Numbered from the whole stretch's first letter, positions 1-62,746 are shown. The stretch is DNA of 62,746 nucleotides, filler included, from 6 parts of 6 records of this genome joined end to end with filler, not necessarily neighbours in it, one strand, 5' to 3'. Made by a program: numbers and translations. Notes: generated by a model not told the origin, from the letters alone.

Positions 1-452
1 AAAAAGTGTGCCGGAGCCGTATGTGCCTGGCCATGTCGGCCAAGCACCCGCTGGCCGGGTATGATTCCATCAGCGATTTTGATATCAGCCAGCTTGACAA
101 CGAGGTATTTTATGTCCAGGAAGTCAACGACGAGGCGTCCGACAAAGCGCGCGCCATGGATAATCTCCAGGGGTATGGTATCCAGCCCAAAGAGCTGCGG
201 TATGTCGCTAATTTCAATTCTCTCATGCGGGCCATCTGCCAGGGCAAGGGCATGACCCTATGTGGTTATTTCCCCAAAGCACCCGGGCATGAGGATATCA
301 AATATTACGATTTGACAACCTTAAAAGAAAGCCCGTTTTTAACGGCAGCGTGGCGAACAAATGATGTTTCAAAGCAGCTTCAGGAGTTTATTGAGCTGTT
401 TCCCGATGATCCGGATGAAATGACGGTCTTCGAGCATCCCAGCTGCAACTAG
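1..452 (+). CDS. LysR-family regulator, C-terminal substrate-binding part (5' end outside window)
   Basis: Aligns closely with the C-terminal half of the adjacent LysR (CRSRMCLAMSAKHPL vs CRNRMCLAMSTRHPL; YFPKAPGHE vs YFPNAPGHE). Confidence 0.85.
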   Translation, partial: KVCRSRMCLAMSAKHPLAGYDSISDFDISQLDNEVFYVQEVNDEASDKARAMDNLQGYGIQPKELRYVANFNSLMRAICQGKGMTLCGYFPKAPGHEDIKYYDLTTLKESPFLTAAWRTNDVSKQLQEFIELFPDDPDEMTVFEHPSCN

Positions 453-466
453 TAAAAACTATTTTT

Positions 467-501
467 ACGCCCCGCCCATTTTAAAACTGGCGGGGTATTT
501 C
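467..501 (+). terminator. Probable intrinsic terminator
   Basis: CCCCGCC...GGCGGGG hairpin just after the LysR stop. Confidence 0.55.
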
Positions 502-631
502 ACACAATTTGATTCTGTTATAAAACAACTCAATGGGACGTACTTAAATCTTGATATAACCTGAACGTTAGTATTTTTCAGACAATAAATGTGGTTTCTT
601 ATCTCATCTCAAACGTTTGGAGGCGCGATAA

Positions 632-1585
632 TTGTATAATATCACGTTTCAGCAGATCGCAACGTTTTTCGCCGTCGCCAATCATCTGAATATTTCAGAA
701 GCGGCTAACGCTATGTACATCTCTCAATCCGCGCTCTCTAAAACCATCAGTCGGCTCGAGGACGGACTGGGCATCAAGCTGTTTATACGAAGCAATCGGG
801 GCCTGAAGCTGTCAAAGGAGGGTGAATTCCTTTACGCGAAGCTTCGTACGCCGTACAATAATATGTGTAAGTATATCCAGCAGGCCAAGGATCTGCGCAA
901 AAAGAAAACCATCCGCATCGGGTATCCGAGCACCTACGATGCCAGCAAGGATTATGACAAGCTCAAGCGACTTATAAGCGACTACGTAACACAGCACCCG
1001 GACATTGAGCTCAATGAGATCCTCTATGATTTCATGGACCTCAAGCACGCACTCCTGTACGGGGATGTCGACATCATATTATCACCCGACTTCATTTTAG
1101 AAAATGTCCCGAATATTTCAACAAAACAAGTCTGCCGCAACAGAATGTGCCTGGCAATGTCAACGAGGCATCCTTTGTCTGCCGCCAGCAGCTTCGGGGA
1201 GATTCCCAAGGAAAGCTTTAAAGACGAAATCTTCTATTTCATCCAGTTCCAGAACGAGGCCAGCGACTGGGACCGGAACCTGTCCCGATTGCAAAGGTAC
1301 GGGATCATTCCGAAGGATATCCAGTACGTTTTAAACTTTCAGTCGCTCATGCGCGCAGTCCGTCAAGGCAAGGGCCTGACCGTCGGCGGATACTTTCCGA
1401 ACGCACCCGGCCATGAGGAGCTCAAATTTTTAGAATTACCGAACGTAGCTGACAAGCACTGTCTTGTCCTAGCCTGGCGGACGGATGATGTCTCAGGCGA
1501 GGTAAAGGATTTTATCAGCGTCATTCCGGAGGACCCGGAGGGTATGAGCGTATTTGAGCATAACGAACAAGGAATATCAGAATAA
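632..1585 (+). CDS. LysR-family transcriptional regulator
   Basis: N-terminal HTH (NISEAANAMYISQSALSKTISRLEDGLGIKLFIR); GGAGG RBS before the TTG start. Confidence 0.93.
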   Translation: MYNITFQQIATFFAVANHLNISEAANAMYISQSALSKTISRLEDGLGIKLFIRSNRGLKLSKEGEFLYAKLRTPYNNMCKYIQQAKDLRKKKTIRIGYPSTYDASKDYDKLKRLISDYVTQHPDIELNEILYDFMDLKHALLYGDVDIILSPDFILENVPNISTKQVCRNRMCLAMSTRHPLSAASSFGEIPKESFKDEIFYFIQFQNEASDWDRNLSRLQRYGIIPKDIQYVLNFQSLMRAVRQGKGLTVGGYFPNAPGHEELKFLELPNVADKHCLVLAWRTDDVSGEVKDFISVIPEDPEGMSVFEHNEQGISE

Positions 1586-1595
1586 AGGATACAAG

Positions 1596-1627
1596 AAGCT
1601 CCACGCTGCCCGCGCGGAGCTTTTTTG
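1596..1627 (+). terminator. Intrinsic terminator
   Basis: AAGCTCC...GGAGCTT hairpin followed by a T-tract. Confidence 0.7.
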
Positions 1628-1719
1628 CCGTCTTTTGCCGGTTCTTACGGCTGTATTGAGTATGAACAGGAGACTTCTGACAATTACGTGATGGTTATAG
1701 CTGAGCGTCAGAATCGAGA

Positions 1720-1748
1720 TTGACAGTCCATAGTGATTTATTTAGACT
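1720..1748 (+). promoter_or_regulatory. Sigma70/A-type promoter of the QueG-like operon
   Basis: TTGACA, 17-bp spacer, TAGACT. Confidence 0.6.
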
Positions 1749-1798
1749 TGAATTAAATAATCTACGCGGTTTCATGACCGCAAATGGAGGCGGACACA

Positions 1799-2692
1799 TT
1801 GGATCTTAAGGAGCAGATCAAGCAAACAGCACTGACTCACGGCATGGATCTATGCGGCTTTGCCGGCGTCGACCGATTTTCAGAATCGCTGGCCGGGCGT
1901 AATCCCACCGATATTCTGCCCGGGTGTAAAACGGTTATTGTTATCGGCACAAGACTTTTAGATGGTATCATCCAGGCCAATTTCCGAACATTTGAGGATG
2001 GCCGCCGCGATCTCAAGGGGCTTTACGGTACATATGGCTATGCGTTTTTACCGAATTTTGAGCTGACGTATGCCTGCTACTCGATCGCTCAGTTTATCGA
2101 ACGCACGACGGGTGTTATTGCGACGCCCTGCTCCACGGGGCCGATGACAAACGGCGTACAGCTGAGCCTCCGCCACGCAGCCGTCGCAGCCGGCCTTGGT
2201 GAGTTCGGCTGGATGAGCATCGTGCTCACACCCCAATTTGGCCCGCGCAACCGCTTTGGTGTTATCCTCACACAGCTCGAGCTGGAGCCCGACCCACTCT
2301 ACTCCGGAAAAAAGTTATGTGAACCCGAAAAGTGCGGCATTTGTACGCGCGTGTGCCCCACAGGCGCGCTCTCCGACGTCGGCGCAGAGGACATCCATCG
2401 CTGCAATATCGGTGAGAACCATTATGAATACGGCAAGTGTAATTGGGAAAAGTGCCAGATCGGCACACTCGGCCTTAAAAAGATCACCGGCGCCAACGAG
2501 GATTATCTCGAAACCTCGGACCCGACACCTCAGGATATCCTCGACGCCGTTCACCGTATGCCCGTTAACGAGGGCGGCCTGCAGCATCACACCTCACACA
2601 ACTGCGGCAAATGCCTGTCCTACTGTCCCGTCGGCGACTGGGCCGCTAAATTTAAGAAAACAGGCGTCAGCAAAGGCGCCGGTTCTGTATAA
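1799..2692 (+). CDS. Epoxyqueuosine reductase (QueG)-like / RdhA-superfamily 4Fe-4S, probably cobalamin-binding, reductase
   Basis: SLRHAAVAAGLGEFG...LTPQFGPRNRF motif; Cys clusters CxxxxCxxCxxxCP and CGKCLSYCP. The TTG at 1799 follows a GGAGG RBS (ATG at 1784 is the alternative). Confidence 0.75.
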   Translation: MDLKEQIKQTALTHGMDLCGFAGVDRFSESLAGRNPTDILPGCKTVIVIGTRLLDGIIQANFRTFEDGRRDLKGLYGTYGYAFLPNFELTYACYSIAQFIERTTGVIATPCSTGPMTNGVQLSLRHAAVAAGLGEFGWMSIVLTPQFGPRNRFGVILTQLELEPDPLYSGKKLCEPEKCGICTRVCPTGALSDVGAEDIHRCNIGENHYEYGKCNWEKCQIGTLGLKKITGANEDYLETSDPTPQDILDAVHRMPVNEGGLQHHTSHNCGKCLSYCPVGDWAAKFKKTGVSKGAGSV

Positions 2693-2733
2693 ACTCTGCT
2701 GACTATCATCTAATACGAAAGGATCAAAGGTTT

Positions 2734-4449
2734 ATGAACAAACTGCACGATCTTCTTGATCCCCGTGGTTTCCAGAAACGGGAGATCATCGATCTCGCCC
2801 CCCGCGTTACGCTCGATGATTTAAAAAACGGCAAGGTACTTTTTTACAACAACACAAAGCTGGATTTCTGCAACTACATGGCGGTTTTTGACCGGATTAA
2901 GGAACGCTTTACCGAGCTGGGCATCACAAATTTCGTGGACTATTACGAGACGGTGCGCGGCAAGAACACAGAAAAGCTCTACGGCTACGCCGAAATGATG
3001 GCGAAGGAAAAGCCGACAGCCGCCGTCGTCGCTTTCGGTGACATGGGCACCTCCGCCGCCACAACGATCGTGACGATCGCGCTTGAAAAGCTCGGCATCC
3101 CCACAGTTTACATGACGGCCCCTCCGGGATCAGGCATCACCGAGGGCGTTGGCGCTTACCGCGCCGGGAACCTCTGCTTGTGCTCCGTTGACGTCTATCA
3201 GGCCAGCACCCAGGTGGAGATCTGCGCCCAGGTGGATCTGAAGTGGGACTACATCATGGATTCTCTCACGGCCACCGGCGAAAAGCTTAAAAAAACAGCT
3301 GAGATCCCCTTCAAGCTCGACAGGATTCCCCCTGCAGACAGCGGCCTGCTGCCGATCATCGACACGATCGACGCTGACCCCGAAAAGCTCCTTGAGCCCG
3401 GCGCATACATGGAAGAGATTAACGACTACTTTAACGACGAGCATATCTCGGACGGCCTGCCGATCATCCCGCCGACCCGGGCACGTTATGAGGCGATGTT
3501 TGAGTATTGCCCTTTCCCCGAGGACATGGTTTTGTGCGAGGAAGTCGGCCCGACGGGCCAGGACATCGTCGTGCGGGATATCGCCATCGCCGCCGTTATG
3601 GCCGGCTGTAAGCCCACGGCGATGCCGGTTTTGATCGCGGCGTTCAAGGCGCTCAACAGCCCGAAGTATAACCTCATCCAGTCCGTCACAACGTCGCACC
3701 CCGGCGGCAATCTTGTGCTCGTCAGCGGCCCGATTGCTCAGGAGCTTGGCATTTCCGGCAAGCAAGGCTGCATGGGCCCGGGCTATCCGGCCAACGCCAC
3801 TATTGGCCGCGCCGTCAACCTCGTAATCCTTAATATCTGCCGCGCCTTCCCCGGCTTCATTGATCTCGACTGCCTGGCTTCTCAGGCCGAATTTACCTAC
3901 TGCTTCGCCGAAGAACCGTCCCTGGCACAGTGGAACATGATCAACGAGGATAACTTCGACGCCGAGACGACGACGGTTTACGTCCTCAAGGCCGAGCCCC
4001 AGCACGACATCATCGACTTCTTAAGCCTTAACGGCCATGACCTTCTCGATACGATCACAGACTGCTGCACGACGCTCGGATCGAACAACGCCTACATACC
4101 CGGCCCCCTGGTCGTCTGCCTCACGCCGGACCACGGCATGATGCTCAAAAAAGACGGCTACACGAAGGAAATGATCCAGGAGCACATTTATACGTACGCG
4201 TACCATCAGACGCCTATGGTCAACGGGCGCGGCCTCGTGCCCGTACGTCCGGCCAGCTTCAAGGATAAGCATCCGATGCCGGTTACGAGAAGCCCCAAGG
4301 ACGTCGAGGTCGTCACCATCGGCGGGCGCGGCGGCCACTCAGCCGTCATCCTGCCGTGGGCGCTGCACAGCGAGGGCATTGTCGAGGCGCTCCGCCTGCC
4401 GGACGGCACCGTCGCCAAAACCATTGCCGACTTCAAGGTGAAGAAATAA
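2734..4449 (+). CDS. UGSC-family-like domain fused to its conserved partner domain (DGLPIIPPT...AVMAGC...ANATIGRA); function unknown
   Basis: 571-aa ORF with RBS. The N-terminus has LAPR...NTK and GDMGTS...LEKLGIPTV. The C-terminus has the motifs of the uncharacterised protein I recall as the usual UGSC neighbour. Confidence 0.6.
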   Translation: MNKLHDLLDPRGFQKREIIDLAPRVTLDDLKNGKVLFYNNTKLDFCNYMAVFDRIKERFTELGITNFVDYYETVRGKNTEKLYGYAEMMAKEKPTAAVVAFGDMGTSAATTIVTIALEKLGIPTVYMTAPPGSGITEGVGAYRAGNLCLCSVDVYQASTQVEICAQVDLKWDYIMDSLTATGEKLKKTAEIPFKLDRIPPADSGLLPIIDTIDADPEKLLEPGAYMEEINDYFNDEHISDGLPIIPPTRARYEAMFEYCPFPEDMVLCEEVGPTGQDIVVRDIAIAAVMAGCKPTAMPVLIAAFKALNSPKYNLIQSVTTSHPGGNLVLVSGPIAQELGISGKQGCMGPGYPANATIGRAVNLVILNICRAFPGFIDLDCLASQAEFTYCFAEEPSLAQWNMINEDNFDAETTTVYVLKAEPQHDIIDFLSLNGHDLLDTITDCCTTLGSNNAYIPGPLVVCLTPDHGMMLKKDGYTKEMIQEHIYTYAYHQTPMVNGRGLVPVRPASFKDKHPMPVTRSPKDVEVVTIGGRGGHSAVILPWALHSEGIVEALRLPDGTVAKTIADFKVKK

Positions 4450-4451
4450 TA

Positions 4452-4520
4452 CCCCCTCAGTCACTTCGTGACAGCTCCCCCAAGTGGGAGCTCAAGGCCC
4501 TGACTCCCCTTTGGGGGAAG
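4452..4520. repeat. REP-like extragenic multi-hairpin element
   Basis: CCCCTCA-GTCAC-TTC-GTGAC-AGCTCCC-CCAAGT-GGGAGCT followed by TCCCC-TTTG-GGGGA; resembles the dispersed CCCTCAGTC...GACAGCTCCC repeats of Clostridia. Confidence 0.55.
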
Positions 4521-4565
4521 AAGTGTTAACATCACAAAAAACCATACCAAAAAGGAGCATAATGC

Positions 4566-6008
4566 ATGGTCAGAGATTATAAGTACGACGTGATCGTCTG
4601 CGGCGGCGGCACGTCCGGCGTTGCGGCCGCTATATCGGCTGCCAGGGGCGGCGCGAAGACGCTGCTCATCGAACGGCTGGGCGCGCTGGGCGGCCAGATG
4701 AACGTGTCGGGCCCTCCGGGCTTTTCCTATGCGTATCTGTATAACGAGGCCGGCGAGCGCGTCATTGACGGCATCATCGGCGAAACACACGAGCGTCTTT
4801 TAAAAGACAATCACGCCCGTCCCACCGATATGAACGAATACCGTTCCGGCTCGGACTACATCTTCTCATTTGTTGATCCCGAATGGTGGGGCCTTCTCAT
4901 CTTTGAGATGATGACGGAAAACGGCGTCAACCTGCTGCTGCACTCGCTCGTCGTTGATGTCATCAAAAACGGTGATAATGTACACGGCGTTGTCGTTGAA
5001 AACGCCGCCGGCCGCCAGTACTTTGAAGCAAAAGTCGTCATCGAATGCACCGGTGAGGGCGATATCGCCGTTCGGGCCGGCTGCGATTACGAGCTTTTAC
5101 CCCGTGAGCAAAACGAGCCGCACACCGTCTGCTTTACGCTTGACGGCATCAACTGGGACGAGACGCTAGCGTATATTAAGGCCCACCCCGATCAGATTCT
5201 CCCCCGCGGCGATGCGGACCGTACAGACGAGGAGCGTTATGAGCTCATCCGGAACGTCAAGGACATCGGCGAGCTCGGTGATATGCTCGGCTTCTTCGAC
5301 ATCATGAACGAGGCCATTAAAAACGGCGACTGGCATCCTTACGCCGGCATGGGCTTTTTCATTGGCGCAAAGCCGGACGGCGACCACCTGCAGGCCCACT
5401 GCCAGCACTCGGCCCAGGTCCCCAACCTCTGGAGCTGCGACCCGTGGGATCTGACGTACGGTGAGGTTGAAAACCGCCGGCAGATCCAGATCGCCGTCAA
5501 GGCCTTCAAGAAATATATGCCCGGCTTCCAGAACGCCTATATCACAAAGATGGGCCTGGAGATGCGCCTGCGCGACGGACGCCGCATTATGGGCGACTAT
5601 GTCCTGGGCTGGGACGACGTGGCCGAAGGCCGCCGCCATTTCGACTGTATCGGCAAAAGCACGTTCTCGGCCGGGGCCGTTCACGTAGCCGACAACCGCA
5701 CAATCGCCGCTTCAGACCGCGGCACAGTCAAGCCGCCCAACAGGGGCACATACGACCTGCCGTACAGAATGCTCGTACCGAAAAAGGTTGAAAACCTTTT
5801 GATCGCCGGCAAGCACGTCTCCGCCGACCGCTGCGCCTATCAGCGCTTCCTGCAGGAGACGATGGTGTCTGGCCAGGCCGCCGGCACGGCCGCCGCACTG
5901 TGCGTCAAGCATGGCGTTACACCGCGCGAGCTTGAGGACGAGAAATATATCAAGGAGCTGCAGGATGTCCTGCGCAGCCAGCGCGTCATCCTCGACGGCG
6001 TTCGTTAA
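4566..6008 (+). CDS. FAD-dependent oxidoreductase (FAD_oxidored / PF12831-like)
   Basis: DVIVCGGGTSGVAAAISAAR Rossmann motif; IECTGEGDIA; YDLPYRMLVPKKVENLLIAG; GQAAGTAAA. Confidence 0.9.
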   Translation: MVRDYKYDVIVCGGGTSGVAAAISAARGGAKTLLIERLGALGGQMNVSGPPGFSYAYLYNEAGERVIDGIIGETHERLLKDNHARPTDMNEYRSGSDYIFSFVDPEWWGLLIFEMMTENGVNLLLHSLVVDVIKNGDNVHGVVVENAAGRQYFEAKVVIECTGEGDIAVRAGCDYELLPREQNEPHTVCFTLDGINWDETLAYIKAHPDQILPRGDADRTDEERYELIRNVKDIGELGDMLGFFDIMNEAIKNGDWHPYAGMGFFIGAKPDGDHLQAHCQHSAQVPNLWSCDPWDLTYGEVENRRQIQIAVKAFKKYMPGFQNAYITKMGLEMRLRDGRRIMGDYVLGWDDVAEGRRHFDCIGKSTFSAGAVHVADNRTIAASDRGTVKPPNRGTYDLPYRMLVPKKVENLLIAGKHVSADRCAYQRFLQETMVSGQAAGTAAALCVKHGVTPRELEDEKYIKELQDVLRSQRVILDGVR

Positions 6009-6080
6009 TCATTCGTACCCATCCAATGAGTAAATATGGCTGCACACTATTTGCTCTTTTTTCCATTTACCCTCCATCAG

Positions 6081-6108
6081 CAAAAGCACCCGAAAGGGTG
6101 CTTTTTGC
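6081..6108. terminator. Bidirectional intrinsic terminator
   Basis: AAAAGCACCC-GAAA-GGGTGCTTTT between convergent genes. Confidence 0.85.
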
Positions 6109-6190
6109 ATAAGCTGTCAAGTAAGCCACGGTAGCGGCTTTTTCGACAAGCTGGGTAAACGTATCCGGAAGCGTACTTTTTAATCAATTT

Positions 6191-7228
6191 TCATATCTGA
6201 CATTGGAGACGGGTGTTTTCACCAAATTGTATATAAGCAACTTCTTCCAGTGAAACAGGGGCCTCAAACGAAAATTCCGCATGGCCGATTCCGGCGCGTC
6301 CGGGTATTAATCTTACAGAGGTTCCGTCCTTCATGTATGCCATTACATTTACAAAATCCAATGCCTGATTCGGGGCGTTGTCTAGGAGCTCATATTCGCA
6401 CGTCGCACCATAGGAACTGAGTACGAACGTCGTCATCTTTGCCCGAACTTTTCCGGTCTGCAGGGTATCACCATAAACTTCCACCGATTCAGAAATAAGT
6501 TCGATCGAATTAGATTGGCTGCTATACGGCAGCTTAATTTTCCAGGTGCCTTCCCGATACACTTCGTTAAAACCGTCAGAACTGTTATATAAGTCGGTTA
6601 AACCTAATACTTTATCGCAGCTGCTGCTTAGTGTTGGTCCGCCGTCCGGTTCGGGCCGGCCGCGCAGCGTTAAAAGCATATAAGCACAGTTATTTGTTGA
6701 TGTTTCATCATTAAGCATCTTGAAAGAACAGCTTGAGGTTACCCTTTTATTATCTAAATCCGCAAGATAGACAGCACCCCAAAAGAACGACAAGTCCTTT
6801 CCTTTAAGTGAAATACCAGGCTGGGACTCTATTTTAAGTTTTACGTAGACGACATGGTCGTCTCCCGTAACGGACTGCGCCGTTACGGTTATGCCGTTAC
6901 AGGTATCGCTGCTTTCAAGCTCCGTTGTCGTCTTCTCAAGAATCTCAACCTGGCTTTCAGCCAGCTGGCTGTCTGTTTTTTCTGCGAAGTACGTCACGAG
7001 CCAGCTGTGTACATCGGACATGGCGACAGCCGAAGCCGTCAGGCTGATAACCAGCGCAGCGGCAATGATAAACGTACGAATATTTTTACGGAGGAACATC
7101 TTCTTGCCCGACCGCTTGTTATCATCGAGCTTTTTAAATACGTCACCTAAAAATGCGTCGTAATCCTCCGGCAGCTTAAAAGGCAGCTGCTGCACTTTTG
7201 CCCGAATTTTTCTGTCAATGCGGTTCAT
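6191..7228 (-). CDS. Anti-sigma factor, DUF4179-like single-pass membrane protein
   Basis: Directly downstream of the ECF sigma gene; short cytoplasmic N-terminus, one TM helix (IIAAALVISLTASAVA), extracytoplasmic domain (NGITVTAQSVTGD). Confidence 0.75.
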   Translation of the reverse strand: MNRIDRKIRAKVQQLPFKLPEDYDAFLGDVFKKLDDNKRSGKKMFLRKNIRTFIIAAALVISLTASAVAMSDVHSWLVTYFAEKTDSQLAESQVEILEKTTTELESSDTCNGITVTAQSVTGDDHVVYVKLKIESQPGISLKGKDLSFFWGAVYLADLDNKRVTSSCSFKMLNDETSTNNCAYMLLTLRGRPEPDGGPTLSSSCDKVLGLTDLYNSSDGFNEVYREGTWKIKLPYSSQSNSIELISESVEVYGDTLQTGKVRAKMTTFVLSSYGATCEYELLDNAPNQALDFVNVMAYMKDGTSVRLIPGRAGIGHAEFSFEAPVSLEEVAYIQFGENTRLQCQI

Positions 7229-7233
7229 CTATC

Positions 7234-7722
7234 TCATTCCTCCTTTGTCAGGATTGTTTTCAGCTGCTCTCTGGCTCTGTGAAGCCGAGTTTTTATCGCG
7301 CTTTGAGACAGACCCGTAATCTCAGCAATCTCCTTTACTTTCATACCGTCAAAATAAAAGAGCATCACGATTGTACGCATATCTTTATTAAGCGCCTCAA
7401 CGGCGGACCAAACAGCGGCATTGTCTTCGTCCATATCGTATGTAGCGTCCTGATAATCTTCATATTGGACGGATCGTTTTCCCCGATTATAAATTTTGTA
7501 AGCTTCATTGATTAGTATCCGCATCATCCAGCTTTTAAAGGATTTTGGATTACGTAATGTCTCAAGTCTTTCATATGAGATAGAAACAGCCTCCGAAACA
7601 GCATCCTTAGCGTCTTCCTCGTTATGAAGGATACTCATGGCCATTCGATATAAGCTGAGTTTATTAGCGAGCACATTTTTGCAAAACCATGATTTTCTTT
7701 CATCAGCGTCCCGAAACTGCAT
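7234..7722 (-). CDS. ECF-family RNA polymerase sigma factor
   Basis: Region 2 (LYRMAMSILHNEEDAKDAVSE, FKSWMMRILIN) and region 4 (EIAEITGLSQSAIKTRLHRAR). Start moved to the ATG at 7722 behind a G-rich RBS. Confidence 0.92.
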   Translation of the reverse strand: MQFRDADERKSWFCKNVLANKLSLYRMAMSILHNEEDAKDAVSEAVSISYERLETLRNPKSFKSWMMRILINEAYKIYNRGKRSVQYEDYQDATYDMDEDNAAVWSAVEALNKDMRTIVMLFYFDGMKVKEIAEITGLSQSAIKTRLHRAREQLKTILTKEE

Positions 7723-7827
7723 AAAGTCCCCCCGCAACAACGTATTCTGTATATAAGATATACCATGGGACAAAAAGGTTACAATGAGTTTATATTTTTT
7801 AGTTCAGGCTTCACTTCATAAAATGCC

Positions 7828-7851
7828 AAAGCACCCGAAAGGGTGCTTTTT
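7828..7851. terminator. Terminator-like hairpin identical to the one at 6083-6106
   Basis: AAAGCACCC-GAAA-GGGTGCTTTTT. Confidence 0.6.
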
Positions 7852-7966
7852 ACGTAGTTTGTCACTTGTACGCTTGGTTTGTACGTGACTCACTTGAATT
7901 ATACCGATTGTTTTGATATAACCTGAGTTGAGATTTGTACTCGTAGCTTGAATACGTGGTGATAAG

Positions 7967-8908
7967 ATGCTGATCAGTGCCAGCCGCAGAACGGATATCC
8001 CGGCTTATTTTTCGGATTGGTTTTTTAACCGGATCCATGACAGATATGTACTCGTGCGAAACCCGATGAATTATTATCGGGTCAGCCGCATTTCACTCTC
8101 GCCGGACGTCGTCGACGGAATTGTCTTTTGGACGAAGAATCCGCTGCCGATGCTGAATCGGTTAAATGAGCTGAAAGACTATATGTATTACTTTCAGTTT
8201 ACGCTCACGCCTTACGGCAGCGATGTTGAGCCGGGCATTCCGCCCAAGCAGGAGGTGCTCGTTCCGGCGTTTCAGCGCCTGTCCGAAATGCTTGGTCCGG
8301 ACCGCATCATCTGGCGATACGACCCGGTATTTCTAAGCGATGTTTATACGGAGCAGCATCATTATGATAATTTTGAAAAACTCGCCCAGCAGCTGAGCGG
8401 CTATACGAGAAAATGTACGTTCAGCTTTCTGGACCTTTATAAAAACACGAGAAAAAATGCCGACGCGTTAGGGATCATGCCTCTACCGGACGAGAGGATG
8501 CTCCGAATGGCGAAAAATTTTGCACGCATTGCCGGCCAATACGGACTCGCTCTTGAAGCATGTGCCGAGAACATGGATTTAACGCCACTGGGCATCCCTC
8601 CGGCCCGCTGCGTCGACGCACGGTTGTTTGAGCGTCTGCTGGGCTGCCGGCTGAATGCTGCCAAAGACAAGAATCAAAGGCCGGAATGCGGCTGCGACGT
8701 CAGCATCGATATTGGCCTATATAATACCTGTCCGGGCGGCTGCAAATACTGTTATGCTAATTATAACGCCGGTACCGTGTCGGCAAACGTCTCCAAGCAC
8801 CGGCCGGACTCGCCGCTTGTATGCGGCGAGTTGACCGACGCGGATATCGTTCGGGACAGAAACGTCGCGTCGATTAAAGACCATCAGCTGCAGCTGTTCG
8901 ACGATTAG
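7967..8908 (+). CDS. DUF1848 domain protein (radical-SAM-like fold, putative DNA repair)
   Basis: MLISASRRTDIPAYFSDWF start, IVFWTKNP, WRYDP, DIGLYNTCPGGCKYCYAN. Confidence 0.9.
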   Translation: MLISASRRTDIPAYFSDWFFNRIHDRYVLVRNPMNYYRVSRISLSPDVVDGIVFWTKNPLPMLNRLNELKDYMYYFQFTLTPYGSDVEPGIPPKQEVLVPAFQRLSEMLGPDRIIWRYDPVFLSDVYTEQHHYDNFEKLAQQLSGYTRKCTFSFLDLYKNTRKNADALGIMPLPDERMLRMAKNFARIAGQYGLALEACAENMDLTPLGIPPARCVDARLFERLLGCRLNAAKDKNQRPECGCDVSIDIGLYNTCPGGCKYCYANYNAGTVSANVSKHRPDSPLVCGELTDADIVRDRNVASIKDHQLQLFDD

Positions 8909-8924
8909 ATGAGGGGTTAAATAA

Positions 8925-8955
8925 AGTAAGAGCGCCTTTCTAGGCGCTCTTACTC
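8925..8955. terminator. Bidirectional terminator hairpin
   Basis: AGTAAGAGCGCCT...AGGCGCTCTTACT between convergent genes. Confidence 0.75.
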
Positions 8956-8976
8956 TTATTATGTCATGTCCGGGTT

Positions 8977-9429
8977 TTATTCAGCGGCCGCTTCTGCCGG
9001 TTCTTCTTCCCCACAGCAGTGGGCGCAGTTCATGTCGCAGCCGATGATAGGTTCGGGATCTACCCCCTGCCGTTTGTAGTAATCGCCGATCGCCGCTTTG
9101 ATGCCCTCCTCGGCCAGTACCGAACAGTGCATCTTGACGGGCGGAAGTCCGTCAAGCGCCTCGGCAACGGCTTTATTGGTGATCTTGAGCGCATCCTCAA
9201 TCGTCTTCCCTTTTACAAGCTCCGTGGCCATGGAAGATGTGGCGACGGCCGCGCCGCAGCCAAACGTTTTAAATTTAATATCCGTAATAACGTCGTCTTC
9301 GATCTTCATGAATATCTTCATGATATCACCGCATTTCGGATTGCCGACCTGCCCGACGCCGTTGGCATCCGGAAGCTCGCCGACGTTTCGCGGATTATTG
9401 AAATGCTCCATTACTTTATCTGAATACAT
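8977..9429 (-). CDS. iscU: Fe-S cluster scaffold protein IscU/NifU
   Basis: MYSDKVMEHFNNPRNVG, GNPKCGD, FKTFGCGAA, LPPVKMHCS. Start at 9429. Confidence 0.96.
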   Translation of the reverse strand: MYSDKVMEHFNNPRNVGELPDANGVGQVGNPKCGDIMKIFMKIEDDVITDIKFKTFGCGAAVATSSMATELVKGKTIEDALKITNKAVAEALDGLPPVKMHCSVLAEEGIKAAIGDYYKRQGVDPEPIIGCDMNCAHCCGEEEPAEAAAE

Positions 9430-9495
9430 TGGATTGTCCTTTCTGTCTAATCGTATAGTATCGACAGTCGTTAACACAGTGTTAAGCTGCCTTGT

Positions 9496-10665
9496 TTAAA
9501 CCGTTTGCGCCTTTTCCTCCCACAGCGGAGACATATCCCGCAGACGCGATACCACGGCCGGAATCTTTTCGAGCATATAATCAATATCTTCGTCCGTATT
9601 GAGTTCGTTAATGGACAGCCTGAGGGAGCCGTGGGCAATCTCATGCGGCAGGCCAATACTCATCAGCACGTGAGACGGGTCCAGCGAGCCGGTGGAGCAC
9701 GCTGAGCCGGACGACGCGCAGATGCCGTTTTGGTCCAGAAGCAGTACCATCGCCTCACCCTCGATGCACTCAAACACGAAAGATGCCGTGCCGGGCAGCC
9801 TGTTTACCGGGTCGCCCGTCAGCCGTGAACGCGGGAGCTTTAACAGTCCTTCTATCAAGCGGTCACGCATGGCGGTGATTTTTTGCGTATTTTCGGCCAC
9901 ATGGGAAACGGCATCCTCCAGCGCACGTGCCAGGCCCACAATCCCGGCGACGTTTTCCGTCCCGGAGCGTTTACCGCGCTCCTGTCCACCGCCATGAAGA
10001 AGCGCCGGCAACCGAAGGCCTTTTTTAATATACAGCGCGCCGACACCCTTGGGTCCGCCGAATTTATGGCCGGCCAGCGACAGCATATCCACGTTCATCT
10101 CCGCGACATCGATGGGGATGTGGCCAACGGCCTGCACCGCATCCGTGTGAAACAGAACGCCCGCTTCCCTGGCAATAGCGCCAATCTCGGCAATGGGCAT
10201 AATCGTCCCGATCTCATTGTTGGCGGCCATAATCGTGATGAGCACCGTATCGTCGCGGAGGGCCGTGCGCAGCTCGTCCAGCGAGATCCGTCCATATTCA
10301 TTAACCGGGAGGTATGTGACCTCATACCCCTTCTTTTCAAGATGCTCAAGCGTATCAATAACCGCATGATGCTCTATAGCCGAGGTAATGATATGTTTGC
10401 CCTTTTTGCTGCCGATTGTCGCCTGGATCGCCCAGTTGTCGGCTTCCGTGCCGCCGCCGGTAAAAAAGATTTCCTCAAACGCGGCCCCGATGGCCCGAGC
10501 CACCCCGGCGCGGGCAGTTTCAACGGCGCGCTTGGCACTGCGTCCGTACGAATAGATGGACGACGGATTGCCGTACTGCTCCGTCAGATACGGCATCATA
10601 TCTTCCAGCGCGGCTTTCGAAAGCGCCGTTGTCGCGGCGTTATCTGCATAAACAGTTCGTTTCAT
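9496..10665 (-). CDS. iscS: Cysteine desulfurase IscS/NifS
   Basis: [24 protein letters not shown] (PLP Lys), SSGSAC catalytic loop. Confidence 0.96.
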
Positions 10666-10710
10666 AAGCTTACTCCTTTATATATTGAACGCGTGATTGC
10701 GAAAGTTTTT

Positions 10711-10735
10711 ATTACATAGCTTTTCTCTAGGTTAT
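10711..10735 (-). promoter_or_regulatory. Putative Rrf2 (IscR/CymR-type) operator upstream of iscS
   Basis: Minus strand ATAACCTAGAGAAAAGCTATGTAAT shares AT-N2-CCTAG-N8-TATGT with the site at 13724-13748. Confidence 0.5.
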
Positions 10736-10777
10736 GAGTGTATAATGACCCTTATAGCATTACCCGATAACACTCCA

Positions 10778-11215
10778 TTAAATGCTGTAGTTTAACGCGC
10801 CTTTTTCATAATAGCGCTCCGTCAGGTTGAGCAGCGTAATGTTATCGACAATGCTATTAACAGCCTCGTCTATTTTTTTCCATATCTCAACTGTCACGCA
10901 TTGATCGGCGCGTTCGCACTTGTTTTCCTCGTCCTCAATACAACGGACGGGGGCAAGGTCGCCCTCCATCAGGCGCAGGATCATACCCACCGTAAATTCA
11001 GACGGTTCCTTTGACAGCATATATCCGCCCTGCGCGCCCCGGATGCTTTTGACAAAACCGGCGCGGTTTAAAACCGTTATGATTTGCTCGAGATACTTTG
11101 TGGAAATTTCCTGACGCTCGGCGATCTCCTTGAGCGGAATAAATTCGCCGTTATAATGGAGCGCCAGATCAAGCATCAGCCTGAGCGCATAACGTCCCTT
11201 TGTCGATATTTTCAT
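10778..11215 (-). CDS. Rrf2-family regulator (IscR/CymR-like, three Cys ligands)
   Basis: MKISTKGRYALR, YLEQI, SIRGAQGGY, C..C..C motif; lies in the sulfur/Fe-S cluster. Confidence 0.93.
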   Translation of the reverse strand: MKISTKGRYALRLMLDLALHYNGEFIPLKEIAERQEISTKYLEQIITVLNRAGFVKSIRGAQGGYMLSKEPSEFTVGMILRLMEGDLAPVRCIEDEENKCERADQCVTVEIWKKIDEAVNSIVDNITLLNLTERYYEKGALNYSI

Positions 11216-11348
11216 ACCCTCACCCCAAAAGCTTCATTCATCGCAACCATCATAGCATAGCAATCCGAGCGGTACAATATATTTTCAATCTCTTGACGAT
11301 TAATCAGATGAATGCTACAGTATGCCCGTATTTATATTGATGAGCGCT

Positions 11349-12287
11349 CTATGCCTCATCCTTGTACAGTCCTGTTGACAAATACCGTTCGCCCGTATCG
11401 GGAAGCAGTACAACGATCATTTTTCCGGCGTTTTCCGGGCGGCCCGCCAGCTGCATCGCTGCATGAAGCGCCGCGCCCGAGGAAATCCCAACAAGCAGTC
11501 CTTCCGTTTTTGCAGCCGAGCGCGCGGCCTCAAACGCCTCGTCATTCGCGACCGTGATGATCTCATCGTATACAGATGTGTTCAGTGTTTTCGGAACAAA
11601 TCCAGCGCCGATCCCCTGTATTTTGTGCGGCCCCGGCTTCCCGCCGGACAGGACCGGCGAATCAGCCGGCTCTACAGCAACAATCCGAACATTCGGGTTT
11701 TTCTGCCGGAGCACCTCACCGACGCCGGTGATCGTCCCACCCGTCCCGACACCGGCCACAAAGATATCAACCTTACCGTCCGTATCGTTCCAGATCTCAA
11801 GCGCTGTCGTCTTCCGGTGAATATCGGGATTGGCCGGGTTCTCAAATTGCTGCGGCATATAGGCGTTCGGAATGGTCTCGGCCAGCTCGCGCGCTTTTTT
11901 GATGGCGCCGTTCATGCCTTCCGCGCCGGGCGTGAGTACCAGCTCCGCGCCAAGCGCCGATAGTAAATTCCGGCGCTCAATGCTAAAGGTCTCGGGCAGC
12001 GTGATAATAAGCCTGTAGCCTCTAGCCGCCGCAACATACGCCAAGGCAATTCCTGTATTGCCGCTCGTCGGCTCTATGAGGACGGTATCCTTATTAATAA
12101 GTCCTTTTTCCTCGCCGTCCTGTATCATTGCCAAACCGATCCGGTCCTTCACGGACGACAGGGGGTTAAAGCACTCCAGCTTAGCGATAATCCGTGCGCC
12201 GGCATCATTCGCCTGCGCATAACCCGAAAGCTCCATAAGCGGCGTATCGCCGATCAAATCAGTGAGTTTTTCAGCTATATTTGCCAT
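11349..12287 (-). CDS. cysK: Cysteine synthase A
   Basis: [10 protein letters not shown] (PLP Lys), [32 protein letters not shown]. Confidence 0.96.
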
Positions 12288-12303
12288 GTGTATCGTCTCC
12301 TTT

Positions 12304-13596
12304 TCAGTCATCAAACGCCTGGTCCAGGTCTCTTATCAAATCGTCAATATGCTCCGTTCCGATAGACAATCGGATCATGCCGGGTGTAATCCCCGATTCA
12401 AGCAGCTCCGTCTCGTTCAGCTGCGCGTGTGTCGTGCTGGCCGGATGGATGACAAGCGATTTCTGATCGGCCACATTCGCCAGCAGCGAAAACAGCTTGA
12501 GACGGTCAATAAAGGCTTTGGCTCCCTGTGCGCCGCCCTGTATCTCAAACGTAAATATGATACCCGCGCCATGAGGAAAGTATTTTTCGTATAATTTGTG
12601 ATAGGGGCTGTTCTTAAGGGCTGGATGATTGACCTTTTTAACCTTCGGATGCCGGCTTAAATAATCGGCAACCTTTAATGCGTTTTCAACGTGACGCTCC
12701 ACCCTGAGCGACAGCGTTTCTAATCCCTGCAGAAATAAAAACGCGTTAAACGGGCTGAGCGCCGCGCCCGTATCACGCAGGAGCGATACGCGCATTTTTA
12801 CGATGTATGCCGCCGCGCCGCCTGCTTGCGTGTAACTAATGCCGTGATAGCCCGGGGCCGGCTCCGTCATGCACGGGAATTTTCCCGACAGCGCCCAGTC
12901 GAACGTTCCCGCATCGATTACAACGCCGCCGATCGACGTCCCGTGCCCGCCGATGAATTTCGTGGCCGAATGGATCACGATATCCGCGCCGTGTTCAATC
13001 GGCCGCAGCAGGTAGGGCGTTGCAAACGTATTGTCCACGATCAGCGGTATACGCTGGGCATGCGCAGCGCGGGCTGCCGCTTCAATATCGATAATGCTGG
13101 AATTTGGATTGCCGAGGCTCTCAATGAATACGGCCTTCGTGTTAGGCAGGATCGCCCGTTCAAAGCTGTCCGGCTCGTCCGGGTCGACAAAGGTTGTCTC
13201 AATCCCGAAGTCCGGCAGCGTATGCGCAAACAGATTATACGTACCGCCGTAAATGGTCTTTGCCGACACAATGTGATCGCCGGCGTGCACGATATTCTGG
13301 ATCGCATACGCCGCAGCCGCCGCGCCCGACGCAAGCGCCAGTGCTCCTACCCCGCCCTCCAGCGCCGCAATACGTTTTTCGAAGACGTCGGTTGTGGGAT
13401 TCATGATGCGTGTATATATGTTGCCGCCTTCAGACAAGGCAAAGCGCGCTTCTGCCTGGGCACTGTTTTCAAATACGTAAGATGCCGTCTGATAAATTGG
13501 GACGGCCCGCGCACCGGTTGCCGGGTCGGCGTTTTCCTGACCGGCGTGAAGCTGCAGCGTTTCAAAACGATAGATCTGTTCGTTTAAGTCTTTCAT
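12304..13596 (-). CDS. metY: O-acetylhomoserine aminocarboxypropyltransferase (sulfhydrylase)
   Basis: [48 protein letters not shown]. Confidence 0.94.
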
Positions 13597-13643
13597 TGTT
13601 TTTTATCCTTTCAAATGTGATTTTTTGTGCTATATATTTTTTA

Positions 13644-13703
13644 TCACATTCGACAGGATAAAACGTTATATGTATGCGCTGCTTTTCTACTGCAATTTTT
13701 CAT
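13644..13703 (-). CDS. Candidate 19-aa leader ORF (MKNCSRKAAHTYNVLSCRM)
   Basis: GGAGGT RBS 6 nt upstream of the ATG at 13703; lies between the promoter and metY. Confidence 0.35.
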   Translation of the reverse strand: MKNCSRKAAHTYNVLSCRM

Positions 13704-13723
13704 GCCGGCACCTCCGGATTTTT

Positions 13724-13748
13724 ATTTCCTAGTTATTTAGTATGTTTA
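13724..13748. promoter_or_regulatory. Putative Rrf2 operator just downstream of the metY promoter
   Basis: ATTTCCTAGTTATTTAGTATGTTTA, similar to the iscS-upstream site. Confidence 0.5.
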
Positions 13749-13758
13749 CTATGCGTTT

Positions 13759-13787
13759 AGTTTACCGGATGTAACCACATCTGTCAA
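13759..13787 (-). promoter_or_regulatory. Sigma70/A promoter for metY-cysK
   Basis: Minus strand TTGACA, 17 bp, TAAACT. Confidence 0.65.
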
Positions 13788-13874
13788 GATAATTTTTTAT
13801 TCGCTTAATTTACGAATAACAATTCCCTGCCGCAATCTTTGAACGAAGGCCAATTCAAGCTGCTTTTTCCATGC

Positions 13875-13897
13875 AAAAAGGCGGCTATTGCCGCCTC
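13875..13897 (-). terminator. Intrinsic terminator ending the riboswitch operon
   Basis: Minus strand AGGCGGC-AATA-GCCGCCT followed by a T-tract, about 40 bp after the LOG stop. Confidence 0.7.
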
Positions 13898-13933
13898 AAT
13901 TACCGCTATGTTGTTTAAAACTCTCTGATGTTT

Positions 13934-14887
13934 TTATAAACCTGTTTTACAGACCGGTATAACGTAAATGACGGGTACCTCGTAGGGATGGACCTCCTTA
14001 ACGGCCCGGATTGTTTCGTCGATTTTGTCTGTTCGGCAGAGAACCTCCACCTTAAGCTCATCCGCCGTAGACATGACATTTTCCTTACCGTTATACGGGA
14101 CGCTGCCGGGCAAGGGCCGCCAGCACCCTGTTATTTCCGTGTACGACAGGACTCGGTCATAATTGCCGATATGTCCGGCATCTACATGCCGGAGCGCCTC
14201 CTGCAGAAGCGATAAATGCGTTTTAGGAATGTGGATCTCCATTTTGCAGTATGTCGGCTCGTCCGTACAATCTCCGCCGCTATCACCTTTGTCGGGGATG
14301 TCCCGGTCCACATCGGTCAGCCAGCGCTCGCCGCTCTCCTCGGGGACGTACGCATCAATATGGTCGAGTGCAGCCGATACATCCTCCGTCACAAAAAAAA
14401 GCTCCAGGCAAGCTTCCCGGGCGAAATTTTTACGAACAGTCATTTCAAGCTGTGACAGGAGCGGATTAAAATAACCGTCAACGTTTAATATGACAATCGG
14501 CTTGGCGTGGTAACGCAGCTGTTTAAGCGTGATGATTTCCATAACCTCTTCAATCGTGCCGAAGCCGCCGGGCAGTGCGATAAACGCATCGGAACGATCA
14601 TCCATCACCGCTTTACGCGTGCGCATATCCTCCGTCACAACCAGCTCGTCGCACGATTCGTAGACGATGCCCGTCTCGTTTAAAGCCTCCGGGATAACGC
14701 CTATCACTTTGCCCCCATGCTGATGGACCGAGCGCGCGCATTCGCCCATGAGGCCGGTCAGGCCGCCGCCGTATAGAAACTTGTCGCCCCGACGGGCGAT
14801 TTCGCGTCCAAGCCGCGCCGCCGCATCAAAATAGACACGGTCAATCGTATTGCTGGACGAGCTGAAAACGCAGATAACCTTGTTCAT
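13934..14887 (-). CDS. LOG-family (TIGR00730-like) nucleotide phosphoribohydrolase fused to a C-terminal YqfO/NIF3 PII/CutA-like domain
   Basis: ICVFSSS, YGGGLTGLMG, MRTRK, LPGGFGTIEE; C-terminal AGHIGNYD...WRPLPGSVPYNG...VHPYEVP. Confidence 0.88.
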   Translation of the reverse strand: MNKVICVFSSSSNTIDRVYFDAAARLGREIARRGDKFLYGGGLTGLMGECARSVHQHGGKVIGVIPEALNETGIVYESCDELVVTEDMRTRKAVMDDRSDAFIALPGGFGTIEEVMEIITLKQLRYHAKPIVILNVDGYFNPLLSQLEMTVRKNFAREACLELFFVTEDVSAALDHIDAYVPEESGERWLTDVDRDIPDKGDSGGDCTDEPTYCKMEIHIPKTHLSLLQEALRHVDAGHIGNYDRVLSYTEITGCWRPLPGSVPYNGKENVMSTADELKVEVLCRTDKIDETIRAVKEVHPYEVPVIYVIPVCKTGL

Positions 14888-14911
14888 ATTTGCAAACTCC
14901 CGAAAAGGATT

Positions 14912-15769
14912 TTAAGAGATTTTTTCATTCCGCCGGAGCTGGCCGCAGCCGCCCTGGATTTCACCGCCGAAATTGCGGAAAATGTCGCACTCGGCCTTAT
15001 CTTTTATTTTATTACAAAAATCCAAAACTTCAAGCCGGTCCGGCGCCTTAAGTCCGTTAATATGGTTATCGTTATAGCCGGATAAAACAAGCTTCATGTT
15101 GTTGCCATCCATAAGCCGCAGCAGCTGCTCACGATCCTCCGGCGTGTCGTTATAGCCTTTTATAAGCATATATCGCAGCCGGACCCGGGACCCCGTAATA
15201 TCGGCATAGTATTTCCCGGCGTCCAAAATTTCATTAACACCGTACGTTGTCGTCATCGGGATCAAATGGGACCTTTTCTCATCATTTGGCGCGTGGAGCG
15301 ATAAATTCAGCCGTACATTGACGCCGATTTTCGCGGCGTCTTCAGCCAGCTTGCGAATGGCCGGCGCGATGCCGACGGTGGCCAGCTCAAATTGCCGAAG
15401 ACCCAGGCGGCTTTTAACCAGTCCCATCGCTGTGATAACATTGTCGTAATTTAAGAGCGGCTCGCCCATACCGGCAAAAACCACGGCGTCAAGGGGTAAG
15501 TATCCGCCCTGCCGGCTGTTGCGGTCGCAGATACGGATCTGTTCAAAAATCTCTTCCGCGCTGAGATTGCGGATAAAGCCCCCCTCGCCGGTAGCGCAAA
15601 AGCGGCATTTCATGGCGCAGCCGGCCTGCGACGATACGCACACGGTGCTGTGATACGTCAGCTGCCGTTCCCGGTCACACATATAGAGCGTTTCAATCGT
15701 GTTGCCGTCATTGAGACCGAAGAGGTATTTAACGGCATCCTCGGTTTTAAGCTGTTTTAAAACGATCAT
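14912..15769 (-). CDS. RlmN/Cfr-like (class A) radical SAM methyltransferase lacking the N-terminal domain
   Basis: CVSSQAGCAMKCRFCATG, RNLSAEEI, AGMGEPLLNYDNV, SLHA, GGCGQL; only 285 aa; GGAGGG RBS. Confidence 0.88.
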   Translation of the reverse strand: MIVLKQLKTEDAVKYLFGLNDGNTIETLYMCDRERQLTYHSTVCVSSQAGCAMKCRFCATGEGGFIRNLSAEEIFEQIRICDRNSRQGGYLPLDAVVFAGMGEPLLNYDNVITAMGLVKSRLGLRQFELATVGIAPAIRKLAEDAAKIGVNVRLNLSLHAPNDEKRSHLIPMTTTYGVNEILDAGKYYADITGSRVRLRYMLIKGYNDTPEDREQLLRLMDGNNMKLVLSGYNDNHINGLKAPDRLEVLDFCNKIKDKAECDIFRNFGGEIQGGCGQLRRNEKIS

Positions 15770-15798
15770 ATTACCCTCCGCGTTCGGTATGGGCTCAG

Positions 15799-15838
15799 AA
15801 AAAACAAAAAACCCTCAAAGCGCACTGCGCTTTGAGGA
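15799..15838 (-). terminator. Riboswitch expression-platform terminator
   Basis: Minus strand CCTCAAAGCGCA-G-TGCGCTTTGAGG followed by a long T-rich tract, 30 nt before the start codon. Confidence 0.85.
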
Positions 15839-15890
15839 TTTTACCATTGTCCTCTTAACCTTATCCTCATACCGGAATAAGAATTTAAAC

Positions 15891-16043
15891 AAATCAGGCA
15901 GGTCTCCTGGCTAACGGATCACAGCGCGTCCCCGCCTTCCCGGCTTAACCAGTGGCGTGTGGGAACGGCTCCCCGGATACAGTGGCGGGACCGCTCGGTT
16001 ATTTATCCGATTCCCTATTCTCCCCTTGCGGGGCACCTGACTT
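15891..16043 (-). ncRNA. Cobalamin (B12) riboswitch
   Basis: Minus strand reads AGGTGCC...AATAGGGAATCGG...CCGAGCGGTCCCGCCACTGT...GCCACTGG...CCGGGAAGGC...AGCCAGGAGACCTGCC (B12 box); P1 is AAGTCAGG/CCTGATTT. Confidence 0.95.
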
Positions 16044-16062
16044 GCAGTATTAAGCTAAAAAA

Positions 16063-16091
16063 AATGTACCACATCGGTCGCCAATTTGCAA
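16063..16091 (-). promoter_or_regulatory. Promoter of the riboswitch transcript
   Basis: Minus strand TTGCAA, 17 bp, TG-extended TACATT, about 20 nt upstream of the aptamer. Confidence 0.6.
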
Positions 16092-16126
16092 GACCTAAAT
16101 CGTCACATCTTTTCGCTTAATCATAC

Positions 16127-16996
16127 CTAAAACAGGCTCAGCTGCTCGCCGGTCCGCTTGTCCTCAAATTGCCGGATATAACGAAACACCTCATCCGTGT
16201 TATAAAGGCTGCCGTTTGCACGGCACGCGTCTCGGAAAATGGTCATCAGCCGCTCGTTTTCGGGGCTCAGGCACGAATAGCTGTTGCCGAAGGTTTCAAT
16301 ATACCGGTCCTTCAGGCCGGGAAAGAGCGCGTCCAGCTTGTTATAAAAATACTCACGGTCCCCCTCGCGCAGTGTTACACCCATATTAAAGCATATAATG
16401 CCCCGGACCTCCGCTTCAAAGCAGTAATCTAGAATACCGAGAAGGTTCTCCTTTGTATCGTTTATAAACGGTAGGATCGGGCACAGCCACACTACCGTTG
16501 GGATGCCCGCGTCACGAAGCGCTAAAAGGGTTTCAAAGCGTTGGCGCGTCGTGCTGACATTCGGCTCCAACACGCGGCATAAGTCTTCGTCGTAGGTCGT
16601 CAGCGTCATTTGCACAACACATTTTGTATGATCGTTGATGCTTTTAAGCAAATCAAGATCCCGCAGAACGCGCGCTGATTTCGTGATGAGCGAAAACCCG
16701 AAGCCATACCGGTCGGCAAGCTCCAGGCACCGGCGCGTCAGGCACTCTGTTTCCTCAAGCGGTAAATACGGGTCACACATGGAACCGGTCATAATCATGC
16801 AGCGCTGCCGCTTGCGCCGCAGCGCGTCCTCTAAAAGCGCCGGCGCGTTAACCTTGACCTCTACGTCCTCAAAGTCATGCGTCATATTGTAACAGATGCT
16901 GCGGGAATCGCAGTAAATGCAGCCGTGGGTACAGCCGCGGTACAGGTTCATGCCGTTATTCGGTGAGAGGATGCTTTTAGCGTTCTTATAATGCAT
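16127..16996 (-). CDS. Radical SAM protein, SPL/Rv2578c-like (putative DNA repair)
   Basis: MNLYRGCTHGCIYCDSRS, GSMCDPY, ITKS, PILPFIND. Start at 16996. Confidence 0.88.
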   Translation of the reverse strand: MHYKNAKSILSPNNGMNLYRGCTHGCIYCDSRSICYNMTHDFEDVEVKVNAPALLEDALRRKRQRCMIMTGSMCDPYLPLEETECLTRRCLELADRYGFGFSLITKSARVLRDLDLLKSINDHTKCVVQMTLTTYDEDLCRVLEPNVSTTRQRFETLLALRDAGIPTVVWLCPILPFINDTKENLLGILDYCFEAEVRGIICFNMGVTLREGDREYFYNKLDALFPGLKDRYIETFGNSYSCLSPENERLMTIFRDACRANGSLYNTDEVFRYIRQFEDKRTGEQLSLF

Positions 16997-17065
16997 AGAT
17001 GCGCTCCTTCCCACCGTCGGCGTAATCTGAAACAACGAGAACACTTCCGGTACGTACCAAAGGTC

Positions 17066-17647
17066 TTATGTATCCTTTTTGGCCTTTTTATTTTTATGGC
17101 TTTGCATTATCTCATCTAAATGGTCAACCACGAAGCGCTTAGCCTCTGAGTTATAAAAAACAGCCTTATACGCGCCGCGCTGGCCCGTTCTCATCTCATC
17201 GGACAGCCCGATTTTATGGCCCAGCGGCGTCGGCTGTCTGTTTTTCCGCCCGTCCTCAAACTCAGCCTGTTCCAGAAAGCCTTTTTCGAGAAGCCAGTCC
17301 GTTACAACCGTCGCCGTCAGCTTTTTCATCTGACTGACATCGATACAGCTGTTGAGCTGCTCGACGAAATGGCTAATCTGCAGGGGTTCATCTGAGAATT
17401 TCAAACTGCTGCGACAGTCCGGAGATAGCTCAAAATCCGCTTTGGCCGATGGCCTCAGCGGCTTGACGGAACCGCCGTTGTCAATCACCTGCCTCAATAT
17501 GTCGGAGACATAGAAAAAACACCGGGACAAACGCACATTGTTGAGCGCACTGTCCTCAGGAATTTCCGTATCGGCCAAGGGGTCAACGCCGGCAGCCAGC
17601 TTATCCATATACATTTTAGCGCGCTGAAGCTTTTCCAGCTCTGTCAT
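17066..17647 (-). CDS. Conserved hypothetical protein
   Basis: 193-aa ORF with GGAGG RBS; no recognisable catalytic motif. Confidence 0.75.
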   Translation of the reverse strand: MTELEKLQRAKMYMDKLAAGVDPLADTEIPEDSALNNVRLSRCFFYVSDILRQVIDNGGSVKPLRPSAKADFELSPDCRSSLKFSDEPLQISHFVEQLNSCIDVSQMKKLTATVVTDWLLEKGFLEQAEFEDGRKNRQPTPLGHKIGLSDEMRTGQRGAYKAVFYNSEAKRFVVDHLDEIMQSHKNKKAKKDT

Positions 17648-17902
17648 GGTTATCCCTCCAAATTAGTGATTGTATATCTTAACACCGCACCTGTTGTTCT
17701 AAGTAAAATACTACCGCTAACAGCTATAAAAGGCAAGGAATAACTCAAAAGATATGTGCAATGCTCTTGTCTGTACCGCCGTTTAATCCGTCGCAAATAA
17801 GACTGTTGTTTTTATCGGTTTTTGCTTATATACTAGGCTGCATAATAACATTTAATTCCTTACCCGTCCGCATGTAAATATTTTTATTAAGAAGCCAGTT
17901 TT

Positions 17903-18917
17903 ATGGCGATCAGGAATTATTTCTTCTTGGCTTTTGCGTTACTGCTTATGTTAACAGCGCTATATATGTTGAAAACTAAATGGCCGCTGAAAAAGCGGCG
18001 GCGTGTAACACTGACCGTTATGAGTTTCGTTTTGGCATTCGCCGCTGTTGCCGGCGTTGTCCTGTTTCCCGGACTTAACAGCCTCGCCACAACCGGGACA
18101 TATACATATACTTCCCAGACAATTCAGTTGAATGATACTTCAAGAGAAGAAACCTATCTCGACGACGAAAGCTGCCGGAAATTATCGGTCATCGTTTATT
18201 ATCCGACCGGTGTCGCCACAGGGCGAAATTCCAGTCCGCTCATTGTGTTCTCTCACGGCGGGATCAGCTATAAGGACAGCAACACGTCGTTATTTAAAGA
18301 ACTGGCCAGCCACGGCTACGTTGTTGCCAGTATCGATCATACATATCAAAGCTTGTATACAACGATTGACGGGAATAAAATATGGATTGACAGTGATTAT
18401 ATGAAGGCATTAAGCCGCGAGGACTCCAATCGGGATATTGCCGGCTCCTTCACCTGTTTTCAGAATTGGATGGATATCAGAACGGCCGACATCAGCTTTG
18501 TCATCGACAGTCTTATTGCGGAATCAGCTGAAGAAAACAACGGGTTTTATTCGCTGATTGACGCTGATCGAATCGGCGTGATGGGGCACTCGTTAGGCGG
18601 CGCGGCAGCTCTTGGTGTGGCGCGCCAACGCAGCGACGTTAAAGCCTGCACCGCGCTGGAATCACCGTTTTTGTGCGACATTACCGGCTATGACGGTACC
18701 CGCTTCACCTGGAATACCGCGCCGTTCCCCTGCGCCCTCATGAATATTTACAGTGACAGCGGTTATCCGCTTATTGCCGCAGATAACAAGTATGAGCAAA
18801 ACAAAAGATATTTGCTAAACGACGGCAACGTTGAGTTTTATTACATCGAGGGCAGCAATCATTACACGCTGACTGACCTCGTTCGAAGCGCGCCTGTCCT
18901 GTGCGCTGTCCTGGGGG
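17903..18917 (+). CDS. Membrane-anchored alpha/beta hydrolase (PAF-acetylhydrolase-like), truncated by the contig end
   Basis: PLIVFSHG, ELASHGYVVASIDH, GHSLGG nucleophile elbow, NHYTLTD. Confidence 0.85.
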
Positions 18918-19017
18918 NNNNNNNNNNNNNNNNNNNNNNNNNNNNNNNNNNNNNNNNNNNNTTAATTAATTAANNNNNNNNNNNNNNNNNNNNNNNNNNN
19001 NNNNNNNNNNNNNNNNN
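18918..19017. other. Artificial contig linker
   Basis: N-run + TTAATTAATTAA (stops in all six frames) + N-run, 100 bp. Confidence 0.99.
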
Positions 19018-19791
19018 GCCGATGGTAGTGATAATGGTAATTCTCTAGATGATAATAACGATAACAATTCACCTTCTCCCAATCCACCAGAGAAGGATAA
19101 TGCACAAAGTCCAGAAGTCGCTCCAAATGCCAGATTTAGAGGAGCTAGAACTAATCTGAATAAATTTGCAAGAGATGGAGGTCGAGGATATTTACAAAGA
19201 GGTGTGAGGCATTATGTGAAAACTGGTTATGGTGGTTCAAAAACAGCCACAAGAAGACTTAGCAGAACTGTTGCAACAGCTGGAGCTCTCTATGGTGCAT
19301 TATCATTCACTTCATCAAGTGAATCTTCCAGCTCAATTCATGATATAAACATTGAGGCATTACGTGGTAAAAGTTTTGAGCAAATAACAGATATAATAAT
19401 TGAGGCTATTCGTCCAATAGATGGAGATTTGGACTCTGAAGCAAGTCGAAATTCGATAAAAAATGCATTCTCAGAATTATTAGAGAAGTATAAAGATGCA
19501 GACCTTTTAAGCCTTAATGAGGAACAACGTCTTTATATAATTGAACGGTTCATCGCAGGTGATGTATTTGCTAGGTTTAATTTAGATATGGGTAAAAATA
19601 TAAAGGATAAAGCTTCATCTGCTGCGAACGCTCTATCGAGGCTAAAGGAAGCAAAAGACTACATAAAAGAGACGGTCTCTTCTTCGTTTAAAAAGATAAT
19701 AACAACAACTATAACGTCAAGTACTATTGTTTCTCTTATTCGTGAAGCTTTAGAAGACGCTTTCCATGTATTTGAAAGTTATGCATTATGA
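19018..19791 (+). CDS. qatB: Qat anti-phage system protein QatB (5' truncated)
   Basis: Frame is open from the contig edge (...APNARFRGARTNLNKFARDG...RHYVKTGYGG); IRPIDGDLDSEASR; stop overlaps the qatC start (ATGA). Confidence 0.8.
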   Translation, partial: ADGSDNGNSLDDNNDNNSPSPNPPEKDNAQSPEVAPNARFRGARTNLNKFARDGGRGYLQRGVRHYVKTGYGGSKTATRRLSRTVATAGALYGALSFTSSSESSSSIHDINIEALRGKSFEQITDIIIEAIRPIDGDLDSEASRNSIKNAFSELLEKYKDADLLSLNEEQRLYIIERFIAGDVFARFNLDMGKNIKDKASSAANALSRLKEAKDYIKETVSSSFKKIITTTITSSTIVSLIREALEDAFHVFESYAL

Positions 19792-21071
19792 AGATATTTT
19801 GTACACCTATTGAAAATACTAGAACGGTCGCGCAGTCTGATTTGAAAGTTATTCTTTTTGATAAAAGAAAAATTCAAAGTGATGGCTACATTGGAAATAG
19901 TATTTGGAAGGAAATCAAAAAGAAAAAATTAAATCCATCTCCAAAAGCTTGGGATATACTGTCAATAGCCTTGTCTGTAATAGTTGCAGACCACGCAGGG
20001 CATAGAAAAAAGAGCCATGATGGTTGGACTAGAACTTTTGAGTTGGTAATTGCTGTTAACGATAAAGATTTTTGGAATCAGCAAGCTTCACTACTATCAA
20101 AGCAGCTTGGTTTTTTAACATCAGACCTTTGGAATTTAAAGTTCATCGATGGTGGATTTCTTCCCCAACATAAAAAGAGAGATGAGATTCTGTACCCCAA
20201 TAATGATTCGGTTACATTACTTTCAGGTGGATTAGATAGTTTTATTGGGCTCGTTGATTTAATTGAACAAGGTTTAAGTCCTTATGCTGTAAGCCAAAAG
20301 GTAAATGATGATTCTAAAAAACAAAGAGAGATTGTGAACCTCTTTTCAAAGGCAGTACCTCTTATGCAGCTCAATCATAACGTTCAGGTTCCTAATGGTG
20401 AATCTCCTCCTTCACAAAGAGCACGTTCAATAATATTCTTAGCTTATGGAATTCTTATTGCTAGTTGTCTTGAAAAACACAATCAAGGAGAACAAGTAAC
20501 TTTGTATATGTGCGAAAATGGCTATATATCACTAAATCCTCCTTTGACGCAAATTAGAATTGGTAGCCTCAGTACGAGAACAACTCATCCAATTTTTTTG
20601 AATTTGTTTCAACAGTTACTTAACCAAGCAGGACTAAAAATTAAAATTGAAAACCCTTATCAGGATAAAACAAAAGGGCAAATGTTACAAAATTGTCTTA
20701 ATCAAAGAATATTATCGTCCTACGCCTCTATAACTACTAGTTGCGGTAGATATAGAGTGCATAAACATACCCATTGTGGCAGATGTGTTCCATGTTTGGT
20801 GCGTAGAGCTGCATTCAAAAGATGGGGACGTGAAGACCAAACAGAGTATAAGTATGATAATTTATCTATTCAATCAAATAGTTATTCCAATTATGACGAT
20901 GTTAAATCTGTTGCAATGGCAATTATAGAAATTAAGGATATTGGACTTGATGCTTGGTTGGGGACAAGTTTAAATACGGCTCTGCTTGGAGATACTTCGG
21001 GTTACAAAGTAACGATAACTGAAGGATTAAATGAACTAGAAGACTTTTTGAAGGGTTATAATATTCTATGA
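19788..21071 (+). CDS. qatC: Qat anti-phage system QueC-like protein QatC
   Basis: DGWTR, LLSGGLDS PP-loop, SQRARS, ENGYISLNPPL, GSLSTRTTHP, SCGR...HCGRCVPCLVRRAA. Confidence 0.9.
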   Translation: MKIFCTPIENTRTVAQSDLKVILFDKRKIQSDGYIGNSIWKEIKKKKLNPSPKAWDILSIALSVIVADHAGHRKKSHDGWTRTFELVIAVNDKDFWNQQASLLSKQLGFLTSDLWNLKFIDGGFLPQHKKRDEILYPNNDSVTLLSGGLDSFIGLVDLIEQGLSPYAVSQKVNDDSKKQREIVNLFSKAVPLMQLNHNVQVPNGESPPSQRARSIIFLAYGILIASCLEKHNQGEQVTLYMCENGYISLNPPLTQIRIGSLSTRTTHPIFLNLFQQLLNQAGLKIKIENPYQDKTKGQMLQNCLNQRILSSYASITTSCGRYRVHKHTHCGRCVPCLVRRAAFKRWGREDQTEYKYDNLSIQSNSYSNYDDVKSVAMAIIEIKDIGLDAWLGTSLNTALLGDTSGYKVTITEGLNELEDFLKGYNIL

Positions 21072-21796
21072 TTGATTTTCATTGCCATTTAGACCTATTC
21101 CCAAATCCATCTGATATTGTACAAAAAAGTTTGGATAAAGCACTGTATGTATTAGCTGTTACAACAACACCAAGTGCATGGAGTAAATCCAATGAGCTAG
21201 GAAGGAATAACCAAAGAATAAAGACGGCTCTTGGGTTACACCCACAATTAGCTCATGAAAGAGAGAAAGAACTCCAATTATTTGATAGGCTATTGGCTAA
21301 GGTTAACTATGTTGGCGAAATTGGATTGGATGGTTCTCCAGAATTAAAAATGAACTGGGATGCACAATTAAGAGTATTTAATCACATTCTTAATTCCTGT
21401 CAGAATGAAGGAGGGAAAATTATGTCAATTCATAGTCGTCGTGCGGTAAAATCCGTACTTGAATATTTACAAAAATATCCAGGTGCTGGAATCCCAATAT
21501 TGCATTGGTATTCAGGAAACATTAAAAGCTTAAAAGATGCACTGGATTTAGGTTGTTGGTTCAGCATTAATCCTACAATGGTTAAAAGTAAATCAGGTAT
21601 TAATATCATAAAGAATATACCTAAAAGTAGAATTTTGCCAGAAACTGATGCACCATTTACTGGAGAAAATGGTAAGTCTTATAATCCTTGGGATGTAGAA
21701 TTAGTGTATAAGGGATTGTCCGAGATATGGAATATTCCCGTATCTGAATCAAAGAAAATAGTTTGGCATAATTGTAAATCACTCTTAACAAAATAA
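21068..21796 (+). CDS. qatD: Qat anti-phage system TatD-family nuclease QatD
   Basis: MIDFHCHLDL, VTTTPSAW, ALGLHPQLAHER, VGEIGLDGS, SIHSRRA, LHWYSG, ETDAPF. Confidence 0.9.
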   Translation: MIDFHCHLDLFPNPSDIVQKSLDKALYVLAVTTTPSAWSKSNELGRNNQRIKTALGLHPQLAHEREKELQLFDRLLAKVNYVGEIGLDGSPELKMNWDAQLRVFNHILNSCQNEGGKIMSIHSRRAVKSVLEYLQKYPGAGIPILHWYSGNIKSLKDALDLGCWFSINPTMVKSKSGINIIKNIPKSRILPETDAPFTGENGKSYNPWDVELVYKGLSEIWNIPVSESKKIVWHNCKSLLTK

Positions 21797-21912
21797 TGAG
21801 ATATTTACCTCCTTAGAAATCTATCAGATTTGACAACCCCAATTTGCTTATACTTTCCCAAATGCAAATCAATCAAAAAAAGGGTAAATTTTTGATTGGC
21901 AAAAACTAAATT

Positions 21913-22489
21913 CTATCCGACATACTCCCCAATATCAAACCCCATTAATCCATCAACCGGCATACCGTCAGAATTTGGTCGCTCCAACCTCTCCAAGTGC
22001 AAATCAATCAAAGCTGCAATCCGATTGGCATTGTTTTCGGACGAAGATGCCAGTTGCTCCACCCAATCGGTATTTTCGTTTTCGTAAAGAAGTTTTCCGG
22101 TTTTAGGGGTTGATTGGGATTGATGGTTACCTACTTCATTTACCACAGCCATCATTTCTTCAAACGTTATATTCTTTGAATAATCATTGTGCAAACCAAA
22201 CATTTCTAAATCCTCCTGTACTTCCTGATTGTTGGGTTCTTTCGTTTCATAATCAAGCGGAACCTCAATGTGCATTTTGCCAGATGAATCAGCACTTGGT
22301 TCTGAGATTTTTTTGATTTTTTCTTTCATTGTCCATAACAAATCGGCTTTCGCCAACAACGCCGTTAGGTGACTGTTTTTGAGGATTATTTCTTTTTTCA
22401 TCAGCAAAAGGTTCCGGTCTTGTATTATGAGGCTTTTTCAGAAGCAGAATAAGTAACAACAGAATTATTGCAATTAAAATTTCAATCAT
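21913..22489 (-). CDS. Bacteroidetes conjugative transposon TraD/DUF4122-like protein (frameshift near 22310-22325)
   Basis: N-terminal TM plus VVGESRFVM in one frame; ITFEEM...TDWVEQL...RIAALIDLH...FDIGEYV in the other; the shift is in A-runs. Confidence 0.6.
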
Positions 22490-22505
22490 GATACTCAGCT
22501 TTCAA

Positions 22506-22892
22506 TTAAAAAATATCCTTATTATTTTCATTGTAATTTTTAATGATTTCCTCTTCGAATTCCTCAAAATGATGGCTTAATACATTATCTATGTAACTAA
22601 AAATGGTAATTTCATTTTTACCAATTACATGTATAATTTTTGAAACCTTTTGATGAAATTCGGGTCTGATATAGACTAATTTCCCTGAACGTGCTTTAAT
22701 ATCGGAATTAGACATAAATACGGAAATATAATCGATTCCCTTTTGCTTCTGTTTTCTTTTTATCGGCTTTTGCGCTTTTATTTCTTTACTACAAATATCC
22801 TTTTTAGCTTTTGAAATCTTTTCTTTTTTCCTGGCATTTAATAAAAGCCAGAAAAGCAATAGTAAAGCAACTACAATAATTATCTCATTCAT
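22506..22892 (-). CDS. DUF3408 (TraB/TraC-like) protein with N-terminal TM
   Basis: DYISVFM...ARSGKLVYIRPEFHQKVSKIIHVIG...SYIDNVLSHHFEEF. Confidence 0.85.
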   Translation of the reverse strand: MNEIIIVVALLLLFWLLLNARKKEKISKAKKDICSKEIKAQKPIKRKQKQKGIDYISVFMSNSDIKARSGKLVYIRPEFHQKVSKIIHVIGKNEITIFSYIDNVLSHHFEEFEEEIIKNYNENNKDIF

Positions 22893-22904
22893 AATATTTT
22901 ATTT

Positions 22905-23275
22905 TTATATGAAAGTATCTTTGATATTTTCTTTGTACCGTTTAACAATCTCTTCATGGTACTCCTCAAAATGTTGTGTAAGTACGTTATCGATGTAATT
23001 AAAAATAGAAATCTCATCCTTGCAGATTACACGAACTATTTGTTGAATCTTTTCGTGGTATTCCTGTCGGATGGGAACATGTTTTCCTAAGCGGGCTTTA
23101 CTTCCAGATTGGCGGATAAAAAGCGTGTCATAATTTTTTGTTGTTCTACTTTTTTAATCGTAGGTTGTGGTTTGACCTCTTTCTTTGCTTTTTCTGAGGC
23201 TGGTTTCTCGTGTTGAATAGTGGAAAGAATAAGGTCCTCATTAATTTCATCCGGATTATATCTTTTTCGTGCCAT
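22905..23275 (-). CDS. DUF3408 (TraB-like) protein (frameshift near 23135)
   Basis: MARKRYNPDEINEDLIL... continues in another frame as YDTLFIRQSGSKARLGKHVPIRQEYHEKIQQIV...YIDNVLTQHFEEY to the stop at 22905. Confidence 0.8.
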
Positions 23276-23279
23276 ACTA

Positions 23280-24039
23280 TTACTGTTTAATAATTTTTAA
23301 AATTTCGGTAGCCAAATCATCGAGGTTACTTCCCTTTAATAAACTATTGTGTGCAGGGAAAAGAGTGGAACGAAAGACTGGCTTATGTTTAGTGTTAATC
23401 TCGCGTCGGAACCGCTTCGAGTCGGGCACAAAAGTTTTTAGAATATTTAAGCCCAGCTCACCAATTACATTTTCATACACTTCGTAGAGTTCATTTTTTC
23501 CTGCCATCCACCATATTCCAAATTAGGTATAAACCTTTTATATCGCTTTTACCAACACTAATCAGGTTCTCGTTCAGCATGGTTGCAAATTTCAGTGTGC
23601 TTTCCATTACAACACGGTCGGCACTAACCGGCGAAAAGATAAAATCCATACCACCCAATGTTTTCACTACTCCTTTACTGTTCAATGTTCCGGGTAAGTC
23701 GAAGAAAACAATATCAGGTTGGGTTGTAGCCTCTTCAATAAGCTTATCGGCAGTTTTAATGGCATAGTCGGGCAAGCTGTTCTCAATCAGGTAGGCTTTT
23801 CTATTCAAAGCAGTAAACTGGTTGTAAGCCATCTGCTTGTAGTAGTTGTCTTTCATCACCTGCTCCATATCGCGTTGCCTCATCTCTAAAATGCTATGTT
23901 GAGGATAATCACAATCGACAATGGCAATTTCCAAGCCTTTTACATAATGCAGGTAACTCGACATTAAAACTGTAAATGCTGTTTTGCCCACGCCGCCCTT
24001 TTGTGTGCTGAAGGCAATAAATAAGGTTTCTTTCTCCAT
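23280..24039 (-). CDS. traA: ParA-family ATPase, conjugative transposon TraA (frameshift near 23495)
   Basis: FSTQKGGVGKT, VDCDYPQHS, FDLPGTLNS, WNMVDGR, then LKTFVPDSKRFRRE...FRSTLFP in the next frame. Confidence 0.88.
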
Positions 24040-24534
24040 GATATTTCTTTTTTTGATTAATTAATTATTCTCCTAAATCATTTGTTATTCATTTCCATAA
24101 CTATTTACTCCAAGCATTAAATACTTATCCATTTGAGTGATTATTTCCCCGTTTAAACGTTTAAATATTCATGCGTTAAAACATTTAAATACACATTCGA
24201 TGAAATGTTGTGTTTTTCAAATATTGATTCCTTTTTAGGAGTGAACATTCATATAATTCACAGTTCAAATAGTCTTTCATTCGTTCGTTATTTTGTTTCA
24301 ATAATCTTGTATTCATAGTGGCAAATGAACAGATAAAAACTATTTAATTAGCTGTTTTTGAACTGTCTGGAAGTACTTGGCTTCTACTGTCTGCCTTTGG
24401 CTGGTTTACTGATGATTACTATTCAAAACCCTCCTATTAACTTTGTCCCCGAATGAACTTTTATAGAAATTTTAATGTCGAAAAAATGGAATACAAGCAT
24501 TACAATTTACCAACGCTAGCAACGGTGTGCATTG

Positions 24535-24570
24535 GCACACGGCAAGTTGTGTTTTGAGTTACTCAAAACG
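24535..24570 (+). mobile_element. Probable oriT/mobA-upstream region of a Bacteroidetes conjugative or mobilisable element
   Basis: GCAAGTTGTGTTTTGAG-TTA-CTCAAAAC inverted repeat, divergent from traA, at the position where mobA usually follows. Confidence 0.45.
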
Positions 24571-24670
24571 NNNNNNNNNNNNNNNNNNNNNNNNNNNNNN
24601 NNNNNNNNNNNNNNTTAATTAATTAANNNNNNNNNNNNNNNNNNNNNNNNNNNNNNNNNNNNNNNNNNNN
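24571..24670. other. Artificial contig linker
   Basis: N-run + TTAATTAATTAA + N-run. Confidence 0.99.
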
Positions 24671-24930
24671 TTTTTAAATAACTCAATATCACATTCAGTC
24701 ATTTCAGTTCCAAGAATTATTATTCCACTGTGGTTTTTCTGTTTTATTAAATTTTTAATTTTTCTTTTACTATCTTTTACATTTGAAATGTGGTTTATAA
24801 GTAGTTCATAACCATAATCACTACTGGTTTTTTCTATTTCATGTACGATGAAGTTAAAAAATAAGGAATCAGAGATAACTTGGCCATGATTTTTAAATAT
24901 TAAAAGCCTGATTTTTCTTTTGAATTTCAA
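24671..24930 (-). CDS. LacI-type ligand-binding domain protein without N-terminal HTH (3' truncated)
   Basis: TTG start after an AAGGTGAGG RBS; IRLLIFKNHGQVISDSLFF...GYEL...GIIILGTEM parallels the core of the LacI at 30176. Confidence 0.65.
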
Positions 24931-24965
24931 TAAACCTCACCTTATTTCTTTTAAATTTTTTTCTT

Positions 24966-26057
24966 CTATACTACAGCTTTTTTAGTTTTTGAGTTTTCTT
25001 CAGTTTTCTCTTTTTCCTGCTGTTTTTTAAGGGCAACTTTTGCTTGATAATTTCTTTGTGCCTGATCGGCAATTACAGCGATAACGATTACCAATCCCTT
25101 GATAACCATCTGCCAGAACTCCGATACTCCGAACATTACCATTCCATCATTTAATACTGTTATAACCAGTGCACCTACCAGGGTTCCGCCTATTGTTCCC
25201 AAACCTCCGGCCATAGATGTTCCACCTAGAACAGCTGCGGCAATGGCGTTCATCTCCCATGTTTCACCAGTTGCAGGATGTGATGCCACTAGTTGAGAAG
25301 CAACGATTAATCCAACTATAGCTGAACAAAATCCAGAGAACATATACACAAAGATTTTTATGTTTTTAACTCTTACACCTGATAATTTTGCAGCTCTTTC
25401 GTTTCCTCCAACGGCAAATATATGCCATCCCAGGGGAGTTTTTTTCGATATATATACTCCTATTCCCACTATCACAGCCATTATCCATATTGCATATGGA
25501 ATAGCCAAAAATGTTCCGCTTCCAAGTAATGGAAAACCTGTATTTCCTAATACCTCTTTACCTGATAGATTCGGGTATGTTTCTCCACCTGAGTGAAGCA
25601 TCGCTAATCCTCTAGCTACGTACATTGAACCAAGAGTTGCTATAAATGCGGGGACATTCCACCTAGTGATTAGATAACCGTTTATCGCACCAACAAGTAT
25701 TCCAAAAATTACAGTTATTAACATTATCATTGGTATATTGAAATATACGATTTTATCACCGATTGTCAGTCCTTTATAGATTAATCCACCTGCAATCATT
25801 CCAGATAAACCGACGATGGAACCTACAGACAGGTCAATTCCACCTGTTATAATTACAAAGGTCATCCCTACTCCAATAATTGCATAGATTGCTGCATGCT
25901 TTGATATGAGTATCATTGTAGTTGCTGATAAAAAGTTAGGCGTTATTATTGAAAAGATTACTACTAAAATAATAAGAGCTATATAAGTTCTTGCTTGCAG
26001 TAATAACATGCTTAATGAAAGATCAGAACTTTTTTTAGCCTTTTCTTTATTATTCAT
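24966..26057 (-). CDS. Sugar ABC transporter permease (CUT2)
   Basis: GMTFVIITGGIDLSVGS, VPAFIATLG, AVGGNERAAKLSG, AIAAAVLGGTS. Confidence 0.95.
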   Translation of the reverse strand: MNNKEKAKKSSDLSLSMLLLQARTYIALIILVVIFSIITPNFLSATTMILISKHAAIYAIIGVGMTFVIITGGIDLSVGSIVGLSGMIAGGLIYKGLTIGDKIVYFNIPMIMLITVIFGILVGAINGYLITRWNVPAFIATLGSMYVARGLAMLHSGGETYPNLSGKEVLGNTGFPLLGSGTFLAIPYAIWIMAVIVGIGVYISKKTPLGWHIFAVGGNERAAKLSGVRVKNIKIFVYMFSGFCSAIVGLIVASQLVASHPATGETWEMNAIAAAVLGGTSMAGGLGTIGGTLVGALVITVLNDGMVMFGVSEFWQMVIKGLVIVIAVIADQAQRNYQAKVALKKQQEKEKTEENSKTKKAVV

Positions 26058-26189
26058 TTTTAATTATCCTCCTTAATAAAGCTTTTTATAACATCTAAAT
26101 AGTTAAGAAGTTATAAAAGCTCATATATAGTTTTCTACTCTTAACAATTGTAAATATAAAAAATATTATTATGTTAAATTTATAAATAA

Positions 26190-27719
26190 TTAGTGTTTTT
26201 TATTTCGATCATACCCAGCTGCAGATGCTATTACCAGATTGTCTTCAGTAATCTCATCTCCAACAAACTCTCCGGTAATTTTCCCGTTAGACATTACCAA
26301 AACTCTGTCGGAAACAGCCAGAATCTCCTTTAAGTCAGAGCCGACATATACTATTCCTATCCCCTCTTCAGCTAATTGCCCCATTATTTTAAACACATCT
26401 GCCTTTGCACCAACATCGATACCTCTTGTAGGTTCATCCATGAACAAAACTTTTGGTTGGGTTAATATCCATTTTCCGATTACACATTTTTGTTGATTTC
26501 CACCACTTAACGACATGATAGATAGTTTTGTATCAGCTACCTTTATGTATAATCGTTTTATCATCTCCTGAATCTTCTCTTCCTCTATACTTTCATTTAT
26601 TTTTCCTTTGTTTGCCAGTTCTCTCAAGCTTGACAAGGTTATGTTTTTACCTACAGATAGACATTGAACAAGTCCCTCTTTTTGTCTATCCTCAGGAATA
26701 TGACCAAATCCGTTTTTTATCTGTTCCCAGTTTGATTTAGCTGCACAATTAGCTCCGTCGAGGATAATTTCACCTTTTGACTCTGGATGAAGCCCCATTA
26801 TGCACTCTACCATCTCAGTTCTACCTGCTCCCATTAATCCGTATAGACCCAAAATCTCTCCTCTTTTTAATGAAAAAGATACATTATTAACTACATATCC
26901 ACCACCTGTTTTAGGCAGACTCATATCTTTTACATTAAAAAACTCTTCTCCAATCGCGATGTTACTTTTATCTATACTCAAGATAGATTCTCTACCAACC
27001 ATGTTTTTAACTATCCAAGGGATATCTATATTTTCAACCTGTTCCTCCACTATGAATTTTCCGTCACGTAGAATAGTTATATGGTCTCCAACCTCCATAA
27101 TCTCCTCTAATCTATGGGAAATATAAACAATGGCAATTCCTTGTTTTTTAAGGTCATTTATTACTCTAAAAAGAACCTCTACTTCCGATGAACTAAGCGA
27201 TGAAGTAGGCTCATCCATGATTAATACTTTTAGATTTTTATGAACTAATGTTTTTGCTATCTCTACAATTTGTTGTTCTCCAACTCTTAAATCTCCCACT
27301 CTTGTAAGAGGATCTATTGAATGCTCCAATCTACACATTAATTTTTTTGCTTCTTCATAGTGATAATCATTATCCAAAACGACATTATATTTTTTCTGTT
27401 CTATAGCCATAAAGATGTTTTGAAGGATGTTTAGTTCTGGAAAAAGATTAAGCTCCTGATGTATTATATTTATTCCGTGAGTAGTAGCATCACGTGTATT
27501 TTTCACTTTTATTTCGTCGCCGTTTAGGTAGATAGCTCCACTGGTAGCATCAACTACCCCAGCTAAAATTTTCATCAGTGTAGATTTTCCTGCTCCATTT
27601 TCTCCTATAAGGACATTTACTTTTCCTTCATAAACATTAAAACTCACATTATCAAGAGCCGTTGTTCCAGGATAAATCTTTGTTACATTTTCCGCTCTCA
27701 AACAAATTTCAGGGTTCAT
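26190..27719 (-). CDS. Sugar ABC transporter ATP-binding protein (two ABC domains)
   Basis: GENGAGKST, MDEPTSSL, LSGGNQQK, DEPTRGIDVGAK. Confidence 0.96.
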   Translation of the reverse strand: MNPEICLRAENVTKIYPGTTALDNVSFNVYEGKVNVLIGENGAGKSTLMKILAGVVDATSGAIYLNGDEIKVKNTRDATTHGINIIHQELNLFPELNILQNIFMAIEQKKYNVVLDNDYHYEEAKKLMCRLEHSIDPLTRVGDLRVGEQQIVEIAKTLVHKNLKVLIMDEPTSSLSSSEVEVLFRVINDLKKQGIAIVYISHRLEEIMEVGDHITILRDGKFIVEEQVENIDIPWIVKNMVGRESILSIDKSNIAIGEEFFNVKDMSLPKTGGGYVVNNVSFSLKRGEILGLYGLMGAGRTEMVECIMGLHPESKGEIILDGANCAAKSNWEQIKNGFGHIPEDRQKEGLVQCLSVGKNITLSSLRELANKGKINESIEEEKIQEMIKRLYIKVADTKLSIMSLSGGNQQKCVIGKWILTQPKVLFMDEPTRGIDVGAKADVFKIMGQLAEEGIGIVYVGSDLKEILAVSDRVLVMSNGKITGEFVGDEITEDNLVIASAAGYDRNKKH

Positions 27720-27731
27720 TTAACTCCTCCT

Positions 27732-28403
27732 TTAATTAGATGTTTCAAATAATATAGGAGTTATTACTAAATCATCTAAATTTTTGTTATCAAAAGCTCC
27801 TATAATTTTTACACTTTTTCCTAAATACTCTTGTGGATCTTTATTCGAAAAATTTTCTTTATAGATTTTTTTATTAAGTTCTGTTGCAATTTGTGCAAAT
27901 TGGACTTGGTTTGAATAATCATCAAATTTTATAAAATCAATAGAGTCTCTTACTACATTTTTTCTAATTACTGGTCCTATCTGAACAATAGCATCTTTTT
28001 CACCATCAAAAGGTTTGATATCTATAGCCATTATTCCACTTTTTGAACTAGTATCTACAGCTAATACTTTCGCCTCAATATTTGTTATGAAGTTTGCCTT
28101 TGAATCTCCTGATTCATAGTTTACGGCATAATTTTTCAATGTTTTTTCTGAATCTTGATTTAAGCCCTTAACTAATGTTTCAAAATCTATTTTTTTATCA
28201 TCTACATATGGAATTAATTTTTCACTCCAGATAGATTCAACAAACTCTTTTGCATTGAAGGAATCATCTTGAAAATATATAGCTACTTTTTCATCTCCTT
28301 TGGCTTTCTCTTTTTTATCAACAATAGTCCATAATTGACAGCCCATAAAAGATATAGAGATAGCTACTAACAAAGCCAGTTTCCATAAAAATAATCTCTT
28401 CAT
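27732..28403 (-). CDS. DUF2291 family lipoprotein
   Basis: Lipobox FMGC; VQIGPVIR...VRDSIDFIKFDDYSNQVQFAQIATELN. Start at 28403. Confidence 0.85.
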   Translation of the reverse strand: MKRLFLWKLALLVAISISFMGCQLWTIVDKKEKAKGDEKVAIYFQDDSFNAKEFVESIWSEKLIPYVDDKKIDFETLVKGLNQDSEKTLKNYAVNYESGDSKANFITNIEAKVLAVDTSSKSGIMAIDIKPFDGEKDAIVQIGPVIRKNVVRDSIDFIKFDDYSNQVQFAQIATELNKKIYKENFSNKDPQEYLGKSVKIIGAFDNKNLDDLVITPILFETSN

Positions 28404-28532
28404 TAACTTGCCTCCCAAAAAATATTTATCTTTAAAAAATAGAGGCTGACTTTTCATTAAAATATTTAATTTATATTCAGCCTCTTAGCTCACTCTTTTA
28501 CTCTTAATTAAGTTTAAGAAAAACAGTTTACC

Positions 28533-29531
<999 letters not shown>

Positions 29532-29865
29532 CTAAATAAAACTAAATTTTCACCTCCTGTTAATAAAATCAACCAATAAACGTGTTATTTTAGGAAAATT
29601 TAGCCTTTTTTAGTTAAAAACAAGCTAAATAAACACACGCATCCTACTAAAACGAGTATACAACACAAGTTTGTTTTTTGCAAGTTTTTAGTTAAAGTTT
29701 AGTTAAAATTTAGTTGTAGTTTAGAATGTGAATCTACTTTTTATTAATAAAAAAGCTGAAAAAACAAACTAAATGTAAATTAAAATTTAGTTATATTTGG
29801 TTGAAATTTAGTTAGAGGTGTTGTACATTAGTATTAATAAGTTTTGATCGAAAGGGGGTAAAAGG

Positions 29866-30051
29866 ATGCTAAAGAGAAGGTTGCTTAATAGTGAATTATG
29901 CAGTGATTTAGTTGAGAGAGAGTTGGATAATTTAGAATATAAGAGAATAAGCTATGATTCAAATGCAATAGTAAGAACAGGAGAATTTACACCTTATGCA
30001 AATATTTTTTTGCTTTTAGGTGCTGATTTTACTCAAATAATAAAGAGTTAA
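29866..30051 (+). CDS. Small hypothetical protein (61 aa)
   Basis: ATG with a purine-rich RBS; no recognisable motif. Confidence 0.3.
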   Translation: MLKRRLLNSELCSDLVERELDNLEYKRISYDSNAIVRTGEFTPYANIFLLLGADFTQIIKS

Positions 30052-30175
30052 CTGAAGTATAAAATAGAGTTTTAGTAAGGTCTATATAGGTTTTACTAAA
30101 ATTAACTAAAAACTATTTTTTTAGGGATACATGCTATAATTTTACAAAACACAATTAATCCGAGGAGAAATTATT

Positions 30176-31206
30176 ATGAAAATGAAAGATTTAGCTGAAA
30201 TAATTGGAGTATCTCCAGGAACTATTTCTAATGCCCTAAATAATCGAAAGGGTGTGAGCGAAGAACAGAGAAAAAGAATTTTAGCCCTTGCCAAAGAGCA
30301 TGGATACGTAAAGAGAGAGAGTAAAAAATCTGAGAAAAAGGAAAATAGAAAATCTGAAAAAAAGGTATAATCAGATTTATTGTTTTTAAAAATAGCGGTA
30401 TTGTTTTTGGCGATACACCTTTTTTCTCTGCTTTAATAGAAGGGATAGAGAGAAAAACTTTTGACGAAGGTTATGAATTAGCCATTTCTCATATTACAGA
30501 GAATGAATGTACAAGGGTTAAGGAACTTACTGCAAGTGAAGAGGTTGTAGGAGTTATCCTTCTTGCTACCGAGATGTTACCGGAAAATCTTCATATTATT
30601 GAGAAGATAAAACGACCAACAGTTGTGGTTGATAGTTATTTTAAATCTAAAAACTATGATTTTGTTTTGATAGATAATAGTGGAGGAGTAAAAAAAGCCA
30701 TGGATCATTTAATCGAAAATGGTCACAAGGAAATAGGCTTTTTACAAAGTTCAATATATATAAATAACTTTTATTATAGATACAAAGAGTACAAAGACTC
30801 GATGTATGATAATAAATTTAAGGTAAATAGCGATTTTACCTATAAATTAACTCCAACTTTGGAGGGAGCATATAAGGATATGCTGGAATACTTAAAAACT
30901 AACAAGAATAATTTACCTACAGCTTTTATGGCTGACAATGATATTATTGCAATTGGTGCCATGAGAGCTCTTTCGGAATTTGGAATAAAGATGCCGGAGG
31001 ATATATCAATAGTTGGCTTTGATGATATGCCGTTTTCTGAAGTATCAAACCCAAGGCTAACAACAATACGTGTTTTCAAGGAATACTTTGGAGAGATGGC
31101 AGTTAAGAGGTTAATAGGGAAAATTAATAATAACGATAAGATGACATTAAAAATAGAGGTTGAAACGGAACTAATTGAAAGAGATAGTGTTAAAAATCTT
31201 AAATAA
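30176..31206 (+). CDS. LacI-family transcriptional regulator (frameshift in the A-run near 30360)
   Basis: HTH MKDLAEIIGVSPGTISNALN; next frame GIIRFIVFKNSG...; PTAFMADNDIIAIGAM, DISIVGFDD, PRLTTI. Confidence 0.9.
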
Positions 31207-31402
31207 AAGAGGTAAACAAGCTTGATTGTGTAGGTGACTATAATTTTGGTTAAGAGATATATTGTTAAAATAAAATAGAAAAATACCTCTTAGAGTTGTT
31301 GAGTTGCTAACAAGTTTTAGAGGTATTTTTTATTTTTAAAAATAAGCCTTGAAAGATTTCTACTTCTATAGTAAACTTTGTCCTAACAAGGAGGGTCAAG
31401 TT

Positions 31403-32095
31403 ATGTTGAAAAGAGCGAAGTTTATTAAACGAAAAAATGAATATGATGGTGTATTTACTTTTTTCTTTGAAAATAATAATATAAATTATAAAGCTGGTCA
31501 ATATGCATCAGTTATGGCCATTGGTGAGGAAAGAGAAACTCGTGTTCTTTCATTTGCTTCTCATCCATCGGAGGATGCTGTTAAATTCATAATGAATACA
31601 GCTAGCAACAGCGCATTTAAAAAAACTATGATGAATTTGATAGAAGGGCAAGTGGTTTTCCTTTATGATATCAAGGGAAAACTAAAATTTCCAATTCAAG
31701 ATGAAAAAAACTATGTATTTTTATCTGGAGGAGTTGGAATAGCACCCTACAGGTCATTGATAAAGGAAAATATTGATGAAAGTCTGAATGTGATAGTAGC
31801 ACAAGTACAGGAGGAGAAACACCTGTTTAAAGATGAATTACTTCCACTAGTTAAAAGTTATATAGCTATTCACCCGGATAATTTCGATTCTGATATATTA
31901 AATTTAATAAAGAATAATAAAGATGCTATATTTTATGTATGTGGTTCAAAGAGGTTTATAGAGGGAGTTGGCAAACTTTTTGTAGAAACTGATTTTCCTG
32001 AATCACGTATTCAGCTTGAAAGTTTTACCAGAGAAAAAGATGGTACTGGATGTTATGTTTGCACATGTGGACTTAGAGCTCAATGTAATTGTTAA
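31403..32095 (+). CDS. Ferredoxin-NADP-reductase-like FAD/NAD(P)-binding oxidoreductase
   Basis: YKAGQY, RVLSFAS, LSGGVGIAPYRS, FYVCGS, LESF. Start at 31403 after GGAGG. Confidence 0.85.
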   Translation: MLKRAKFIKRKNEYDGVFTFFFENNNINYKAGQYASVMAIGEERETRVLSFASHPSEDAVKFIMNTASNSAFKKTMMNLIEGQVVFLYDIKGKLKFPIQDEKNYVFLSGGVGIAPYRSLIKENIDESLNVIVAQVQEEKHLFKDELLPLVKSYIAIHPDNFDSDILNLIKNNKDAIFYVCGSKRFIEGVGKLFVETDFPESRIQLESFTREKDGTGCYVCTCGLRAQCNC

Positions 32096-32287
32096 GAAAA
32101 GAGTATTTAGAGCTCTTGTAGGGGATTTTATATTTAACTAAAATTCTTTACAAGTATTCTAAGGAATTTTTAAGAAAAAACTCCTATACTTAATCGTTGT
32201 TGACAGAACAAGTAAAGAAAGTTTTGTCTTCATTTTTTTTATTCAGATATATCTAATTGAATATAATATAAAAAATAAAGGAGTGAT

Positions 32288-32830
32288 ATGATGAAAAAAG
32301 TAATATTATTAATCTTTGCTATTAGCGCTATCTCTTTTTCAGCAGAAACTGATGGTATTGGAGGAGCTTCACTTAATCCTGGACAGGTAATGAAAAAATT
32401 TAAGGAATTATCTGTAAAAGCAGATAAAGCTGTCAAAGCTGATGATTGGTTTTTAAAAGAGAGTACTAGTGACGAAATTGAAGGTTTTATTGAAGCAACA
32501 GAATCATACGATGGAGTCTCAAGTCCATCAGCAAAAAGAAATGTAGCAAAAATGAATAAAGTACTAAAAGCTAAGCTGGCTAAATTACAAAAAGTAGATG
32601 GTGTTGGAGGAGCGTCTCTTGATCCTCAAAAAGTTATGCCAAGATATAGCTTGGTAAGTAAGTTGTTAGATAAAGCTATTAAAACAGGAGAAGGAAAAGC
32701 AAAAGCAACTAAAGAAGCAAATGACTTATTAGCTTTTATCGGAAAATGGAAAGGCTCGCAAAGTGAAGAGTCTAAAAAAAATCTAAGTAAATTTGAATCT
32801 TCTATTAATGAAAAATTGAAAAAATTATAG
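32288..32830 (+). CDS. Secreted protein with an internal repeat (DGxGGAS motifs)
   Basis: Sec signal (MMKKVILLIFAISAISFS); DGIGGASLNPGQVM and DGVGGASLDPQKVM repeats. Confidence 0.8.
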   Translation: MMKKVILLIFAISAISFSAETDGIGGASLNPGQVMKKFKELSVKADKAVKADDWFLKESTSDEIEGFIEATESYDGVSSPSAKRNVAKMNKVLKAKLAKLQKVDGVGGASLDPQKVMPRYSLVSKLLDKAIKTGEGKAKATKEANDLLAFIGKWKGSQSEESKKNLSKFESSINEKLKKL

Positions 32831-32841
32831 TGAACTAAATA

Positions 32842-32882
32842 AAACTCCCCATGAAGTATTTTAACTTCGTGGGGAGTTTGTT
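32842..32882. terminator. Bidirectional terminator
   Basis: AAACTCCCCATGAAGT...ACTTCGTGGGGAGTTT between convergent genes. Confidence 0.8.
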
Positions 32883-32931
32883 TAATACGGAATAATTATT
32901 GTATTTTATTTTTACTTATTTTTGAATTAAT

Positions 32932-33839
32932 TTATTTCCAAACTAACTTGTTTCTACCACTTTTTTTAGCCTTGTATAACATCTCATCAGCCATTTCAAC
33001 TAATTTGTCTAATGAATCACTGGAATCAACAACTGTTGCGCCACCTAATGATATTGTTACAAAATTACAAATCTCTGATTTTTCATGTTTTATATTTAGT
33101 TTAGTTACAGTATCTCTGATCTTTTCCCCTACTATTTTTGCACCTTCTTTATCAGTTTCAGGAGCAAAACCACGAACTCCTCACCACCATATCTAGCAAC
33201 CACATCTCCACCAACTCTGATTGAGCTTTTGATAGAAAGGGCAACCTCTCGTAACACTATATCTCCCTCTGCATGACCATAACAATCATTGAAGTTTTTA
33301 AAATAATCTACGTCAATCATTATAAGAGAAAGTGGTAAGTGATTTCTCTCAGCTCGTTTAATCTCTTTTTCAAACATTTCATCAAAAAATCTTCTGTTAT
33401 TAATTTCAGTTAAACAATCATAACCAAGCTGTGTTTCAAGCATCTCTCTTTGTTTGATAATTTTAATATGGTTCATAACCCTTAACTTAACAACGCCGTG
33501 GTGAAATGGCTTTGTTATATAATCAGAGGCACCTAATTTTAACCCAAGCTCTTCATCATTATCTGAATCTAGGGCCGAGATTATTATAACCGGGATATTA
33601 TTCGTTTTTTCATTTGATTTTAATTTTCGAAGGACCTCATAGCCATCCATTTCAGGCATCAATATATCAAGTATAATTAAGTCAATAGAAAAATCTTTGT
33701 TTAATCTGTCAAAAACTTGTACTCCATTTTTTGCTAAGATAATTTCATATTCATCTTCTAATAACTCAGATAGTATTTTTCTATTAATTGCTTCATCTTC
33801 AGCTACTAGTATTCGATACTTTTTCTCCACCATATTCAT
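32932..33839 (-). CDS. Response regulator-diguanylate cyclase (REC-GGEEF; frameshift near 33160)
   Basis: REC domain (LDILMPEMDG), ARYGGEEF; next frame ETDKEGA...VTISLG...ADEMLYKAKKSGRN to the stop at 32932. Confidence 0.9.
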
Positions 33840-36022
33840 CTCCCATATCGATTTTAATAGTGTTGATCACCTTTAGTGCTTCTTCATACTCTACATCGTC
33901 GATGTATTCTCTAATTTGTTTGAAATAATCTTTCAATTTTTCGTTTTCCGTCATTTGTTCTAACTCTTCTGACAATTTATTTGATTTAGAGTTTCCATCA
34001 TTTAAATAATTTGCCAATATCTCAATTTTTTCAATAAATTCTGTCATATCAAAACTTTTATGTTTTTCTTTAACAATTGCTTCAACTGGGATATTATCTA
34101 GTTGAGATTTTAAATGCTCAAACGATTTTTTACTTATAGATTCCAAGTTTGAAAAAATACTATTAATATCGCTATTTTGATTTTCCCTAATAGCCCTTTC
34201 TAGCTTTGCAGAGATATCTGAGATTTCAGAGAAACCTAATACGCCTGCAACTCCCCTTATTGAATGTGCTTCAAGTTCAGCTTGCTTATATTTTCCCTTT
34301 TTAAGATAATCTCTAATTATACTAATTGAATCAAATTTTGTTGTTACAAATTTTTTCAGCAAACTATGATAATTAGAAACAGAATTTCCTGTTAATCTTA
34401 GACCTTGATTATAGTCTAATCCGGCTATGTTTGTCAAATACATTCTAATATTATCATTTTTAACAACATGTTGTTTTTGTTGACTTTTTTCAATTAAGTT
34501 ATAACCATATAACCACTGTATTAATTTTGAGACTAACATATCAGGGTCGACAGGTTTAGTTATATAATCATTCATACCTATTGACATACACTGTTCCATA
34601 CTTTCAGTTAATGTATTTGCTGACATTGCTATGATTGGGATATCTAAGTTATGTTCTTTACGAATTAATTTTGTAGCGTCTATTCCATCCATTTCTGGCA
34701 TATGAATGTCCATAAAGACTAGATTATAGTCGTTGTTAAGTATTGATTTTATTGCTTCAATTCCATTTAAAGCATAATCAACATTAATCCCCATCTGTTC
34801 CAAAAATTCACCGGAAACCTCTAAATTGATTTTATTATCATCTACAAGTAAAACATTTGCTTTTTTACCCTTAGTTTCAGAGACGAAATAAGGAATAGCT
34901 TCTTTTTTAACTTTAATTATTGTACTATCATCATTTCCAAAAACTCTTTTAATAGAGTTTATAAATGATTTATGCAAAAATGGTTTTTCCAAGATATCTT
35001 CAAAATCCAGATAAGAGTAGTTTTCTAAAAACTTTTCTCTACCGTATATTGGAACAGTACATATTTTCTTTAGTTGTACTAAATATTTATTTGATTTAAT
35101 AATGTTTAATATTTTATCAAAGTTAAGACTGTTTAATCCGTATCCTAGAATAATTAGAGAATAATCTTCTAAAAAACTCTCATTAAATTTTTCTAATTCC
35201 TCTATATTAGTTAAAACAGAGCTATCAATAGAGTAGCTATTTAATATAGTTTTTAATATATTGCTTTGAGTGGTGTTTTCGTCAATAATTAAAACTTTTT
35301 TACTCAAGATTTCCTTTATATTCTGATCTAAATTTTTATCCTTTTCTGATTTGAATTCTAACGAAATATCAAAATAAAATTGACTTCCTTTACCAACTTC
35401 ACTTTCGCATCTGATCTCACCATTCATTAAGGTAACTAATTGTTTTGATATAGCTAAACCAAGTCCCGTCCCTCCGTATTTTCTAGTTGTAGAACTATCT
35501 GCTTGATGGAAGGACTTAAATAGTTTAGTAATTTGATCTTTACTCATTCCAATACCGGTATCTTTTACGGTAAACTTTATTTTAGCTTCATTTGAGGTAT
35601 TTTCAGCTAATACTGCTTTTATCAAAACCTCTCCTCGATCAGTAAATTTAACTGCATTATTGGCTAGATTAATTAAAATCTGTCCAAGTCTAATCGGATC
35701 TCCTAATAATTTGTTTGGAATCTCATTTGAGATATCAAAGATAAAATTGATTCCCTTTTCATATGCTCTCAAGCCTACAATTGTTTTTAGATTCTCTATG
35801 ACATCATCAAAATTAAACTCAATAGTTTCAAGAATGATTTTACCAGCTTCCATTTTTGAGTAATCTAAGATACCATTTATTATTGTTAAGAGGTCTTTAG
35901 CAGAACGATTAATTTTGAATAGATAATCCTCCTGTTTTGATGTTAATTCACTTCTCAATGTCAATTCTGATAATCCAATAACTGCATTCATCGGTGTTCT
36001 TATCTCATGACTCATATTTGCT
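33799..36022 (-). CDS. Hybrid sensor histidine kinase (HisKA-HATPase-REC-REC-Hpt), 5' truncated
   Basis: ANMSHEIRTPMN, NLANNAVKFT, DTGIG, GGTGLGL, FMDIHMPEMDG, Hpt AHSIRGVAG. Confidence 0.94.
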
Positions 36023-36122
36023 NNNNNNNNNNNNNNNNNNNNNNNNNNNNNNNNNNNNNNNNNNNNTTAATTAATTAANNNNNNNNNNNNNNNNNNNNNN
36101 NNNNNNNNNNNNNNNNNNNNNN
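36023..36122. other. Artificial contig linker
   Basis: N-run + TTAATTAATTAA + N-run. Confidence 0.99.
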
Positions 36123-36150
36123 GCGTTTGTGCCCTTTATCGACGGTCTGA
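36123..36150. mobile_element. Probable IS1182-family terminal inverted repeat at the contig edge
   Basis: CTTTATCGACGGTCTGA resembles clostridial IS1182-type ends (CTTTGTCGACAGTCTG) and abuts a hairpin. Confidence 0.45.
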
Positions 36151-36187
36151 ACGCCACTTAAGTAAGTGACGTAAATAAAACTTTTTA

Positions 36188-37141
36188 TTAATCCTGTTTA
36201 TACCTAAGCTTTTCCTTCAGCCCAAAATCTAGTGCAAAACTTTCGTCAATTGCATTAGTTGGACAAGCATATGCACAAGTACTGCATTGTATACATTCTG
36301 TCGATAAAACTCTTTTACCAGCATTTTTATAATCTAAAAGCTTAATATCCATAGGACAAACCTTTTCACATTTTCCACAGTCTATACATTTTTCAGCATC
36401 TATCTTTATTTTCATTAATGAAAATCTCGCACCAATCTTCATAAACGCTGTAATTGGACAAACGTATTTACAAAAAGCACGGTTATCTTTTAATACTATT
36501 GCTAAAATTATAGATACTACATAATATAGTGCATTACCAACAACAAGCCATATCATCTCTATATTGTTAGTCGTCCCAGACCTTGTCAGCAATGCATCCT
36601 TATCCTCTAATGAAACCCAAAGGATAACGACCAAAGATAAAGATACAATAAAGTGAATATATCGTAGTATACCCCATTTCCTTATACGACCCTCTTTATT
36701 TTCTTTCCAAGGCAAAAGGTCCAAAACCATTGCTGTCCAACATGCATAAGCGCACCAACCTCTACTAAATATAACTGTGCCTGCTATCTTTGCGATAAAA
36801 TAGTGAAGTGTAGCCCCCGCAAAAACACCAGAGAATAAGTACATAAAAAAACCTTCTAATTGCATGTTTTCTTTGCCAATAAACCCCAAAAAGCCAAGCA
36901 TATATACACCAACTAAAACCTGAGCAATTCTTCTGCCAGTTGGAGCGTATTTTTTCTTTAAAGCACTACTCAAAAACACACCAAGTCCAAGCGCTGTCCC
37001 TAGATAAATAAAATTAAATATATAAAATATATTACCTGTAGCCGTGTATCTCCATATAGCAATTGAATAAAAAATAACTATAAACATCAATGGAAATAGT
37101 ATTGCATCTTTTTTAATATTAAAATATTCCTTTAATTTCAT
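36188..37141 (-). CDS. Membrane 4Fe-4S binding protein (NapH/MauN-like)
   Basis: Multiple TM helices; RGWCAYACW, RAFCKYVCP and two CxxCxxCxxxCP motifs. Confidence 0.9.
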   Translation of the reverse strand: MKLKEYFNIKKDAILFPLMFIVIFYSIAIWRYTATGNIFYIFNFIYLGTALGLGVFLSSALKKKYAPTGRRIAQVLVGVYMLGFLGFIGKENMQLEGFFMYLFSGVFAGATLHYFIAKIAGTVIFSRGWCAYACWTAMVLDLLPWKENKEGRIRKWGILRYIHFIVSLSLVVILWVSLEDKDALLTRSGTTNNIEMIWLVVGNALYYVVSIILAIVLKDNRAFCKYVCPITAFMKIGARFSLMKIKIDAEKCIDCGKCEKVCPMDIKLLDYKNAGKRVLSTECIQCSTCAYACPTNAIDESFALDFGLKEKLRYKQD

Positions 37142-37412
37142 TGTTCACCCCTCAATATTTTATCTATTTATTACAATAGATGTTATAAAATTGTTTATTT
37201 ATCTAGTATAACAGATATTGGTGATTTTTTTAATTTTTTTATTAAAAAAGTGTGAAAGCTTTTTTATAACCATTACTTTCTACACTCTAAATATCCAATT
37301 CCTCAAATACTTCCTTAGCAACAAAAACACCATTAAATATACGCGAAAACCCAGCATAAACACATATATACATAATAACTTCTATTTAGCTGTTTAAATA
37401 CTATTTGTATTT

Positions 37413-38930
37413 TTAATGTTCCATCACAAAATTATAATTTTCAGGATTAGTATAAAACTCATAGTCCAGTGGGTTAACCCTTAACTCTGGGCTATAGTGT
37501 TTATATACATCCCTATAAACTTTTTCTCTTTTCATCTCTTTTCCACCAGCGTCGTAATATACCTTATACACATCACACGTTATGCCTTTTCTTCCTTTAA
37601 CGTATACAGGTTCTGATCCAACAGGTACTTCATTATCCTTAACATAAACCGGTTCGCCTACGGGTATCGTTTTTTTAGTTTTAACATACATATCAATATA
37701 ATCATACTCGTCTATTTTTGCTCCAAAAATTTCTGCGTAAACATCTAAGCCGTCTGCATACATAGCAATATATATTGGGTAATCTAAGTTGTTTTTAAAC
37801 CTAAAATCCAAAGAACCGTAGTCCACTGTGGCGTCTGTACCTCTTTTTAAATAACTCAATTCAAAAGAATGATGATGTCTTTCCACCACTTCTAGGTCTG
37901 CTCTGAAAACCGCATTATATAGAGTACCCGAAACCTGACAAACACCTCCTGCAATCCCAGGGATTAACTCGTTGCCGCCTACAATAACATTTGCTTCACG
38001 GTACCCCTTAGCAAGCGTCCTCTCTCCAGTAGTCTCGTTCATAGAAAAAACCTCGCCCGGCATAACGACGGTTCCGTTTATAGCGGCGCATGCCAAATCT
38101 ACATTGTGTTGTCTGTTGCTGTTTCTTACCTGTTTTGATTGATACGATGTTATTAGCTTTGTGATGCTTTTTAAATCAATCTGTTCTTCGGGTATTATAA
38201 TTTTATGCGGTACTTTAACAATATGATTCCCAGATTCAGTAAACGCGCCTACAACTTGTTCCCAAAGTAAATCCTCGTCTACATCCACACCATATACTAC
38301 ATCTACATACTTAAACCATTCAGATCTTTCCAGCTCTAAATCAGGATTAAAAACAACCTGCTCTTCTTCAAGTTCTTTTTGATACGAATAAGCAATATCA
38401 TATACTTCTTGTTGAATCGGACTAAGATCTACACTTTTTTGCGTATAAAACTTAAGATTTTCTTTTTCAATTTCCTTAAGTCTTATATATCTGTTTAAAA
38501 TCCAGCCGTATCTTGCTTCACTAAAAGCATTATCCATTACCTCTTCATTATTGTATGTAACATCAACATCCTGCTCAGTAAGGGCGTGTATATATTCTTC
38601 ATACTTTATAGTCACCATTTTATCCAATTGTTCTTTATTATGCTTTTCATCTAAAAGTATAGCTGCTTCTTCCTTTGTTTTTCCTCCAACATCAATATCA
38701 TCAATATATATTCCTGGATAAAATTCATCCGTGTTTAACCTTTGTTTTAGTTGATTGTCGATTAAATATAAAGCTAAAACAACAATAATAAATAAAGCAC
38801 TCGATAATACTATTATCCAAAGCCTTAGTTTGCGATTGATATTTTTTCTATCGTCAAACGGCTCTTTAATTAATATGTTCTTTTCTGTTGTTTCACTATT
38901 TATTACAATTAGCTCATTATTTTTTTTCAT
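37413..38930 (-). CDS. VanW-family protein with N-terminal TM, PG-binding-like region and G5-like tail
   Basis: INGTVVMPGEVFSMNETTGER, GGVCQVSGTLYNAV, DATVDYGSLDFRFKN. Start at 38930. Confidence 0.9.
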   Translation of the reverse strand: MKKNNELIVINSETTEKNILIKEPFDDRKNINRKLRLWIIVLSSALFIIVVLALYLIDNQLKQRLNTDEFYPGIYIDDIDVGGKTKEEAAILLDEKHNKEQLDKMVTIKYEEYIHALTEQDVDVTYNNEEVMDNAFSEARYGWILNRYIRLKEIEKENLKFYTQKSVDLSPIQQEVYDIAYSYQKELEEEQVVFNPDLELERSEWFKYVDVVYGVDVDEDLLWEQVVGAFTESGNHIVKVPHKIIIPEEQIDLKSITKLITSYQSKQVRNSNRQHNVDLACAAINGTVVMPGEVFSMNETTGERTLAKGYREANVIVGGNELIPGIAGGVCQVSGTLYNAVFRADLEVVERHHHSFELSYLKRGTDATVDYGSLDFRFKNNLDYPIYIAMYADGLDVYAEIFGAKIDEYDYIDMYVKTKKTIPVGEPVYVKDNEVPVGSEPVYVKGRKGITCDVYKVYYDAGGKEMKREKVYRDVYKHYSPELRVNPLDYEFYTNPENYNFVMEH

Positions 38931-39396
38931 ATATTCAACCCTATTTTGGTAATAATTCTTATTATTCAAGCACAAAAAATAATGCTTTAACCTATTATAA
39001 AAGCAGCTTTAGTCATATCTTTTAACAAACTTAAACCAATTTGAAAACAATTTAAAAAATCTCCTAGATATTTGATAACCTTTCTTTAATTTATTATATG
39101 TCCTTAAACTATAACAATCTATTGTTTCATCTATAATATTTTTCACCAAAATCAGGTATATTAAACGTTAAAAACTAATATAACAAAGTATTCCTTAATA
39201 AATACATGCATATACTCACATTTTTTCATGATATCACATATTACAATACATAAATTTATTATAATAAAATACAATAATAAAATTTGAAATACATTTATTA
39301 ATCTCAAAATATGTTTTAGTATTGCAAACCTTTATTTTCGCTGATATAATGGTTTATGTAGTATAATTTTACATTAAATTTTTAGGAGGATGACAT

Positions 39397-40089
39397 ATGT
39401 CAGAAACAAAACAAAGTGCTACTGGTTTAAGAATAGTTTCATTTGTTCTATGGGCACTAGCAATCGGATTTGAAGTTTTAGCTATATATATTCTAAATAA
39501 CAACGCATCATTATTTGGACAATCAATAGAAACATGCCTTATTGCAACTTTGGTTATAGATGCAATTCTTTGCATAGTTGCGGCTCAAATTTGGAAAAAA
39601 TCTAACGATATCTCACCATGTAAATCAAAAAGCAAGTTTGTTAGAACAGTTTGGTACCAACTTGGTGTTATAATGGCGGCTATCGCATTTATCCCATTTG
39701 TAATCATACTTTTTGTTAAAAAAGATGCTGATTTGGATATTTCGCCAAAGATGAAAAAAATCATTGGAATAATCGCTATTGCATTATTTGTATTAGTTGG
39801 TTCAACATCATTCGATTTTGATCCACCATCAGAGGAAGCATCAAACGAACTTGAAAGAGTTGTTGCAGATCAGATTGAAGGTTTTGAAGTTGGTGATACA
39901 GTATATTGGACTACATTCGGAAAATCATTCCATACAGATGAAAACTGTAGTGCAATTGCGAGATCTACTAATCGTAGTAGTGAAACTGAAGGTACAATAA
40001 CAGATGCTTGTGATACTAAAAAAGAAGACCCTTGTGATATATGTACAAAAGTTGATCTTCCACTAGAATTAGCAGAAGTAATCGAATAG
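39397..40089 (+). CDS. Membrane protein (4 TM) with a C-terminal His/Cys metal-binding-like domain
   Basis: GGAGG RBS; hydrophobic segments; VYWTTFGKSFHTDENC...PCDIC. Confidence 0.8.
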   Translation: MSETKQSATGLRIVSFVLWALAIGFEVLAIYILNNNASLFGQSIETCLIATLVIDAILCIVAAQIWKKSNDISPCKSKSKFVRTVWYQLGVIMAAIAFIPFVIILFVKKDADLDISPKMKKIIGIIAIALFVLVGSTSFDFDPPSEEASNELERVVADQIEGFEVGDTVYWTTFGKSFHTDENCSAIARSTNRSSETEGTITDACDTKKEDPCDICTKVDLPLELAEVIE

Positions 40090-40240
40090 CAAAATTTTAT
40101 TATAAGTATATCCAGACTATCTTTTATAAGGTAGTCTTTTTTATTTACTTCAATTCTCTATATTAGTGACTTTTATCACATCTTTTAGTTCACTATTGTC
40201 TATACTAAAAGCATAAATTCAAATAAGGAGAATTAACAGT

Positions 40241-41830
40241 ATGGATAATATGTTTTGTTACCAATGTCAAGAAGCTATAAATAATAAAGGATGTAATAAA
40301 GTTGGTGCATGCGGAAAGCTTCCAAAAGTTGCTGATAATCTAGATGCACTAAAATATTCAGTTAAACTGCTTGCTAAAAAAACATTTGAATACAAAGCAA
40401 GCGATGAGCTTGTATCTGAAATTGATATTTTTATCATGAACACTCTTTTTAAATGTATTACGAATGCAAACTTTGACGATGCACAGCTAAAAAACGAAAT
40501 TAATACTGCAAACATTATTTTTGAAAAACTCATTGGAAAAAGCATCGACTTTAATACATACAGCAAACAAGGTAATGCATTGATAACTCAAAACGAAGAT
40601 ATAAGGTCTGCTAGAGAAACTATACTATATGGCCTTATGGGTATGTCCGCTTATCACAGTCACGCATATAATCTTGGAAAAGTATCGCAAGAAGTTTTTG
40701 ATTTTACAAGGTATGCACTATCTTCGTTGCTGGATGATAAACTACAGCTTATGGATTATGTTTCTATCATAGATAAAACTGGAAGCTTTGGTGTAAAAGT
40801 TATGGCACTTTTGGACGAAGCAAATACCAGCACATATGGAAACCCTGTTATCACTAAAGTTGATATCGGTGTAGGAGACAGGCCTGGAATATTGATATCT
40901 GGTCATGATTTACATGATTTAGAAGAATTGCTTATTCAGTCGAAAGACAGTGGTGTTGATATCTATACCCATAGCGAGATGCTACCTGCTCATTATTATC
41001 CTGAGCTTAAAAAATATTCTCATCTACGCGGAAACTACGGCGATGCTTGGCATGCTCAAAAAGACGACTTTGAAGCATTTAACGGTCCAATAGTGTTTAC
41101 TACAAATTGTCTTGTACCACCATCCAAAAACTGCGGATATAACGACAAAGTTTATATTACAGGCAACACAGGAATGCCAAATTGGAAACGCATTAAAATA
41201 GACGAAAACGGTAAAAAGGATTTTTCTGATGTTATTATGCTAGCAAAATCATGCAAGCCGCCTACCGAAATTGAAAATGGTGAAATTATTGGTGGTTTTG
41301 CTCACCATCAAACTTTAGAGCTTTCCGATAAAATAATCGACGCCGTTAGAAGCGGTGCGCTTAAAAAGTTTGTAGTGATGGCTGGATGCGATGGCAGAAA
41401 CGCATCTAGAAAGTACTATACAGAGTTTGCAGAAAAACTGCCTAAGGATACTGCTATTTTGACTGCTGGTTGCGCTAAGTATAGATACAACAAGTTAGAC
41501 CTTGGCGATATAGGTGGCATACCAAGAGTATTAGATGCGGGTCAGTGTAATGATTCGTATTCTCTTGTAGTGATAGCATTAAAACTTGCAGAGGTATTTG
41601 GGTGTGGTGTTAATGAGCTACCTATCGTATACAATATAGCATGGTACGAACAAAAGGCAGTTATTATACTTTTAGCACTTCTTCATCTTGGTGTAAAGAA
41701 CATACGTGTTGGTCCTACAATCCCCGCTTTCTTTTCAAAAAATGTTGCTCAGTACTTAATTGAAACATATAATATCGGTACAATATCGGATGTTGAAACT
41801 GACATAAACGATTTGATTTTAAAAAAGTAA
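40241..41830 (+). CDS. hcp: Hybrid cluster protein (hydroxylamine reductase)
   Basis: MFCYQCQE...GC...[47 protein letters not shown]. Confidence 0.97.
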
Positions 41831-41920
41831 CTATACAAATATAAAAGCACCCTTGTATAAAAAATGCGACATACAAGGGTTGCTTATTTCTATCTAAACC
41901 AATATTCAATTAAATCTTTC

Positions 41921-43270
41921 TTAGTCAAAGTGTTTATTCTTTTTATCTTGATACATCAGTTTATCAGCTTTTTCAATTGCTTCTGTTAAATCCGAATTTA
42001 TATGCAATACACTATGTCCTATAGAAAACTCAATTTCAAAGCCAATATTTTTTATAAATTTTTCAAGCTTATCAATTGCCCTTTTTATGATATCATCAGC
42101 AACATTACTGCTAATATCATCAACTAATATCAAAAATTCGTCCCCGCCTAGCCTAATTATTATATCGTCGTCTCTTAGTGATTCTTTAAATGCTCTTGCA
42201 ACATAACATATAGCCTTATCACCTTCGATATGTCCAAAGCTATCATTTATATATTTTAGTCTGTTTATATCAATGACCAATACCAAATATTCTTTGTCGT
42301 AATTTCTTGTATTGTCATTCCAATATTGTAAATATGCGCGGTTATAACAATCTGTTAGAATATCTGTGTGAGCTAGTTCCTTATAGCTATCTCCCCTTTT
42401 ATGAGCAATAGAGAGATGCTGCTTTGATGTTTTAAATAAAATATAATAGAAAACTATAAAGATTATAAAAAACGCAAGAAGTGCATATATGATTACACTT
42501 TTTATGTTATCATAGTATTCTGCAAAAATAATATCTTTTGATGAACGCGAAATTAAATAGTCGGAACTGGTTATTTGCGATATCCCATAATATTCTTTAT
42601 CATCAAAATAAACTTTTAAAGCTTCATCTTCATATATCAATTTTGACCTATCGATAATTTTCTCTTTGCTTTTATTATCTTTCACATACGAGAAAATCTC
42701 ATAAGTTTTAAAGTTTCCAATTTCCTCAGTTAAATCAAAGACTAGATATTCATATCCATAAAAATCCTCTTCATAATTCAGGACATTAAATGCAGAATAA
42801 AGAATTAAATTATCATCTGTTTGTACACAATTATTGTAATCAACTTCGGAACTAAAATTAATTTCTTCTATCAGATAATTTCTTCCATTATCCTCTTCAA
42901 CTCCACACAGCAATGTTTTATCCGGCAAAAATCTTTGTGAAACAACAAGATTATCAATTGCATAAACGCCTTCTCTATATCTATTTTGAACATATAGCGA
43001 AAGCGACTCACGCTCAATACTCCCATCAAGATGATCTAGAGTTTTATGCCTTATTGCAGTCCTGCTTTCCATTGAAGTGATACCGTTTTTACATTTATCT
43101 ATGCTAGCATCAAGAATCATATAATTCATATGTGCATCATTTGCAAAATCTTGAATAATTAGTTTTTCTATTGAACTTGAAAATACCGAAAAAACCGCAT
43201 AGAAAACTACTAGTAAACAAATTACCATGCATACGGTTGTAATCATCATAGCTTTATTAAATTTCGACAT
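41921..43270 (-). CDS. Membrane-bound diguanylate cyclase
   Basis: Two TM helices flanking an extracellular domain; DILTDCYNR, INDSFGHIEGD, RLGGDEF. Confidence 0.92.
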   Translation of the reverse strand: MSKFNKAMMITTVCMVICLLVVFYAVFSVFSSSIEKLIIQDFANDAHMNYMILDASIDKCKNGITSMESRTAIRHKTLDHLDGSIERESLSLYVQNRYREGVYAIDNLVVSQRFLPDKTLLCGVEEDNGRNYLIEEINFSSEVDYNNCVQTDDNLILYSAFNVLNYEEDFYGYEYLVFDLTEEIGNFKTYEIFSYVKDNKSKEKIIDRSKLIYEDEALKVYFDDKEYYGISQITSSDYLISRSSKDIIFAEYYDNIKSVIIYALLAFFIIFIVFYYILFKTSKQHLSIAHKRGDSYKELAHTDILTDCYNRAYLQYWNDNTRNYDKEYLVLVIDINRLKYINDSFGHIEGDKAICYVARAFKESLRDDDIIIRLGGDEFLILVDDISSNVADDIIKRAIDKLEKFIKNIGFEIEFSIGHSVLHINSDLTEAIEKADKLMYQDKKNKHFD

Positions 43271-43475
43271 TCTATTTCCCCAAATAGTACTTCGATACGA
43301 TTTTCATCATATTTTCATATCGATTATCCCATATATATATAATGTGTACAATAATAAAACGTAAACAATTTGGTAATATTAGCGCATTTTACAAGCAAAA
43401 CAATACATGTTACCAGTTTTTCGTATCTAACACTTAAAACTTTCGTTACTATAAGCATAGCAAAGGAGAAACTAT

Positions 43476-44399
43476 ATGAATGTAATTAGTGTAAAAAATC
43501 TTACTAAAACTTATGATAGCACTATTGCTGTAAAAAACATTAATTTTACAGTAGAAAAAGGAAAATTCTATGCCTTTTTAGGCGAAAATGGTGCTGGAAA
43601 ATCTACAACTATCAACATATTATCTACGTTACTTAAAAAATCATCAGGTGAAGTAATAATTAATGATAATATCATTGATAAAGACGATACACAGATAAGA
43701 AAAGACATAGGTATTGTGTTTCAGCAAAGCATGCTAGATGATTTTTTATCCGTTCGCGAAAATTTATTTTGCAAAGGTCTGCTTTATGGTCTTTCGAAAA
43801 AAATAATTGCTAAGAGAATTGATGAACTAACGTATGAGATTAGCTTAAATGAAATACTTGATAGAAAATATGGCAAGCTAAGTGGCGGACAAAAACGGCG
43901 AGCTGATATTGCAAGAGCATTAATTAACAACCCAAAAATATTGATACTAGATGAACCTACTACTGGGCTTGATCCTTATACTAGACATAATGTTTGGGAA
44001 TGCGTTTTTAATCTTCAAAAAGCAAGTGGTATTACAGTTTTTCTTACAACACACTATATGGAGGAGGCAGCTAACGCTGACAAAATAATTATTATTGATA
44101 AAGGTAGCATCATAGAAAACGATACACCAGATAACTTGAAAATAAAATACAGTAAAGATAAGCTTATTGTTTATCCAATAGACATCCAACAAGTATGTTT
44201 TCATTTTAAAAATCTTGGACTTAATTATAAAAGATTTACTGACAAAATTGAGGCAAATATATCAAATACTATATCTGCGTTAGATATTTTAAGCGAAATG
44301 AAAGGCAAGCTATTAGATTTTGAGGTTGTTAAAGGAAATCTTGATCAGATGTTTATGACTTTAGTGCAAAAAAACAAGGCAGGTGAAAAAAATGGGTGA
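43476..44399 (+). CDS. ABC exporter ATP-binding protein
   Basis: GENGAGKST, LSGGQKRR, LDEPTTGLDP, TTHYMEEA. Confidence 0.95.
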   Translation: MNVISVKNLTKTYDSTIAVKNINFTVEKGKFYAFLGENGAGKSTTINILSTLLKKSSGEVIINDNIIDKDDTQIRKDIGIVFQQSMLDDFLSVRENLFCKGLLYGLSKKIIAKRIDELTYEISLNEILDRKYGKLSGGQKRRADIARALINNPKILILDEPTTGLDPYTRHNVWECVFNLQKASGITVFLTTHYMEEAANADKIIIIDKGSIIENDTPDNLKIKYSKDKLIVYPIDIQQVCFHFKNLGLNYKRFTDKIEANISNTISALDILSEMKGKLLDFEVVKGNLDQMFMTLVQKNKAGEKNG

Positions 44400-45270
44400 A
44401 ATATTTTCAATAGTCCAAAGACAGATGAAAAGATATTTTAGAAACAAAGGTATTGTTGTTTTTTCTCTATTAAGTGCATTTATTGTATCTGCTCTTTATA
44501 TGTTCTTTTTAGCAGATATGCAGATAGACTATATAAAAGAAACCGTCGGCAATATAAATGGTATAGAAAACATGATTAATACATGGATAGTTGGTGGATT
44601 AGTTTGTATTCCTGCTGTCAGCGTCCCTCTTACAATGTTGTGCTTTAAAGTAGATGATGTAGTTGATGGATTACACAAAGATATATTCGTCTCTCCAGTC
44701 AAAAGAACAAGCATAATGTTAGGGTATGCAATATCTGCATTTATTGTCGGGTTTGTTATGACAATACTGTGTCTTGTTTTTGGAGAAATATTTATTATCG
44801 CAAAAGGCGGAGAATTTTTATCCATTAACGAATTTGCAATGATAGTAGGCATACTTAGCCTTATAATATTTTCGTTTACAGGTTTTGAATTCTTTATTAC
44901 GTTGTTTATGAAAACTTCATCAGGTATTACAGTTGCAAACAGTTTATTAAATGTATTACTTGGTTTCTTACTTGGGTTATATGTTCCTGTAGGTATGTTA
45001 GGTACATCAGTTTCTACAATAATAAAAAGCTTTCCTTTAATACAAAGCTGTTCAATTATTAGACAAATTATTATGAAAGACAGTATTAATATTGTTATGG
45101 CAGGAGCTCCAAAGACTATTGTAGATGATGTTAGGCAGATTTACGGAGTTGATATTATAATAAACGATACTCTTCTTACTAATTATACAATAATTGCAAT
45201 ACTCCTAGCTTTTGGTATAATATTTTATATAGCTTCTGCTCTGATATTAAGATACAGAAAGGAAAAATAG
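44392..45270 (+). CDS. ABC-2 type permease
   Basis: About six TM helices; overlaps the ATPase stop; GFLLGLYVPVG. Confidence 0.9.
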   Translation: MGEIFSIVQRQMKRYFRNKGIVVFSLLSAFIVSALYMFFLADMQIDYIKETVGNINGIENMINTWIVGGLVCIPAVSVPLTMLCFKVDDVVDGLHKDIFVSPVKRTSIMLGYAISAFIVGFVMTILCLVFGEIFIIAKGGEFLSINEFAMIVGILSLIIFSFTGFEFFITLFMKTSSGITVANSLLNVLLGFLLGLYVPVGMLGTSVSTIIKSFPLIQSCSIIRQIIMKDSINIVMAGAPKTIVDDVRQIYGVDIIINDTLLTNYTIIAILLAFGIIFYIASALILRYRKEK

Positions 45271-45304
45271 CGATGATTTTAGGTTTGTTACTATGGTGTC
45301 TTGT

Positions 45305-45849
45305 ATGAAAGTTAAACTTGTATGCAAAAAAGACAACGAAAAAACAATCAAAGATATCTTATTTTGCAATAACATATCTATTTCTGACAATTCTAAAATT
45401 GTCGTTGTAGAACATGGATATGATGTCGATATAGATTATAATGTTAAAATAGTTTTTAATCAAAATCATATTTTGGATTTTGAGCAAATGATTTTTAATT
45501 TGAGTAATAATATGAACAAATCTGATATGATACTAGGTTCATATAACGGAGCTTATAAACCAATCAATGTTTTTGATATATGCTATTTTAGCGCAATAAA
45601 CAACGATACTTTTGTTCATATTAGCGATGGAAAGAAATACATAATTAAAAAAAAGCTATATCAGCTTCAAGAAGATCTGGGTAAACACTTTTTAGAATAA
45701 ACAAATCAGAGCTTATCAACATGAAAAAAATCAGCCTTATTACACCTATGTTTAAAGGAAAGCTATTACTATACTTGGATGGGTACAATAAACCTTTTGA
45801 TGTTTCGAGAGGATATACTAAGGCTTTTAAAGAAAGGTTGGGATTTTAA
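45305..45849 (+). CDS. LytTR DNA-binding domain regulator (frameshift in the T-run near 45690)
   Basis: DICYFSA...KKKLYQLQE; next frame FRINKSELIN...DVSRGYTKAFKERLGF to the stop at 45849. Confidence 0.85.
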
Positions 45850-46256
45850 TGACAATAAATAAAGATGGTCTAGTAAGGTTATTATTTACTGTGGGAATAT
45901 CATTTTTCATATATTTCTTAACAAACACATTTTATCTTGTAAAGCCCATATTGTTTTCAGACATTATAAAAAGCATCCTCTTAGGCGCAAGTATTTGGTT
46001 TGTATCAGAAGTTTCATTTGAGCTTGCCGATAGAATATGGTCACACAATATTATCCCAAGCTATATAGTGCTTATTTTTATTATAGGTATAGGAACTATG
46101 TCTGGTCTTTTACTGTTTGGTATAAAATCTGTGCTGGTAATATTAATAATCTGTACACTTGCTGAAATATGCGGGTTAACAATAGCTATTATATCAAGAC
46201 GTAAGTACTCTAAAATGCTAAACTCAAAACTTAAGGAATTTAAAGAAGAAAATTAG
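45849..46256 (+). CDS. Small membrane protein (DUF3021-like LytTR partner)
   Basis: Four TM helices, C-terminal LNSKLKEFK, coupled to the LytTR stop. Confidence 0.7.
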   Translation: MTINKDGLVRLLFTVGISFFIYFLTNTFYLVKPILFSDIIKSILLGASIWFVSEVSFELADRIWSHNIIPSYIVLIFIIGIGTMSGLLLFGIKSVLVILIICTLAEICGLTIAIISRRKYSKMLNSKLKEFKEEN

Positions 46257-46313
46257 TATGTCTATTATAAAACTAATGTATATAAAACATGACCTCTTTT
46301 ATAGAAGTCATGT

Positions 46314-46378
46314 TAGAGTGTTGAAAAACCCTTTGCCTTAACAGACCATCGAGGAAGGGTACAAGACAAGGAAAACAA
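46314..46378. mobile_element. Probable IS1182-family end at the contig edge
   Basis: TAGAGTGTTGAAAAACC begins exactly at the 3' arm of the AACATGAC...GTCATGTT hairpin; the contig breaks shortly after. Confidence 0.45.
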
Positions 46379-46478
46379 NNNNNNNNNNNNNNNNNNNNNN
46401 NNNNNNNNNNNNNNNNNNNNNNTTAATTAATTAANNNNNNNNNNNNNNNNNNNNNNNNNNNNNNNNNNNNNNNNNNNN
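46379..46478. other. Artificial contig linker
   Basis: N-run + TTAATTAATTAA + N-run. Confidence 0.99.
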
Positions 46479-46811
46479 CAGCATCTTCGAGGGTGTTAAC
46501 GACTGCATCATGGATGAAATCAAAAAGCAAAGCCAGATTTATTTCAAGTAAACCGCATCACACGAAATCAAAGCATAGCGCATGGATTCGAGCCCGCAAC
46601 TGGAGCCTGTTTCGCGCTATGCTTTGCTTTTTAGCGGCAATAAGGCGATGGGAGCCGAACTGGTACATTGCATTCGGCGTCCCTGCCGCTGCGGGTTCAT
46701 TCCCGTCGCCTTGTTCATATTTCTGCCGGCAATAAGAGGGCAATTCGGGAGGAGGAGATACCAGGCTATTTTAATCCTGCGCGCAAGCTGAATAAAAAAG
46801 GGAGGATATTC

Positions 46812-48269
46812 ATGGTACCAATTATTATCACAATCGTGTACTTTTTGTTCCTCAGCATTTTTTTTGGCCTTAAAGCAAAGAAAAAAATATCCAGCGGAAA
46901 ACAATTTTTCACAGCGGCCGGGCAGCTTGGATGGTTTGCCGTCATGTGCACCTTCACACTCAGCCCGCTTGGCGGCGGCCATACAACCTCGCTGTGGCAG
47001 ATGCAGGCGGGGATGGGTCTTTCAGTTGCCTGGTGGGGCATCCTCTCCGGCGGCATTTTCGTTCCTATTTTTATGCTCTGGTTTGGCCCCATGTTCAGAA
47101 AGCTAAAAGTCCAGACTTTTCCGCAGGCTCTCGGCAAGGTATTCGGCCCCAAGATTAAAATCGTCAACACCTCTATCGCCCCCGCCGGATGGCTCGGCAT
47201 CACCATGTCGGAAACACTCGGCATAGCCACCGTTATTTACACCCTCAGCGGCGGACAGCTGCAGTTTGCACCGCACTGTGTCTTTATAGCCGCGGCGCTC
47301 ATCGTTTTATATATCTGGTTTGGCGGCATGCTCCAGATCGGATATATGAATATTGTCAATGCCATGGTTCTTATCGTCGGCAGCTATATCGCCGTCGGCT
47401 ACGTGGGTTCCTGGCTTCCCGGCGGGTATGACAGCGTTGCCCAAACGTATGCCGCGACAGGCGAAGCCTGGCGTACAACCCTTTTTAATTTTTCACCTGG
47501 TACCATATTTGGTATTATTATCCCCTGCGTGGTCCTGTGCGTTTTCTCAGTTTCCAGTGAGCACATGATGTACCAGCCCATGCTGGGCGCTAAAAGCAGC
47601 AGAGAAATCCGAAAAGGCGCGATGCTTAGCGGCATGATCAACAGCATGGCCGCGCTGCCCTTTGTCGTTCTCGGTATAACCGGAACCTCTATGGCCGCCA
47701 TCGCAGCCAAGGAGCCGCTCCTGTCCGTGCCGGAGCTGGCGCTGACGGCCCTGCCGCCGGTTTTGATCGGCGTTTTGATGGTGTCGCTGCTTTGTGCGCT
47801 TTTATCCACGGCCAGCGGCATGGTTCTGTCCATCTCCCATGTGGTGACGGAGGATATCATTGAGCCGCTGAATAAGAAAAAGTTCAGCGGTAAAAAGCAG
47901 ATATGGGTCGGCCGCTCCATGGCGCTTGTTGTCACGCTGGCAGCAGCCCTGCCTGCTCTGAAGGTGTCGCTCATTATGCCGCTTTTCTTCTGGTGCTTTT
48001 CTTTAAGCCTGCCGATTTTCATCAATTATCTCATCGGCATGGTCTGGAAGGTTAACCGCAAGGCGGCATGGATCAACCTGATCGCATCTCTGGCAGTCAA
48101 CTGCTGGTGGACCTTTGCCCTCCCGTCCTGGTGTCCGCCGAATTTCAACTTCAGCTTTTACCCCGTATTCGTCACAACGGTCGTTCTCGGCGTCGTGCTC
48201 AATCTCGTCCTGCCGGGCGATAAGAGCATGCTCCGTCAGATTAGGGAACAGGAACAGGCGGTGGCCTGA
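46812..48269 (+). CDS. Sodium:solute symporter (SSS) family protein
   Basis: About 13 TM helices; FFTAAGQLGW, LGGGHT, LYIWFGGM, ALLSTASG. Start at 46812 after GGAGG. Confidence 0.9.
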   Translation: MVPIIITIVYFLFLSIFFGLKAKKKISSGKQFFTAAGQLGWFAVMCTFTLSPLGGGHTTSLWQMQAGMGLSVAWWGILSGGIFVPIFMLWFGPMFRKLKVQTFPQALGKVFGPKIKIVNTSIAPAGWLGITMSETLGIATVIYTLSGGQLQFAPHCVFIAAALIVLYIWFGGMLQIGYMNIVNAMVLIVGSYIAVGYVGSWLPGGYDSVAQTYAATGEAWRTTLFNFSPGTIFGIIIPCVVLCVFSVSSEHMMYQPMLGAKSSREIRKGAMLSGMINSMAALPFVVLGITGTSMAAIAAKEPLLSVPELALTALPPVLIGVLMVSLLCALLSTASGMVLSISHVVTEDIIEPLNKKKFSGKKQIWVGRSMALVVTLAAALPALKVSLIMPLFFWCFSLSLPIFINYLIGMVWKVNRKAAWINLIASLAVNCWWTFALPSWCPPNFNFSFYPVFVTTVVLGVVLNLVLPGDKSMLRQIREQEQAVA

Positions 48270-48306
48270 TGACGGCGATTACGCTTAATATTAAGGAGGT
48301 AGCTTT

Positions 48307-48420
48307 ATGAGTTGGGTTGTTCAGGCAATACTGTGCATGCTTGGTATTACGCTGGTGTTCGAGCTCATTATTATGGGCATTTATAAAATCACCAGCCGTG
48401 GTAAAAAAGATGAGGATTGA
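48307..48420 (+). CDS. 37-aa single-TM microprotein (MSWVVQAILCMLGITLVFELIIMGIYKITSRGKKDED)
   Basis: AAGGAGGT RBS; hydrophobic helix plus charged tail; not in the ORF track. Confidence 0.7.
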   Translation: MSWVVQAILCMLGITLVFELIIMGIYKITSRGKKDED

Positions 48421-48431
48421 GGAGGAGCATT

Positions 48432-48551
48432 ATGGCAACAGTTGATATTTTTGTGGCGGCCTATCTGATCGGCGTAATTGTCGTCTTGGGAATCTTCTCC
48501 ACGCTGGCTTACATTAAGCAGGTAAAAAGAGGCGAGATTGAAGACGAGTAG
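48432..48551 (+). CDS. 39-aa single-TM microprotein (MATVDIFVAAYLIGVIVVLGIFSTLAYIKQVKRGEIEDE)
   Basis: GAGGAGGAG RBS; hydrophobic helix plus charged tail; not in the ORF track. Confidence 0.7.
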   Translation: MATVDIFVAAYLIGVIVVLGIFSTLAYIKQVKRGEIEDE

Positions 48552-48582
48552 GCCACATTGAATTAGATTTGATCTTTAAAGT

Positions 48583-48621
48583 AAGAGCGTTCCGTCTTGT
48601 TACAAACGGAACGCTCTTTTT
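48583..48621. terminator. Intrinsic terminator
   Basis: AAGAGCGTTCCGT...ACGGAACGCTCTT followed by a T-tract. Confidence 0.85.
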
Positions 48622-48642
48622 ATATAGTGCGCCTAGGGGATG

Positions 48643-49311
48643 CTATACATCGTGAAGCTTTATGGGCTTTGCCGGCACCCCAACCGCCGTACAGTGGGGA
48701 GGGATATCCCGCACAACGACGGCGCCCGCTCCGAGGACCGCCCCGTCGCCAACCTGTGTATGCGGAATCAAACGCACGCCCGTTCCCATCTGGACGTCCG
48801 ACCCGATGGTGACATGGCCGGACACATTGCTGCCGGGGTTTATTGTGACAAAGCTGCCGATACGCGTATCGTGGCAGACGGTACAATTCAGATTAATCAA
48901 AACAAAATCACCCATAGTGATATCACAGGTGACGATACTCCCGGCACAGACGATACAGCCTTCACCCAGCTCGGCCCGGTGCGAGACCATGGCATGCCTT
49001 GACACAAGCCGCGGAAAAATCAGAGCCGGATTGCCGGCTTTAAGCCGGTCCACAATTTTATGGCGAAGCGCCGCTTCGCCGATGCCGCATGCCACGTGCA
49101 TGGGTTCCTTGTGGTTAAGCAGCCACTCGTCGCCGCCCAAAACGGGATATCCGTCCACCAGACGGCCGCTACCTCCGCGGTCAATAAAGCCGAGGATGTT
49201 CCACGCCGGTTCCCCGGCGTCCATTAAGTTGTTCTCCTCCAGCAGCCAGAGGATTTCCTTGGCGCAGCCGCCTGCGCCGACAATCACGATATCTTCCGGC
49301 ATATATATCAC
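48643..49311 (-). CDS. NeuD/PglD-family sugar acetyltransferase
   Basis: IVIVGAGGCAKE, hexapeptide repeats, CTVCHD, AVGVPAK. Confidence 0.92.
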   Translation of the reverse strand: MIYMPEDIVIVGAGGCAKEILWLLEENNLMDAGEPAWNILGFIDRGGSGRLVDGYPVLGGDEWLLNHKEPMHVACGIGEAALRHKIVDRLKAGNPALIFPRLVSRHAMVSHRAELGEGCIVCAGSIVTCDITMGDFVLINLNCTVCHDTRIGSFVTINPGSNVSGHVTIGSDVQMGTGVRLIPHTQVGDGAVLGAGAVVVRDIPPHCTAVGVPAKPIKLHDV

Positions 49312-49347
49312 GCCCTTTAAATGTCATCCCGGCACATATATTAAATC

Positions 49348-50775
49348 TTATGTTTCGGCGTCTTTAAATCCGCAGCTTTCAGCCCATTTCCTAAAGGCCA
49401 GGTCCGACACGGTATCGACACCGGGGTGAAATTCTGAATTCTCTCCGACATATTGAAGCGATACCGGCGCTTTTTCAATGGGTTCGTTTTTTGTATTCAG
49501 ATACAGCCGGTCACGACAGACCGTATAATTGACAGGCGGCTGTATTACGCCGTTTATAAAAAGGTTTTGATAGGCGCTGGATTTAGAGCTCAGAATCCGC
49601 ACGCCGCCATATTCCGGGAGTCCGTCCTTGCTCGTGAATACTTTTCTGCCGGCGGAGCGGGCATTATAAAGGTACATTTTTACCCGTTGAAGGCCGCCGC
49701 ACGAATTCCGTATGACGAGCGATTCCAGCGTGAGAATCTGGCCTTCCGGTGGTAGGTCCTCCGTATTCAGCGTTAGAAGGCCTCTTTTAACCGTATAATT
49801 CGGCAGGGGCTGCAGTACGCCGTTGATATAGAGATTGAAATAGGATACGTCAGAGGGCGCGGGGATGCCGCTGTCGCTGTATTTTTTAAGCGCGTCGTCA
49901 TTTGTATAGCTTCTTCGGCAGCCGTCGGATAGGGCGCTGTACTGGCGGGTGTCAACGATCACAATGTCATCTTTCTTATTTGTAAAGGTCACAAACGTTA
50001 AAATAACGGTCTGGCCTTTAGGCGGCACCGTTTCTGTTTTCAGTGCCAGCAGCCCCCCTGAAACCTGATAGTTGATGTGCGGCTGCAGCTCGCCGTTGAT
50101 GAATAAGTTATAGTAGGAGACGTCGTCCGGAGATAAAATTCCCCGGACGCCATATTTTTTCAGCTCATCGGCATTTGTATAAAGCCGCTTTGTCCCGTCG
50201 GAAACGGCGTTGTACTGATAGGTTTCCGCATAGCGCAGGTCATTCCTATGCTCCAGACAGGTTTTGCTTTTAAAACAGACGCTGTCATAAACTCTGTCAA
50301 TGCTGATGCAGGCCGTCCCGATAACGCTGTGCGATTCATCCAGCTCCGGGACGACGAGCGCGGCTCGCCCCTCGGCGCTTGCGATGGTGTTAATATGTAT
50401 GGCGATTTTGATTTGATCGATTTCACGCTCAGGCCCTGTTCGGACCGGCATGGCGCAGCATCTGAATTTTTTCACCTCAAAGCTCAGCGATGTTCTTGGT
50501 GGCGCGAAAATAAGGAAGCTCGACAGAATGTTGAACGGGATGGGGACGGATAAAATGCCGGTATCCGAGCAGACGGCGACGAACCCTGAAATCGACACGG
50601 TAACAAAGGACTTCTTCGCTGTCTGAGCCGAGGGCGGATCGGTCTTTACATTGGCGTAATTGCCGGGCGGAGTAATTTCCGTATAGCAAATGGAACCTGG
50701 CTCGTAAGGATCCAGGATATTTCCGTCTTCATCTGTTAAATGACAAAAGATCAGGGGGAAATTTTTAATGGACAT
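49348..50775 (-). CDS. DUF4183 repeat protein (spore coat/exosporium-associated)
   Basis: Three repeats of Y-x-A-x-SDG...YTN...YYNLFINGxLQP; N-terminal CHLTDEDGNILDP resembles Bacillota spore-coat proteins. Confidence 0.75.
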   Translation of the reverse strand: MSIKNFPLIFCHLTDEDGNILDPYEPGSICYTEITPPGNYANVKTDPPSAQTAKKSFVTVSISGFVAVCSDTGILSVPIPFNILSSFLIFAPPRTSLSFEVKKFRCCAMPVRTGPEREIDQIKIAIHINTIASAEGRAALVVPELDESHSVIGTACISIDRVYDSVCFKSKTCLEHRNDLRYAETYQYNAVSDGTKRLYTNADELKKYGVRGILSPDDVSYYNLFINGELQPHINYQVSGGLLALKTETVPPKGQTVILTFVTFTNKKDDIVIVDTRQYSALSDGCRRSYTNDDALKKYSDSGIPAPSDVSYFNLYINGVLQPLPNYTVKRGLLTLNTEDLPPEGQILTLESLVIRNSCGGLQRVKMYLYNARSAGRKVFTSKDGLPEYGGVRILSSKSSAYQNLFINGVIQPPVNYTVCRDRLYLNTKNEPIEKAPVSLQYVGENSEFHPGVDTVSDLAFRKWAESCGFKDAET

Positions 50776-50910
50776 GTGATGACCCCGGTTCCGGCTGTTT
50801 TCGGAACGAATGCGGTTTTATGTACTACAGAGGCATTGCTTGACATGCTTCTAATACGGCCTTGCCGGAATATATATGGATAGACGGCTGCTGTATTGAA
50901 AGGTGGAAGG

Positions 50911-51920
50911 ATGAACTTACGCGGAAAAAAGTTTTAGTAACGGGCGCGGACGGCTTTATCGGGTCTCAGCTGACGGAAGAACTGGTTCGGCAGGGCCTCG
51001 GCGTCCGGGCCTTTGTCTGCTACAATTCGTTTAATTCATGGGGCTGGCTCGACGATTCGCCCGTCGAAATAAAAAATGCACTCGATGTATTTTCGGGCGA
51101 TATACGGGACCCGTACGGCGTTAAAAAAGCAATGGCGGGCTGTGACGCCGTCTTTCATCTGGCGGCGCTCGTGGCGATCCCTTATTCATATTATTCGCCG
51201 GAATCATACGTTGATACTAATATAAAGGGTACGCTTAACGTCCTGCAGGCCGCACGCGAGCTGGGAACGGAAAAAATCATACACACGTCAACCAGTGAGG
51301 TTTACGGGACGGCGCAGTTTGTCCCGATACCGGAAACACACCCGCTTCAGGCGCAGTCGCCTTACGCCGCTTCTAAAACCGGCGCTGACCAGCTGGCGGC
51401 GGCTTTTCACCGGTCCTTCGGGCTGCCGGTGGCAATTATCCGTCCGTTTAACACCTACGGACCGAGACAGTCTGCCCGGGCCGTTATCCCGACGATCATC
51501 ACCCAGCTCGCGCTGGGTGCGCGGACGATTAAGCTGGGGTCATTAACGCCGACGAGAGATTTTAACTACGTCAAGGATACGGTCCGGGGCTTTATCGAGA
51601 TGGCGCAGTGTTCCGCCACGGCCGGCGAGGTTGTAAATATCGGCAGCCGCTTTGAGGTGTCCATCGGTGAAGCGGCCCGTCTGATTGCCGGGGTTATGGG
51701 CGTTGATATAGAGATCGAAACGGATGCACAGCGCGTCCGTCCGGGAAAAAGCGAGGTGGAGCGGCTTTTCGCGGATACCGCCAAGGCTGAAAGGCTTTTT
51801 GCCTGGAAACCGGAATATGGCGGCATTGATGGCTTTAAGCGCGGGCTGAAGGAAACGGTCGACTGGTTTTCTGATCCCGGACATCTTCAGTCATACAAAC
51901 CGGAGCTGTATAACCTATAA
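50911..51920 (+). CDS. legB: NAD-dependent nucleotide-sugar 4,6-dehydratase LegB-like (likely start 50911 with a frameshift in A6 at 50925-50930)
   Basis: RBS + ATG AAC TTA CGC GGA AAA then KVLVTGADGFIGS; YNSFNSWGWLD, LVAIPYSY, TSTSEVYG, SPYAASK, RPFNTYGPRQSARA. Confidence 0.88.
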
Positions 51921-51951
51921 AACGGCCAGCGCCAATAACGGAGGCGACGAT

Positions 51952-53109
51952 ATGCGAAAAATCTGTGTCGTGACCGGCTCCCGCGCCGAATACGGACTTT
52001 TGTCGGGCCTTTTGCAGTCGATTGAAAAGGAACGGGACATGCGTTTGCAGCTGGTTGTGACGGGGATGCATTTGTCGCCGGAATTCGGGCTGACCTATAA
52101 AGAGATTGAGGACGACGGGTTAACGATAGACGCCCGGGTGGAAAATTTGTTGTCGAGCGATACGCCGGTGGGCATAGCCAAATCAATGGGCTTGGGGACC
52201 ATCGGCTTTGCAGATGTGTTCTCCCGGCTCCAGCCGGACCTGCTTGTGCTTTTGGGGGACCGGTATGAGGTGTTTGCAGCGGCGCAGGCGGCGCTGGTGT
52301 CACGGCTTCCAGCGGCGCATATAGCCGGAGGCGACGTTACCGAGGGAGCTTTTGACGATGCGCTGCGGCACAGCATCACCAAAATGGCGCATCTGCATTT
52401 CGTCACCAATGAGTTCTCACGTCGGCGCGTTATACAGCTCGGGGAGGACCCGGACCGTGTCTTCAACGTAGGCCATCTCGGGCTGGACCGCTTGGCCGCG
52501 CTGCCGATTATGAGCCGCGCGGCGCTGGAAAAGGCGCTGCCGTTTAATTTCAGAGAAAAAAACCTTTTGATTACGTTTCATCCCGTCACGCTGGACGCGC
52601 AGCCGTCCGGTGTGCAGTTTGAGGAGCTGGTGCGGGCGCTTGACGAGCTTGGCGAAGACGTGGGTCTCATTTTTACGCATCCCAACGCCGACACGGATGG
52701 GCGAAGCCTCATTCGCCAGATGGAGGCATTTGCTGCCCGTCATCCGAATGCGGCTGTGTTTTCATCGCTGGGGCAGCGCTACCTCAGCCTGATGGCGCAG
52801 ACGGACGTCGTCGTGGGTAACTCCTCGAGCGGCCTGTATGAAGCGCCGTCTTTACATAAGCCGACGGTTAATATCGGGGACCGGCAGAAGGGCCGGCTGA
52901 TGGCCGAATCCGTTATTTGCTGCCCTCCGGAAAAGAAAGCGATTAAAAACGCGATACTTCGGGCGTTTGAGACGAACTGCTCGGCTGTTGTCAATCCCTA
53001 TGGCAGCGGCGGCAGCGCCGAGAAAATCATTGAGATACTGCGCGCCGTGCCGGACTTCAAGGCGCTCGTTAAAAAGAAATTCTGCGACATCGATTGGACG
53101 GACGTTTAA
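51952..53109 (+). CDS. neuC: Hydrolysing NDP-HexNAc 2-epimerase (NeuC/LegG)
   Basis: VVTGSRAEYGLL, TGMHLSPEFG, LGDRYE, RHSITKMAHLHF, GNSSSG, NIGDRQKGR. Confidence 0.93.
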   Translation: MRKICVVTGSRAEYGLLSGLLQSIEKERDMRLQLVVTGMHLSPEFGLTYKEIEDDGLTIDARVENLLSSDTPVGIAKSMGLGTIGFADVFSRLQPDLLVLLGDRYEVFAAAQAALVSRLPAAHIAGGDVTEGAFDDALRHSITKMAHLHFVTNEFSRRRVIQLGEDPDRVFNVGHLGLDRLAALPIMSRAALEKALPFNFREKNLLITFHPVTLDAQPSGVQFEELVRALDELGEDVGLIFTHPNADTDGRSLIRQMEAFAARHPNAAVFSSLGQRYLSLMAQTDVVVGNSSSGLYEAPSLHKPTVNIGDRQKGRLMAESVICCPPEKKAIKNAILRAFETNCSAVVNPYGSGGSAEKIIEILRAVPDFKALVKKKFCDIDWTDV

Positions 53110-53138
53110 TACGCCCGCCTGTCAAAGGGGCTGGACGT

Positions 53139-54140
53139 ATGAGTAAAATTACAATCATCGCCGAGGGGGGCGTCAATCATAACGGCGACCGGGCGCTGGC
53201 GCTTGAGCTGGTTGACGCGGCGGCAAAAGCCGGCGCGGACTACGTTAAGTTCCAGACCTGGAAAAGCGAAAGCCTTGTTGTTAAAGGCGCGGCAAAAGCC
53301 GGGTATCAACAGGCCGCAACGGGAGATAGCGCGTCCATGCTTGATATGCTGAAGAAGCTGGAGCTGTCCTTTGAGGATTTTAAGGTGATCAAGGACCGTT
53401 GCCAAAAGGCGGGTGTTGGTTTTATGTCATCGCCCTTTGACGTTGAAAGTGCTGAATTTCTGTATTCGCTGGGCGTTGACACGATGAAAATCGCATCGGG
53501 TGAGATCACGAATTTGCCGCTTTTAGAGACGCTGGCCGGCTATCCCCGTCCTGTTTTGCTGTCCACTGGAATGAGCCGGATTGAGGAGATTGAAGATGCG
53601 CTCGGCGTCCTGCGGCAAAAGGTCCCTAAAGAGATTACGCTGCTGCACTGCAACACCCAGTATCCTACGCCGATGCGCGACGTGAACCTCAGAGCCATGC
53701 AGACGCTGAGAGACCAGTTCGGGATCCCCGTCGGTCTGTCGGACCATTCGCTGGGCATTGAGGTGCCGATCGCGGCGGCGGCGCTCGGCGCTTCGGTCAT
53801 TGAAAAGCACTTTACGCTCAGCCGTTCTATGAAGGGGCCGGATCATCAGGCCAGCGCGGACCCCAAGGCGTTTGAAGCGATGGTACGCTGTGTGCGAAAC
53901 ATTGAGCTGGCGCTTGGGAGTGGCGAGAAAATCGTTACCGGTTCGGAGCGGGATAATAGAGTGGCCGCGCGTAAAAGCATCGTCGCCGCCCGTAAAATCC
54001 GTCAAGGCGAAGTCTTTACGACGGACAATATCACGACGAAGCGGCCGGGCAGCGGCGTCTCTCCGATGCTGTGGCATGATGTGTTGGGCGTGGCAGCCAT
54101 CCGGGATTTTGAAGCGGATGAGCCGATTGCGCTGGAATAA
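53139..54140 (+). CDS. neuB: N-acylneuraminate/legionaminate synthase (NeuB/LegI)
   Basis: IIAEGGVNHNGD, VKFQT, KIASGEITN, LHCNTQYP, SDHSLG, IEKHFTL, C-terminal AFP-like KRPG. Start at 53139. Confidence 0.94.
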   Translation: MSKITIIAEGGVNHNGDRALALELVDAAAKAGADYVKFQTWKSESLVVKGAAKAGYQQAATGDSASMLDMLKKLELSFEDFKVIKDRCQKAGVGFMSSPFDVESAEFLYSLGVDTMKIASGEITNLPLLETLAGYPRPVLLSTGMSRIEEIEDALGVLRQKVPKEITLLHCNTQYPTPMRDVNLRAMQTLRDQFGIPVGLSDHSLGIEVPIAAAALGASVIEKHFTLSRSMKGPDHQASADPKAFEAMVRCVRNIELALGSGEKIVTGSERDNRVAARKSIVAARKIRQGEVFTTDNITTKRPGSGVSPMLWHDVLGVAAIRDFEADEPIALE

Positions 54141-54177
54141 TGGTGTTCGGACACAAAGAGCGAAAGGATAGATCGGC

Positions 54178-55164
54178 GTGAAATTTCTGGTGATCGGTCT
54201 GGGGTCAATGGGGCGGCGGAGAGCCCGTCTGCTTTTGCGGTATTTTAGCGCCGCCGTCTGCGGCGCGGATAAAAGCGCCGAACGGCGGGCGCAGGCGCAG
54301 TCACTGTTTGGAATTAATACGTTCGAGGACGTGAATACGGCGATTGTGCAGGAAAAACCGGACGCTGTCCTTGTTTGCGCGCCGCCGCTGAGTCATGCGG
54401 AAATCATACTGAACTGCCTTGAAAAGGGCCTGCACGTTTTCAGTGAGCTCAATCTGCGGCCGTACCGATACGATGAGATCATACAGGTGGCACAGACGGG
54501 TAAAGCGGTACTGTTTTTGTCCTCCACACAACTGTACCGCCGGGAGCTCCGGGCGGTATCAGACATTGTATCCAAGCAGGACGGGAAGGTGATTTACCGG
54601 TACCATGTTGGCCAGTACCTGCCCGACTGGCATCCGTGGGACAGCGGCCGTGAGTTTTTCGTCTGGGATGCGCAAACGAATGCCTGCCGCGAAATCCTGG
54701 CGCTTGAGCTGCCGTGGCTCCTCCGCGCGTTCGGCCGGGTGGGGGATGTCGTGGCCGTTAAAGACAAAATTTCCGTGCTGGATATCCAATATCCCGACCA
54801 TTACCTGCTCATCCTGCAGCACGAAAACGGGAACAAGGGCGTATTTATAGCCGACGCCGTATCGCGCATGGCGCAAAGAGAGCTTTTGGTTTATTCCGAT
54901 AAGCTGCATCTGACGTGGCACGGTACGCCGGACAGCCTGCGGCGGTTTGATATTGACAGAAAAGTAACAGAAACCATTCCGACATACGAAGGCGTGGAGC
55001 ACGACGGCCTGTACGCGGACAGCATTATTGAAAACGCCTATGCCGACGAACTGGCGGCCTTTATAAACATGATCGAGGGGAGGCCCGAAAGCGAGCCATA
55101 CACCTTCGAGGAAGACCTTTATACGCTTGAGCTTATCGACAGGATTGAGGAGGCCGGCGCTTGA
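54178..55164 (+). CDS. Gfo/Idh/MocA-family oxidoreductase
   Basis: LVIGLGSMGRRR; GQYLPDWHPW. Confidence 0.85.
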   Translation: MKFLVIGLGSMGRRRARLLLRYFSAAVCGADKSAERRAQAQSLFGINTFEDVNTAIVQEKPDAVLVCAPPLSHAEIILNCLEKGLHVFSELNLRPYRYDEIIQVAQTGKAVLFLSSTQLYRRELRAVSDIVSKQDGKVIYRYHVGQYLPDWHPWDSGREFFVWDAQTNACREILALELPWLLRAFGRVGDVVAVKDKISVLDIQYPDHYLLILQHENGNKGVFIADAVSRMAQRELLVYSDKLHLTWHGTPDSLRRFDIDRKVTETIPTYEGVEHDGLYADSIIENAYADELAAFINMIEGRPESEPYTFEEDLYTLELIDRIEEAGA

Positions 55165-56095
55165 AGGTTTGTTTTTGCGGGCTGGGGTCCATCGCCAAAA
55201 GGCATCTAAAGAATTTAAGCTATCTCGCAGAGGAAGCTGGACTCGAGCTTGACATTCATGCTCTGCGGCATGCAGTGAGCGTGCCGGAAGCGGTCATAAA
55301 CGGCCTGACACTATGGCAGACAGCCGACCCGCAGGAGCTGGACCGGGATTATGACGCCGTATTCATCACCAATCCGGCGAGCCTGCATTACGAGACAATT
55401 AAAAGGATGGCTGGACGAACGAGCCATATGTTTATTGAAAAGCCCGTCTTCAATCACGGGGATTATGATCTGGATGCGCTGGGGCTGAAGGAAGAGGGCG
55501 TTTATTACGTGGCCGGGCCGCTTCGTTATACGTCTGTGATACGGACGATGCGGGAAATCGCCCGGCAGCACAGCGTCTTCAGTGTTCGTGCCATCTGCTC
55601 GTCGTACCTGCCGGGCTGGCGGACGGGGACGGATTACCGCCAAACAAGCAGCGCCAAAAAAAGCTGGGCGGCGATGTTAGCCTCGACCTGATACACGAGT
55701 GGGATTACCTGATTGATCTGTTCGGCTTTCCTCAATCCATCTATAAAATCAGCGGCAAGTATTCGCCCCTGGAGATCGACAGCGACGACATGGCTGTCTA
55801 TATCGCCGCCTACGCGGATAAAGCCGTCGAGCTGCACCTGGACTATTTCGGCCGGGAAACCCGCCGGGAGCTTGAGCTGTTCACGGAACGCGGGACGATT
55901 ACGGGCGATCTCATCAAAAACACGGTGTCCTTTACGGACGGAACGAAGCAAATATGGTTTGACGAGGATCGAAATGATATGTATTTGGCTGAGATGCGCT
56001 TTTTTCTGGACCTAATCCGGGCGGGAGAAAAGTTTAATAATATGGCGCGCGCCCGCGCCGTATTGAACATTGCGTTGGGGAGTTTAAACCCATGA
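55161..56095 (+). CDS. Gfo/Idh/MocA-family oxidoreductase (frameshift in the A-run near 55660)
   Basis: GLGSIAKRH, FIEKP, SYLPGWR; next frame LGGDVSLDLIHEWDY...LHLDYFGR. Confidence 0.85.
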
Positions 56096-56131
56096 AGCTT
56101 CTTATAACAATCTGCGGACGCGGCGGCTCAA
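56092..56131 (+). CDS. neuA: CMP-nonulosonate synthetase (NeuA/LegF) N-terminus, truncated
   Basis: MKLLITICGRGGS matches the I-x-A/G-R-G-G-S-K motif; ATGA overlap with the upstream gene. Confidence 0.7.
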
Positions 56132-56231
56132 NNNNNNNNNNNNNNNNNNNNNNNNNNNNNNNNNNNNNNNNNNNNTTAATTAATTAANNNNNNNNNNNNN
56201 NNNNNNNNNNNNNNNNNNNNNNNNNNNNNNN
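56132..56231. other. Artificial contig linker
   Basis: N-run + TTAATTAATTAA + N-run. Confidence 0.99.
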
Positions 56232-56305
56232 AAAAAGAAGCAAGGTTTTAACTTTGCTTTCTTTTAATATTTTTAAGAAATCTATTTCTAAATTCACTTA
56301 TTTTA

Positions 56306-56560
56306 TTAACCAATTATATTTTCACTGTCCCCAATTAACTGAAACTCTTCTTCCTCCATGTTGAACTATTTATTTCTCCTGCTTCAATTATGTAGTACCA
56401 GCCACGTATATTCAGATCATCCATCATATATTTTGTCTCAATATCAGGATAAGTAAAAAGATTGTAGACTTGTTCAACTATATTGCATTACTCCGTAAAC
56501 CAATTTTTTTCACCTAAATCTACTTTATTTTTCTCTTCTAAATATCTATTTTCTCTTTCT
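56306..56560 (-). pseudogene. Beta-carbonic anhydrase C-terminal remnant
   Basis: Reading through the TAA at 56488 gives WFTE*CNIVEQVYNLFTYPDI...LNIRGWYYIIEAGEI, typical of beta-CA C-termini. Confidence 0.6.
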
Positions 56561-58595
56561 TTTACTCTAAATCCTATTGCAGCAACATCATCTCTCTGTA
56601 GTTCATCTCCCTTAAATTTTTCAAACTCATCCATTATTATTTTCTTCTGCTCATCTAAACTTTTATTCGCATTTTTCTCTAAAATCTCCAATATTTCCTC
56701 TTTACCAAAACACTTTGTTGTACCATACCCATTTTGATCACTTAAACCATCAGTAAACATGTAAAAACTCTCTCCTCCTAGTAAATTAATCTCATGATTA
56801 CTATAATTATAACTCTCTTTCGATTTAGCATAACCAACGCTTTGTTTATCTCCTTTTATTAATTTCACTCCACTTTTATCAATATAAATTAGTGGTATCT
56901 TTGCACCACTGTACACTAATCTGTTTCTATTAGTTTCTATCATACACAAAGCTATATCAAGCCCGTCATCTGCATCTCTGTTAATTCTGTCATATTGTTT
57001 TTTTGAAGTGTTCTTTTAATCTGTTTATTAAGCTCGATTAAAATAGAAGATGGACTATCAGAACATGACTCCTCAATTATATTATGCAGTATTGAATTTA
57101 CCATCATAGTCATAAAAGCTCCAGGAACACCATGTCCGGTACAGTCAATTAAAGCAACAAACACTTTATCAGCAAATTCTTTATACCAATATAAATCACC
57201 ACCTACAATATCTCTTGGTTTCCAAATTATAAATCTTTCAATTAACTTTTCATCCATTCGTTCTTTTCGTGGTAATATCGATGTTTGAATCTTTTGTGCA
57301 TATTTTATACTCTCCAATATTTTACTATTTTGATTTTCTAAATCTCTATTTTTCTCCTCCAACTCCTCAGTTACAACCCCTACTAAGTGAGTTAGAGCTC
57401 TTATGTTTGCCATGCTTTTTTCATCATAGTACTCTTTTATCTCATCAATTTTCTCTATTTTTTCTAAATTTTCAAATGGTTTCTCTGACATACATAATAT
57501 TGTCATAGTCATATTCAAAGTTTCATTTCGGTTATTTAGATGAAAGAACTCTCCATATGTAAAAAATCCTACAGTGGGAGAAATGTTTGCAACTGGTTTG
57601 ATCTCAACTAATACTTCACTTTTAAGAAAGGCTTTTCTAGCTGCGCAAGAGTAAACAAAAGTAGTTTCCGGCTTAAGACTCTCTAATTCATTTACTATTT
57701 TTTTGACATTTTGAAGTACAAAATTCACATTACCATAACCAAACTGTATTTTTTCGCCTTTATAAAGCTTTCCGCTATATATAATTGAACCATCTCTATT
57801 AACAGTTAGAGCCTCTCTAGCAATTTTTACATCATCACGCTTTATTATAATCGGAAACTCTGCGCCTGCAAACCTCATTAGATTATCTGCGATCTCTTTT
57901 CCCAGATATTTCTTATACATATCAAATGCAGGAATTCCATCAAGAGTATATAATCTATTTCCTTCAACTTTTGTTACTTCCATGAGTTTCCCTATCTCCT
58001 GCCAGCCCATGCTGTATGTAGTGTGAACATGTAAAGAATCGCTATTTAATGATACTCCTACTATGCCGCTTCCATTTGAGATAATTCTAGAGCCTATAAA
58101 TACCTTGCCACCAACTATCTCAAAATTATCGCCGGCTACTCCTCCTGCTACAATCAAATCTTCTTTTACAAATTCAACCCCCTTTAACAACTCTTCTCTA
58201 TTAGCATGAAGTGTATCAGAAAAAAGAATTATTGCCTTTGTATTCTTCTCTATTAATTTCTTAGCTATTGTAATTCCCATTGAAAAATAATCATCACTCT
58301 CTTTTTCGTCATCTATATATGTACTCTTGATTTTAGTTTTCTCAAAAATGGTAAATGAAATAACTGCTGAGTTATCCTTTATTTCACCTTCCAGTATCTC
58401 TCCTGCTGTTGTAGTTCCAATAATTGTTGCTTTAGGCAGGATTTCTGAAATTTCATCAGTTATCTGTTTAATAAAAACTTCTTCTAGACTACCAACAAAA
58501 ACTTGAATAAGCATCTCGGTATTTTTAATATTCTTATCCTTTGTAAAGGATTCTAATTCTAATTTGTTTTTATAAATTGTATTAAAAGTTTTCAT
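56488..58595 (-). CDS. FIST-domain sensor fused to a SpoIIE/PP2C phosphatase (frameshift in the A-run near 57000)
   Basis: FIST (GTTTAGEI, GGVAGDN, YSCAARK, GFFTYGEF); PP2C (PRDIVGGDLYW, DCTGHGVPGA; next frame DDGLDIAL, FTDGLSDQNG, QRDD). Confidence 0.9.
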
Positions 58596-58834
58596 TTCCC
58601 TTCCTCCGTAACTGAGCTTTATACTATCATTCTATGCCATTTTACGTTGAGAAACAAACAAGCATATACTTATCTTTTCTAATTGCATTCATTATTCCTC
58701 TATCTTTCCTTATTTTTTATATAAAGAAACTTGATTTTAAATCAAAAATGTAGTATAAATTGAGTATAAATAAATAGTGTGCAATTAATTTGTTTGTTAG
58801 TTATTTAAACTTAGTATTTAAGGGAGTTTTTAAA

Positions 58835-60217
58835 ATGAATAGTTATGACTTAATCGTAATAGGTGCTGGCGCTGGTGGTCTTTCAGCTGCATATACGGCT
58901 CTTGGTTTTGGCAAAAAAGTAGCTCTTATAGAAAAAGAAAAACCTGGAGGCGAATGTACATGGAGTGGCTGTATACCAAGTAAAGCTCTCATCAACCTAG
59001 CAAAAGAAGTAAATTATGTAAATAAATGGGTTAAGGGTCACGAAGTAGATAGTGAGATCATTATGGAAAAAGTTAGAACCGTTATTAATAATGTTTATGA
59101 AGGTGAAACGCCTGAGAAGCTTCGTTCAGACGGTATTGATGTAATCAATGGACATGCAAAATTTATCTCAAACAATACTATTTTAGTAGGAGATGAAGAG
59201 TACTCAGCAGCTAAAATTATTATTTCAACTGGTTCCTCTCCATTTGTTCCACCAATACCAGGTTTAAAGGATATTGAATATCTAACAAATGAAACTCTTT
59301 TTACTCAAAAACTGCCTAAAAGTATTACTATACTTGGTGGAGGTGCAATTGGTGTCGAGATGGCTCAAGCACTAAATAGATTAGGAGTTGAAGTTAACAT
59401 AGTTGAGATGGCCGATACTATTCTATTTCGTGAGGAAAAAGAATTGGCAAAATTACTGAGAGAAAGATTGAGCGCAGAGGGCGTTAACATTTATGAAAAG
59501 CATAAAGCTATCAAAGTTAGTTCCACTGAAATTGTGGCTGAATTAACTGCGGAATACCTGGGTGAAGAGGTTAAAATCTCAGCTGAAAAGATTCTTGTTG
59601 CTGTTGGAAGAAAGGCAAATGTTTATAATTTAGATCTGGAAGCTGCAAATATTGATTATACTCCAAAGGGTATTGTTGTAAATACAAAATTAGAAACATC
59701 AGCAAAAAACGTTTATGCTGTAGGAGATGTAGCAGGGCCATATCAATTTTCACACATGGCAAATGTACAAGGAATATTAGCAGCAAAAAATGCTATCCTA
59801 CCGATTAATTCGAACATCAACTATAAACATGTTGCTTGGTGTACCTTCACAGATCCAGAACTTGCAAGAGCTGGCATGACAGAGGATGAAGCTAGAGAAA
59901 AATATGAAAACATAAGAGTTTATGAGCATGATTACAACCACTTGGATAGAGCTAAAACAAAGGAAAATAGTCTGGGAAAGGTTAAACTAATATTAGATAA
60001 AAAAGGTAAAATATTAGGGGCATCTGTACTTGGAGATAGAGCAGGGGAGATCATTTCAGAAATCCAGGTTGTCAAAACATTGGGGCATAACTTCTCCAAA
60101 CTAACAAACGTGATTCATCCATATCCAACTTACTCAGAGATATTAAATAAAATTGCCAAAAGAGTTACAGTTGATAACATTTTATTAAACCCAATTGTTA
60201 AGATGTTTAGAAAATAA
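58835..60217 (+). CDS. Pyridine nucleotide-disulfide oxidoreductase (dihydrolipoamide dehydrogenase / MerA-like family)
   Basis: IGAGAGG, GGECTWSGCIPSK, GGGAIGVE, AVGD, HPYPT. Start at 58835. Confidence 0.92.
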   Translation: MNSYDLIVIGAGAGGLSAAYTALGFGKKVALIEKEKPGGECTWSGCIPSKALINLAKEVNYVNKWVKGHEVDSEIIMEKVRTVINNVYEGETPEKLRSDGIDVINGHAKFISNNTILVGDEEYSAAKIIISTGSSPFVPPIPGLKDIEYLTNETLFTQKLPKSITILGGGAIGVEMAQALNRLGVEVNIVEMADTILFREEKELAKLLRERLSAEGVNIYEKHKAIKVSSTEIVAELTAEYLGEEVKISAEKILVAVGRKANVYNLDLEAANIDYTPKGIVVNTKLETSAKNVYAVGDVAGPYQFSHMANVQGILAAKNAILPINSNINYKHVAWCTFTDPELARAGMTEDEAREKYENIRVYEHDYNHLDRAKTKENSLGKVKLILDKKGKILGASVLGDRAGEIISEIQVVKTLGHNFSKLTNVIHPYPTYSEILNKIAKRVTVDNILLNPIVKMFRK

Positions 60218-60241
60218 TAATAAAATTACAGGAGGAAATTT

Positions 60242-60685
60242 ATGTCAATACAAATTACAGCTGCAATAGTAGTATTAATATTAACCTTAGGAACAGTTAA
60301 AAATAACAAAACACCTACTAATCTTGGTGTAAGTAATGGAAAGTTAGCAGAGTTATCAAAAAAACCAAATAATGTTTCTAGCCAGACAAATGAGAAAGAT
60401 AAATATGTAGAACCACTTAAATTTATAGGTGATTTAGAAAACAGCAAGAAAAAAATTCTTGATATCTTAATCAACTCATATGAAGCAAGTATAGTCAAAG
60501 ATGAAAAAAACTATATCTACGCAGTTATCAGTACAAAATTAATGAAATATAAAGATGATATTGAATTTTATTTTGACGAAGAGAATAATGTAGTTCATTT
60601 TAGATCTTCTTCACGAATAGGTTACTCTGATATGGGATTAAATAGAAAAAGATATAATGAAATTGCAGATAAATATTATGAATAA
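60242..60685 (+). CDS. DUF1499 domain protein
   Basis: LGVSNGKL...PNNVSSQ, YKDDIEFY, HFRSSSRIGYSDMGLNRKR. Confidence 0.88.
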   Translation: MSIQITAAIVVLILTLGTVKNNKTPTNLGVSNGKLAELSKKPNNVSSQTNEKDKYVEPLKFIGDLENSKKKILDILINSYEASIVKDEKNYIYAVISTKLMKYKDDIEFYFDEENNVVHFRSSSRIGYSDMGLNRKRYNEIADKYYE

Positions 60686-60764
60686 TTGTCAATTTTATCT
60701 ATTTATGCTAGAATAGTTCAGATAATATCTATACTTTACTTGCTTTAAATCAATATATTTTGGA

Positions 60765-61220
60765 GTGATACAAATGAATAACGATAAATATGAAGTTCTA
60801 AAACTAAATAACCAGTTTTGTTTCTCGCTTTATTCTCTCTCAAAAGAGATAACAAGGCTGTATAAACCATATCTAAAAGAACTAAATTTAACATATACAC
60901 AATATATAACTATGTTAGTTCTTTGGGAGCAGGATGGATTAAAAGTAAATGAAATCGGGAAAAAAGTTCAACTTGATTCTGGAACACTTACGCCATTATT
61001 AAAAAAACTTGAATCAAAAGGTTTTATTAAAAGAACGCGACAAAAAGAAGATGAAAGAAACTTAAATGTTACTTTAACAGACACGGGTTGGAAACTAAAG
61101 GAAAAAGCTATAAAAATACCTTATCAATTAGTCGATAAAATGAACATTCCTGTCAAAGATTTAAAAAACCTAAGAAAAGAACTACAATGTTTAAATGAAG
61201 TTTTATCTAAACTTGATTAA
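60765..61220 (+). CDS. MarR-family regulator, OhrR-like
   Basis: LKLNNQFCFSLY (reactive Cys), LTYTQYITMLVLWE, LDSGTLTPLLKKLE, DER. Confidence 0.92.
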   Translation: MIQMNNDKYEVLKLNNQFCFSLYSLSKEITRLYKPYLKELNLTYTQYITMLVLWEQDGLKVNEIGKKVQLDSGTLTPLLKKLESKGFIKRTRQKEDERNLNVTLTDTGWKLKEKAIKIPYQLVDKMNIPVKDLKNLRKELQCLNEVLSKLD

Positions 61221-61423
61221 TTAAAAATTAATAGATTTACTACCGCTGGATGAAATGTTACGACTTTTTTATCCAGCTAATTTTATTTTTAGATATTTGA
61301 AAAATCATGTGGTATAATTAATAAACTCTTTGCAAAATATTGAGTTTTTTAACGAAATTTGGACATTTATGCAAAGCTCTCCTAAACACTAATACAGAAA
61401 AAAGAACATGGAAAGGAATACCA

Positions 61424-62746
61424 ATGATTAACAAAAAATATAATATTATCGAGTTCATTATCATGATTATTACTGTAGTTACTTTCGTACTCTTTCAACA
61501 TTATTTTTTTAGAGATCAGCTTATCTTAAAGCTAGTTGTTACTCTTTCAGCACTAGCAGTCGTTAGATTGACTCTTAATTTTTTTAGAATTGAAAAAATC
61601 ACATTATTTTTTTCAATTCTGGAAAATATAATTAGAGAATACAAGCAAGTTGATAATAGTAATTCTGATATTGATAAGTTAGAAACAAAAGAAAGAAACT
61701 ATCTAAAATCTATTCAAAAAATTATGAATAAAAATGCTGAACTTCATAAACAAACGGAAGCAACTAATAGAGCATTGAAAAACATCCTGAAAATTAATAA
61801 CAAAATTCTCGAATACGCTGATATGGATAGCCTGTACAAGTACCTGCTACAAAAAGCTATTGCCACAATTCCTGCGGCTAGTACCGGGAGTCTAACGAAG
61901 TTAAATGAAGAATATACATTTGAAATCATTGCGGTTCATAAATTTGATAAATCAATTCTGAATACCAAGATTGATGTTTACGACTCGTTTATCTGGAATA
62001 AAACAAATGGACTTATGGATAGGGCGGTAATTATTGATAATGTTCATGAATTTAATGAACATAATTTTAACCCTAGTCAACTTGAACTTATGGCTAAAGT
62101 TACAAAAAGCTCAAAAGCGGCAATATGTGCTCCCGTGATAATTGATGGTGCATTACTTGGAACTATTAACGTTGATTCCTATGAAGAAAATGCCTTTACT
62201 GACCAAGATGCTGACATCCTTATGTTTTTTTCACAGCAAATATCCAATATAATCAAAAGAAAAACTATACTAGACAAGGAGTTATATCTATCTCGTTATG
62301 ACGCTCTAACAAATATTTATAATAGAGGATACTTCAACATTGTTATTACTGAACACGAAAAGAAGGCTAGAAGATTTAAAGAGAATTTTTCAGTTGTAGT
62401 ATTTGACATCGACAATCTCAAATCTATTAATACTAAATTTGGACACAGTATTGGCGATAAGATATTAAAGAGTACCGTATTTACTATAGAAAACAACATC
62501 AGAGATATTGATATTTTAGCTAGATTAAGTGATGATGAATTTGTGCTTATCCTACCTGAAAAAAATATTTTAGAAGCAACAGATTTAGTTGATGAAATTA
62601 GAATAGCTTTAAAAGAGAGTTCTGCTAAAAAATACCCTGAATTTGATTTTAGTTATGGAATCTCTTCTTATCCAGATGAATCTGAAAATGTCGAAAAACT
62701 TATTACCCTGGCTGACAAGAGAATGTTTGAAAATAGAAAAGAAAAA
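61424..62746 (+). CDS. Membrane GAF-GGDEF protein with a degenerate SDDEF motif (runs off the window end)
   Basis: ATG 61424 after AAAGGA; TM helices, GAF-like region, YDALTNIYNRGYF, FDIDNLKSINTKFGHSIGD, ARLSDDEF; no stop in the window so absent from the ORF track. Confidence 0.85.
   Translation, partial: MINKKYNIIEFIIMIITVVTFVLFQHYFFRDQLILKLVVTLSALAVVRLTLNFFRIEKITLFFSILENIIREYKQVDNSNSDIDKLETKERNYLKSIQKIMNKNAELHKQTEATNRALKNILKINNKILEYADMDSLYKYLLQKAIATIPAASTGSLTKLNEEYTFEIIAVHKFDKSILNTKIDVYDSFIWNKTNGLMDRAVIIDNVHEFNEHNFNPSQLELMAKVTKSSKAAICAPVIIDGALLGTINVDSYEENAFTDQDADILMFFSQQISNIIKRKTILDKELYLSRYDALTNIYNRGYFNIVITEHEKKARRFKENFSVVVFDIDNLKSINTKFGHSIGDKILKSTVFTIENNIRDIDILARLSDDEFVLILPEKNILEATDLVDEIRIALKESSAKKYPEFDFSYGISSYPDESENVEKLITLADKRMFENRKEK

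Follow-up and report, generated by a model that had tools for sequence, protein, structure and literature searches.

A cobalamin-riboswitch operon of a short RlmN-like radical SAM protein and a LOG-family protein: a candidate route to a purine lower ligand of cobamides

The lower ligand of a cobamide decides which microbes can use it, and genes for its synthesis have been identified where it is a benzimidazole or a phenolic compound. Among these systems, the bza operon is controlled by a riboswitch. Its ThiC-like enzyme, BzaF, is described in PMC7617358. The operon analysed here would be like bza in being a small lower-ligand gene set found in anaerobes, which relies on radical SAM chemistry, feeds CobT and, as we propose, is repressed by cobamides. 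It would differ in that the enzyme is RlmN-like rather than ThiC-like and the proposed product is a purine and not a benzimidazole. Furthermore, bza lies beside cobT, whereas the short RlmN-like gene is usually not adjacent to it; one of 30 loci, located outside the window, showed this gene linked to cob or hem genes.

The other described systems to which this locus can be compared are the enzymes themselves. RlmN and Cfr are methyl synthases that act on an aromatic sp2 carbon: RlmN has dual specificity and methylates C2 of A2503 in 23S rRNA and of A37 in tRNA, and Cfr methylates C8. A purine carrying a methyl group is the lower ligand of [2-MeAde]cobamide (factor A), a recurrent natural corrinoid, which Allen and Stabler reportedly found in 2008 to be abundant in human faeces. 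Genome-based prediction fails for purine ligands, and Shelton et al. succeeded in assigning a lower ligand for only 58% of predicted producers. Our literature search found no paper linking an RlmN-like or a LOG gene to a cobamide.

The window, that is the whole stretch of DNA analysed, has 62,746 nucleotides and consists of six contigs joined by N spacers. The locus is located on the first contig (1-18917, GC 0.517), where a Cobalamin riboswitch, a leader terminator, a radical SAM gene, a LOG gene and an end terminator follow each other on the minus strand (Table 1). The initial annotation had described these elements as a self-contained transcript. The riboswitch, both terminators, both reading frames and the 24-nt gap claimed between the genes were all recovered; the promoter was not established to the same degree and is the weakest part of that observation, as only 8 of 12 consensus positions are matched and a consensus scan with a threshold of 9/12 called no promoter there. 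The hairpin and T5 run proposed as the end of the operon were confirmed by folding (-17.9 kcal/mol, z -3.48, one of 200 shuffles as good), and are not listed by the consensus terminator scan. Neither domain and family profile matches nor reading by eye revealed a cob gene on the same 18.9-kb contig.

Table 1. Features of the operon, in order of transcription; positions are those of the window
Feature	Position	Strand	Evidence
Promoter-like site, TTGCAA-17 nt-TACATT	16063..16091	-	read from sequence; weak, putative
Cobalamin riboswitch aptamer, RF00174	15880..16055	-	Rfam covariance model
Candidate antiterminator strand UGAGGAU, would pair with AUCCUCA at 15833-15839 (5' arm of the terminator)	15863..15869	-	complementarity by reading; putative
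Leader (regulatory) intrinsic terminator, 16-bp stem and T run	15798..15842	-	terminator scan and folding
Short RlmN-like class A radical SAM methylase, 285 aa; GGAGGG ribosome-binding site at 15774-15779	14912..15769	-	ORF and profiles
Intergenic gap, 24 nt; GGGAG ribosome-binding site at 14897-14901	14888..14911	-	ORF calls and sequence
LOG phosphoribohydrolase domain (TIGR00730 / PF03641), residues ~1-185	14333..14887	-	profiles
C-terminal PII/CutA-like domain (NIF3-insert type) on LOG, residues ~205-317	13934..14275	-	profiles and model
Operon-end intrinsic terminator, GGCGGC-AATA-GCCGCC and T5	13875..13897	-	folding

The cobalamin riboswitch had been claimed at 15891-16043. The Rfam model RF00174 matched there, within the limits given in Table 1, with 112.7 bits against a gathering threshold of 31.5 (E 1.9e-27); the match covers model positions 1-189 of 189, is not truncated and is the sole Rfam match in the whole window. 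The regulatory terminator, originally placed at 15799-15838, was found as a stem at 15842-15808 with 16 pairs, seven of them G-C, followed by the T run. Its folding energy is -23.4 kcal/mol (z -7.28), and none of 200 shuffles was as good. As the terminator starts 38 nt 3' of the aptamer, both a full-length aptamer and an expression platform are present. When cobamide is plentiful, the riboswitch would let the leader terminator form and the operon would be switched off.

The arrangement is conserved. A Cobalamin riboswitch lies directly upstream of the gene in 19 of 21 genome loci (RF00174 in 18 of 20 genome-contig loci and in a further carrier, G224), and the neighbourhood check thus bore out the expected association of short RlmN homologues with B12 riboswitches. 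Among nine distinct metagenome loci, where a home-made nhmmer profile was used, the riboswitch was found in three, was absent from four (one of them with a sub-threshold match) and could not be assessed in two. The leaders of L009 and L012 contain no Cobalamin riboswitch even at E <= 0.01. Three Sporomusaceae-like loci (L100, L101 and L103) lack it as well, though the radical SAM-LOG pair is present, and in a fourth with the same pair (L108) only a sub-threshold Cobalamin match of 29.6 bits, overlapping the start codon, was detected. The leaders of L009 and L012 still end in terminator-like hairpins; those of L100, L101, L103 and L108 share a promoter-like box and a terminator and match no Rfam family.

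In four genomes (G001, G002, G008 and G017) cobT is under a Cobalamin riboswitch of its own, which places the activation of the lower ligand in the same regulon. Reading the plus-strand rows of G008 and G001 by eye, we also saw lipoprotein-type binding proteins and a CbiM-like protein among the riboswitch-controlled genes.

The first gene of the operon had been described as an RlmN-type radical SAM gene. Its product has the radical SAM domain (PF04055, 65.3 bits) and an RlmN fold, and proved to be a distinct short paralogue: the N-terminal RlmN_N domain (PF21016), about 70 residues long, is missing, and the match to TIGR00048 begins at model position 73 (aligned positions 73-347; 214.3 bits, under the cut-off of 290). 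Matches to the Cfr models gave 141-153 bits, under cut-offs of 468-550. The clade to which the protein belongs comprises about 94 protein clusters (P0001-P0094) scoring 213-569 bits, none of them with PF21016. Below the clade the scores fall sharply to those of true RlmN (194 bits or less), and PF21016 is present in nearly all hits from P0095 on. A single branch (SH-aLRT 99, stem length 1.5) set all 29 short sequences apart in a quick tree. Nineteen of 20 carriers also encode a full-length RlmN above the cut-off, and in the 20th a contig end truncates this copy.

The protein resembles RlmN and Cfr in its fold, in its CxxxCxxC cluster motif and in two further cysteines, one upstream and one C-terminal, each aligned with a cysteine of RlmN. 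In 40 members of the clade the cluster cysteines C51, C55 and C58 do not vary, nor do C44 (in TVCVSSQ) and C275 (in GGCGQL), and all five align with cysteines of three RlmN sequences. We take C44 and C275 to be the resolving and methyl-carrying cysteines, which are C118 and C355 in E. coli RlmN. An AF2 model of the protein had a pLDDT of 90.5, and a Foldseek search with it returned 6fz6 (E 6e-28, TMq 0.89), RlmN (3rfa and 5hr7, TMq 0.87) and Cfr (9p0p, TMq 0.72). On the basis of these features the short protein probably uses the methyl-synthase chemistry of RlmN on an aromatic sp2 carbon.

Unlike RlmN, however, the short clade lacks RlmN_N, stays under the TIGR00048 cut-off, is nearly neutral in charge, occurs as a second copy beside a true RlmN and is controlled by a Cobalamin riboswitch. 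Ahead of the first cysteine there is also an insertion of 4-5 residues (LTYHS), and the motifs SxYNDN and FHNFG are specific to the clade. On average the short proteins have a pI of 7.1 and a charge of -0.1, while the values for RlmN in the same 19 genomes are 8.7 and +5.5; the short protein has the lower pI in 16 of the 19 pairs (counted by hand).

These data bear on whether the protein could still be an RNA methyltransferase, which would make m2A or m8A in tRNA or rRNA under cobamide limitation, with LOG as an unrelated neighbour. Members of the clade are at present annotated as 23S rRNA (adenine2503-C2)-methyltransferase; RlmN and Cfr are the nearest families by sequence, the fold is that of E. 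coli RlmN and, at the lower TMq, of Cfr, and both mechanistic cysteines are kept. The loss of the N-terminal domain together with the sub-cut-off score, the coexistence of a true RlmN and the markedly less basic protein argue against such an activity, and there is no reason why an RNA methylase should come with the conserved riboswitch, the linkage to LOG and the context of a cbi operon. We regard it as very unlikely. A cobamide-linked, non-rRNA role of the short protein is well supported.

The association with cobamide genes predicted for the homologues was observed as co-occurrence in the same genomes. Both CobS and CobT are encoded in all of the first 20 carrier genomes, a count that overstates independence because the carriers are phylogenetically clustered. 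In a sample of 301 genomes from the family of G001, CobS was found in 130 and the short clade in four, all four being CobS-positive. CbiD is present in 15 of 21 carriers. In G001 the genes cobT and cobS lie about 31-33 kb from the radical SAM gene. At one metagenome locus, L104, the short gene is situated between hemB and hemL-cbiX-cbiA-cobQ, that is inside a corrin operon.

Known genes for benzimidazole or phenol lower ligands were not visible in the carriers. Each of the 20 genomes has one CobT and no second CobT, so an ArsAB pair is absent. The ThiC family has no copy in 11 of the 20 and one copy in nine; in three of these nine (G001, G006 and G008) ThiC and cobT are on one contig, more than 200 kb apart, and in the other six they are on different contigs. 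A bza-type ThiC paralogue beside cobT was not found in any of the 20.

It could be argued that the operon provides a cobamide-independent back-up for a cobalamin-dependent (class B) radical SAM methylation when cobamide is scarce, or a modified purine with another B12-linked role. The metE and nrd isozymes are riboswitch-controlled in this back-up fashion, and riboswitch logic fits isozymes as well as biosynthesis genes. The Sporomusaceae-like pairs without a clear riboswitch and the absence of a cob gene beside the operon in the window also agree with a back-up. An isozyme would, on the other hand, be expected also in organisms that use cobamides without being able to make them, yet cobS and cobT accompany the short gene in 20 of 20 carriers, compared with cobS in 130 of 301 genomes; the gene of L104 lies within a biosynthetic operon, and we identified no candidate for the B12-dependent counterpart. 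Pelosinus, which by protein name carries both proteins, is tabulated as a [Phe]cobamide provider in the review PMC11321594, and this suggests that the product of the pair need not be the main lower ligand there. On balance a back-up function seems unlikely to us.

The second gene (13934-14887, minus strand, 317 aa) had been assigned to the LOG family, and this assignment was upheld by scores above the cut-offs of both family profiles: 134.8 bits against 27 for PF03641 (residues 47-176) and 183.1 bits against 96.35 for TIGR00730 (residues 3-180). The translation contains both GGGLTGLMG and PGGFGTIEE, corresponding to GGGxxGxMG and PGGxGTxxE, the catalytic motifs of LOG. With its family scores and the two glycine-rich motifs the protein is like TIGR00730 LOGs such as the cytokinin-activating LOG, E. 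coli PpnN being a distant relative; by analogy with this family it would be expected to convert a nucleoside 5'-monophosphate into the free base and ribose 5-phosphate. It differs from known LOGs in its operon setting behind a B12 riboswitch, in not reaching the cut-off of the cytokinin riboside 5'-monophosphate phosphoribohydrolase equivalog (NF058542; 140.4 bits against 300) and in a fusion to a second domain.

This C-terminal domain of about 100 residues was absent from the initial annotation. It matched CutA1 (PF03091) with 24.3 bits against a cut-off of 22.4. A profile of nine orthologues found residues 161-260 of 2gx8 at E 3.7e-18 and 2nyd at E 6.8e-14, with CutA and PII as weaker matches, and the AF2 model shows a beta-alpha-beta unit twice (pLDDT 77). 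In the structures found, B. cereus 2gx8 and S. aureus SA1388 (2nyd), the domain is an insert in a NIF3-family protein, whereas here it is fused to LOG. Such a fusion occurs in about 31 protein clusters, and in 11 of 19 LOG-linked loci; in the remaining eight it is absent.

The pairing of the two genes in homologous loci, which the neighbourhood check addressed, stood in part: LOG is the next gene downstream in 19 of 30 loci (12 of 21 genome and 7 of 9 metagenome loci), and has no adjoining counterpart in the other 11. Equal length of the longest contig served as a rough proxy for a shared contig: by this measure 24 of about 94 radical SAM clusters agree with a LOG cluster (18 on contigs of 51 kb or less; counted by hand). 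In G001 and G017 the LOG of the operon is the only one at E <= 1e-10. Close LOG homologues with 62-66% identity are found elsewhere in the genomes of G009, G014 and G015, where these unlinked copies have no Cobalamin riboswitch. At Clostridium-type loci the radical SAM gene is alone behind the riboswitch and its neighbours are variable. Six such carriers (G008, G010, G011, G012, G016 and G019) have no LOG anywhere in the genome at E <= 1e-10. Consequently, not all carriers can depend on LOG to release the base.

Among proteins of 500-2000 aa no fusion of radical SAM and LOG domains was found. Three matches to long proteins (E <= 1e-40) were rejected as fusions, since they are only 38-42% identical, whereas members of the short clade reach at least 47%. 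A His_Phos_1 gene is convergent to LOG in eight genome loci and in L098 and L105. We considered it as cobC and dropped it as evidence for a link to cobamides: the best NCBIfam score (TIGR03162, cobC) is only 88-94 bits against a cut-off of 162.9, each of G002-G006 has a better cobC-like gene (104-111 bits) within about 1 kb of cobS, and the neighbour shares no more than 26% identity with the operonic copy of G001. This conserved neighbour is a different gene from the operonic CobC.

The uneven linkage leaves room for the same end product being reached in another order, with the radical SAM protein methylating the alpha-adenine ribotide made by CobT or complete pseudocobalamin, and LOG, if present, only raising the level of free adenine from AMP for CobT. 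The Clostridium-type genomes, where the solitary gene has variable neighbours, must have a route that needs no LOG; the position of the L104 gene inside the corrin operon and the presence of CobT and CobS in all first carriers would suit this order too. Nevertheless, the link between the two genes is tight and repeated (19 of 30, with a gap of 24 nt here), and two successive reactions are the simpler reading of it. The Sporomusaceae-like pair also occurs without a clear riboswitch, and the site of RlmN takes a beta-nucleotide in RNA, so that a substrate of the size of a cobamide would need a much more open site. We judge this order of steps to be quite unlikely.

The reading that we favour, tentatively and a little short of an even chance, is that of a cobamide-repressed operon in which the radical SAM protein methylates a small adenine compound and LOG frees the base for CobT, leading to factor A. 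Having lost the RNA-binding N-terminal domain, the radical SAM protein would be a class A (RlmN/Cfr-type) methyl synthase that acts on a small adenine compound instead of rRNA or tRNA. The likeliest reaction would be methylation at a carbon of an adenine nucleotide, for instance AMP, by means of the methyl-carrying and resolving cysteines. The LOG domain would then cut the N-glycosidic bond to give the methylated base and ribose 5-phosphate. If C2 is attacked, as in RlmN, the products would be 2-methyl-AMP and then 2-methyladenine; we infer C2 rather than C8 from this parallel. CobT, CobU and CobS, encoded elsewhere, would take up the base as the lower ligand of [2-MeAde]cobamide. The interpretation first given to the locus is, as a whole, partly supported.

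To our knowledge E. coli has only the ordinary RlmN. According to the review PMC8123684 it converts cobinamide to [2-MeAde]Cba, and a dedicated pathway is therefore not required for factor A. The clade is also rare, occurring in four of the 301 genomes sampled from its family, and cannot explain all natural factor A. Clostridium cochlearium, reported as a factor A producer, is not among the named members of the clade, a weak observation as only about a quarter of the proteins carry names. Several carriers are cultured type strains, which makes the idea directly testable; the cultured carriers include Sporobacter termitidis DSM 10068, Clostridium malenominatum JCM 1405, C. pascui DSM 10365 and C. 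peptidivorans.

Whether the operon represents the first dedicated pathway to a purine lower ligand, and the first RlmN/Cfr-type methyl synthase acting on a free nucleotide (AMP to 2-methyl-AMP to 2-methyladenine), we hold to be possible but somewhat doubtful. If it does, the short gene would be the first marker for a producer of a purinyl cobamide (factor A), class A radical SAM methyl synthases would extend from RNA to small molecules, and LOG-family enzymes would gain a role in cofactor biosynthesis.

The initial annotation had described a minus-strand transcript in which a promoter, a Cobalamin riboswitch and a regulatory terminator precede an RlmN-like radical SAM gene and a LOG gene closed by a second terminator. 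As a whole this observation was confirmed. Cobalamin was the sole Rfam family found by the Rfam search across the whole window, and it matched over the full length of the model. The leader terminator, which starts 38 nt 3′ of the aptamer, the order and spacing of the two genes and the hairpin at the operon end were all recovered. Read from the sequence, a heptamer able to pair with the leader terminator's 5′ arm could act as an antiterminator. The weakest part of the observation is the putative promoter: its hexamers are present, but they match the consensus incompletely and were not reported by the promoter scan. The six contigs of the window, joined by five spacers, range in GC from 0.30 to 0.54 (0.52, 0.35, 0.31, 0.31, 0.54 and 0.30 in window order). 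Because of this spread the window probably holds more than one organism, and the finding is tied to segment 1 only.

Coordinates of the features discussed (window positions unless a locus, L, or genome, G, is named)
Feature	Position	Strand	Remarks
Promoter-like TTGCAA-17-TACATT	16063-16091	-	8/12 consensus positions
Cobalamin riboswitch, RF00174	15880-16055	-	112.7 bits, gathering threshold 31.5; model positions 1-189 of 189
Heptamer, candidate antiterminator	15863-15869	-	
Leader terminator	15842-15808	-	16-bp hairpin and T run; -23.4 kcal/mol, z -7.3
Short radical SAM ORF	14912-15769	-	285 aa; ATG start with GGAGGG ribosome-binding site
LOG ORF	13934-14887	-	317 aa; 24 nt after short radical SAM ORF, gap with GGGAG
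Operon-end hairpin and T5	13875-13897	-	-17.9 kcal/mol, z -3.5
Radical SAM gene, PA0069/Rv2578c type	16127-17044	-	152.8 bits, cut-off 360
Gene for 193-aa protein	17066-17647	-	no Pfam family
Sulfur-metabolism run	8977-13596	-	
Segment 1 (contig 1)	1-18917		GC 0.517
Spacers N44-TTAATTAATTAA-N44 (five)	18918-19017, 24571-24670, 36023-36122, 46379-46478, 56132-56231		
Leaders of Sporomusaceae-like pairs	L100 3280-3495, L101 3281-3495, L103 700-942, L108 3250-3500		
His_Phos_1 genes just 3′ of LOG	L002 8866-9456, L004 6155-6736, L013 9620-10213, L098 2856-3437, L105 2974-3567 (the five listed: - strand) and others		
Split short radical SAM gene	L028 6935-7840 (G020:C2:71600-72453)		199-aa ORF; model positions 67-186 and 208-351
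Divergent RlmN/Cfr-like paralogue	e.g. G017:C29:29695-30705		258 bits to TIGR00048
Genes resembling larE, larB, larC	L174 519-3324	-	G001, near cobTUS

The riboswitch is immediately preceded by a second radical SAM gene, of PA0069/Rv2578c type, and this in turn by the gene for a 193-aa protein; L001, the closest relative, has kept both next to its operon. Past the operon terminator there is a run of sulfur-metabolism genes. Two were checked: one encodes a PLP enzyme of the O-acetylhomoserine sulfhydrylase type, the other a PALP enzyme of the cysteine synthase type. By eye only, genes for an Rrf2-type regulator, a cysteine desulfurase and an IscU-like protein were also recognized. The same genes follow in L001.

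The short radical SAM protein matched PF04055 at 65 bits. Among NCBIfam models RlmN (TIGR00048) fitted best, but its 214 bits fell short of the 290-bit cut-off and the alignment covered model positions 73-347 only; Cfr models gave 141-153 bits. A search of 5.8 billion proteins defined a clade of such proteins lacking the RlmN N-terminal domain: about 94 clusters of about 285 aa (213-569 bits, 47-88% identity), none with PF21016. Below these the scores dropped sharply to ordinary RlmN proteins of 340-360 aa with PF21016, at no more than 194 bits and 43% identity. A fast, preliminary maximum-likelihood tree (74 rows) separated the 29 short sequences from the other rows at a branch with SH-aLRT 99 and a stem length of 1.5 changes per column. 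The cluster cysteines C51, C55 and C58, together with C44 and C275, were invariant in 40 clade members and align with cysteines of three true RlmN sequences; C44 and C275 we take to be C118 and C355 of E. coli RlmN. An LTYHS insertion, SxYNDN and FHNFG are signatures of the clade's own. The AlphaFold model (pLDDT 90.5) superposed on 6fz6, a Sphaerobacter radical SAM methyltransferase (TMq 0.89), and on E. coli RlmN (TMq 0.87), and less well on Cfr (TMq 0.72). Both the fold and the retained cysteines speak for a methyl synthase that works on an aromatic carbon as RlmN does; sequence does not discriminate between C2 and C8 methylation.

The substrate is another matter. Full-length RlmN was found in all 20 carrier genomes (393-452 bits), above the cut-off in 19 and clipped by a contig end in one. 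The short protein averages pI 7.1 and charge -0.1, close to neutral, against a basic pI 8.7 and charge +5.5 for RlmN from those 19 genomes. Loss of the N-terminal domain, neutral charge, coexistence with true RlmN and the riboswitch all speak for a substrate other than RNA. These features count against a residual RNA methylase, which we consider very unlikely, and a cobamide-linked function other than rRNA or tRNA methylation is, in our judgement, quite probable. The Sporobacter termitidis record (G017) additionally has a strongly divergent third paralogue of RlmN/Cfr type, on a branch of length 2.6 in the tree. In a Papillibacter-like MAG (L028) the short radical SAM gene is in two pieces, as a frameshifted pseudogene or through misassembly, with riboswitch and LOG intact.

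Scanning one genome per species for the pattern gave 43 loci, and 20 of these belong to the clade at no less than 48% identity (L001-L019 and L028; Sporobacter, Oscillospiraceae-like MAGs, Clostridium malenominatum, C. peptidivorans, C. tanneri, C. pascui and others). Carriers available in culture include Sporobacter termitidis DSM 10068, C. malenominatum JCM 1405, C. pascui DSM 10365, C. peptidivorans and C. tanneri. The clade is rare: in the family to which G001 belongs (the closest relative, at 90% identity) it occurs in 4 of 301 sampled genomes, and this sample added one carrier, G224. The association of short RlmN homologues with riboswitches was borne out, RF00174 lying directly upstream in 18 of the 20 loci and in G224 (19/21); L009 and L012 had no Cobalamin riboswitch at E <= 0.01. 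A metagenome scan yielded ten clade loci, one duplicating L009. Counts over the nine distinct ones are not fully independent, as L101 nearly repeats L100 and L106 nearly repeats L105. With a profile made from the 20 known aptamers a riboswitch was found in three of the nine, and LOG was the next gene in seven. The upstream sequence of L102 is too short to judge, and hemB directly precedes the gene in L104. The Sporomusaceae-like leaders are conserved, with a TTGACT box, a G+C-rich hairpin and a T run; Rfam found no family in those of L100, L101 and L103 and a sub-threshold Cobalamin match of 29.6 bits in L108. Such leaders may be a degenerate or a different control element.

Four contexts could be distinguished: riboswitch, radical SAM gene and then LOG, with or without a PII domain (A, Oscillospiraceae-like, including the window); riboswitch and radical SAM gene alone among unrelated neighbours (B, Clostridium-like); the radical SAM-LOG pair without a clear riboswitch (C, Sporomusaceae-like); and the radical SAM gene within a corrin operon, in the order hemB, short radical SAM gene, hemL, cbiX, cbiA, cobQ (D, L104). 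A link of the short protein to cobamide comes from contexts A, B and D, and a link to LOG from A and C. That it serves as a cobalamin-independent back-up, or makes another purine product, we regard as doubtful.

The LOG domain was recovered by TIGR00730 (183 bits against 96) and PF03641 (135 bits), with both glycine-rich motifs present; the score against the cytokinin-specific equivalog stayed below its cut-off (140 against 300). A PII/CutA-like domain of the NIF3-insert type, absent from the initial annotation, makes up the last hundred or so residues (2gx8 residues 161-260, E 3.7e-18; modelled as a double beta-alpha-beta, pLDDT 77). Across the 21 genome loci LOG follows directly in 12, and 11 of the 19 LOG-linked loci have the PII-like fusion. 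By hand count, 24 of the roughly 94 radical SAM clusters, including one from a Pelosinus genome, share the size of their longest contig with a LOG cluster, a rough proxy for a shared contig. No radical SAM-LOG fusion was found among proteins of 500-2000 aa. The operon LOG is the only one in G001 and G017 at E <= 1e-10; at the same threshold six Clostridium-type carriers (G008, G010, G011, G012, G016, G019) have none, and G009, G014 and G015 carry LOGs that are unlinked and lack a riboswitch. LOG is not universal among carriers. In ten loci a His_Phos_1 gene (about 195 aa), absent from the window, is convergent to LOG; it resembled cobC, but that assignment was rejected because the cobC-like genes beside cobS are another paralogue.

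As a translationally close downstream partner, LOG suggests a nucleoside 5′-monophosphate intermediate with release of the base. CobS and CobT were each found in 20 of 20 carriers; CobS occurs in 130 of the 301 family genomes, including all four carriers. CbiD was detected in 15 of 21 carriers, and its absence from the complete genome G003 means that some may only salvage corrinoids. ThiC-family genes numbered none in 11 genomes and one in nine, lying more than 200 kb from cobT on the same contig (G001, G006, G008) or on a different contig (the other six); by copy number and distance, no bza-type paralogue was seen. One CobT per genome leaves no ArsAB-type pair. Carriers have the means to attach a lower ligand, and no known lower-ligand pathway was seen in them; they are therefore predicted makers of purinyl cobamides. 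In G001, G002, G008 and G017, which carry 7-20 Cobalamin riboswitches (20 matches in G017), cobT has one of its own. After the cobT-cobU-cobS-cobC-like-cobA-like operon of G001, three genes resemble larE, larB and larC, judged by eye from N-terminal sequences.

The initial annotation had read the operon as a route to 2-methyladenine, the lower ligand of factor A. This is partly supported, the product itself being predicted. The short protein would convert AMP to 2-methyl-AMP, LOG would free 2-methyladenine, and CobT would use the base; this is the best-fitting reading, to which we give just short of an even chance. Against it stand the carriers without LOG and context C without a switch. A table in the review PMC11321594 lists Pelosinus as a [Phe]cobamide provider, which also counts against it. 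Factor A can moreover arise without the clade, as E. coli is reported to make [2-MeAde]Cba from cobinamide (review PMC8123684). Without the clade it would presumably derive from RNA-borne m2A. Methylation might instead follow attachment, LOG merely supplying adenine, which we think unlikely.

Our literature search, confined to the main text of freely available papers, found none linking an RlmN-like or LOG gene with cobamide, or dealing with 2-methyladenine biosynthesis. According to Shelton et al., the lower ligand is predictable for 58% of predicted producers, and their suggestion is that the remainder may make purinyl cobamides. The short radical SAM clade is a new, conserved, cobamide-regulated RlmN-like subfamily, often paired with LOG, and on sequence grounds a strong and readily testable candidate for purine lower-ligand synthesis.
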